A stretch of DNA of 64,000 bases from Negaprion brevirostris (taxonomy: Eukaryota), in the NCBI GenBank assembly GCA_030324005.1, contig JARDVH010000150.1:15144057-15208056 (forward strand). The letters run 5' to 3'. The notes below the pieces were generated by a model. The model saw nothing but the letters and a program-made list of their open reading frames with translations. It was not told the DNA's origin and ran no database searches. The translations under genes were made by a program, and so were the position numbers. Shown piece by piece: positions 1-64,000 of this stretch; positions within the stretch are counted from its first letter, which is position 1, and each line of letters begins with the position of its first letter.

Positions 1-4
1 TCTT

Positions 5-78
5 ATTGAATGGCGGGGCAGGCTCGAAGGGCTAGATGGCCTACTCCTGCTCCTATTTCTTATGTTCTTATGTGTTCT
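5..78 (+). mobile_element. CR1 LINE 3' tail
   Basis: GAATGGCGGGGCAGGCTCGAAGGGC...CCTACTCCTGCTCCTATTTCTTATGTTCTTATG tail, near-identical to 23872-23945. Confidence 0.75.
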
Positions 79-616
79 TTGGATTGGCAATGGCAGACAT
101 ATATAGTCAACCCCTTAAGTATCCTTTGCCAGTTTATCCAAGCCAGTGCAGGTCTGATGCCATCAAAGTTCCTCAAGTTCAGTTTCCTAGTCTCAGACTT
201 AACTGTGTCACTCTCCATCTTGATGAAGAATTCTACCAAATTATGGTCACTCTCTTCCCCAAAGGATCTCTCACCACTAGGTTGTTAATTAATCCTCACA
301 ATACCCAGTCAAGGATGGCCTGCTCTCTAGTTGGCTTCTCAACATATTGGTGAAGAAAACCATCCCTTATACTCTAAGGTTTCTCACTTCTTCAACCTCT
401 CTCAATATCTTCCTGTATATTGAGTCTTCCTTGCTTTATTTGCTCTCCCCAAATGCATGACCTCACACTTTTCCAGATTGAATTCCATCTGTCGTTCCTC
501 TGCACGTTCAACCAAACCATTGATAAAATTCTGGAGTTGACAGCTATCCTCTTCACTATCAACTACACAGCCCATTTTTATATCATTTGCAAATTTCCCA
601 TCATATCACCCTCATT

Positions 617-990
617 CAGGGCAGATGATGGCCTAGTGGCATTATTGCTAGACTATCAGTCCAGAAACTTAGCTCACCCACACCCGGGTGTGGGAACCCG
701 GGTTCAAATCCCACCACAGCAGATAGTGGAATTTGAATTCAATAAGAAATATCTGGTATTAAGACTCCACTGATGACCATGAAACCATTGTCAATTGTCA
801 GAAAAGCCCATCTGGTTCACTAATGCCCTTTAGAGAAGAAAATCTGTCATCCTTACCTGATCTGGCCTACATGTGACTCCAGACCCACAGCAATGTGGTT
901 GACTCTCAACTGCTCTCGGGCAATTAGGGATGGGCAATAAACGCTGGCCAGCCAGTGACACCCATGTCCCACGAATTAATTTAAAAAAAA
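617..990 (+). mobile_element. tRNA-headed SINE (DeuSINE/SacSINE1-like)
   Basis: A-box-like TGGCCTAGTGG and B-box GGTTCAAATCC, body similar to 48350-48945, A-rich tail. Confidence 0.65.
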
Positions 991-1239
991 CTAAATTCAA
1001 ATCCAAGTAAGTCTAAAGGGGAAAGATATTGCATTTCCCTACTAATTTCAGGCATCTTGAAGCAGAGATCCCTTTACAGATTAGTCCTCACACTTTCTTC
1101 CCACCCTCACTGTCCCAATCCTACAGCCCCTTGCTGCTGACCACATGCTGGTCTACTGACTGCACTCACCTCTTACTTTGCCTCATTAAATTGGACATGT
1201 ACCTGGGCCAAATGGAATCAATCCCAAGTTACTGTGGGA

Positions 1240-2690
1240 AGTAAGGGAAGAAATAGCTGGGGCCCTAACAGTTATCTTCCCAACCTCTCATTGACCACAG
1301 GTGAGGTTCTGGGGGACTGGTGAATAGCTAATGTTGTTCCCTTGTTTAAGAAAGGAAGCAGGGATAATCCAGGAAACTATACGCCGGTGAGCCTGATGTC
1401 AGTAGTTGGGAAGCTTTTGGAGAAGATGCTGAGGGACAGGATATATGCACATTTAGGAGGAAAATGGACCAGTTACTGTTGGGCAGCATGGATTTGTATG
1501 GGGAAGGTCATATCTCACTAACTTGATTGAGTTTTTGAAGTGGTGACAAAGATAATTGATGAGGAATAGGCTGTGAATGTAGTTTATATGGACTTTAGTA
1601 AGGTGTTTGACAAGGTCCCACATGGCAGACTGGCACATAAACTAGAATCACATGGCATTCAGGGTGGGCTGGTTAGATGGATACAGAACTAGCTTGGTTA
1701 TAGAAGACAGAGTAGTAATGGAAGGGTGTTTCTCAGAATGGATTTTTGTAGTTAGTGGTGTTCTTCGGGGATCAATGCTGGGACCTCTGTTGTTTGTAGA
1801 ATATATTTTTGATCTGGAGGAAAATGTGGGTGGTCTGTGGATGACATGAAGATTGGTGGAGTTGCTGATAGTGCTGGGGATTGTCAGAGGATACAAGAGG
1901 ATATAGATTCGAGACTTGGGCATAGAAATTGCAGATGAAGTTTAATCCAAACAAATGCAAGGTGATGCATTTAAGAATCAAATTTAGGTTAAATCGTACT
2001 GTAAATGGCAGAACCCTTAGGAACATTAACAGAGGAAGTTGGGTGTGCAGGNNNNNNNNNNNNNNNNNNNNNNNNNNNNNNNNNNNNNNNNNNNNNNNNN
2101 NNNNNNNNNNNNNNNNNNNNNNNNNNNNNNNNNNNNNNNNNNNNNNNNNNNNNNNNNNNNNNNNNNNNNNNNNNNNNNNNNNNNNNNNNNNNNNNNNNNN
2201 NNNNNNNNNNNNNNNNNNNNNNNNNNNNNNNNNNNNNNNNNNNNNNNNNNNNNNNNNNNNNNNNNNNNNNNNNNNNNNNNNNNNNNNNNNNNNNNNNNNN
2301 NNNNNNNNNNNNNNNNNNNNNNNNNNNNNNNNNNNNNNNNNNNNNNNNNNNNNNNNNNNNNNNNNNNNNNNNNNNNNNNNNNNNNNNNNNNNNNNNNNNN
2401 NNNNNNNNNNNNNNNNNNNNNNNNNNNNNNNNNNNAGGGAGATGTGCGCGGGAGGTTTTTCACGCAGAGGGTGGTGGGTCGTGGGTGCCTGGAACATGCT
2501 GTCAAAGGAGGTGGTGGAAGCAGGCACATTAGCAACATTTAAGAGGCAGCTGGGTGGGTACATGAATAGGGAGGGGAGAGGGATAAGGACCAAGTAAGGG
2601 CAGAAGGTTCTTTTTAGTTAAGGCATCATGATCAACATGGGCTTGGAGGGCTGAAAGGCTTGTTCCTGTGCTGTATTTTTCTTTGTTATC
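1240..2690 (+). mobile_element. CR1 LINE ORF2 (RT) fragment, degraded, spans a gap
   Basis: Translated pieces SGVLRGSMLGPLLF, MKFNPNKCKVMH, DVRGRFFTQRVV; typical CR1 3' end. Confidence 0.9.
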
Positions 2691-3769
2691 AGAATGTACT
2701 CCCCTCCTGATTATAACAAATGAAAATCAGAAACATTATCTTTGAGTTTTTTTTGTGAATTCTCCTTGATGTTTGACTCCCAATCTCTCTTTCAGAAACA
2801 CACCGATCAGCTGGAGACTCAGGCTGTCAAATCACTCTTCAATCTCGTTTGTAACACTTACACCGTGAGTGACCTCTTTCCTGCTTTTAGAACTTTACAT
2901 ATTTTGAGGTATCTGGAAGGTGCCCCTCCCCCTGCCGTGGGCACAAACACAGAGAATGTATTACAGAAGTTTGTGTATTTTTGTGTAAAAATGAACTTTC
3001 CTTCAGTCTGCTTTATTGAACTATCTAAATCGAAGGACAATCGCAGCTTTTTCAACGAACCACACAGTGGAGTGTCTTAACCCAGGAACCATTCTTTGGA
3101 ATCTTTTCTTCACTCTCCCAGTATCTTCACATCCTTTCTGAAGTGTGATGCCTAGGATGGAACTCAGTAGTCCAACTTAGACTGGGACGGTATTTTATAC
3201 ATGTTTAACCAATAGGGCAGGGAGTATAAGAGTAAAGGAGCCGGGTTAAGTGTAGGATACTTATTGTTTTATTAATTGTGCTCTCAGCCTGCCCTACAAC
3301 CTTCAACGATTCCTGCACGGAAGCACCCAGGCCCCCTCTGCTTCTGCATCCTTTAGAATTTGATTCTTTTATACTGTCTCTGCATCCTTCCTTCAAAATG
3401 AATAATTTTACTTTTCTCTGCATTAAGATTAACACATTTGCATAAATAAAGGATTGGTTAATGGAGAGAAAGTAGAAAGTAGGGGTGAATTCACAATTTC
3501 CAGATGAGAGACAGTGGGTGTGTGGACATCAAGAACACAACAACAGGTAAAGCAGCAGTAAGCCATGTGGCCTGAGTTCAGTGCTGGGACCTTTAGAATT
3601 GTACAGTACAGCCCATTGAGTCCGCTCCAATAGGATAGAAACACCTGACATCCCACCTAAATCCATCTACCACTCCTTGACCTACAGCCTTCGCCACTGA
3701 CAATCTATATTAATGACTTCAACAAAGAGACAGAATAAACTATCTAAATTTGCTGATGATACAAAGCTA

Positions 3770-3905
3770 GGTGGGAATCATTGGATGAGACTTACACCCT
3801 CACTTTTCCCAAAACTGTAAAATCCCACCTGAGGTCAACACACCTTCCCATTATCCGCCCCTCGCCTGCTCTGATTTCCCTGGTGCCGGGGCTTTAAACC
3901 GGCAA
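3770..3905. mobile_element. MITE-like repeat fragment
   Basis: Reverse-complement similarity to 61055-61155 (CCCAAAACTGTAAAATCCC.CCTGAGGTCAAC). Confidence 0.5.
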
Positions 3906-4196
3906 TCGTAGAATCCCTACAGTGTTGAAGGAGACCATTCGGCCCATCAAGTCTGCACCAATCCATCTTTTTAAAAAAAAAACTTACCCAGCCCCAACCC
4001 TGTAACCACCTTGCCCCCTCCACCAACCCCAGTGCATTTACCCAGCTAATTCCCCCTAACCAACAAATCTTGGGACACTAAGGGGCAACTTAGCATATCT
4101 AACCTCCCTAACCAGCATGTCTTTTGGACTGTGGGAGGTACCCGGAGGAAACCCACGCAGACATGGGGACCATGTGCAGACTCTGCATAGACAGTG
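3906..4196 (-). mobile_element. tRNA-derived SINE with CR1-like tail
   Basis: Family motifs TAGAATCCCTACAGTG and GGAGGAAACCCACGCAGAC, seen in more than 10 copies in this window. Confidence 0.8.
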
Positions 4197-4239
4197 TGGA
4201 ATTTAAGCTGTAAAGAGATAATGGCAGTTTCAGTTACTG

Positions 4240-4650
4240 ACCAAGAAGATGGTGGATGAAGTATAATGTGTGGGGGGAGTGTGAAATTATTCACTTTAGC
4301 TGTAAGCACCAAAAAGTAAAATATTTATTAAAAGGCTGAAACTTGTCACGTGGATGTAGAGAGAAACTTGGATGCAGTCGTACAAGAAACACAAATTTAG
4401 CAGGTATACAACTAGGAAGGTACCTGACGTGTTGGTCTCTGGTGCAAAGGGATTGGAGTATAATAAGGAAGCCTTACTGCAATTATTCAGGGCTTTGAGG
4501 TCACACCTGGAGTACTTTACACAGTTTCCACTCCCCATGCTCAAGCTGGTGCAGTGAAGATTCACTTGATCGGTTCCTGTGATGAGAGGGTTCTTCTATA
4601 ATGTGAGACTCGGTAAACTGGCCCAGTCCACTCTTGGAGTTTAGAAAATT
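4240..4650 (+). mobile_element. Old CR1 ORF2 fragment
   Basis: GLEYNKEALLQLFRALRSHLEY resembles the CR1 ORF2 C-terminus. Confidence 0.65.
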
Positions 4651-6724
4651 AAGATGTCAGCAAAATACAACGGATACTGGAAATCTGAAATAAAAACAAA
4701 AACTGCTGTAAAAACTCAGCCAGTCTGGCAGCTTCTGTGGCGAGAGAATCAAGCCTTATGACTTGAAAGTCTTTTATAAAGAGATGTAGACACTTAGCCA
4801 CATGGCGAGATGTTACAGATAATCAGAAATTTGAGTGAGGGAGATTGTAAGATGCAAAGTGATATTGAGGTGCAGAGTTTGAGGGAATTGCAGAGCTTAG
4901 GAACGAGCTAGTGATGAACAAGTGGCCTAAATTGGTTAATAAACCCTATTTCCTTGTAATGTGCAATATTTGTCCATAATTCGTGCACTGCCCACCAGCA
5001 AGTGCCACCTAAGGTGCGTCAGGCTACCAGGTTAATGTACTTTATCAGGCTTGATCTCATCCGTGTTTCTTACCTGTTGTCTGTCTTTGAGCCTGGACTA
5101 GAAGCCAAAGCTGATCTGTTGAACTGGCCCAGATCAACCTGGAACAGGTTTGCAGCCAAGAACAGATTACCTCTTCCTAATTCCTCTGTCTGTTAAAGCA
5201 GAACATACCACCAATGCCAAGCAGTTATGTAAATTTGTGCAATAATTTAGGGCATCTGCCCTCATGATAGGATCATCTTCGACCAGCAGCTCTGCTGAGG
5301 AATGTCAGCTAAAACACGAGTCTGGAGATTGGAAATCACAGCCTTGTTACTTAGCTCCTACAGGAATGTCCATCGCTGAATATTGAGGCAGCTGGTCATT
5401 CCCACTGTGACTGTGAAGTGAGCTTGGAAAGCACACTGAGAAGTTAAACTAACAATCCTGAAAGGGAACTCAACGTTAATGGACTTCCCAATCCCTCATT
5501 ACCTCTGTGGATCCCTGTCCCCCCCACTAAAGATTCTGCTCTGTGGAGAGAATCTAGTAGATTTAGAATCTGCTACTGATTATATGTTTGGATTAATTCA
5601 TACAGTAAAATTTAGAAGTCCAATCATTTTGATTTCCATGAGTTTGGGAAGGTGATTGAATAATAATCAATTCTACGTTTCTTCAGTTATTATTTTTGTC
5701 ACAAAGCCAGTCACGAATTGGTTGTGATTTTCATGCTGTTAAAATATTCCATTATTGTTTTATCTGCAGGGAAAGAAGCCAACTGCCTGTGCAAAAGCTG
5801 AAGGAAAAAACTCATTCCCTAAATGCATGATTTAGCGATGGATGTACAGTGACTGCAACTAAACTCTTCAGGTCTCTGACTATGTCTCTAATGAGTTTAC
5901 ATTTTATTGGCCAGATGGGGAGAGGAGGTGTGAATCGCTTGGCAGTGACTGGGATTTTAGCTGCTTCAGTAACCTGTGGTTATTGGATATTCATGATGTA
6001 GAGATGCCCAGAATGCTGGAATCACTTTGTGGTTCTGATGAGCTTTTTTTTAAACTGAACAGTAAGGATCAAAAGCTGAGTTTCCTTTGATCTTACAATT
6101 TTTTGATGCAAATTATCTTCATTGAAATAAAGCAAAATACTTCAGCTGCTGGAAATCTGAAAGAAACAAACTGCTGAAAGTATTCAGCTGGTTAAGCAGC
6201 ATCTGTGAATTGAGAGAGAAGCATTTCAAACCCACACATTGACCTGAAACATTAACTTCGTTTCTCTCGACACAACTGCTCCCAGACTTGCTGAATACTT
6301 GTGGTATTTTCTGCTTTGATTGTGAATGAAATTTGACTGCAGAACCTGGAGCTACTTGAAATGGAATCAGAGATTTCTGATACTGTAAACACAAAAACAC
6401 AAACCAGCAAGATTCGAGTTTGCAATCAATATTGTTTTCTGTCCCAGTTTTCACTGAAAATGTAATGGATTTTTTTTTAAACTGAAAGCTTTTTGCTATT
6501 TCTGCTAAAGTCAAATAAAATGCTAATTTTAAAAATCAATTGTATTTTAATTGTATTATGAACATTCTTAAACAACTGAGAAAAGTTCCAACATTAAGCA
6601 AGATCCATGTTTGTTTTGTTGAGCACTGGAATGATGATCTCTCTTGTCAGAGATGGTCATTGCCTAGTTTGTGTAACATAAATGTTATTTGCCAATTGGC
6701 AGTCCAAGTCTTGAACATGAACTG

Positions 6725-6960
6725 CCTTATAGGAGCAGGTGGACACCATTCATTACAATCATCACCTAATCCTGCTTTCTCCCCATAACCTTTGATCCCA
6801 TTCGCCCCAAATGCTATATCCAGCCGCCACTTGAATACATTGAATGTTTTGGCTTCAACTACTTCCTGTTGTAATGAATTCTTCAGTCTTTGGGTGAAGA
6901 AATGTCTCCTCATCTCTGTCCTAAATGGTCTACCCTGAACCCTCAAACCCCTGGACATGA
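6725..6960 (-). mobile_element. CR1 3' fragment
   Basis: FRTEMRRHFFTQR...EVVEAKTFNVFKWRLD. Confidence 0.75.
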
Positions 6961-7041
6961 ACCATCCTTTGAATTGTAATTATTGTAATTGTAATTTCTC
7001 AAACCCATTTTTTTTTCCATTTATCTTGCATTTAAAAACCT

Positions 7042-7350
7042 GGCCGGAATATTCCAGCCGTTCACACCTACGGGATTCTCTGGTCCCGGTGAGGTGAACG
7101 GAGACTTGGCTGAGCGCCAAATTCTCCATCCTCGCTCGCAGGGGCAAGCGTGAACGGCCAATCAATTCCCAAAAATAGAAGTTATGGACAAGAGGGAGGT
7201 GGCGTGTTGTTTGCTAGCGGCGAAATTCTCTGCTGTGGTGGGAACTCCCAATGATGTCACTCCTTGCTGGCAGGAGACCTGCGGGCAGGAGTGCACTCTC
7301 GGTGGGAACCAGAGAATCCAGCCGGCGTGAATGGCTGGAGAATTCTGGCC
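7042..7350. mobile_element. MITE with terminal inverted repeats
   Basis: GGCCGGAATATTCCAGCCGTTCAC...GGATTCTCTGGTCCC at the left end is the reverse complement of GGGAACCAGAGAATCC...GTGAATGGCTGGAGAATTCTGGCC at the right end. Confidence 0.75.
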
Positions 7351-7732
7351 CAGCTATCGAAAACACAAAAAATCATAAAATTAAATATCCATTCAGAATA
7401 CTTCTCCATTTTCATTTGACCAAGACTGGTAGGTAACTGGAATAGAGAGACTGGTGAGTGGAATACAACAGCTCTGGGAGGGTTGATCAGAGGACAGCGA
7501 ACGTTACACTGGCAACAGCTGATGGTGGTATAAGACACTGCTTTCCATTTCTTGGAATGGGAAATTGGAGGAGGATCTTTGTGGCGAGTTTGATTTCCTT
7601 TGTGTTTAATAAGGCGACGCTGCATCACTTTGGCACTCGCTGGTTTAATTTTAGCTGCGATGGCTTGGTTTCCATTTTCTCCTGGCATGAACAAGAAGTG
7701 TAACTTCTACATCACAAGTGCCAGTGAGTTGA

Positions 7733-7740
7733 TGACGTCA
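7733..7740. promoter_or_regulatory. Palindromic CRE site in a CpG-enriched stretch
   Basis: TGACGTCA exact match; function not shown. Confidence 0.35.
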
Positions 7741-8686
7741 GTCATACGACTGTGCAGCTGTGTGGCCGAGAGTTGAGATACGGACTTCCCTTCGTTTGCT
7801 GAAGATTGCAAACGCCACCAGCCCCCTCTGTCGAGGCCGAGCGCAAACTCGAGCATAATCCTTGCCTGCCGGTGGCCAGGGAATTTGACCTAATTGCTAG
7901 TTTCAGACAAAGAGCAAGCAGCCAGTCTAAGGTCTCAACGTACATTATAGGTAAGTGTCTCTTATACTTTTCTGCTGTGTCAGTGAGTGAGCTGCTAAAT
8001 GGCTGCATCTGTGTAATAGGCGCGAGAACTGTTCTTTCATGATTTTAAAGATGAGCGTGGTTTTAGTCCGGATTCCTGTCATCTTGGAAACTGTCACCCC
8101 TTTCCTTCCTCTTGAAATGTGGTTTCTCAATATTCATAGTTATGTTTGAGGTTCTGCACCAACTACCGACCTGGGGTTGCGAGACCTATCTTGTAGGCCT
8201 CTTCATCCTGTCTGTGCGACAAGGCGAGCTTGTGTAGTGTCGATATGAGTTGACTTCCCTTTCCTGCTGCCAGAAACAACTACTTGTTGGCTATCTCTTG
8301 CATTCAACAAGAAAAGATTGTTACAGTTCATTGGGTAAATCTCCACGTGCTGTGGCGAAGGGTTGAGCAGGCCCAGAAGTTTCCGGATTAGGATTTCTGG
8401 CCTGCGCTAATTCTGCTTATCTCAGTTGGCCGTGAAGCCACAATCGACGTGGGGTTACCACGATTTAAAAAGAATGGGAAGATTGACAAAGGCAATCATT
8501 CTAGAGCATGGTGTGTCCATTCCCCAGCCTCTCACATCAATATGGGAAAAGGGTGCCGCATGATCTGTGGTTATACCACCGCCTTTCCAATCATGGAGGT
8601 GAAGGAAGATTCCAGAGGGCTGCTGGCTCTCTGGGAATGTGCACCAGCAATAAGAGTCCCCAACATTCAGGAAACACTAGGAGACG

Positions 8687-8920
8687 AGAATCCCTACAGT
8701 GCAGAAGCCATTTGGCCCATCGCGTCTGTACCGACCACAATCCCACCTAGGCCCTATCCCCATAACCCTCATTTACCCGACTAATCCCCCTGACACTAAG
8801 GGGCAGTTTAGCGTGGCCAATCCACCTAACCCGCACATCTTTGGAGTGTGGGAGGATACCTGAGCACCCGGAGGAAACCCATGCAGACATGGGGAGAACG
8901 TGCAGACTCCACACAGACAG
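8687..8920 (-). mobile_element. tRNA-derived SINE
   Basis: Same family motifs; runs into a gap. Confidence 0.8.
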
Positions 8921-9020
8921 NNNNNNNNNNNNNNNNNNNNNNNNNNNNNNNNNNNNNNNNNNNNNNNNNNNNNNNNNNNNNNNNNNNNNNNNNNNNNNNN
9001 NNNNNNNNNNNNNNNNNNNN

Positions 9021-10270
9021 TTCCCAATTTACAGCCATTCAAGTAGTAATCTGCCGCCTAGTTTTTGCTTCCAAAGTGAATAACCTCACACTCATCCAAA
9101 GTATACTGCATCTGCCATTGATTAGCCCACTCACCCAACCTGTCCAGATCACTCTGAAGGATCTCTGCATCCTCGAAAGAGTTCACCCTTCCACCCAATT
9201 TGGTATCATCTGCAAACTTTGAGATGTTACATTTTGTTCCCTCATCCAAATCATGAGGACAGAAACCGTAGAATCCCTATAGTGCAGAAGGAGGCCATTC
9301 GGCCCATCGAGTCTGCACTAACAATCCTACCCAGGTCCTAGTGCTAATCCCGCTAACCTATGCATTCTGGACACTAAGGGTTAACTTAGTGTAATCAATG
9401 CACCTAACCAGCACATCTTTGCAGTGTGGGAGGAAACCAGAGCACCTGGAGGAAACCCATGCAGACTCCAAACAGACCCAAGCCAGTAACTGAACCAAGG
9501 TCCCTGTGAAGCAGCAGTGCTAACCATTGTGCCATCCCTTATATATTGTGAATAGCTGGGATCCCAGCACCATAGAGTCATAGAGGTTTACAGCATGGAA
9601 ACAGACCTTTAAGCCCAACTTGTCTATGCTGCCCTTTTAAAACCCTTAAGCTAATCCTGATTGCCTACATTTGGCCCATATCCCTCGATACCCATTGTAC
9701 CCATGTAACTATCTAAATGCTTTCTGAAAGATAATTGTACCTGCCTCTACTACTATCACCTCTGGTGGCTTGTTCCAGACACTCACCACCCTGAAAAAAT
9801 TGCCCTTCTGGACACTTTTGTATCTTTCCCTCTCAATCCTATGCCCTTAAACTCACCTATCTTTGAGAAAAGATATTGACTATCTAGCTGATCTATGCCA
9901 CTCATTTTATAGACCTCTATAAGATCACTCCTCAGCCTCCTATGCTGCAGAGAAAAAAGCCCCAGTCTATCCAGCCTCTCCTTATAATTCAATCTATCAA
10001 GTCCCAGTAGCATCCCAGTAAATCTTTTCTGCATTCTTTCTAGTTTAATAATATCCTTTCTATAATACGGAGACCAGAATTGTACAGTATTCCAAATGTG
10101 GCCTTACCAATGTCTTGTACAACTTCAAGAAAACATTCCAACTCCTGTATTCAATGCTCTGACTGATGAAACCAAACATGCTGAGTGCCTTCACCACTGT
10201 CCACCTATGACTCCACTTTCAAGGAGCTATGAACCTGTACCCCTAGATCTCTTTGTTCTGTAACTCTTAT
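9021..10270 (-). mobile_element. CR1 fragments with an intervening SINE (9268-9540)
   Basis: ISKFADDTKLGG...LQSDLDRLGEWANQWQM; QKRFTGMLLGLDRLNYKERLDRLGLFSL. Confidence 0.85.
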
Positions 10271-10703
10271 TGATTCCCTCACCACCTGCCACAGTCTCAG
10301 TCTAGCAGCGATGTCCATTCTGTACATGCCACCCTCAGTGCTTCCTCCAAGTGGCCAGGAGATTTGCTAGTGTCACATGGGAGGATTTAAACTAGTTTGG
10401 CAGGGGGGTGGGAACCAAAGCAAAGGTGAATTAGCTGAAGGGGAAACCAGAGAGTAGAGCCAGTAAGACTCAGAGAGCACATAGGGTCTGGTGGACTGAA
10501 GAACATTTGTTTCAATGCGAGAAGTGTAACAGGTAAGGCAGATGAACTTAGTCTCGAGATGTCAGGCTTCTCATGAGGTTCTATGTTTGCAGGATGCACA
10601 TCGAGTAAAATAACTGCTTTTTTTGGAAGTTATTTTGGCTGCAGAAAGGTATCAGAGTCTTCAACTTACTGGCCCTGATTTCCAACATCTGAATCAAACA
10701 GAT

Positions 10704-11020
10704 CATAGAATCCCTACAGTGCAGAAAGAGGCCATTTGGCCCATCAAATCTGTACCAACAACATCCCACCTAGGCCTATCCCTGTAGCCCCACCTATTTA
10801 CCCTGCAACTCCCTCTAACTTAGACATCCTGGGACAGTAAGGAGCAATTTAGTATGGCCAATGCACCTAACCCACACATCTTTGGAGTGTGGGAGGAAAC
10901 TGGAGGAAACCCATGCAGACACAGGGAGAACATGCAGACTCCATACAGACAGTGATCCAAGCCAGGAATTGAACTCAGGTCTCTGAAGCTGTGAGGTGGC
11001 AGTGCTAGCCACTGTGCTGC
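10704..11020 (-). mobile_element. tRNA-derived SINE
   Basis: Full family body with head GCACAGTGGCTAGCACTGC and a B-box. Confidence 0.8.
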
Positions 11021-11564
11021 CTCTACAGATCAATTTCCTGAACAATGACAGAGCTGTCTATGGTTGGTTTAATGACCTTTGGCCTTCCTTGCAGGTTTGT
11101 GGGGATTCACCCCTCCCCCTCCAGATGTTGACTTTTTGTGCTGAGGCCGATTTAATCTTGTCGCTAAGTATGTGGTAAAACAAGGAAGCCTTAAATCAGA
11201 TAGCGATTCATTGATAGTTATAACTATACACAGACAAGCTCAGTACACAGGTCCAGTTGCACTGACTCCCAGGGTCTCACTATAGGCTCCACCCATTGAG
11301 CCACATCCTAACATCTGATAAGCTAGACTTTGCACACTGTTTTGATAAACTTGAGGGTCATGTGACCTACAGACTATCACCTATTAAATGGGCCACACTA
11401 TTAAATTCCTCCTCTCTTCCAATCATTCAAAACAAAAGTCCTTTATATAACTATGTATAGTACAGGTGGATTGGTCATGCTAAATTGTCCTTTCATGTCC
11501 CAGTATGGCTAAGAGGGTATAGCGGGGCAAATACATGGGTAGATGTGTGGAGTTACATGGATAG

Positions 11565-12380
11565 GGCTGTCCTATTATTTAATAAGGGTAGCAAGGATAA
11601 CCCGGGTAATTATAGGCCAATGAGCTTGATGTCAGTGACAGTGAAATTGTTGAAGGTTCTTAGGATAGGATCTATACATATTTGGAACTGAATGGTCTTG
11701 TTAGTCACAGACATGGTTTTGTATGAGGATGTCATGTCTCACTAATTTAATGGGGTTTGAGGAAGTGACCAAAATGATTGAGGGAAGGGCTATGAACATT
11801 GTCTAAATGGGACTTTTGACAAGTTCCCTCATGGCAGGTGGGTACAAAAAGTTAAATCACATGGGATCAGACAGATTCAAAACTGGCTTGGCGAAAAGAA
11901 GACAGGGGGTAGCAGTGTCAGGGTGTTTTTCTGAATGGAGGTCTGTAACTAGTAGTGTTCAGCAGGGATCAGTGTTGGGACCTCTGCTGTTTGTGATATA
12001 TGTAAGTGACTTGGAAGAAAGTGTAGCTGGTCTGATTAGCAAGTTTGCGGATGATAAAGATTGTTGGAGTTGCAGATAATGAAGATTGTCAGAGAATACA
12101 TCAGGATATAGATAGACTGGAAAATTGGACAGAGAAATGGCAGATGGGATTTAAATCTGACAAATGCAAGGTGATGTATTTTGGTCGATCCAATTCAGGT
12201 GGGAGCTATAAAATGGTAGAACCATCAGGAGCATAGACAGATCTGAGAGTACAGGTCCACAGATCCTAAAGTGGTGAAGGATTTGGCATGCTTGCCTTCA
12301 TTGGCCAGGGCATTGAATATAAAAGTTGGCAAATTATGTTACAGTTGTATAAATTTTTGGTTAGGCCACATTTGGAGTAC
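11565..12380 (+). mobile_element. CR1 ORF2 fragment
   Basis: [37 protein letters not shown]. Confidence 0.85.
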
Positions 12381-13867
12381 TGGCTGTGATTCTCCCATTG
12401 TGACCTGCAACTTTTCTGGCAGGTGGGAGATGTGCATCTGTGGCCTTGACCAGGAATGCATGCATGTCTCCCAGAGCGGGAGAACAGTTGCTGGTCAGAC
12501 CACACTGGAAACCAGCAGGCAGGCAGGTAGGTGAGTAATTTAAATCTTTTTAAGCTGCATATGAGTTAATTAACTGGACCTTTCATGTCCCAGTTGAATC
12601 TCCCACCCCATCAGAAGTACTTCATTCTGGCAGGGTTCAGACTAGCTCCCCACATTCAGGGAACTCATGGGAGACCCTGCTAGAATGAAGGGGGCAGTTG
12701 GGGTCACCCAGGGGGGTCAGGTGGTGGGGGCTGGTGCCTCCTGGCAATGCCAACTTGTGCCCTCTGGGCATTGGGTAGTGCCAAGGGGACAGGGCTTAGG
12801 GGCAATTGTGGTGGGGGGCCCTGCTGCCATTCTGCACTGGGATCAGTCTGGCGTAGAGGGAGCCCTGGGTAGTTTGGGCACAGAGAAAGTTTTAAAGAAA
12901 TTGAGCCTTGAGAAACAAAGCCAGACTCTGACTGCCATTCCTGGAAAAATACATTTTTAACCAGTAAAAAGGTAATAAAGCAGTTTTGAAATGAAACTGG
13001 AATCCTCCTAAGTTGATAGCCCCTTGGTTTGTACCCAAGCTATGAGCTATTTTATGTCTTCAAACAAAGCTATAAGTGTATTTTCCTTTGCTTTGAGAGA
13101 TGGGATGACTGCTTCAGAGGGAAACGAGGATTTTAGAAATCAGGCCAGATAGTCCACAGTTGAAGGTGAATACATCCTGCTCCAGAGTTGCTCTACACAC
13201 TGCAGTCAAGTAATCTGGAATGTTCCCCTAGGCTATCTGTAAAGCAATTCAAGAATCATTGTTTGTATCACAGGTCAGCACTGAGAGTCACCCTGGGTAA
13301 CCCAGACTCCACCAGACCTTGAATCCTACAATGCAGAGGGAGGCCATTCAGCCTATTGTATTTACACCAATGCTGATAGTACCCTGAGGCCCTCTCCCCA
13401 TAATCTCACACATCATGGCCAATCCCCCCAAACTGTACAACTTGCTGTTGAACCCTGACTTTTAACCCAAGTAATTGACTTTCTATTCAGCCAGATTGTT
13501 AACAAATTTTCTTTGACAAATGTGGTCAAGTCTCTTATTCTGGGTAACAGCAGTGAAAATGAACACTTGTGACACACTGCACACTCCCTTTGCTTGTTGT
13601 GTTTTTCTCTAAAGGACATCTTCCATAATAACAGGACATTCCTTTGCTGAGGAAGTGAACAGATTAGTTACAGAAATCCTTTGCATGCTGAACAAGATAG
13701 CAAGAGGTGAATGAATTGAGAGAGAAATCTTTGAGCCCAGCTATTAAGTTACACTAAAGGACAAGAAAAATTTCTCCAATAAATATTTACTTACAAATGC
13801 AGCAATAGCGGAATGTAGGAAGTGGAGCACAAAAACAGTCCGAATTGGATCCAACTTCATTCAAGAC

Positions 13868-14014
13868 TCAGTTGAGGGTGAGCCTGTCAAACAGGTACAT
13901 TCCCATGCCATTCTCAGGGGCTCTCAGTCTGTTCAGGTTGATGATGTGATTGCCAAGCTTCTCGATCATCTTCACTTGTTCATCCAAGTAGTGAGGCTCC
14001 AGGAAGTCACAAAG
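13868..14014 (-). pseudogene. FTH1: Ferritin exon 4
   Basis: [48 protein letters not shown]. Confidence 0.9.
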
Positions 14015-14290
14015 CTAGAAACAGGAAGTCAGGGGATATTAGTGAGTTCTATTATCTAGATGTAATGCACAAGTCTGGTTCTACCCACAATTCCATTAAA
14101 CTGGGAGTGAGTGGATCAAGAAACATTGCTGCCTCAGAATGGATCTGTTTCGTGATCAGGTTCAGTGTAGGTGACCTTTCCAGAACAAACCCACAAGTGG
14201 GGAACAAAGCAATGGAATTCTGTCACAGGGGGAATTGTAGATTCTAATGTTATCTCAACACCACTGCGGAAAACCCATCACACAACTTAC

Positions 14291-14415
14291 ATGAGAGTCA
14301 GTGTCCTAGAAGAGAGTTTGTGCAGATCCAGTAGACTCTGGTTCACATTCTTCTTTATTTGCAGAGCTCTCTACATTGCCTCCAGCCCATTGCTCCACTC
14401 ATCCTGCTCTGGCTT
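14291..14415 (-). pseudogene. FTH1: Ferritin exon 3 (stop plus frameshift)
   Basis: [35 protein letters not shown]...; 125 nt instead of 126. Confidence 0.9.
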
Positions 14416-14614
14416 CTGAAAGAGGGGAAGAAGCTTCATTATTCAATGTGGGGGGAAGGCGATAATTTAGTAGCAATTAGTCCATGGGGCAGCATGCTTA
14501 GCATTAGAGTCACTGGGATAACATTGGAGACCATTAGTGGAGAAAGATCAGTTTGTTAACTCTGCTATCTAGTTAATGCAAGTCCATTCCCAAAATTCCT
14601 CATTTTTAAAAAAT

Positions 14615-14882
14615 CTTTGTGTCACAAGTAGGCTTACATTAACACTGCAGTGAAGTTACTGTAAAAAATCCCTTAGTTACCACACTTCAGCGCCTGTTTA
14701 GGTACACTGAGGGAAGAATTCAGCCTGGCCAATGCACCCAACCATCATGCCTTTTGGACGGTGGAAGGAAACCCATGCAGACATGAGGAGAATGTGCAAA
14801 CTCCACAGTCAGTGGCCCAAGCCAAGAATCAAACCCAGGTCCCTGGTGCTGTGAGGCAATAGAACTAACCACTGTGCCACCC
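14615..14882 (-). mobile_element. tRNA-derived SINE in ferritin intron 2
   Basis: Family head GGCACAGTGGTTAG plus body. Confidence 0.75.
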
Positions 14883-15135
14883 TGATGTTTATAGCTTTGC
14901 CCCTGCGCAAGTACCAGAGTCTGAGTTAATAGTTCAGTTCTTCCCAAATTTCTTGGTTCCGCATTTCTTGATCCTCTAGCCATTAGAGAAGTGATTTAAA
15001 GATCCACATCACACCAACATTAGCAACTTCAATCAACCTCAATGTGAGAAATCGAGGATGCGATGACAAGATATTAAACATTTGAAATGAGAGATCTAAA
15101 CTGTATGGCAGACCCCTCCCAAGGGAAAATCCAAC

Positions 15136-15283
15136 CTTAATATCCTCTAGGATGAATCTGCCTCCACACTTATTCTGGAATTCCACCACCTTCTCAGCAT
15201 GTTCCCATTCCTCATGTGACTGCTCCTTGAAGAACTCAGCAAAGTGACTCAGGGCAACATCATCCTGGTCCAAAGTAAGCATA
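15136..15283 (-). pseudogene. FTH1: Ferritin exon 2 (frameshifted)
   Basis: YAYF[+G][45 protein letters not shown]; 148 nt instead of 147. Confidence 0.9.
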
Positions 15284-15462
15284 CTGCAGGGAGAGACACA
15301 AAACGAAGTGTCAGGTTTGATCCAAGAAAAAACAGCAGCGTCACAAATAGATAACATCTTTTGATGTCATTGGTTGGCCTTTAATTAGGGACTCGAGTAT
15401 TTCCTGGGAAGTATGTTGATAGTCCATCCCTAGAAAACCCAAGAGCAGTAATGCTTTTTGGC

Positions 15463-16335
15463 CTCTTAAGGTCAAACCAAATAAACAATCTCAAGTTAAA
15501 TCAGGACAATGTTAGAGGGGAAGCTCCCCAAAAGGAGAAGGAACAGCCTGAACAAAATCAAAGTACAAAGGAAATTTGAAAACAAATTATAATGTGATCG
15601 TTAGAGTCAATAATGCGCCCCAGCCCCTGTGGGTGCAGAAGGCATCAATTGTGCCCGTGGACACTGCATGCTCCCTCTACAGGTACATGTGGCCACAAAC
15701 ATAGCCATAGTAAGAGGGCAGACAGTCGGGATGGATGGCCCCCTCAATCGCCCACTGCCTGGGCCTGTAAATGGCATGTTTCGTTAGATGCAGGTTCGCG
15801 AGGAGGTCGCCATCCCAACCTGCCCCTCTGTGCACCAGCTGTCCGTAGATCAGGAGCATGGGACTGAAGTGCAAAACAAAACTTTAATAAAAAGGTTCAG
15901 GACAAAAAAGGGAGGGCAACCTAAAACACGAAACATAGACATGGTCCACGGACTCCACAAGGCCACAGAAGGGGCAAGCTTCAGAGCTCGTGAACCAGTG
16001 AATCCTACAGTTGTACGGAACTGCCGCATGCATCACCCTCCACCCCAAGTCCCTGATGTAATTGGGGGAGATCCCCCTGTAGAGGGACCTCCACTGCTCA
16101 ACAGCAACAAGGCCCGCCAAAGTGTACCCGGGCGAGAGGCAAGGATGTGGTAGTGGAAAGTGTGCAGCAGCAGCTCGTACAGGAAACACCTCCGCGGGGT
16201 GGAAAAAGGCATGGACGACATTTCCACAAGACAGCTCATGCTGTGGGGCATCTGACTCGAGGAGGGGGGAGCTGAGACTGTGGGCCAATGTGGAATTCCG
16301 TCTGAGCAGGAGAACGCTTTGGTAGGATCTCACCA
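15463..16335 (-). mobile_element. Tx1-clade non-LTR retrotransposon 3' fragment
   Basis: C-terminal zinc-binding motif CPFCGLVESVDHVYVSC and DLGWRVMHAAV; 3' UTR shared with 17731-17890. Confidence 0.8.
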
Positions 16336-16384
16336 CAAGCTTTTTGGTTGATAGCTAAATTTCAACATGGGAAAATTTGAGGGA

Positions 16385-16765
16385 GTACATCAAAGGCTTA
16401 CCAGCTTGATTCCCGGGATGGCATATCTGTCATGATGATACCAAGTCAGTTAGGATTAGAATCAGAGTTATGAGAGGGATCTTATAGAAAGAAAATTCTA
16501 ACAGGGTAGATTCAGAAAGAATGTGCCTAATGGTGCAAGAATCCAGAACTAGGGGGCCATAGTTCGAGGACAAGGGGCAAACCTTTTAGGACAGTGGTGA
16601 GGAAAAATTTCTTCACCCAGAGAATAGTGAGTGTGTGGAATTTACTCCTACAGAAAGTAGACGAGGCCAAAATGTTGTGAATACTTGGGGTGAAAGGAAT
16701 CAAGGGATATGGGATAGGGCAAGATCAGGATATCAAGTTTGATGTTCAACCAGGATCAAATGGCT
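16385..16765 (+). mobile_element. CR1 3' fragment
   Basis: TTCTTCACCCAGAGAATAGTG (FFTQRIV) and CR1-type tail. Confidence 0.65.
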
Positions 16766-17027
16766 GTACTTTTATTTGACCTTTCTCTCCCATGCCAAAG
16801 GTCAGATGTCAAAGAAAAAGATGCTTCAAATCAGTAACTTAAACATTTTAGATAGGGACAGGTTCAACACATCAGGATTTACTCATTTAAAGAGAAGGTA
16901 AACTGACCATAGCTAATGTTTCACTAACCAGTCACCCAATTACATTTAATTGCTCCTCTGGTTGGAGAAGGTTGCATGGGTCTATGCAACACCAATACAA
17001 TCCTACTGGAAACCTCATGGAACCACT

Positions 17028-17312
17028 GAATCCCTACAATGCAGAGGGAAACCATTCAGCCCATCAAGTCTACACCAACTACAATCCCAGCCAGGCCTTA
17101 TTCCCACAACCCCATGCATTTAACCTAGCTAGTACCACTGAATTGAAGGGGCAATTTAGCATGACCAATCTCCTAACCCACACATCTCTGAACTGCGAAA
17201 GGAAACTCCACACAGACAGTGACCCAAGCCAGGAAGTGAACACAGGTCCCTGGCACTGTGAGGCAGCAGTGCTAACCACTGTGCGGCAGCAGTGCTAACC
17301 ACTGTGCCATCA
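17028..17312 (-). mobile_element. tRNA-derived SINE
   Basis: Family motifs; short internal duplication GGCAGCAGTGCTAACCACTGTG x2. Confidence 0.8.
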
Positions 17313-17552
17313 TGTCACCCAGTTTGCAATGACTGGTCTTATAACTCAGAGTTAGTTTTAGATCTTAAAAAAACTCCAGACTGGACACAGCAATTCTAAA
17401 ACAGGAACAAGCTCCTGTTGGAGTGCTGAGTCTATTCAGTCTGGGGGAGGGAGATATCTAAAACCAGCTCTTCAACCTAGAGAAATTGCTCAGAATGCAA
17501 CTCAGTCACCTTATTAAACTGAAACTAGGATTCCCAGAAACGTGTAGCTCAC

Positions 17553-17654
17553 CATGGAGAGGTAAACATAAGGGGAATAGAGCTCCAGGTTGATCTGCTT
17601 GTTAACAGCATTCTCACAATCCTTATGGTAATTCTGACACACTTGAGAAGCCAT
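17553..17654 (-). pseudogene. FTH1: Ferritin exon 1
   Basis: [34 protein letters not shown] followed by GTGAG donor. Confidence 0.9.
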
Positions 17655-17730
17655 CTCACTGAGGATAAAAGTCACACAACAACAAGCTAACCTCAGCACT
17701 CTCATACTCTTGTATTTACACCACTGGGAG

Positions 17731-18323
17731 CTCTTTTAAGGCACCAAACAAGTGAACAAACTCAAATTAACTTAGCGACAAATTAAAAGGGGCAGCCCCC
17801 CAAAAAGGAAGGGGGGAACAGCCCGAACAAAACCAAAGTGTAAAGGAAACTTAAAACATTAAATCAAAATGTGTTTGTCAGGGTCTATAATGACCCCAGC
17901 CCCTGTGGTGCCCAGCAGGCGCGGAAGGCATCAACTGCGCCCGTGGACACCGCATGCTCCCTCTCCAGGGACACCTGGCCACGAACGTAGCTGCGGTAGA
18001 GGGGCAGACAGTCAGGATGGACAACCCCGTTGATTGCCCGGGGGAGGAGGAGCTCTACGGGTAAGAAGGATGGGACTTTTGAGATGACGAGCTTGTGGGC
18101 GGTGGCCTTGAGCGGATCCACCGCCAGGAATGTCCCGCCCACCGTGAGCCCCTTTTCCAGGGCGAGATGGACCGCCCGCTCGGCCTTCAGAAAGAACACG
18201 GCCCGGCCATACACCTTAGAGAGAATGGTTGAGAGGCCAACAACCCCAGCCACTGCCCTCACACGGGCCTTGATGGTCATGTCGGGGTGGGCGTAGCACT
18301 TGACCCCGAGCTGTTTTGTGATT
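17731..18323 (-). mobile_element. Internally deleted Tx1-clade element (ORF1 fused to the ORF2 tail)
   Basis: ORF1-like YGRAVFFLKAERAVHLALEKGLTVGGTFLAVDPL joined to ORF2-end HPDCLPLYRSYVRGQVSLEREHAVSTG. Confidence 0.75.
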
Positions 18324-19834
18324 NNNNNNNNNNNNNNNNNNNNNNNNNNNNNNNNNNNNNNNNNNNNNNNNNNNNNNNNNNNNNNNNNNNNNNNNNNNNN
18401 NNNNNNNNNNNNNNNNNNNNNNNNNNNNNNNNNNNNNNNNNNNNNNNNNNNNNNNNNNNNNNNNNNNNNNNNNNNNNNNNNNNNNNNNNNNNNNNNNNNN
18501 NNNNNNNNNNNNNNNNNNNNNNNNNNNNNNNNNNNNNNNNNNNNNNNNNNNNNNNNNNNNNNNNNNNNNNNNNNNNNNNNNNNNNNNNNNNNNNNNNNNN
18601 NNNNNNNNNNNNNNNNNNNNNNNNNNNNNNNNNNNNNNNNNNNNNNNNNNNNNNNNNNNNNNNNNNNNNNNNNNNNNNNNNNNNNNNNNNNNNNNNNNNN
18701 NNNNNNNNNNNNNNNNNNNNNNNNNNNNNNNNNNNNNNNNNNNNNNNNNNNNNNNNNNNNNNNNNNNNNNNNNNNNNNNNNNNNNNNNNNNNNNNNNNNN
18801 NNNNNNNNNNNNNNNNNNNNNNNNNNNNNNNNNNNNNNNNNNNNNNNNNNNNNNNNNNNNNNNNNNNNNNNNNNNNNNNNNNNNNNNNNNNNNNNNNNNN
18901 NNNNNNNNNNNNNNNNNNNNNNNNNNNNNNNNNNNNNNNNNNNNNNNNNNNNNNNNNNNNNNNNNNNNNNNNNNNNNNNNNNNNNNNNNNNNNNNNNNNN
19001 NNNNNNNNNNNNNNNNNNNNNNNNNNNNNNNNNNNNNNNNNNNNNNCACCCCCACCCCCTGGAGATGGAAATCAGTCTTAATATTCACCCCACCCCACCC
19101 CACCTTTCCAAACACCAACTTTTGAAGATAAGGGCATCAGCCCAACCACTCAGCCCTTTGATGCTGCTGTTTCAGAGTTGTGCGGTCCTCCCCCCTGTGG
19201 ATGGGAAAAGAAAGAACCTCTCACCCTCTGTGTCTTCACTCCCTCTCTCCTCAGGGAGAGAGCACCCTCCAGTGGCCGGATGGTAGCTCCTCTGTCCCTC
19301 CTTCCCTCCATCCTTCAGGTTTGGAATCTCGACCAGTCTTACAGAAGGAAATCCTTGACACAACCTGCTTCTCGAGTAGCAGCAGCTGCAGCAATGGCTC
19401 TCCCTCAGCAAGCAGGTGCTTCCAGTCGATGTCCAAAGGGTCTTCCCCAGGAAACACTCTCTCAATGTGTGCTGGAGAATGGAGTTTCTGGTTTTGAGCT
19501 GTCGTTTGAACAAGGAGCAGGGATAGGCCAATCAGTCTCTCGAGCCTGCCCCACCGTCTGCTGTGGCGGGATTCAAACCTGGGACCCCAGAACATTAGCT
19601 AAGTTTCTGGATTAATAGCCTAGCGATAATACCACTAGGCCATCGCCTCCACTTGGAGGTAGACTGGAAGAGGGCTGATTATCACCAGGCAAAGACACAG
19701 GGAATCTAGTTTGCAAACATGATCTTTTTGGGATGAAAGTGGGTGATCTCACACTGAATTCTAACGGTATTATTTGCAATCACTTTAACGATGTCCCCTA
19801 CACCTCCTTCTCTCAGCTATGTTATTTAGTGATT

Positions 19835-20670
19835 TGATTTGATTTATTATTGTCACATGTATGAGTATAGAGTGAAAAGTATTATTTCTTGCGCGCTATA
19901 CAGACAAAGCATAATGCTCATAGCGAAGGAAAGGAGAGGGTGCAGAATGTAGTGTTACAGTGATAGCTAGGGTGTAGAGAATGATCAAGTTAATGTGAGG
20001 TAGGTCCATCCAAAAGTCTGATGGCTGCAGGGAAGAAGCTGTTCTCGAGTGGGTTGGTACGTGAGGTCAGACTTTTGTATCTCTTTGCTGATGGAAAAAG
20101 GTGGGAGAGAGGATGTGTGGGGTGTGTGGGGTCCTTAATTATGCTGACTGCTTTGCCGAGGCAGTGGGAAGTGTAGACAGAGTCAATGGATGGGAGACTG
20201 GTTTGCGTGATGGGCTGGGGTACATTCACAACCTTTTGTAGTTTCTTGCGGCCTTGGGCAGAGCAGGAGCCATAGCAAGCTGTGATACAAGCAGAAAGAA
20301 TGTTTTGTGTGATGCATCTGTAGAATGGGTGAGAGTTGTAGCTGACATGGCAAATTTCCTTAGTCTTCTGAGAAAGTAGAGGCATTGGTAGGCTTTCTTA
20401 ACTATAGCGTAGGCACTGGGGGAACCAGGACAGGTTGTTGGTAACGTGGAAAACTAGAAACTTGAAGCTCTCAACCATTTCTACTTCATCCCATTGATGT
20501 AGGCAGGGGCACTAGTGATTGTCCACTGCACTTCCTGAAGTCAATGGCAATGAGGGAGATATTATTGTCGTCACACCAGTTGACTAGATTGTCCAACTCG
20601 TTCCTGTACTGTGTCTCAGCATTGTTTGAGATGCGAGCCACTAGAGTAGTGTGGTGAGAAACTTGAAAAT
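19835..20670 (-). mobile_element. Rex1/Babar-type LINE 3' fragment
   Basis: YRCITQNILSACITACYG...IIKDPTHP...NSFFPAAIRLL; short ATTTG repeat tail. Confidence 0.8.
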
Positions 20671-20963
20671 CTAGTCTTGGTGAAAGGTAAAATGGATTTG
20701 TGATGAGCATCAGACAGAAGGCTATTGCTCAGTCAGAGCGAAGTGTGATGTGGAGTTTTATGGCCAAGTTTCAGAGCTGGAAACAACAGTGTTTTTTCCC
20801 CTTTATCTGAAAAATTTGAATCCACTCTTACTAAAAGCTTATTCTTGGGTGGGATGTGCGTGTTGCTCACAAGTTCAGTATTTGTTAGCCATGGCTCACT
20901 AGGCCATTTCAGAGGATGGTTAAAAGTCAGCCACACTGCTGTGGGTGTGGAGTCACATTTTGG

Positions 20964-21184
20964 CTATATATAGATATATAGAGCCAGATTCAGGACTGAG
21001 AGATATACATAGAGAAAGAGATAGAGAGAGAGAGAAAGATATATATATTTATAGATATATATATATATATAAAAATATAGGTATATACATATAGAGAGAG
21101 AGAGACAGAGAGATCTCTATATCTTTCTTCACTCTCTCTCTATATATGTATATCTTTCTCTCTCTTTCTATCTCTCAATCTCTC
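20964..21184. repeat. Compound (TA)/(GA)/(TC) microsatellite
   Basis: Dinucleotide runs visible directly. Confidence 0.85.
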
Positions 21185-21742
21185 CTCATTTAAGAAATTA
21201 GAAAAAGAGAAAGTGTCCAATTCCTTGGCAGGATTGAACAATTGGATGCAGTTTTATCCAACCTGTCTGTTAAGGTTGCTTATAAGCAATACAGCGAGTT
21301 ATTGAAATTATATGATTAAAGTGATTTTGTGTATACCTGTTTATTGTTATCTTGGCATGTTTCAGTAGACAGACAAATATTTCAGATGATAAACAGATCT
21401 GGCAAATACAGATTGAATGGTTGTCATGTTTAGTGTTGAGGATTATTGGCGAGAACAGGCATGTTTTTAAATACTTTTTGTGAGTTAACAATGTGATCTG
21501 TTGGCGCCAGCTGGTGGAGATGGTAGGCATTGCTCTCTTCACCATAATCCATGTTGATTTTGAAACAACTGCAATGACTCCATGGCAATAAAATGCATTC
21601 CGGTATTGGAATTCTAAATTGATGGCAGCGCAATGGTGTAGTCTCTGCCCCCTATGATCAACCCAGCCCAACTTGTATCTTCTAACAGTTTCAATATCAT
21701 TACTATCTCCTTAAGATTCTGGGTTGGATATTCTACTTTTTA

Positions 21743-22045
21743 CAGAATCACTGCAGTGCAGAAGTACACCATTGAGCCTGCACCGACAATAATCTCACCC
21801 AGGTCCCATCCCCATAACCCCATGTATTAACCCTGCTAATCCCTTTGACACTAAAGGACAATTTAGCGTGGCCAATCAACTTCACCCGTACACCTTTGGA
21901 CTGTGGGAGGAAACTGGAGCATCCGAAGGAAACCTACGCAGACACAGGGAGAACATGCAAACTCCATACAGCCACCCTAGGCTGGAATTGAACCTGGGGT
22001 CCCTGGTACTCTGAGGCAGCAGTACAAACCACCGTGCCACCGTGT
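21743..22045 (-). mobile_element. tRNA-derived SINE
   Basis: Family motifs. Confidence 0.8.
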
Positions 22046-22851
22046 GAATCAAGCCATTTCTCTGTGTTGTCCTCCCAGCTCTGGAGCGATTGTGTCAACT
22101 TACCTTATTTTCACTGTGCAGGGTAAAGGGTGAGCGAGAATCAGAGTTGCAAACGGAGGTGGTTGGATGGATGTGGGGCAGGCAAGTTATAAGACCTGTC
22201 TTTGCTGGGATATCAGTACAGTTCTGTAGAAAAGAGAAGCTGCCTAATCTTTACCCTCACCCATCCCACACCCCAAGGCTCCCATTATGCAGAAGAACCC
22301 CTCCCCTGACCAGTTCCCTATAATTTCCTAATGCCCTTCGATATACCCTCATAATCCCTCACCCACTCCCCACCCTCCATCCCCCCTCAACTCCCATGTC
22401 CCAATATCTTTTCATGCCCCTCCCCCATGTGTCATTCATTCATCCCAGTTTCCCTTCACCCTCCCTAGTTCATTAACCTAGTATCCACCATGTACAGAAA
22501 TCATAACCTCTTTAATATTAGGAGTCTTTGAGATGTTCACAGTACTACCAAGGTAAACTGACGTCATTCAAAAGCCACATGAAAAAACATAATCCTACTC
22601 GGTAGTCAAAAACTGTCCAGCTAAGCGCACTGACAGTCCCTTTAACAGCAGTGTCAACAACTTCTGCTGAGCTAAATCCATTAGTGGGGTTTGGAACTTA
22701 GCCAAACATACATAATGGGATTCAATTGCACAGCTGCATAACCAAAATACATTTTAACTCCTGAACTCATTGGAAGAGCTCAGCCATCTGTTCAAGCTGT
22801 AAAGCAGGGAACAGATGTCTGGGTTGTCAATCAAAGAGTCAACCATCTGAT

Positions 22852-23110
22852 CATAGAATCACTACAGTGCAAAAGGAAGCCATTCGGCTCATCGGTACTG
22901 CAGCAACCACAATCTCAGCCAGGCCCTATTCCCATACTCCCATGCATTTACCCTAGCTAGTTCCCCTGAGACTAAGGGGCAATTTAGCGTGGCCAATCCA
23001 CCTAACCTGCACATCTTTAGACTGTGGGAGGAAGTAGGAGCACCCAGAGAAAACCCATGCAAACAGAGGGAGAATATGCAAACTCCACACAGACAGTGAC
23101 TCAAGCTGTG
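22852..23110 (-). mobile_element. tRNA-derived SINE interrupted by CR1; its head continues at about 23946-23995
   Basis: Family body ends at 23110 and the head resumes after the CR1 tail. Confidence 0.7.
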
Positions 23111-23113
23111 AAT

Positions 23114-23945
23114 CAAGAGGAGGTTTACTAGGCTGATACCGGAGTTGAGGGGGTTGAACTATGACGAGAGGCTGAATAAACTAGGCTTGTACNNNNNNNN
23201 NNNNNNNNNNNNNNNNNNNNNNNNNNNNNNNNNNNNNNNNNNNNNNNNNNNNNNNNNNNNNNNNNNNNNNNNNNNNNNNNNNNNNNNNNNNNNNNNNNNN
23301 NNNNNNNNNNNNNNNNNNNNNNNNNNNNNNNNNNNNNNNNNNNNNNNNNNNNNNNNNNNNNNNNNNNNNNNNNNNNNNNNNNNNNNNNNNNNNNNNNNNN
23401 NNNNNNNNNNNNNNNNNNNNNNNNNNNNNNNNNNNNNNNNNNNNNNNNNNNNNNNNNNNNNNNNNNNNNNNNNNNNNNNNNNNNNNNNNNNNNNNNNNNN
23501 NNNNNNNNNNNNNNNNNNNNNNNNNNNNNNNNNNNNNNNNNNNNNNNNNNNNNNNNNNNNNNNNNNNNNNNNNNNNNNNNNNNNNNNNNNNNNNNNNNNN
23601 NNNNNNNNNNNNNNNNNNNNNNNNNNNNNNNNNNNNNNNNNNNNNNNNNNNNNNNNNNNNNNNNNNNNNNNNNNNNNNNNNNNNNNNNNNNNNNNNNNNN
23701 NNNNNNNNNNNNNNNNNNNNNNNNNNNNNNNNNNNNNNNNNNNNNNNNNNNNNNNNNNNNNNNNNNNNNNNNNNNNNNNNNNNNNNNNNNNNNNNNNNNN
23801 NNNNNNNNNNNNNNNNNNNNNNNNNNNNNNNNNNNNNNNNNNNNNNNNNNNNNNNNNNNNNNNNNNNNNNNTATTGAATGGCGGGGCAGGCTCGAAGGGC
23901 TGGATGGCCTACTCCTGCTCCTATTTCTTATGTTCTTATGTTCTA
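23114..23945 (+). mobile_element. Young 5'-truncated CR1, mostly gap
   Basis: RGLNYDERLNKLGLY before the gap; tail nearly identical to 5-78. Confidence 0.75.
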
Positions 23946-24404
23946 TAAACCTGGGTCCCCGTCTCTGCGAGGCAGCAATGCTAATCACTGTACTGCTGTT
24001 CCGCCAGTGATCAAGCTTTAAATTATAGGAACAGCCGACTGAGCTGTATTTCAATTGAGATATTAAATCAGGGGTCAGTTGAAACCATAAAATCTGAATA
24101 TCACTATTCTTTAATACAGAAGAGCATGTCATCCACAGTGTGCACAATCCAGATGCATCAGAAGACTTTTATACTTTCACAATGCTGGCCAACTTAATGG
24201 TTTTTTTAAGAACCAAGCCTTATCATCAACCAGTACAGCTGTCTGTCAAAAGGTTTCCAACTCCCGACTGGGATTCTCCTATGGGTTCATGCCACCTGTG
24301 AACTGGCATGAATCATCTCACCTTCAGAAACCAGCCTGAAGTAAATCAAAATTGCAGGGGTCTATAATGTCCACTCCTTCTAGATCAGGACCATTGTATA
24401 CAGA

Positions 24405-24665
24405 TTCCCAGCTTGGGTCATTGCCTGTGTGGAGTTTGTACTTTCTCCCCATGTCTGCATGGGTTTCTTCTGGATGCTCCAGTTTCCTCCCACAGTCCAA
24501 AGAAGTGTAGGCTAGGCGGACTTGCTATGCTAAATTGCTCCTTAGTGTCAGAGGAGCTAGCAGGATAAATGCATGAGGTTATGGGGATAGGGCCTGGGTG
24601 GGATTGTGGTCAGTGCAATCTTGATGGGTTGAATGGCCTCCTTATGCACTGTTGTGATTCTATGC
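24405..24665 (+). mobile_element. tRNA-derived SINE
   Basis: Family motifs on the plus strand. Confidence 0.75.
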
Positions 24666-27600
24666 CCTCTTGTCTATGCTGCTGGAAATGGCTAGCAAAG
24701 GGAATGGTGGTCAGACCTCTGCATGCAGATCCTAACTGCCTTCTTTGCCCACCCAATGCAAGTTGTCCGTGTGCCAGGATGGGAAAGCCTGTTTCCTCAT
24801 GTTATCTCAACTCTCCCTACCCTGAATTTTTTCAAACAGGTCCTTTTGCATAGGGAACAAACAGCATTAATAATATGCATCGAGTGTCACTGAAATTCCT
24901 GCAGTATGCGCAATGAGTAACTTGCTGCCCGGCTCCCCAGTGTTTTCCAGCATCTAAGGCACAAGTCAGGTGAAAGATGAAATGGTCTCCATTTGCCTGG
25001 ATGAGTGCAGCTTCAGCAAGACAAGAAGCTTGACACCATCTAGAACAAAGCAGCCTGCTTGATGGACAGTCCCTCCATCACCAATGTATAGTGGTAGCAG
25101 TGTGCACTATCTACAGCAGGAACTTACCTATGCTCTTGGTCAGTGCCTTCCAAACCCATCTAGAAGGACAAGGGTGGTAACACATGCAAGTTTCTCTCCA
25201 CACCATGCTGACTTGGAAATATATCACTTCCTTTACTAGTGGTTCTTGAGTCAAAATTTTGTCCTACTTCCACAACTCCCTTCAAAACAATAGTCACTAG
25301 ATTGTAGCTTACGATATATTTCCTCTTTCCGCCATGTTGCTTTGAGAGGGAGATTGCATCCAGAGGAAACCTATAGACGTGAGAATGTACAAACTCCAGA
25401 GTTACCCAAGATTGGAATGGAACGCTAGTCCCTACAGCTGCGAGGCAGCAGTACGAACCATTGTGACAGCATGTCACCCTAGATTTTTTGCTCAAGTCTA
25501 TGGAACAGGACTTATATCCATTAGCTCTGATTCATAGGATAGTGTGAACACCAAGTCAAGTTAACTGCAGTAATTCTTGCATGGTTTTAATTTCTTTTGA
25601 AGAATGACTTCAATGTTTCTGCATTTAGTAATGCTTACATATTTGAGCGTACAGAAATGTGGAGCTTGAGCCACAGTCCCAGTAAACATTCTGTGACATT
25701 AAAGTCTGTGGCCTCGGTGCAGTTTTTTAAATTAGTGTTTTGGTATTGTTGCACTGACCAAAGTAGCCAAACAGGAGTACTAAATATTACAAACACATGT
25801 TTGACTTTGAGTTCAGAATCTGGGACACCCAGTTACTGATTCAAATGAATTTGTGGAGAAATAGTTTATCTATGAATCCAGCAAAGAACCATCTAAAACA
25901 AAGTAGATAAACAATGTAAATAATTCAAACATTTATTTAGTATATTACAAAACAAGTGGGAAGAGGTAGAATGCTAACATATTCCTTTTCATCAGTTTTC
26001 AGTAATTTGCAAGAACGCAGTTTTTATTCTCCCATTTCTAATCCAGGTGATATAGCTGGAAATCCGTTCGTAAATATTCTGCTCAATTTGACTGTTGCAA
26101 TCTTTGTTAAGGAAAATAACCCTTCAGCCTCATTCTTTTTGCAAACCAGTGGTTTAGAAGCATATGCCCTGGAAAATATACAAGAATTACATTAAAAATA
26201 ATACACAAGATACATTAAATGTAATTATAGCACTTCACTGAACTACTTAGTTAAAAACAAAACTGCTTCAGGATAGGGTTGATTTACAATTTGTAAATTT
26301 TAGTGCACAAAATGTTAATGAAACAACAGAAAGCAAATTAGAAACATCTGGAGAAAACATACAAGCTAATGTTTCATTTGTAGACTGTCAAGACTGGAAA
26401 TATTAAGAGGAACAGCATTTAAAAAGGAACAAAGTGGTAGGAGGGAAAACCACAAAATCAAGTAGAAGATTGGCTTAAAAGTTAAGCACATTACGATGAG
26501 ACTTAGAGAAAAAAAATGAAGTCATTTACAAGGTAGAGAAGCAAGACTGCAGGGAGTGGGAAAGGTGTGACGAGGCACATAGCAGGAGAAACAGAAAATT
26601 GCTCTGGAGAGGCTCCATCTTTATGATATTATGGTGGCACCCTTGGCGTCAAACTGCTTTTTCTCTTCTCTAAGGCTTCGGGGCAACAGGAGCTTGTTCT
26701 GCTAATCAATACTTACTTCCCATGACAAGAATAATATAAAGTTTATAAATGAATGATAATTACGCCAGATCCTTACACAAGAACACTACCAGTGGTTTCA
26801 CAAAATGCAATGAAGTTTCATTCAGTCTCCATTTTTCTTTAAAGAGAAGCTAACAGAATGGTGGAACTGAATGCACTGGAGTCATACAGAAATAAACCAC
26901 TGATCTGAAACATGAGCACAATTCATTTCTGTAATGCAGGTGAAAATCAAAAACAAATATGGAAATAAAAGTGTGCAAAATACTTACCTTACAGGCATCA
27001 CTTATCCCCATTAAAGTCACCAGCACATTGTATTCTTCATCACATAATCAAACAAATGCAAGCAATTGAACTTTGCACATCTGATTGTTAGATTCACTTT
27101 TTGCAATTCTTCAGGATAATTTCCTCATTGTCCAGTTTCATTGCAAATCCATCAGAAATGTTTACTTTTCTTAGCAAAAATGTTTGGTGGTTTTCAAGAA
27201 TTGTCAAGGTCCTTTTGTTATTAACCTGCAATTGGGTACCATACAAAAGGAATATTAAAAGAGCAAGCTTGCATTTATAAAGCACCTTTCATATTTTCAA
27301 ATGATCACAGAAGTGTTTCACAGCCAATTAAAAACTGTGTGGTCAAACATGACAGCCAAAATGAGTTAAATGATTTGTTTTAATAACATTGGATGATGGA
27401 TAAATACTGGCCAGAATTCCTTTTTTAAAATCTCCAAATAGTGCTGTGCCATATGACTTTTTTTCTTTAAGTTCATTAAAATGAATGATCTATTTAAACT
27501 ACTAATAATTCCAAATTGTCCAATACTTCAAAACAAGCAATGCAATAACAGGGCTAGAAATCATGTTATCCAATAATCTGAATTAAACTACAAAAAAAAA

Positions 27601-28169
27601 TCCAGAGCAGACTTTGTATTGGTAACTTGAGAAATGCTAGAATTTCTATTTCTTACACTACCTCAGGAAGCATGTTGTTGTTTGCTTTTATGATGCTGTT
27701 GTTTTTTCAGATGAAATTTGCTTGTTCTTCACTGTTTTGTAATGACCAATCTCAAATAGCAATTCTGATCTGTTAGCAAACCAAAGCAGAAACCTTAACC
27801 ATACTGAACTGCAAGTAGATCTTCAATGACATGCATAATTTAAGGCCTGAATCTTTAAGAGCAGAATGCATATGTTTAATTCTTTAGTTCTGAAGCATTA
27901 AGTCTTACTACACAGCACAATGAAGTCAAAATAATTCACATTAGCTTATAATTCACTTAAGTTAATTCTCCCATTTTATCCCCACTGAAAGTGTAACCCT
28001 TGGGTGTGATTTATTGGGGTAACTGCAGTCATCATGCTGCACTGAGATGTTTAGTTTTCGCACGAGCACAAGCATGTACTGAACTGCACAGAGTACTGCT
28101 ATGCAAATGTGTGCCCCCTGCCAGAACTGATCATGTCTGATTTCTCCCCCTATAAAGTTTTATTCATTC

Positions 28170-28376
28170 ATCACAAATAAGGCTTACATTAACACTGCAA
28201 TGAAATTACTGTGAAATCTCCCTAGTTGCCACGCTATGGCACCTGTTTGGGTCAATGCACCTAGCCAGCACTTCTTTCAGACTGTGGGAGGAAACAGGAG
28301 CGCCCGGAGCAAACCCATGCGAATCGAACCTAGGTTCCTGGCACTGAGAGGCTGCAGTGCAAACCACTGTGCAGCC
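28170..28376 (-). mobile_element. tRNA-derived SINE (second tail type)
   Basis: GGCTTACATTAACACTGCAATGAA tail shared with the copies at 14620, 50040 and 51530. Confidence 0.7.
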
Positions 28377-28732
28377 CATTATTGCTCTGCAGTGGTCCAG
28401 GAATACTAAGGTCAACAGTAACACTTCTGCAGCTGCCACAGTGTCAGCGGTTTACTGGTGAAGTCAAATTTCCTGTCAATTTGTTTATGTCAACCTTCTG
28501 ACTCTTGGAATTTCTCACACAATTGCTGGTGGTGCAAAGTCACAAGCAAAGATACCCAATAACATGAGACTCAAGCTTCAGAAACTAAAAATATTTATAG
28601 AAGCCATGTGATCAGATGTTATTTGATTAGGCATGACAATACATCACATGATCAACCTCTGGGAATGCCTCCGTTTGACTTGCAGGCTCTACCTGCTTTC
28701 ATAACTCCCAATTACAACCTAACTCTGACAAC

Positions 28733-28956
28733 TCAGTGTTTGCACTAAAACAAATCATCTAAATTAGGCAAGGTGGGAATTAAAAAAAAATTTAAAAATT
28801 TTGGAATTAGCTTCAATTAGGAAACTGTGATCAAGGAAGCACATTGAAAAACAAAAATACAAGTATAGTGATAATTCAGTGTTTGTACTAAAACAAATCA
28901 TGTGAATTAGGCAAGGTGGGAATGTATAAAAATAAAATATTTAGAATTAGCTTCAA
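28733..28956. repeat. Local duplication of about 82 bp
   Basis: 28733-28816 resembles 28876-28956 (TCAGTGTTTG.ACTAAAACAAATCAT...AATTAGCTTCAA). Confidence 0.85.
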
Positions 28957-29133
28957 ACTAATAGGAATCAAATGAAAGGCAAGATTGCACGATTAAAGGT
29001 AGAATGGAGAGAAGGTGGCAGAGGAAGATAGAGANNNNNNNNNNNNNNNNNNNNNNNNNNNNNNNNNNNNNNNNNNNNNNNNNNNNNNNNNNNNNNNNNN
29101 NNNNNNNNNNNNNNNNNNNNNNNNNNNNNNNNN

Positions 29134-30400
29134 NCAGGGCCTGATGGGATATACTCCAGAATACTAAGAGGCACAAGAGAGAAAATTGCTGGAGCCTTGA
29201 GAGAAATCTTTGCATCCTCACTAGCTGCGGGGGACGTCCCAGAGGATTGGAGAATAGTGAATGTCGTTCCTTTGTTTAAGAAGGGTAGCAAGAATAATCC
29301 AGGTAATTACCGGCTGGTGAGCCTTACATCAGTGGTGGGGAAATTATTGGAGATGATTCTATGAGACAGGCTTTATTCCCACTTGGAAATAAGTGGACGT
29401 ATTAGTGAGACCCAACATGCTTTGTGAAGGGGAGGTCGTGTCTCACAAACTTGATCAAGTTTTTCGAGGAAGTGACAAAGATGATTGATGAGGATAGGGC
29501 AGTGGATGTTGTCTATATGGAACTCAATAAGGCCTTTGACAAGGTCCCTCATGGCAGACTGGTGCGGAAGGTGAAGTTGCATGGGATCAGAGGCGAACTG
29601 ACAAGGTGGATACAAACCTGACTCGGTCAAAGAAGACAGAGGGTAGCAATGGAAGGATGCGTTTCTGAATGGAGGGCTTTGACAAGTGGTGTTCCTCAGG
29701 GATCAGTGCTGGGACCTTTGCTGTTTGTAATATATATAAGTGATTTGGAGGAAAACGTAACCGGATTGATTAGTAGGTTTGCGGACAAAACAAAGGTTGG
29801 TGGATTTGCAGATAGCAATGAGGACCATCAGAGGATACTGATCAGTTGGAGACTTGGATGGAGAGATGGCAGATGGAGTTTAATCCAGACAATACATTTT
29901 GGAAGGTCTAATACAGATAGGAAATATACAGTAAATGGCAGAACTCTCAAGAGTATTGATAGGCAACGGGATCTTGGTGTACAGGTACACAGGTCACTGG
30001 AAGTAGCAATGCAGGTGGAGGTGGTGGTCAAGAAGGCATATGGCATGAGTATTGAGTTTAAAAATTGGCTAGTCATGTTGACACTTTATAGAACATTAGT
30101 GAGGCTGCACTTGGAATATAGTGTTCAATTCTGGTCGCCACATTACCAGAAGGATGTGGAGGCTTTGGAGAGGGTACAGAAAAGATATACCAGGATGTTG
30201 CCTGGTATGGAGGGCCTTAGCTATGAGAGGCTTTGGAGAGACTTGGTTTGTTCTCACTGGAGCGATGGAGGTTGAGGGGAGACCTGGTAGGAATCTACAA
30301 GATTGAGGGGCATGGACAGAGTGGATAGTCAGAAGTCTTTTCAGGGTGGAAAAGTGAATTACTAGGGGGCATAGGTTTAAAGTGCGAGGGGCAAGTTTGA
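29134..30400 (+). mobile_element. CR1 ORF2 (RT) fragment
   Basis: [54 protein letters not shown]. Confidence 0.92.
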
Positions 30401-31759
30401 ATGAGTGATTTCATATTTTTCCATGGTCTATTTACTATTATCAATTTCTGCTCTTGGTGCAGCATGCAGCCTACTTCAGTCCCATGTGACTAGGCAAAAT
30501 GGCTATCAGTATTGGTTTTACTGGCTGGCAGAGGATTATACTTCATTCTTCCATTATTTTCCTTCCCCACCCAGTGATCATCTAACAGCAAATTAATCTC
30601 TCGAGATTGGAAATCCAGTCAATGAATACCACAGCTTTCCAATTTGCTTTTCAAGAGATGACCAGTTTTTTGAGATTCATTGCCAGGTTGTTAAAGGCTT
30701 TAACTTTTTGTTGTTTTGCTATAGATATACACACATCTTAAATAAGTGCTTGCTGCTATATCTTTATTAAAAATAGCATATGTTGACATCATTTTAATTA
30801 CAGTGACACTAGGCATATAATCCATTCCTTAGTAAGGTTTCTTGAATTCTCAGAAATGCATGAATTCTTACCAAGTGGTACAGATGCATCATTGCTTGGG
30901 ATTGCGTAAAATCAGGTCTTAGTATCAAGGGAAATGTGCAATTTGCCTCAATGTGTCCACACCGGGGCAGGGGACAAAAATGGATTCCTGTTCTTCTCCA
31001 GCCAAATACATGAAGAATGACTCCATTTTTAAACAATTTTCTTACTGAATCCAGGTTTTACTAAACTCAGTGTGAAGTAGATGAGAGGGAAGTGAGGCGT
31101 TCTCATTAATACATGAACAGTGAATACTTTCATAGAATCCTAGAATTCTTTAACCAACAGTAAATTACACAACTGGTAAAATTAAGCAGCTCACTAATGA
31201 GACCAGAAATCAGCAAAATACATTGGACAGCTGCTTAGCACAACCTGTAATGCACATTCCCAAGATAGCAAATGGGGTACACTAAATCCCTCATTATCAA
31301 ATGAAACATACAGTTCCAATCAGGTCAGCCATATCCCTGATTTGCTATTATTTTTACAAAAAAAAACCAAAAAAAAACTGGTCGCTTGCTGACTAGATTT
31401 GAGTGAAGTGCAAATTGACCAATTGATTGTAAATCCTTGGCATTCGCCTGTTTGGCGATGTACCCCCATCATTCACTGCCTCTACAAAATACTTTGTCAC
31501 ATCATCTGGACACTGGAAGTGACATGCGCTGTTTCTCTCAGGGCACAATATTGCCTATGTGAAATCTTTTCATCAAAAACCTCTACATTTTCTCTCTAAA
31601 CTAATTTTAATATTAACTCCTCTCTGCATCATGAACCTATTTCCCAAAAACCACTTAGTTTATCCCCATTTCTCTCAGCACAAACAAAAACAACAGCAAT
31701 TTGGCATTTATCTCCTTGCCATTCAATTGGATGATTGATTATTTGCATCTCTCCTGCCT

Positions 31760-33250
31760 TGATTCTATCAGTAGTTATCCTAACCTTAAGCTCTGTAATT
31801 TTTGATTGATCTCGCCATCTTTTTTGTTAACTGGGGATGCAGGTAGAATAATTTCAGATTCCAACTCCCTGACTATGAGCCAAGTACTTCTTGACATCAC
31901 TCCTGAATGCCCACCTCGAATGATAAGAACATGCCCCTCTGCTTTTCGACTCTTCAGAGAAAATAGTCTTCCTTCAGTGATTTAATCAAATCCTTGAATC
32001 ATCTAAAACACATTAAAATAGATTAGTCCTTAATTTTCTAGCATCAAGAAAACGCAAATACTACATATGATGAAAATCTGAAATAGCTCAGATAGCATCT
32101 GTGGAGAAAAAGAGATGCTGACATGAATAGTCTATGCAACATGCCTTCATAATTTTAGCCTTGAAATCTTTGACAAACCTGCACTGCACCCCCTCCAATG
32201 ACAAATGTATCCTTCCTGCCCTGCAACAGTACACCAGATGTGAATTAATGCTTTACATGACTTGCATAACTTCCACCTGAGACAAAGGCCAACATCCCAC
32301 TTGCCTTTTGTATCTATCCATTAGATTTCTATGATCTCTGCAAATAAATCCCCAAACCTCTTGCTTCTCCAGTTCCAAACTCTTAATTGTTTAGGTCTGC
32401 CTTACAGCTTCCACACAATTCTAGCAGCTGAATTTACACATTCACTGTAATATTCCTGTGCAACTTTGTTCCTTTATATACTACTTACTGTCACCAGCAA
32501 ACTTCAATATATTTGCTTTATGTACATCATAGGCAAAATATAATCTCTATTACGTTACAAACTCTTTACCAATTCTCTATAAACTTGCTTTAATTTTTGC
32601 TAATATTTTAGGAAATGTCATCTGAAAATCAATGACTAATATCCTTAGACAAACTCTAACCTAGCACCTTACTGAACTTCTGAAAAAAGAAAATCAAGTA
32701 GATTTTACATGATTTTCCCTTTACAGTCCATGCTAACTTTGTGATCAGTTCTTAATTTATCCAGTTTGTCCTTAGTAAGCAACTCATGTAACTTCCTACA
32801 ACAGATAAAAACTATAAAACGTCAGTTTTCTCATTTCTCTTTCACTCTTAAATAATGGAGTGAGATTTAACATTGTCTCTCTGGGTTAGAACAATTCTTG
32901 AATCAAGGGACTCTGAAAACCAGGACTAAAGCAACGACGATTTCCTTACCATTTCTTTTAATACACTGAGGGAGCAGAAACTATGAGGTACTGGAAAGCT
33001 GTCAATCCTCAGCCTCATCATTTTTGCTATTACCATTTTCTCCCCAACTCAAATAAATCTCTCATGATTTATTTTTAACAATTACAGGTACATTCATGTT
33101 TTCCTCGATTGTTAAGACAAACACAAAGTAATTATTCAGCAAGTTTACAATTTCTTCATTTTCAATTACGGTATTATGTCTCTCGTTAAAAGCCAAATCA
33201 CTGATCTCAATATCATTCAAGGGGAAGAAATTTTGTTTTACTATTCTTCT
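31760..33250 (-). mobile_element. Highly degraded CR1
   Basis: EIVNLLNNYFVFVLTIE and scattered CR1-like remnants. Confidence 0.5.
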
Positions 33251-35064
33251 AACAGTTCTTTCAAGTTTAGGCAATAGCTATCATCTCAGCTTTGACTGGT
33301 CCATCCTGAAATACCTCCAATCATCTGCTATCACGATTTTGCCATCTCCTCCACCACTTAGCCATGACCAAGATACATATTTTCCTCATTTGAGAAAATA
33401 ATTTCCCCTTCAATTTCTCTCCATGTCCAACAATTAAGTACTGACAATATCATAGGGTCCTATATTCCTTCACAGGACATACGAACAAACTTGATAATCG
33501 ATGTGATCCTTCTTTTAACTCCACCCACCTTTCATTACAAAGTCCAAGCCAATTCAAAATTTCAGTCTGTAGGGGACAGTACCTAATGCTGACTAACACA
33601 TTCTTATACTCTTGTACAAGATACAAGCAACTGACACTCTGCCTTAGTGTCACGATCTGTCTCACCTCGAACTTTGCACCTCTCTGCGGAACAGTTTATC
33701 ATATCTCTATTTTATTTTTGGAGTTAGCTTCAAGTTGACAGTCTCAGAATAACAGGTAGGCCTTCTAGGACTAAGGTGACGAGGATTTTTTTCACTGTGG
33801 TGAATCTTTGAAACTTTAGTGCATAGGGCTGCGGTGACTCAGTAATTTGAGCATTTTCAAGCTAGAGATATCAAGGTGTATGGGCATAATGCAAGAAAAT
33901 GGCATTGAGATAAAACATCAACCTTGACCTAGTTGAATGGTGGAGCAGGCTCGATCCTTGCTCTTATTTCCTATGTCTGTTGGAANNNNNNNNNNAAATA
34001 AATAGTAATTAATAGTTGAGCCTGGTTTATGTTATTTTTATTATGTTTGTTTACAATGTTTACAGAATCCTAGTATGATGCTAGCCTGCAAATCAAAAAT
34101 TCACTTCTTGAGTCCTTTGTCTGAATTGAAACAAAGTTTACATTTGAACAGAACATATAAATAAGTCAACAAGATGAAACCATAAGCCAACCCAAATTTG
34201 ACCTGAAGAGTTCCTGTGTTCCAACAGCACATTTAGTTATATTTGCAAGCATACGATTTAACTAAATGTTTCACTTTCATACCTTTTTTTCCATAAAAGG
34301 CATTGCAGTCAGGTTTGCTCAAGTTATCAGATATATGTTATATCTCGCCGAAATGAACAACAATGTGACTACATGAACTACAGCAAATCTGGATTTCAAA
34401 ATTAAATGGATTGTACAGCTTGGAAATAAATAGCCAGCACTGTCAATTATTATAACTAGACAATTTTGTTGAAAGCACTTTATTGAACCAAAGCTATCAG
34501 AACAAATGCTGAAAATGCTCAGGTTAAGCAGCATCTGTGGGGAGTTTACAAGTTCAAGGTTACGATCGTTCATCAGGGTCATCCCAGCATCTGGAGAGTA
34601 TTTTGCTTTTGGCTTATAAAAGGAAGGGCAGCTTTGTAATTCAACAATTTTCAGAAATTCCTTAGACCCAAAAGGGCCATAACTTCCAACCAGTGGCGTG
34701 AATTCATAAATGCACTTACCTGCTCGGGAAAACTTTTGTTCAAACTTCCGCTGGCTGAAGCTACACGGGACCCATAGCAAAGAGTGTCCCTGAAGGCCAC
34801 TGTGCAACAGTGGCATGCTCAGGTAAGCCACACCCTTTTTTTTACTGCACAAGCTACTGGACAGCAGGTAGATTTAAAGGGCCCAGTGGAAAATAAGTGG
34901 CCAGCCTTGAGAAACCCCAAGCGCATTTTTGGGGTTCCTCCCAAATCCAACACTGGGGAACTAGTACGTTATGAGCCTATATCTTGCAGTACTTAGCATT
35001 TTATACAAGCCTAAGTCAGCAACTACCAAACATCCGCTGCCACCCCTGCAAAACAAACACGTAA

Positions 35065-37000
35065 CAGAAGAGTTGACAACTCCGCCCCTCGAGTGGGTTC
35101 TTCCATTTATAATGATCACGGCTGATCTGATGGTAACCTCAAATCTGCACTCCATCTACTCCCAATAACCCTTCACCCCCTTGCTTACCAAGAATCTATC
35201 CACCCCCCTTTAAAAATATTCAAAGATGTTGCCTTCACAGCCTTTGCAGGAAGAGCGTTCCAAAGACTTATGACCTCAGTGAAAAAATATGAACTCATTT
35301 CTGTTTTAAACGGGTGGCCACTTATCTTTAAAGTGGCCTCTAGTTCCGGATTTTTCCGCAAGGCTAAACATCTTCTCCACATCCCCCTGTTAAGGCCCCT
35401 CAAAATCTTATTTGTTTCAATCAAGTCACCTCTTACACTTCAAAACTGTGGGGTGGATACAAGCCTGAATAGATTAGGTTAGATGGTCATTAGACTGGTT
35501 CCACTGGTCGGCGCAACATCGAAGGCCGAAGGGCCTGTACTGCGCTGTAATGTTCTATGTTCTAGCTGGTCTAACTTTTCCTGATAGAATAATCCATCCA
35601 TTCCAGGAATTAGTCTGTTAAACCACTTCTGAACTGCGTCCAATGCACTTAACTCTTTCTTTATAAACGTGACCAACAATGTAGTGCTCCAAATGTGTTG
35701 TCATGAGTTTCCTGTACAACTGAAGCATGGCATCCTTACTTTTGCATTAAATTCCCCTCGCAATAAAAGGTAACATATCCCAATTACTTGGCATACCTGC
35801 ACACTTGCATTTTGTGATTCAAGCACCTGAGCTCTGCAGTCTCTCGTTTAGATAAGTTTTTTTCATTCTTCTGACAGTTTTACATTTTCTCATATTGTAC
35901 TCCATTTGTCAGATCTTTACTTAACTATATCTTTGTGTAGCTTCGTTATGTCCTCCTCACAACTTACTTGCAACCTTTGAGTCATCACAAATTTGCCAGC
36001 CATACCTTGATTCATAATTTATACGAATGTAAACAGTTGAGGTCCCAACCTCAAAAACATTTATGCTTACCTTCTGCTTCCTATTAGCCAGCCAATCTTG
36101 TATCCAATATATTACCCTCATAACATGAGCTTTTACATTACGTGATAACATTTGATGTGGCACCTTTATCAAATGCCTCTGGAAATCTAACGGCAGTACA
36201 TCCACTGATTCGCCTTTATCCACTGCGCAGGTTACTTCCTTAAAAGCTCCAGTAAGTTGGTTAAATGGGATTTCCCTTTCACCAAACCATGCTGACTGCC
36301 TGATTATCTTGATCAGATCCAAGTGCCCTGCTATAACTTAATTAATATCAGCTTCTAAAATGTTTCCTATGTAGATGTTAGGCTAACTGATCTATACTGT
36401 CCTGTTTTCCGTTTCTCTCCCTCTCTGAACCATCTTGCAATCTAATGGGATCTTCGCTAAATCATGGGAATTTTGGAAAATTTGAAACCAATGCATCAAC
36501 TATCTCACTAGATCCTTCTTTTAAGACCCTAGAATGAAATCCATCAGGGCCAGGGCATCAGTCCCGAGCTCCAACAATTTATGCAGTATCACTTCTCTGG
36601 CAATTGTAATTTTTCTGTGTTACTTCCTCCCTTCCAGTTCCTGGTTTATAGCTGTTTCTGAGATGTAACATGTATCCTCCACAATGAAGACTGATGCAAA
36701 ATACCTGTTCAGTTTGTTTGCCAATCAGTTCTCCAGACTTACTTTCTATAGGACCAGCACTCAATTTGTTCAAGTCTTTTTAAAATATTTATTAGAAACT
36801 TTTTACCATGTTTTTATATTTCTGGCTAGCTTTCTCACACTCAGTCCTTATTAATCTTTTAGTCAGCCTTTGCTGTTCCTTCTATTATGTCCAATCTTCA
36901 GATCCGCAACCTACCTTTGCACAATTATATTCTTTTTATTTAAATCTGATACTATCTTTAACCTTTTAGTTAACCATGGGATGGTGGGTTCATCCCTTGA
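35065..37000 (-). mobile_element. CR1 ORF2 fragment
   Basis: VDVLPLDFQRHLIKVPH, WIQDWLANRKQKV, DAVQKWFNRLIPGMDG. Confidence 0.85.
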
Positions 37001-39799
37001 ATGTTTTCTTACTCTAGCCACCAGTGATTCAGTGAGTTTATGATACTAAACAATACAAATTGGAAAGCTCAGGTAAGTGCAAATGGATTGTCAGCACTTG
37101 CCTTAATATATCTAGATTACAATAAATAGCCACAATACAATTTTGGTTACAAACCAACGTTTCATGCTGGCACTGCGTGTCTATAAACGATAAATGAAGA
37201 AAAACATCAAGCTTAGCTACAATAATCTGCCTGCAAATCGTCAAGTGTCATTCACCAAAGAACACAATAAATGGGAGCAGCAGTAAGCATTGCAGTTCCT
37301 CGAGCCTGTTCCGCCATTGAGTAAGATCATGGCCAATTTGATTTGAGTCTCAATGCCACTTTCTTGCCTGTCCGGATGACCTTTGACTCGCCCGTTATTT
37401 AACATATCCCTAAAGTTACAACATAGTTAATTACAATAGGAAAACAGACTAATTCCTGTGTTCAAATATTGAATATCCGCACACATTACATGCCAGTTTC
37501 TGGTGTACTAAATAGAATACCTCTGGAACAGTTTTTCTCTGGTGTCACACAACTGCTNNNNNNNNNNTGAAAAATACTATGTAATTCATTTAAATAAGTG
37601 ATAACCTGTATTAATTTTAGCTTTAGGTTAATGGAAATATAGATAGGCAGTGTAGGAGCCAGAAATATTTACATGAAGTCTACCAATCTACGTGACTACA
37701 CATTCAGCAGTCTACTGCAAATGTAAAGTCAAACCTACCACACATGCTTCCTCTGCCTTCAGTGTCAATGGGTAATCAACATCATTATTCACTCATGCAG
37801 TCATCACTGCTTCATTCTGTAATATGAAGAGACTATGAGTTATGTTTGAACATTAAGTAATTTAGCAAAATGTAAACTTTCCAGGCTTAAGAATTTGATT
37901 ACACTAACATGATAAAGTTTTACGATATTCAGAAAAAGAGTCACTAACAAGGCAAATCCTAGTTAAGGGAACAAATTGTGCCACTAACAGTACAAGATCC
38001 AATTTCCTTTTTGCAAGGGGGTAATATTTTAGAATGCTCACTTTGTTATAGGTCAATGGAGTAGAATACAGCAAACAACTGAATGAATAGAAGATCAAGG
38101 GTTGAAACTTTATAGTAAGGTTTGGTGTGGTGTTCAATCTTAAGAGTTGGATTCTGCTAGAGAACTAACCCAATAAAATAAATGAAATTTCACAAGCATA
38201 TTATTTCAGAAGCTTTTTGAATGAACAGTCAACGCAAACTGCCTATGAGAGTAAAAGGAGTTACCTCAAATCTAGGACTATATCCACATATGCACTTAGC
38301 CATGTGCTGTTTTCATCTCAGGTTTCATTGAAGAAGGCACAGCACTTCGTTCTCCATGGCCATTTCTTTCCAAATGTTAGCAAAGATCCTTAGAAGTTGT
38401 GAAGCGTTATAAAAATCTTTAATGGACTTGAACACCTTTCTGAACAGACATTCGCACCAAATTTAGCTATGTCCAATTATTTTTATTTTTTTTAAATTAC
38501 AGTAAGACAGATTTTTGAACTGTTGGTAACCTTTATTCTGATGTTCCTGATAATTGAAATCTGGACAGCTGTTACAGACCATCCAATCGCTAGTACTAAA
38601 TTTACCACTCCACCTACACAGCAGCAAGTTTTTGGAACAGAATTTTTCTACTTTGCTATCAATTACTCCATGTGTTGTCAAAGTTATTATAAAGCTACCA
38701 GTTTTAGAAAAACAGGGAGAAAGGATTTATTTATGACAAAGTTTCAAACAGAAACAGTTAGCCTTTGGATACCTGGCACTAAAAACAATTATTTTCAGAC
38801 AAATCTGGCAGGACAGAAAATCTCCACTTCAAAACTTGCCGAAGTGATAACAATTTGCAATACAAATTTAAAAATATTTATATGCATGGAAAATGGCTGA
38901 TCTAAGGTAAAAGCCAAGGAGGACAGATTCAAAGTTCAACCTAAGGAGTAACTTCAGATAAACACCATAGCTGGCAATGACTTCAGACATGCCAGCTACA
39001 TGGGAAAACAAGTACAATACTATTACTAGAGTTCCTACAACTGTTGCAAAGGGACAGTTGAGACTTCAGTTTAATTAATATTTTTGACAGTACTTTTATA
39101 TAGTGTACTACAAAATCATGACAATAGAATGCATCTGGAAAAACTTTTGCCACAGGTTGCTTGATACTAAACTGGCAATTTGTTCACATCACTTAGCTGT
39201 CAAGGTAAGTGGGGCATCAACTGCAGTGGCTATACATCTACAATCGAATAGCAATACAAAATTTCATTAATGGGTAGAGTCAGTTCCTAACATCGCCCAA
39301 TTAGTTTTATTCAAATCATCTTCCTCCAACTAATTTTACCATTACAGAATTAATCCCTACCTGTATCCTTTCTACTATATCCCATCCCACAAGAATCCAA
39401 CTACAGGAAGATCAGGGTTATGAGTCAGGTATTTAGTTTAATGAGGCTTCGTGAAGCCTGTTTCAGTACAAAAAGGTCAACTCTAAACCACTTGAACATA
39501 CAACACAAAGAAAGCCATTTCCAAATATTTCTCATCCAATACATGTCAGCTTATAAAGATACATTGCTCAGGACTTCATTTGTAAATTTTGAAGAATTTG
39601 GAACATGATTAACTAGTTATTTACAGTGTACAGAGCTCTTGGAACCACTGAAAGATGCACAAATGTCCAATTACATGTTAAAAATGAAGCCTTTTATCTT
39701 CAGCAGTATCAAGGCGGTTTGTGAGGCAGAGAATATCTTCTGTTCCCGTGTTGCTTCCCTACCTTGCTACACTAAAGGAACGTTTCAGATGACAATTTT

Positions 39800-40317
39800 T
39801 ACAAGAATATGTGGCTATGAAAGCCTTTATTTTAAAATAAAGACCACAGCTTGTTCAGCTTCTATAAAACATCAGTTTGCTTAGCATAAAAATAGATTGA
39901 GAACACACTATTAACCCCTTTTACATGTTTGTTTTACTATAATTCCAGTCAATCCCACAACTTCAATTCAGAAATAGCTAGACTTTATGGGAAGCATTTG
40001 AGCAATGTTAAGACAAAAAAAGCATATCTAAAGTAAAAAGAAAACCTCAAAACATTAAAAAATATTAAGGGCTCTGTCAACTGCCTGAGAATGCTTATTA
40101 TTTGATTGTTTAATGTCAAAATTACTGAGCCAACACAGTGTGCATCCTCATGTCAGAAGCTGTCAGGCTGTGATTAACAAGGCCAAACTGAATTACGACA
40201 AGTCAGTGAGAATACAAGTACACAATACGATTCCACGAAGCTCCGAAAATCTTTATAAATACAGCCATAGGAAGGACGATCTTGAGTCAGGAAGATTTAT
40301 TTATTCGTTGTGTGTAG
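39800..40317 (-). other. CIRBP: CIRBP copy 1 terminal exon (ATHNE* remnant plus 3' UTR)
   Basis: TTCTCAG|CT ACA CAC AAC GAA TAA; UTR motif TCAAGATCGTCCTTCC; AATAAA at 39826-39831 (3' end uncertain). Confidence 0.8.
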
Positions 40318-41205
40318 CTGAGAACAAGAAGCAGGTACAATGTAAAAAGACTGCAACAGTAATCATAGCTTCCTCTTCCTATTGCTAGATCAGTGGTATG
40401 GACTGACTTGGATCATGGCTTAGAGCTATTGAGGCCTGATGCATCATGTAACATTGAAAATTATTGCTTTTGCATTTCCTTCAATGTAGATGCAATAAAT
40501 ATGCTATGGGAAGACAGCAGGGAACTGGGCTTGAGATTATTGTCATATATAAAATCCAGGTCTAAACTTTAAAGATACCCTCAACGTTTTAGAAATTTAG
40601 AATATACTGCTTTTTTTTGGTTTTGTTTCAAGATAGTAAATACATATAAATGGATTTAGTTGGGAGAGAACAAATCTGTTCAGCTCTCTAAATAGTGGGT
40701 GAAAAGTCTGGCATGCAGAATAAGAGCTAAAAACTATACTTGCCCAACAGTTCAATGCAAACGAATGCATGAAACTATGGTACTATACAATTAACTTCAA
40801 AGATTTGTATTCCATTTCTCAATATTGCACTATTCTAGTTAATTTATAGAACCTAGTGGCAGGCATCAAGCACTGTGGTGTTGCACAGACCAAGAACCTG
40901 TTCTTTCCGCCTGGACCCAACAGAACTGCAAGGCCAGAACCTACCATCAGTAGAACTTTCCGCCCCCAGAGATGCACTGTTGACTGGTAGCACAGGAAGA
41001 ATAAATATTATTGTACTGAGCTTTCAGTATTCAGGTTATGGTTACTCAAATCCACATGGACAATGTTGACATGCAGATACACTGCTTATGTTATGTAATT
41101 TTTCAGAAATCCATTACCAAGATAACTATATCTTTTCAGAAGATTAGAGTTGTGACCCCAGCCCAACCATTTTTCACTTAATTTCCATTTTTAACGGCAC
41201 CTACC

Positions 41206-44294
<3,089 letters not shown>

Positions 44295-44311
44295 TTTGCT
44301 TTACCTGGTTT

Positions 44312-44700
44312 GGGGGAGGAAGGAAGAGGAGAATTGAGTGTTTTTGCTAGGAATAGGGAGACAGAGAATTTAGCGTTTTTGTAGGGGGCTAGGGAAGGAC
44401 GAAGAATTTTTTTTGCGGGGGATAGGGAGGTTGGAAGGGCAGGATTGAGTGTTTTGCAGGGGAATAGGGAGGAAAAGAAGGAGAATTGAGTGTTTTTGCA
44501 AGGGGACGGGGGAAAGAGAATTTTTTTGCAGCAGGATAGGAAGGAAGCAAGCAAAAGGAAGACTGAGTATTTATTGCAGGGGGATGGGGGGGTGCTGGAA
44601 GTAAAGGAAAACTGAATATTTTGCAGGGCGAGAGAGAGCTTGGAAGGGAAGGAAGATTGAATATTTTGCAGGGGGATAGGGAGAGATGAGGGGGAGATTT
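44312..44700. repeat. Degenerate purine-rich minisatellite (about 9 units of 35-45 bp) in CIRBP intron 1
   Basis: Recurring GAATTGAGTGTTTTTGCAGGGG core. Confidence 0.75.
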
Positions 44701-44719
44701 TATTCGATGGGAGAAGACT

Positions 44720-45340
44720 TGCAAGCCACAGCTGTTGGGCGATTCAGGGAATGGTTTGCTGCGTGAAGATCCCCGCTTTCCCCAGCTCTGGGCCGGCTGG
44801 CCTTCTCTCTCTGCTGGCTGGCAGGCAGACTGAGTGCCGCAGTGCGGCAGGATCCGGGTCCCGAGGCAGTGGCCATCTCGGTGCCCGGCCAGGCTTTGTG
44901 GCGCCGTCGCCATTTTAGAGACCACCACCCCTATCTCCCCCCCTCCCCCCCCAAAGAGCCCCTCACAATACCCGACTTTCTTCGACTCCCCACCCCAAAA
45001 AAAACCACCACCGGCCCCAACACAAGCAACTCATTCCCAACGGGATTTATTTCATGCCTTTAGTTAGTCCACCGACATCTCTTTTCACTCTCCCCATTTC
45101 GCGTTGAACCAATTATTTCCGAATCAAGGACCGGCTGCTGGCTTATTTGATCAAAATGCCGCTCTATTTCCAGATGGTGATTAGCAATCTCCAGCCCACC
45201 CGTCTCTATTTAAAAGGACGGCTTCTGTTTTTCTTGCCCCACCCCCTCCCTCGGTTCAAAGGCAGCAGCCGCCGCCGCTACGGTTTGACAAGCGGCTCTG
45301 ATCAGGCCGAGCAATACTCGCTCACACCCCCCCCTCAAAT
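44720..45340 (-). promoter_or_regulatory. CpG-rich promoter and non-coding exon 1 region of CIRBP copy 1
   Basis: High CpG density upstream of the ATG exon; YY1-like AAAATGGCG (minus, about 44908-44916); TATA-like TTTAAATA at about 45207-45214. Confidence 0.65.
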
Positions 45341-46989
45341 CAGCAACAAAATATAAACCATNNNNNNNNNNNNNNNNNNNNNNNNNNNNNNNNNNNNNNN
45401 NNNNNNNNNNNNNNNNNNNNNNNNNNNNNNNNNNNNNNNNNNNNNNNNNNNNNNNNNNNNNNNNNNNNNNNNNNNNNNNNNNNNNNNNNNNNNNNNNNNN
45501 NNNNNNNNNNNNNNNNNNNNNNNNNNNNNNNNNNNNNNNNNNNNNNNNNNNNNNNNNNNNNNNNNNNNNNNNNNNNNNNNNNNNNNNNNNNNNNNNNNNN
45601 NNNNNNNNNNNNNNNNNNNNNNNNNNNNNNNNNNNNNNNNNNNNNNNNNNNNNNNNNNNNNNNNNNNNNNNNNNNNNNNNNNNNNNNNNNNNNNNNNNNN
45701 NNNNNNNNNNNNNNNNNNNNNNNNNNNNNNNNNNNNNNNNNNNNNNNNNNNNNNNNNNNNNNNNNNNNNNNNNNNNNNNNNNNNNNNNNNNNNNNNNNNN
45801 NNNNNNNNNNNNNNNNNNNNNNNNNNNNNNNNNNNNNNNNNNNNNNNNNNNNNNNNNNNNNNNNNNNNNNNNNNNNNNNNNNNNNNNNNNNNNNNNNNNN
45901 NNNNNNNNNNNNNNNNNNNNNNNNNNNNNNNNNNNNNNNNNNNNNNNNNNNNNNNNNNNNNNNNNNNNNNNNNNNNNNNNNNNNNNNNNNNNNNNNNNNN
46001 NNNNNNNNNNNNNNNNNNNNNNNNNNNNNNNNNNNNNNNNNNNNNNNNNNNNNNNNNNNNNNNNNNNNNNNNNNNNNNNNNNNNNNNNNNNNNNNNNNNN
46101 NNNNNNNNNNNNNNNNNNNNNNNNNNNNNNNNNNNNNNNNNNNNNNNNNNNNNNNNNNNNNNNNCCCAGTCCAATGCCAGCATATCCACATCATGAGTAC
46201 ATCATTATGTTCAGGTAATCCAGCCACCCATGTTGAGTGTGCTGTAGCCTGATCCAATTTATTTTATGCTGCAACATCACAAAACTTTTTTTAAAAAGTA
46301 ACTGACAGCTATAAAAAACAAGTTCATCAACCATAGTCACCATAGGAGGATGGCATCCATCCTACGCTTTTAAATCAACAATTATACCGAGTAGAATGTT
46401 AAAGTCCAGGATTTAAAAACTGTTAAATTCAAGAATTTTATTACATTGTGTGAAGCAGGCAACTTAGCATCATTGACCTGAAAACTCCACTGATGCTGCC
46501 AAAACTGTTGAGTGTTTCCAGCATTTGGTAGAGTGGATATCACTTAGAGCTGTAATAGTCATTAATCTTTTAGAAGTATTCACCTGCAACTCTTGGAATT
46601 TATAATGGAAACGTTACAAGTAAACTAGTCAGGTTATAATTTTGTGATCAACAGAGGCACAACACTAAAATTGGCAGGAGGATATAATTACCTGTTACAT
46701 TAATAATGGAAACTGACATTGCTGTTGGCTACCCCTTCATTGGTGAACACGATTGTCTTCCACGAGCCCAAAGATAGCTCATGAGGCAGATTCATGGTCT
46801 ACAGACATTATCGCATGTGGGATTTCTGGTTATGTATCAGTTTGGATCACAGGTCATTTTTTCCCTGCTGCTTTTGCTTTTCCTCTTCATTTGTTGTTAT
46901 TGTGGTTTCAAAATGCTGGGATTCTACCCAGACTCTATTGTCATTCTGATTTGGTCCAAGGGGATGGTCTCGCAGGCTAATCTCAATGT

Positions 46990-48060
46990 TGCATTTCTTC
47001 GTATTGACTTCAGCACATCTTTGATGCACTTCGTCTTCCCGGCTGAGCCTGGTATTTGAATTATATGACCAACTCAAAGCTGGTGGTGGTGCTTATTGCC
47101 TCGAATAATTCCTTGTGAGGGGACACCAATGTTAATGTGTTTGTCCTCCCATGTAATATGGTTGATGGTATGGCTCAGTCCTTTGAAATGCCTCCTATAC
47201 ATTGTCCATGTTTTAGCCTCACACAGTAAAGACCACAAGCTTGGTGTCAGTTTTAATTTTGCAACCTTTAACACACTCCCTCATATGGAAAGGCTGCACC
47301 AGCAGATTTTGGGCAATGCTGGGTTTCTTCATCAGTCAGCCTTCTGTGAAAAATGATTTCCAAGGTACTGGAGTGTTCCATGTTTAAGGCACTCATTGTA
47401 AATCCTGGGGCATGTGCATGAACTTACTGATGGACAACTTTAATCTTCTGAATGTTGAGCAAGTCCCATCTTCTTGTATTTCTCAGTAAACAGATGAACA
47501 ATTTTCTGAAGATCCATTTCCAATGCTGCACTTACTACTGAAGAGACCAAGGCCAGAGTGGTCTTTAATCTGACTCCAGTCAAAAGTTAACAGCTCATCA
47601 TCCATTCAATAAACAAGGTGTATTTGCTAATGGAGCATATTAGCAAGTAAGGCCAAAGCAAGTTGGAGCTACGACATTGTTTGACTCCTGCCTTAACCTT
47701 AAAAGGGTTGGTTAGATCCACTTAAGGATCCCTGCTTGCAAGGCATGTAAAATAAAATCATGTCCTTGGCCAAAACCCATACAGAGATTCTAGAGTAGCT
47801 CTTAAGTATAAAAAGTTGATTCTGAAGGGTTCTTGTATTGATTTTTCCTGCAATGGAAATCAGGAAGATATTTCTCATTTATATAATTGGATTTGCCCCT
47901 TTTCTTGAAGATTGTCACAACCATAACATCCTTGGGGATCAAGGACTTCATCGAAATCAGTAGGATATGGGCACTGAGCATTAATGTTAGCTTTTCAACT
48001 CAATACTTAAAAAGATTTGAGTGAGGATTTGTTGCGTTATGGCTTTCCTCATCACCACTG
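46990..48060 (-). mobile_element. Degraded RTE-clade LINE
   Basis: LLCEAKTWTMYRRHFK...ITWEDKHIN resembles the RTE ORF C-terminus. Confidence 0.6.
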
Positions 48061-48349
48061 GCATTTGTGAAGCTGCTTGAAATTATTATAGGTAACAGCA
48101 AAATATCTCAACACCATTGCTTGTCAGTTAATAAGATTCTAGATTTTCACTTGTCAATATCAAACCAACTGGCCTTTAGTTCCTTGTTTTCATCTCCCTT
48201 TTTTCTTAAGTGTCAAACCACATTTACTACTTTCCAAATCTGTGGGGAGTGTTCTAGACGAGAATTCTGGCAGATTAGAATACATCTATCACAAAAACTT
48301 TCAAATAAATATTAAAGTCAAAACTAAGACTCAATGCTCAAATTCACAC

Positions 48350-48945
48350 ATCTCAGGGAGCCAGGCTAATGCCTTGGGACATGGATTTGAATCTCACTAT
48401 GGCAGTTAGTGGAATTTAAATTCAATTAATAAATTTGGAATGTGAAACTCTCCTGGTAATGGTGACCATGAGACTACCATTGATTACAGTAAAACACCAT
48501 TTTGTTCCCAGATGCTCTTTAGGGAACAAAATCTGCCAACCTTAACTGGTAGTCATGATGTGGAGATGCCAGCGTTGGACTGAGGTAAACACAGTAAGTC
48601 TCACATCATCAGGTTAAGGTCCAACATGTTTATCTGTAGCAAATGCCACTAGCTTTCAGAACTGGCTGTTCCTTCATCAAGTGATCCCACCCACCTGATG
48701 AAGGAACAGCCAATTCCAAAAGCTAGTGGTGTTTGCTACAAATAAACCTGTTGAACTTTAACCAGGTGTTGTGAGACTTCTTATTGTGTTTACAACCTTA
48801 ATTGGTCCAGTCTATATGCAACTCCAGACCCCACAGCATTGTGGCTGACTTAAATGTCCTCTGAAATGGCCTAAAAAGCCACTCAGTTCAAGGGCAACTA
48901 CGGATGGCCAACAAATGCTGGCCTTGCAAATAATGTTCACATATT
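48350..48945 (+). mobile_element. DeuSINE-like element interrupted by a Penelope-type insertion
   Basis: Similar to 617-990 on both sides of the insertion. Confidence 0.65.
48551..48793. mobile_element. Penelope-like terminal fragment forming a long inverted repeat
   Basis: Arms of about 100 bp around 48690 (CCTTCATCAAGTG/CACCTGATGAAGG); related sequence at 60425-60515 and 62330-62455. Confidence 0.65.
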
Positions 48946-50034
48946 GTCATGCGTAAACCCTTCTATCTCAGCTGAAGCAACAATTAGCTAAAAACAACAG
49001 AATCAAAGACTAAATTTTTGCTCACCTGATTTATTTCAGCTTGTGTCAAATTTCATGAAGTGCCTTGGAAAGTTGGACATACTAAACACGCTAGATAAAT
49101 GCTAGTAGCTGTAATTTCATTCAATGGAGCTAAGATCCTCATCACCGTACCCCTCTCTAGGTCCCATTGCTCTAACTACTATACCATCCCTTGGACCTCC
49201 TCATTGTCAGTTCTTCTGGACTTTATTCTATAGATGTGCAAACTGCAAAAGTTGTGCATTTCAGAATAACAGTAAATGCTAATATTTTCACCAATACCAC
49301 TACAATATTTGAGCCATTACTTATGCACAATCCAGGACACCTTTGCATTGTCCAAAGTCAAACATCATTGTTTTAACTGGCAACTTGGGATTTAAATGTT
49401 TCAGTTCCGACAACTCGCGGGTTGTTCCAATCAGCAGCCTTTATCAATTTGCAGTTTTTTTGGGCAAATCTTTTTGGGAAGGAATTTCATGCCGTCTCTT
49501 CCCTAGAGGCAATATATTCTGAATGGACTAAAGCATCTCTGGTTAGGAAGAAAAAAACTATGTGTTAACATTTATAGTTAATCCATTTTACCCTAGAACA
49601 ATCCATCATGCAAATATAAAATCATAGCTGATCTCCCTCAAATCCCCATAACATGATACAGATCAACTGTTAGGCAAGAACAGAGGAATATGGATTAATG
49701 GTTGTTAAATGAGGTACAGATCCAATGGTGGAATATACGTAAATAGCCAACTTGTGTTTGTATATACCTATGACAGTTATATTTGCGTTATCCTTGTGAA
49801 AAGGTGGAGCCTCCTGCACAATAGGTGAGATTTAAAAAGGACAAAATCACTGGGAGAATAAAATATCAGCAACGCTGTCAATGGGTCAAATTATCTTCCT
49901 GTGCTTCAATTCTACATACTGAGAAGACAGGTTTGAATGTTATGGTAACCTTTCAAATTTAACTAGGTGGTTTCACAAACAGAAGCATATCTCAAATTTT
50001 ATGTATGGCACAGAAATAAATGACAAATTTAAGT

Positions 50035-50295
50035 TTTGTGTCACAAGGAGGTTTACGTTAACACTGCAACAAAAATCCCCTGGTTGCCACTCTGACACCT
50101 GTTCAGGTATGCCAAGAGAGAATGCCAATGCATCTAACCAGCATATCTTTTGGATTGTGGGAAGAAACCAGAGAAGCCCCATGCAGGTACTGGGAGAAAG
50201 TGCAAACTCCACACATTGACCCAAGCCAGGAATTGAACCCAGGTCCTTGGCGCTTTGAGGCAGCAATGCTAACCACTATCCCACCATGCCACCCA
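50035..50295 (-). mobile_element. tRNA-derived SINE
   Basis: Family motifs. Confidence 0.8.
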
Positions 50296-51521
50296 GGTAG
50301 TCTGAATAATTGTAACACTAAAAATGACTTTAGGAATAGCCTAAAGAGTCAAATTTTCAATTTAGATGATTACACAGCATGAAATTTTTAATTATATTCA
50401 ATGCAACTCAAAATTACAGATTTTCATTTTTCTAATAGCTTTGATTGCCTGAGTCAGTGATGCATATAGTTAGTTTAACAAGGAGATCCAAGGGCAGCTG
50501 CACAATTACATGTTTGATGTTTAACTAGACTCAATTAAAGACGACTTCCAAACAATCAGGAAATTAAGATTAAGTAAAATATTTCCTTCCTAACTAGTTC
50601 AATTATGTAAATAATTCTATGCAATGACTTACAAGTCTAAAAGCAATTTTTCTTCAATCAGTAAAGAGTTAGCTTCACTGGTTAAGAATTTCTACAATGA
50701 AGGATTAAGATTTATATAATCTTTCTAATCTATTTCAAAACCCTCACTCAAATTTCTGTAAGTCTCTCCAGGAAGTTACACTTCTGGTGACTCAGCATAA
50801 AGCATTCAATTCCAGCCACACGTTTACCCTTCTGGACGCATCACCAGTTACATCCGAATACCCAGCAAACATAGAGTTTAAAATTGTTTTATGATATAGT
50901 GAGACATCAGGAGCAAAGAGAATGGAATAGACAAAACCCGAGAGTGATGCTTTTTTAAAAAAAATACTTGTGGCTCAAGAGATAAAGGTAGAGGTGCGAG
51001 AGCAAATATAGTGATGGCACTAATTTAATGAATTATAAAGTTGGGAAAATAATTTTACAACAGCAGCACTGTCCTATTTGTGGATAATTGAGGAATGCCA
51101 CTTTTAGACAAATCAACAGGCAAAGTGCCTTTCAACTACAAATACACTTCAACAGTAATACACGTTCCATTCATTTATTCTACAAAGTCCTCAAGTATCA
51201 CCAACTCATTTTAAAATTGTTTTATTATGCACGTACAGTGTAAATTTTCTCAGTTAAACATTGTTCAACTGATCAAAGCTGCCACCTACCAATAACGTGA
51301 TGTTAATGATGGCTGAGTTACTGCAGCTAGTAATTCCCACTCAGTGCCTCATTACTTAGTGTTGAAAGAGTTTGGAAACGAAAGCTGCAAGCACAATCTT
51401 GAATGTAATAAACGTCAATTCAAATAACTTAGTTTTCAGATGTTCAGTCCATCCATTCCAAGAGGTCTTACTCCAGGCAGCAAATATGGTTTTTGCAGTA
51501 CAGTGGATTTCATTTATGAAT

Positions 51522-51797
51522 TAGTGTCACAAGTAGGCTTACAAAAACACTGCAATGAAGTTAGTGAAGATACCCTAGTCACCATACTCCAATGCCTGGT
51601 CAGATACAGTGAAGGAGAATTTAGCATGGCCAATGCACTTAACCAGCATGTCTTTCGGACTGTTAGAGGAAACCACAGCACCTGGAGAAAATTCACGCAG
51701 ACACGGGAAGAATGTGCAGGCTCTGCACAGATAGGGACCCAAGGTGGGAATTGAAACTGAGTCTCTGAGGCAGCAGTGCTAACCACTGTGTCTACCA
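51522..51797 (-). mobile_element. tRNA-derived SINE
   Basis: Family motifs. Confidence 0.8.
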
Positions 51798-54700
51798 CTT
51801 TTAATTAAGTAAAAACGCTAACCACATTCAATAGAACTACAACATTTAATTGATAGCTTTGAAATACATTCTATAAATTTACAGTACAAGTCCTCATTTA
51901 CAGTACATTTTAATTGCTTCCCAAAGTAAACTTTAACAGTGATGTAGAGTCAGGATTCGCATGGAATCAGCTAGATGGAATATTTTGAGAGAATTTGGTG
52001 CACAAGAGGAAGGGAAAGTTCACCATTTAAAAGTGAGCACACACTTAGCTCTTCAGACAAGATTAAAAAAGCTATGCCAGCTGTTCCATAAAGACCTGTG
52101 GGCACTTGTTGCACTCATTAATTATAATGCTTTCAAAAATGCCATCTCCACAATTTAATGAAATGGGAGGACAAAACTGTAAGCTGGACACAAACAACTT
52201 AATCCAACAAGTGTATTGGTCAGTTACCTGAAAACATTAACTGTAAGTATGCTAAAAATGGTTTTCCTTTTTTCTTCCTTTTCTTTCAAAACAGGAGAAT
52301 CAGCCTGAAATGAGTGAACAAAACATTAGTGAAGACTGATCAAATGTGCACCAGACCGCAATCCAATAATTTGTTGGCATACTTTCAAAACTTGGATACA
52401 GAGTAGCAATTAAACAAATTTTAAGGTATCAAATATTGAAGGTCTATATTTGCAACTAGTATTTACAAGAGTGAACTAAGATTGTGTTATTCAACAAACA
52501 ATAATTTGAAGAAACCATTCAAGGATCAACTCATTGACCCAATACTACTGGAATAAGTGAGCAGGATGTGAAGTGATACAAAACAGAAGACACATCCAAG
52601 CTCACCAGTCAGAATACATATTTAAAGTTAAAAGCAAGTATTCAAAATTTTAGATTGCGCTAAAGTGTCAAAACCAATTACTACTCAATAGTAACCAATG
52701 TTGCTTGATGAGAAAAATGTCAACTTTGTTCAAAGCTGGAAGTTTTTCACTTTTCCTTCCCCCAATCTTGTTTATTTATATCAGTTTAATTAACACACCA
52801 ACTTCAAGGTAGGGTTGGTCAAGGTCAATTAAAACCAAGCAAACATACAGGTGTTAATTATTTTCTGGTATNNNNNNNNNNNNNNNNNNNNNNNNNNNNN
52901 NNNNNNNNNNNNNNNNNNNNNNNNNNNNNNNNNNNNNNNNNNNNNNNNNNNNNNNNNNNNNNNNNNNNNNNCAAACTCAGGTCTTCACCCAATATCACAG
53001 TCACTTGATTGATGCAAAAGACAAAATTGAAAGGTAATAAAGCTTCACTGCAGTTATCCTAGTTTTAAAAGTAAAAATGCACATAAATGGACATCACAAA
53101 ATTGCAGTACCCTTTTCTCCAATTTATCAAAAGCAGATGCGTGCGAAGATTTATTTCACACTGGTGACAAACTTAATTTTTTCACCTAATGAAATTACTT
53201 ACACTGTGGTTCATGAGATTTCACCACCTCCTCTCCAAACTTAACCATAATCTTCTTTCTTCAGCTTTGCTCATTCTACAACAGAAAGTCAATAAGTTAA
53301 CTTCATCTTGTATGTAATTTCAAATCTTAATCCATTAACTAATTCTCTAAGCATAAAATTCTACTGCAGCACTAAAATTTAAGTGGGTCACCTGAAAGCT
53401 AATCCAAGACTTTCTATACTCCTTGCTTTCAAAATGTCCTAGTTTAGCAAATCTAAAAATTCAAGCACAGAATTTGCATAATGAGAAATTCAAGCATGTT
53501 TACTACAACTCAGTATAAACTGAGCATCAGATGGGTTTGCTTACTAATTTTAAAGTGTGCAGAACTCAAGTCTGCATTTCAGAAAAAAAACTGAGAAGTC
53601 CACCACCACAATTTACAGAATACATTTCCAAATTTTGCAGAGACTGCAAACATTCCAAACCCCAAGAGATCCTCCACTCCAACTTCTTGCAGAGGTAAGC
53701 TACCCAAAGGGAAGTGGCAAAATTGCAGAAAACAATACCATTCAATGATAAGCATGCTAAATACCAAAAAAAAAATCAAAATTTGGACCATTGCTTGTGG
53801 TATGCTGGGCCCCAGGCTGAAAGCTGGGGACCTTGTGGACCCCAGTTTAGAAATGTAGGCTGAGTATTGGGAATATCAAAAATAACTTGTGAACTAGGAT
53901 ATCAGTTTAAAAAAAGCTCAAAACCATAAACTCCACTCCCCCCTCCATTTAACAGAACAGTTGACCTTAGCATTCACGTTGCTGAGTTTGGCAAATTAAG
54001 GTCCAGAAGTGGACAGTTTGAGTCCTTCAATGGTCTTTTCACCCAATGGCAACAAGCAAACTCGATCTGGGCACATTTTACAAAACTGGAGAATTGTAGT
54101 TTGCTTGGATTGAGAGAGATGTACACATTAAAAAGAGGCCAAGGAGGAAAGCCACTCAAGTTTATTTCAAGTACATTACCAGCACATTTAAAATGGTTTA
54201 GTTTAACAAAATGGGAAAGTGGACATTGTACGAGAGCAAAATGAGTTACCTCAAGGCTATGATTATGTCCACTGATGCATTAGCCATAACCAGCTGAAGT
54301 TTCCTTGCAGGGGGAACACGTCATTCTTCAATGCCACTACCTTCAGCAAAGCTAGCAAAAATCTTGATATTGTAAAGTATATGACATCTTTTTGACAGGT
54401 AATATGGGCTGTTACCTTAATTCATGTAATGGTTGCACAAGTTTTGAATATTGAAAGGACAAAACAACTAAGCAGAAAATAATTTCAGATAGGATAGTCT
54501 GAGAAAAAGTTTTACTTAAATGCCTGGTAGAACAGGATTTTTAGGTAGGGTGACAAGGAGAATTTGCATTCCAGGTGAGATTTTTTTTTAAGGTATCACC
54601 CTTGGGGCTAGGGTTCTAACTTAGAATGAGGTCAATGATTTTATTTACAATTTGAATTCTAAGATGCTGGAATGTTATTTGGGTTCCTTTCAGGACTGAT

Positions 54701-56295
54701 ATTTATGTTTCCTTGAACAGTTACATAAAGCAAATCTAGCTTTCCCTATTAAAAGAGAAACTGCCATGTTTCTTTCAATCAGCCACAAAAATTACATTAT
54801 TCATATAACTCATTGAATGAAGAGGGTTTAAAAATTAAATTTAGATGAGCCATTCAAAAGGTAGATATGGATCATCATATTTGCACAGTGGGCTAACATC
54901 TGAACACAACTACAAATCAAAAAATGATTCATTCATGTATTTCCAAAAATCATCTAAAGATAAATCAGCATCATTCTAATCTCAACAAAAACTGGTTTGC
55001 CGGGGCAAGGTGAAAAAGGGAGAGGGTCTGAAGGAGCAAATCACGAAAATGAACAAGTTGAGTGCTAATCCATCTCGCCTGCATAGTTGGATTCCAAAGA
55101 CCACCACCTCAAATTTGGTTTGAAATACGCTCAATGATTGTGACTTCAATGCAGAATGCTTTATAGAAGACACTGTCATTTCATTTGCACCTTTAAATAC
55201 ACAAGAATGATGCACTACAGTTTTCCCAAATAGGGAAAATTTTAAAAAAATGTTTCTAAAGCTACTGTTATTAATAGGTATAAAGTTAGCCAGGAAACAA
55301 AGCAATCCTGTTTTTCTGGCAACCTCTATTACACAAATTACATAGCATGAGGAATTACTTAAATCATTGAACAAAATAGAAAATGGGAATTCTTTACTAC
55401 ATTAATTCGGTATTTAGAATTATAGAAGTAGATAAAGGACAACAATCAAAGTCACATGTATTAAAATGGAAAACTCAACATCCAATTCAGTAGCTACATT
55501 TTATCCAAATTGGATGAACTTCGGTTAACAGGGTTCACTATGATACTTATGGTTGATTAAAAGCAACAAGAGATCTTTGGGCAAGGTTCTTTAATCAGTT
55601 TCCAAAAAAGCCAAGTTTATACAAAAAAAGTGTTTCATCCTTGCACATGAAATACAGCATGAACAAATGGCCAACTTTACCAGTATATAATTTTCCAAAA
55701 ACAAGCCTCCTATATTAGATTGAAAATAAATGCATTTTTTTGTAAATTGTATCTTAACAGGCTCAATGCAAAATACTTAAGATCCAGCAGTTTGAACATT
55801 CCACTGCAAGTTAATTTTTAATGACAGGCAAAACGACTGAATGTTGATTTACCATCAGGAAAGTAATGTGCGTAGAATTGTATTTCAGCAATTAAACTCA
55901 AAAAGAAATCAATACTCTGCAGCATGCACAGCTTTTGTGATCTTGTTCAAATTGGTCTTTTTACAGCCAATAGAGGGAAGTGAGAAAAAATAAGAAATAT
56001 CAAAATTCTGCAAAAACTGTGGGGTTGGGAAAGGAACGGATGAAGATTTAAACAAGATAAAACATGACCAACTTTGTTCTTTACAAGTGTAGGTCTGAAA
56101 CTGAAAACTTTAAAATAAATAGGCTCAATAGGTCTTTTTTGACCTAAAAGTAAATGCACATTCAAGTCAGAAGCTATCAGACTGTCAATAATTTTGATAA
56201 TGTTAAAACAGACAACAAGTTCAGAAGATAACTGCTTTCTGTAGTTCCAAAACTCAAGAGCCAAAAGGAGGATGATCTTGATTCAAGGAGATTGA

Positions 56296-60153
<3,858 letters not shown>

Positions 60154-60639
60154 TCAAGTTGTAAAATACATGAATTTCCAAATTAAACATGTTGCACATA
60201 GTATTTATGGACCAACTATTTTAAGCTGGTCATTTAAAAAAATGCAGTTGAAAGAACTGTCTCTCAAACAAGATAAGTTTACTTGAAGATTTCATACCAG
60301 GAACAAGAAAGCCTGCTAGCCTACAACAGGAGCACAAGATTTTATCAGCATTTAACAAAAATTTATTCATTACCCTGTCCAATTCCTCAAGCCAAATCAC
60401 ATTTAAAAATCTGGGTGCTATACCTGAGTAAAAAGTCTGACACCACCAGGTTTTATCCAACCGATTTATTTGATAATAGACTCAAGCTTTCGGGGTTAGT
60501 CCCTTCATCAGGTGAATGGAGAGTTCTGGCCTCAGACAGNNNNNNNNNNNNNNNNNNNNNNNNNNNNNNNNNNNNNNNNNNNNNNNNNNNNNNNNNNNNN
60601 NNNNNNNNNNNNNNNNNNNNNNNNNNNNNNNNNNNNNNN

Positions 60640-60888
60640 AATTCCCAGCTTGAGTCACTGTCTGTGTGGCATTCGCACGTTCTCCTCTTGTCTGCGTGGG
60701 TTTCCACCGGGTGCTCCGATTTCCTCCCACAGTCCGAAAGACGTGCTGGTTAGGGTGCATTGGCTGTGCTAAACTCTCCCTCAGAGTATCCGAACAGGCG
60801 CCGGCGTGTGGCAACTAAGGGATTTTCACAGTAACTTCATTGCAATATTTATGTAAGTCTACGAGTGACACAAGTAAGTAAACTTAAA
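60640..60888 (+). mobile_element. tRNA-derived SINE
   Basis: Family motifs after the gap. Confidence 0.8.
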
Positions 60889-62164
60889 GTTACAGCACAG
60901 AAGGAGGGCATTTGGTCCATCTTGTCCATGCCAGCCCGAGGATACTCAGGTGTCCTTCCTAATCCCGCCTTCCTGTACCCAGCCCTAGACTGTAACATTT
61001 GTGATTTCACAAGGTGTTATTTTACTGTGGTTTAAAGCAATTCCCCATTTGTCACCAGGGGAATCGGAGAGGGCGAGGGGCGGACAACGGAAAGGTTCGT
61101 TGACCTCAGGCGGGATTTTACAGTTTTGGGACGAGTGACATCATCAAATCCCGTCTGAGATGTTGTTTTATTCCAAAGTCAATTTTTTGAGCAACTTTTC
61201 TTTCCAAAAAGCACTGGTTTATTCCTGACATTTCTTCAGGGGGAAAAGACCACCGAACTGAATACAAAATTAAACCTTGTGGAGATAACAAGGGCATTTG
61301 CCCGGGTTAAGGCATTGATTGTTAGTGCAAAAGCAACCAGTTGGATTGGTCAGTGGAGATGACTGAATGCATGGGATTTTGACAGATAATTCTATTGTGA
61401 GGGGAATATTCCTCAAAACCTTCCCTGATAAATTTATCAGGAGCACGCATAGATAAGCTGTACCTGATTATGGAAGGGGTAGGTTTGATGGGCTAAATGG
61501 CCTTTTTCCATCCTCAGCTTGAATTCTTCTCTTAAAATGCGTGCTAACATTCGGGAACAAATGTTGGGATAAGTAGCATTCCTGGGGAAACTAGGCCTCT
61601 GGCAGTTCTGTCAAACCACTCTTGGTCACCCATATACTCCACAAAGGACACATTGGTTAGAACAGATTAATGGCCTCCAACTTCCACACTGAGGGTGACT
61701 GAGGGTTTCTCCGGGGGAGAGCTGGAGAAAAAGAATCAGGAGGATGATTCATTTAATTTCACCCAATTGCACCAAGGGCCTGGAAAAAATGGCCACCTTC
61801 CCTACCCAACCTCACCAGCCAGGGAACTGGGTGCACAGGACATTGCGAGGGAGTAACACGCAGCAGGCTGCTCGAACATGACCTATACCTCGGCCATCGG
61901 GAAAAATCTCCACATTTGCTCTCCTCCTTGTGTTGCTCTTCAGATTGTCGGTGGTCTTAGTGACTGGGTGGATTGTGAAAGATTCCTTCAACTCCATTGA
62001 TGATTCTTCTTCCAGGGAGCTGTATACCCTGGAGCAGGAGCTGGAGGAAAGAGGATGAAGGGAGAGTGAACAAATTTCAGACAAATTTTATTTCATTAAT
62101 GCCACACTGAGGCTGAAGATTCTCAGCTCTTTTCAACTCCTCCTCAACTCCTTTCCACCGCAGC

Positions 62165-62455
62165 AGCGCGGTGGCACAGTGCCTCACAGCACCAGGGGCC
62201 TGGATTCGATTCCTGGGTCACTGTCTGTGTGGAGGTTGCGCGTTCTCCCCATGTCTGCGTGGGTTTCCTCCGGGTGCTCCAGTTTCCTCCCACAGTCCAT
62301 GATGTGTGGGTTAGGTGGATTGGCCATGCTGACGAAGGGACGAACCCCGAAAGCTTGTGGGTCTATTATCAAATAAATCGGTTGGACTAAAACCTGGTGT
62401 TGTCAGACTTTTTACTGTGTTTACGCCAGTCCAACGCCGGCATACCCACATCATG
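62165..62455 (+). mobile_element. SINE 5' part joined to a Penelope-like terminal fragment
   Basis: SINE head and body to 62329, then CTGACGAAGG...GAAAGCTT...GTTGGACTAAAACCTGGTGTTGT. Confidence 0.7.
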
Positions 62456-64000
62456 CTATACCTGAGGCAGGGTTGTGATTCCCACATCCCGTCACCAATT
62501 TTATTTCCAACATCGCCCATCTCTTCTGTAATATCTTCAGTGTCTTCAGTACACTACCCACTATAAATTTCAAGTTGTTAAAAATTCAACAGTGCATGCA
62601 CAGTTCCGCACTTAATCCTACTTACCAACTACCCAATCTCAAACAGGCTTTTGGCTGTCTCTGCCTCAACGCATTAACTTTGAAACATTCCTCTCAATTC
62701 TCCAGCTATTCATTTCAACTTACCTGAGCCTCATGTATCCCACAGCACTTCATCTGAATAGTTTGCATATCCTTCACATCCCTTTACCCCAATTTCTGAA
62801 GATAGATCATCCACCTTGATTCATCTCTTCCTTCCCTAAACCATTTTGGCTTTGCAATTTTTTCAAACTTGATTTCAGTCACCTCTAACATTCATTAAAG
62901 CTCAACTACAAATTGCGTTTATTCATTCTCTTTATTATTCCCCACAAAGCACCCTAGATTATTTTCTACATCGATAGGATAGTATAAATAACAAATCACT
63001 ATTTAGTCTTGATTGAAGAATACAAACTAGGAGTACTCTATACTTTTGTTTGAGCATCTGTAAGGAGCAAGTCAGGTTTGTTTTTCAGAGGCCCTTACAT
63101 ACTTAATGCAAGAGCAAGACACTGATCTAAGAAAATGCAGTCCTTTATTTTCAAGCAAGTACTAGCTTCTGCAGAATTGCTCTGCTAACTCAGCAGCGTG
63201 CTGAACTTCACTAAGTGACACTCGCCGAACAGGGAAACAATCCCTCCCTTTATACTTTTTTTACAGCAATTAGTCACATTCACACAGTATAATTTCACTC
63301 AGATCACATGCTTAGCAACAGCAAAAGTAAATAGAGACAGTACGTAAGTAAAATCACATATCAAAACTGGATGTCCACCAATGCTCGAGTGTGAGATAGC
63401 AACCACTCCCGTATATCCTTGCCCATAACGTGAATGTTCTCTCCTCCAAACAAGGAAAGCATCAGCCTAGTCCAGTCGAGAGCGGTTTACTCAAGCAAGA
63501 GAGTTTGCTATTTACAAGGCCAGGGTGACAGGTTAGAATAGGGAATATGTGCTGATATCAGCACAAATTGTTTCAAACAAGATGTAGTTAATCACTGCTT
63601 TTAAGCTAAGGAGACCCTTTACTTCATCTTACAGAATCTCAGCTTGCAGAGTTTTCTTTTACAAATGGCCAAGATCATAGGAGATTCATGGGATGTTAAC
63701 CCCTTAACATCAAGCACTCAGGGGAATATTTAAACTGAACACTAAAATTAATCTAACTAGGACAGTCTTGGCATATTTGCTAAAAAACACAATTAAATGG
63801 AGTATCTTCAATTGGATGTGAACCTAATCTTGTCCACTAGCAGTGTGGCTCAGATTCTCGACGTTTTTGCTCAGGAGAGATTCTAATGAAAACTATAGCA
63901 GTTGGGTATCAATCCAAAATAACCAGTTTTGGTGCATGACTCCTCCAGCTTGAGTGCTCTAATCTTGAACATGTAAATCAAAAGTTACCATCTCATTTAA

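Follow-up and report, generated by a model that had tools for sequence, protein, structure and literature searches.

A deeply conserved block in two tandem shark CIRBP-like genes is a candidate alternative exon homologous to a small exon of mammalian CIRBP

The AS-NMD switch of mammalian CIRBP consists of a choice between exon 7a and exons 7b/8, according to the accessible text of PMC7726792, PMC10711537 and preprint 10.1101/2023.01.18.524578, and the same choice appears in the available portions of PMC11346455, PMC11570493, PMC12795684, PMC7715621, PMC7538616, PMC7590145, PMC5066242 and PMC6721216. Its dependence on temperature, CLK and NMD was shown in mammalian cells, as the excerpts available from PMC7726792 and PMC10711537 report, and use of exon 7b yields a protein that is four residues shorter (available part of 10.1101/2023.01.18.524578). 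A preliminary description of the DNA analyzed here had invoked this mechanism, correctly so by the available passages of 10.1101/2023.01.18.524578, PMC11346455, and PMC7726792. In human cells, the accessible part of Table S3C of PMC10711537 lists PSI values of 0.93 for the junction of exon 6 to 7a, and of 0.0008 and 0.0039 for junctions of exon 6 to positions 1,273,494 and 1,273,601. The PSI of the junction of exon 6 to 7b (1,274,307) is 0.06 and reaches up to 0.41 on infection (PMC10711537, available part). The two minor acceptors belong to an intermediate exon at chr19:1,273,494/1,273,601-1,273,715, which is 115 nt long in the 1,273,601 form and whose junctions after infection each have a PSI of 0.0026, near the floor of the method (PMC10711537, same part). 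The openly accessible literature searched, in the portions available, held no account of the function of this intermediate exon, no account of a distal CIRBP module in cartilaginous fish, and no shark data on temperature- or CLK-dependent inclusion, and a full-text search for the human exon coordinates gave nothing related among the matches listed. A carp paper reports cold-induced splicing of cirbpb, with the type of event unspecified in the part available.

On its minus strand, the window, by which we mean the whole 64,000-nt stretch of shark DNA that was analyzed, contains a tandem pair of CIRBP-like genes, here called A and B. Gene A begins at ATG 44294, with exon 6 at 41260-41205 and exon 7a from 40317, where the ATHNE codons occupy 40301-40317. 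The first coding exon of gene B lies just past the end of the window, with exon 6 at 58496-58423 and exon 7a from 56309, where ATNE-stop occupies 56296-56309. The best matches to the exon 4 peptides were annotated shark and ray CIRBP-like proteins, and two Mustelus isoform tails match gene A exactly. In an unrooted tree of 24 proteins, A-type proteins cluster with one Callorhinchus gene (95/93) and B-type proteins with the other (100/98). Since each type pairs with a Callorhinchus gene, the tree places the duplication before the chimaera split. A caecilian has several CIRBP-like genes on one chromosome (three clusters), and some frogs show two-locus patterns; tandem CIRBP copies may thus be common in cold-blooded vertebrates.

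Other features of the window and of the genome were recorded beside these genes. Two introns of gene B carry copies of a 178-nt segment (57868-58045 and 58868-59043, 91% identity), and an imperfect tandem repeat at 44314-44683 directly precedes the first coding exon of gene A. An open frame at 14986-15366 (minus strand) has a first half that resembles a ferritin fragment. The same genome also carries a family of intronless CIRBP-like reading frames (L005-L014; for example, C25:6168538-6168975), some of them intact and some with stops; none of these 10 loci matches the 3' exons or UTRs of gene A or B.

Downstream of exon 6, the strongest non-coding match between the paralogs is a block at 38244-38420 in gene A and 54229-54391 in gene B, both on the minus strand. 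Full local alignment of 38420-38244 with 54391-54229 gave 125 identical bases among 160 aligned (score 75), compared to 30.3±3.1 and a maximum of 42 for 100 shuffles of a same-size region, and a self-BLAST of the window gave 81.7% identity over 60 nt between 38244-38303 and 54229-54287 (E 8.7e-8). These scores bear out the claim of the preliminary description that the block is common to both CIRBP paralogs, and its distances of 2036 and 2046 nt from the donors to the ATHNE and ATNE stop codons proved exact. By contrast, its statement that the introns share no other visible similarity does not hold, because the paralogs also share the 7a acceptor and the first ~55 nt beyond it (score 71); a weak 30-nt motif common to the paralogs scored 35, which is within the null. 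The block donors read TGAG/gtaactc at 38265/38264 in gene A, where TGAG/GTAACTCC spans 38257-38268 on the minus strand, and at 54250/54249 in gene B. The donor half is the best-kept part of the block between the paralogs, and the C at donor position +5 is non-consensus yet conserved. We denote as X the candidate alternative exon of about 100-125 nt within the block. Conservation extends about 25-30 nt ahead of the acceptor of X and about 15 nt past the donor, and the stretch ahead of the acceptor includes what we take to be a branch-point-like yUnAy motif.

The block is also present in a bird-like CIRBP locus (L002), which was the sole return of one pattern scan of metagenome contigs and whose intron 6 read-through peptide is identical to that of bird isoforms. 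The gene A block aligned to L002 3799-3639 with 129 of 151 bases identical and a score of 132, where 100 shuffles gave 26.4±2.4 and a maximum of 35. For the block of gene B, the score against L002 was 55 (null 26.3±2.4, maximum 33 of 100). The donor GAG/GTAACTC is identical in gene A, gene B, and L002. The retention of the block at L002 implies that the element predates the split between cartilaginous and bony vertebrates, and by these alignments it is older than the A/B duplication. The ~2.04-kb spacing of the block in the shark genes is not preserved in amniotes, where it is about 1.3 kb. The window is rich in dispersed repeats, so that a chance similarity or a dispersed repeat has to be considered; however, the alignment scores are far above those of shuffles, and the orthologous position in L002 refutes this explanation, whose probability we regard as practically nil. 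A repeat match, which the preliminary description had named as refuting its interpretation, did not appear: a pattern derived from all three copies matched the 2.69-Gb assembly twice, both times in the window, and the reversed control matched 0 times. A DNA search with the block recovered the query alone, in a search so insensitive that the paralog was missed too.

Strong conservation alone is no proof of splicing in sharks, and the block could instead act in the 3' UTR, as a structured RNA, or as a DNA enhancer and simply resemble an exon. Against this reading, none of the weak Rfam hits (4 and 4, with E up to 5) covers either block, the folding z-scores of the blocks (-0.91 and +1.95) show nothing unusual, and the boundaries of the block coincide with annotated mammalian splice sites. 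We therefore consider a non-exonic element highly improbable.

The identity of the block was indicated by annotated mammalian proteins. Of 308 proteins compared, 228 contain the exon 6 motif and 29 have unusual C-terminal tails of at least 8 residues. The block was matched in tblastn by 21 of these 29 tails, 19 of which come from ruminants, porcupine, and beaver, where annotated isoforms read from exon 6 into the homologue of the block; these isoforms are gene models held in databases for three mammalian lineages rather than independent experiments. Against a database of 3 sequences, the mammalian tails matched the L002 block with 79% identity and an E of about 1e-10, and they matched gene A at 38302-38264 with E values of 0.006-0.02. 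The ruminant segment consists of 39 codons split 2+111+2, or 115 nt, and stops at the shark donor, with SPR aligned to DLR at 38264. The ruminant tail then continues R-L-N, which fits the G/CTG AAG start of the next exon of L002. Moreover, a musk deer protein (P0067) carries an insertion exactly after SPR, which provides an independent mark of the junction. Exon X would be 102-124 nt long in the shark genes, compared to 117 nt in L002 and 115 nt in human and ruminants. The intermediate-exon donor precedes exon 7b by 592 nt in human and by 593 nt in L002, and the distance from 7a to 7b is 1880 nt in human and 1903 nt in L002. Taken together, the length and end of the ruminant tail and the human and L002 spacings imply that the block corresponds by homology to the intermediate exon and not to 7b. 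Thus, by sequence comparison, X is homologous to the small exon of annotated mammalian CIRBP isoforms, and we infer its match to the human exon from lengths, spacings, and the proteins of other mammals.

The preliminary description had instead called the block the homologous poison module and equated it with 7b. Its placement in a distal alternative 3' module stands, but the 7b identity does not, as the block matches the separate 115-nt exon. Orthology to 7b itself could be argued from the position of the block about 1.9-2.0 kb past the shark 7a acceptor, near the human value of 1880 nt, and from the presence of a donor. Yet the L002 block lies 1.2-1.3 kb past 7a, with its donor at 1310 nt, and a separate exon that encodes G-stop begins at 1903 nt. 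In addition, it is the AATGA exon described below, and not the block, that gives the protein four residues shorter. Mammalian 7b adds one residue plus a stop, whereas the gene B block adds either DFC-stop or a tail of 29 residues and its ruminant counterpart adds 39 codons. We consider orthology to 7b scarcely credible. Published human and mouse 7b primers (0 of 3) did not match the block, and they missed the presumed L002 7b too; the published 7a primer matches L002 and gene A.

Splice sites for X are predicted in both shark genes. In gene A, X would span 38265-38388 (minus strand), with 124 nt from AAG 38388 or 101 nt from AAG 38365, and in gene B it would span 54250-54362 (minus strand), with 113 nt from AAG/54362 or 102 nt from TAG/54351. 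The TTTGCTAG acceptor of the mammalian intermediate exon is present in gene B and L002 and reads TTTGCTAA in gene A, as seen in a single assembly, so that gene A has TAA where the TAG acceptor employed by mammals is retained in gene B and L002. Gene A is nonetheless the copy closest to amniotes, and its 85% identity is maintained without the TAG acceptor. In gene B, X entered from AAG/54362 gives DFC-stop, and X entered from TAG/54351 gives a 29-residue tail. The chimaera B-type isoform P0236 ends YDSY-DF, as a product of exon 6 joined to AAG/54362 would begin; this is the 1 protein, with two residues only, that fits X inclusion among the 27 chondrichthyan B-type proteins listed (which include 15 of 35 main-cluster members), and the 29-residue tail occurs in none of these 27 proteins. 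The reading frame of X is open in ruminants and closed by stops in shark, bird, and beaver, and this difference between lineages suggests that selection acts on the RNA. A stop more than 50-55 nt upstream of an exon junction elicits NMD. The predicted distance from stop to junction upon X inclusion is 125 nt in gene A and 102 nt in gene B with the AAG acceptor; for the TAG form of gene B, it is predicted to be 13 nt, or 84 nt or more via the next junction.

Beyond the block, each gene has a candidate exon that opens with AATGA. In gene A, AG/AATGAAG starts an exon at 37739-37816 (minus strand) of 78 nt to a predicted GTAGGT donor, and in gene B, AG/AATGAG starts an exon at 53203-53275 (minus strand) of 73 nt to a predicted GTAAGT donor, which encodes YDSY-E-stop. 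These exons lie 449 nt (A) and 975 nt (B) past the block donor. Annotated isoforms of shark, ray, and chimaera fit such a 7b-like exon, with one residue plus a stop. YDSYE ends 9 of the 27 chondrichthyan B-type proteins listed (again with 15 of 35 main-cluster members), and within 33000-41380 no AG other than 37816 yields the RMKQ tail of the Mustelus isoform P0136. A tail of a single residue (G, D, E, or S) before the stop ends 34 of the 228 proteins and occurs in bichir, frogs, caecilians, lizard, bird, and mammals. Seven AGs downstream of gene B exon 6 could give E-stop, among which 53275 has the best pyrimidine tract; AG 54325, inside the block, was rejected as the E-stop acceptor, since it follows purines and is not kept in gene A. 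The AATGA exons align neither with each other (scores 18-19, null 16-17) nor with 7b/8 of L002, which implies that X is far better conserved than 7b. An assignment of the AATGA exons as exon 8 was set aside in favor of 7b-like, given the E-stop isoforms; the 7b-like label rests on position and geometry, and DNA alignment cannot assign these exons to either 7b or 8 of L002. Exon 8 acceptors are predicted by a scan for pyrimidine tracts alone at 37180-37200 in gene A (minus strand, first base 37180) and at 52547 and 52304 as candidates in gene B (minus strand). The Chiloscyllium B-type isoform P0155 has a 15-residue tail that fits no acceptor downstream of gene B exon 6 in the window.

We propose that the block probably contains an alternative exon, X, located in both genes between 7a and the 7b-like exon, whose inclusion would likely trigger NMD. 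In this scheme, exon 6 would skip the productive 7a acceptor, and X and/or the 7b-like exon would be chosen. X would then be joined from its GAG/GTAACT donor to the 7b-like acceptor, with this junction predicted 102-125 nt past the stop. The unproductive route would thus run from exon 6 to X, as a cassette exon, to the 7b-like exon and predicted NMD. By analogy to 7b in mammals, heat and CLK/SR phosphorylation might set this choice in sharks, a suggestion that we hold with slightly more doubt than belief. An alternative interpretation is that the block acts mainly as a splicing control element or decoy, where binding of U1, SR, or hnRNP proteins tilts the balance between 7a and 7b and the block itself is rarely spliced in. 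The block is far better conserved than the 7b-like exons and yet is hardly included in human cells, and both the conserved non-consensus +5 C of the donor and the 85% identity of gene A without TAG would fit a decoy. Nevertheless, annotated gene models of three mammalian lineages splice the block in as an exon, and efficient decay would equally give a low steady-state PSI; we judge a decoy to be unlikely as the main role.

The two genes differ in where translation ends. Exon 6 of gene A (41205-41260, minus strand) ends GAT AGT TAA G/gt, with the TAA one base ahead of the donor, which corrects the earlier reading of the ATHNE TAA as the gene A stop and implies that the ATHNE codons lie in the UTR when exon 6 is included. 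An assembly error at this TAA was rejected, because orthologous proteins also end YDS: YRDSYDS ends 22 of 26 elasmobranch A-type proteins, and YDS ends 6 of 8 chimaera A-type proteins. At 40346-40143, a region that takes in the ATHNE codons together with the first part of the 7a UTR, 182 of 199 bases are shared with L002, and the retention of this stretch despite the exon 6 stop implies constraint as RNA. Farther into the 7a UTR, 39862-39741 shares 83 of 98 bases with L002 (score 58), with a donor-like CAAG/GTAGG in both that may be a further regulated splice site. In annotated isoforms of Mustelus and Scyliorhinus (P0130, P0134, P0136), gene A exon 6 is skipped (41389 to 40317/37816), and this skipping removes the stop and yields new short tails.

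Gene A also bears on a further alternative, in which transcripts continue past the 7a poly(A) signals and use the block as a donor only. The block would then be spliced to the 7b-like exon, which creates a 3' UTR intron about 2 kb past the stop and makes the transcript an NMD target with an unchanged protein product. The superior conservation of the donor half between the paralogs and the lack of TAG in gene A would agree with this arrangement; such transcripts would not be visible at the protein level, and several accessions per protein are frequent among the A-type. On the other side, the acceptor-side sequence is conserved too, the acceptor is used by mammalian isoforms, and gene A has ten AATAAA/ATTAAA hexamers in the interval from 7a to the block. 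Among them, ATTAAA at 39442 falls in a motif at 39437-39458 (minus strand), about 1 kb upstream of the block, that is shared with L002 (ATTAAA at 4254; 20 of 21 bases identical, score only 32) and is likely the main 7a poly(A) signal. Donor-only use appears quite improbable to us. Neither it nor a decoy role is mutually exclusive with the cassette exon X, which we retain as the preferred reading.

We conclude that the block is real and belongs, as a very old part, to a regulatory module already described, with its identity corrected; it extends that known mechanism and is no new type of system. By sequence and gene models, the distal module of X and the exon with one residue and a stop is placed in sharks, rays, and chimaera, and in both copies of a duplication that preceded the chimaera split. 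The switch has been studied so far in mammals, whose body temperature shifts by a few degrees, and the best-conserved piece of the module is an exon that is undiscussed in the accessible portions of the CIRBP literature cited here. X offers a precise target for minigene and antisense tests in mammalian cells and a route to asking how the setting of the switch has been adapted in cold-blooded animals. A bolder and doubtful idea is that X, and not 7b, might be the ancient core of the CIRBP cold switch across jawed vertebrates, with weak splice sites that read SR phosphorylation and decide between 7a and decay. If so, mammalian work would have missed this core because its own inclusion almost escapes notice, and antisense could be aimed at it to raise CIRBP without cooling, as at RBM3 exon 3a.

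Compared to the mammalian 7a versus 7b/8 switch, the shark genes have the same gene and region, with alternative acceptors past exon 6; both have a distal exon of one residue plus a stop and a further predicted donor, and their NMD geometry is predicted to be alike. Unlike in the mammalian switch, the conserved shark block is not 7b, and the exon 6 stop of gene A implies that a switch there would change only the UTR. The block resembles the minor human exon and the ruminant and rodent isoforms in length, position ahead of 7b, donor, and homology at the peptide level, and it differs in that the frame is open in ruminants and interrupted by stops in shark, bird, and beaver, and in that gene A lacks the TAG. 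Finally, X is similar to RBM3 exon 3a and the poison exons of SR genes in being small, highly conserved, frame-independent, and located in an RNA-binding-protein gene, as these exons are characterized in the available text of PMC11346455 and PMC7726792, and X, likened to them by description only, is likewise predicted to lower expression via NMD. In contrast to those exons, which by the same partial texts lie inside the coding region, X lies past the last coding exon.
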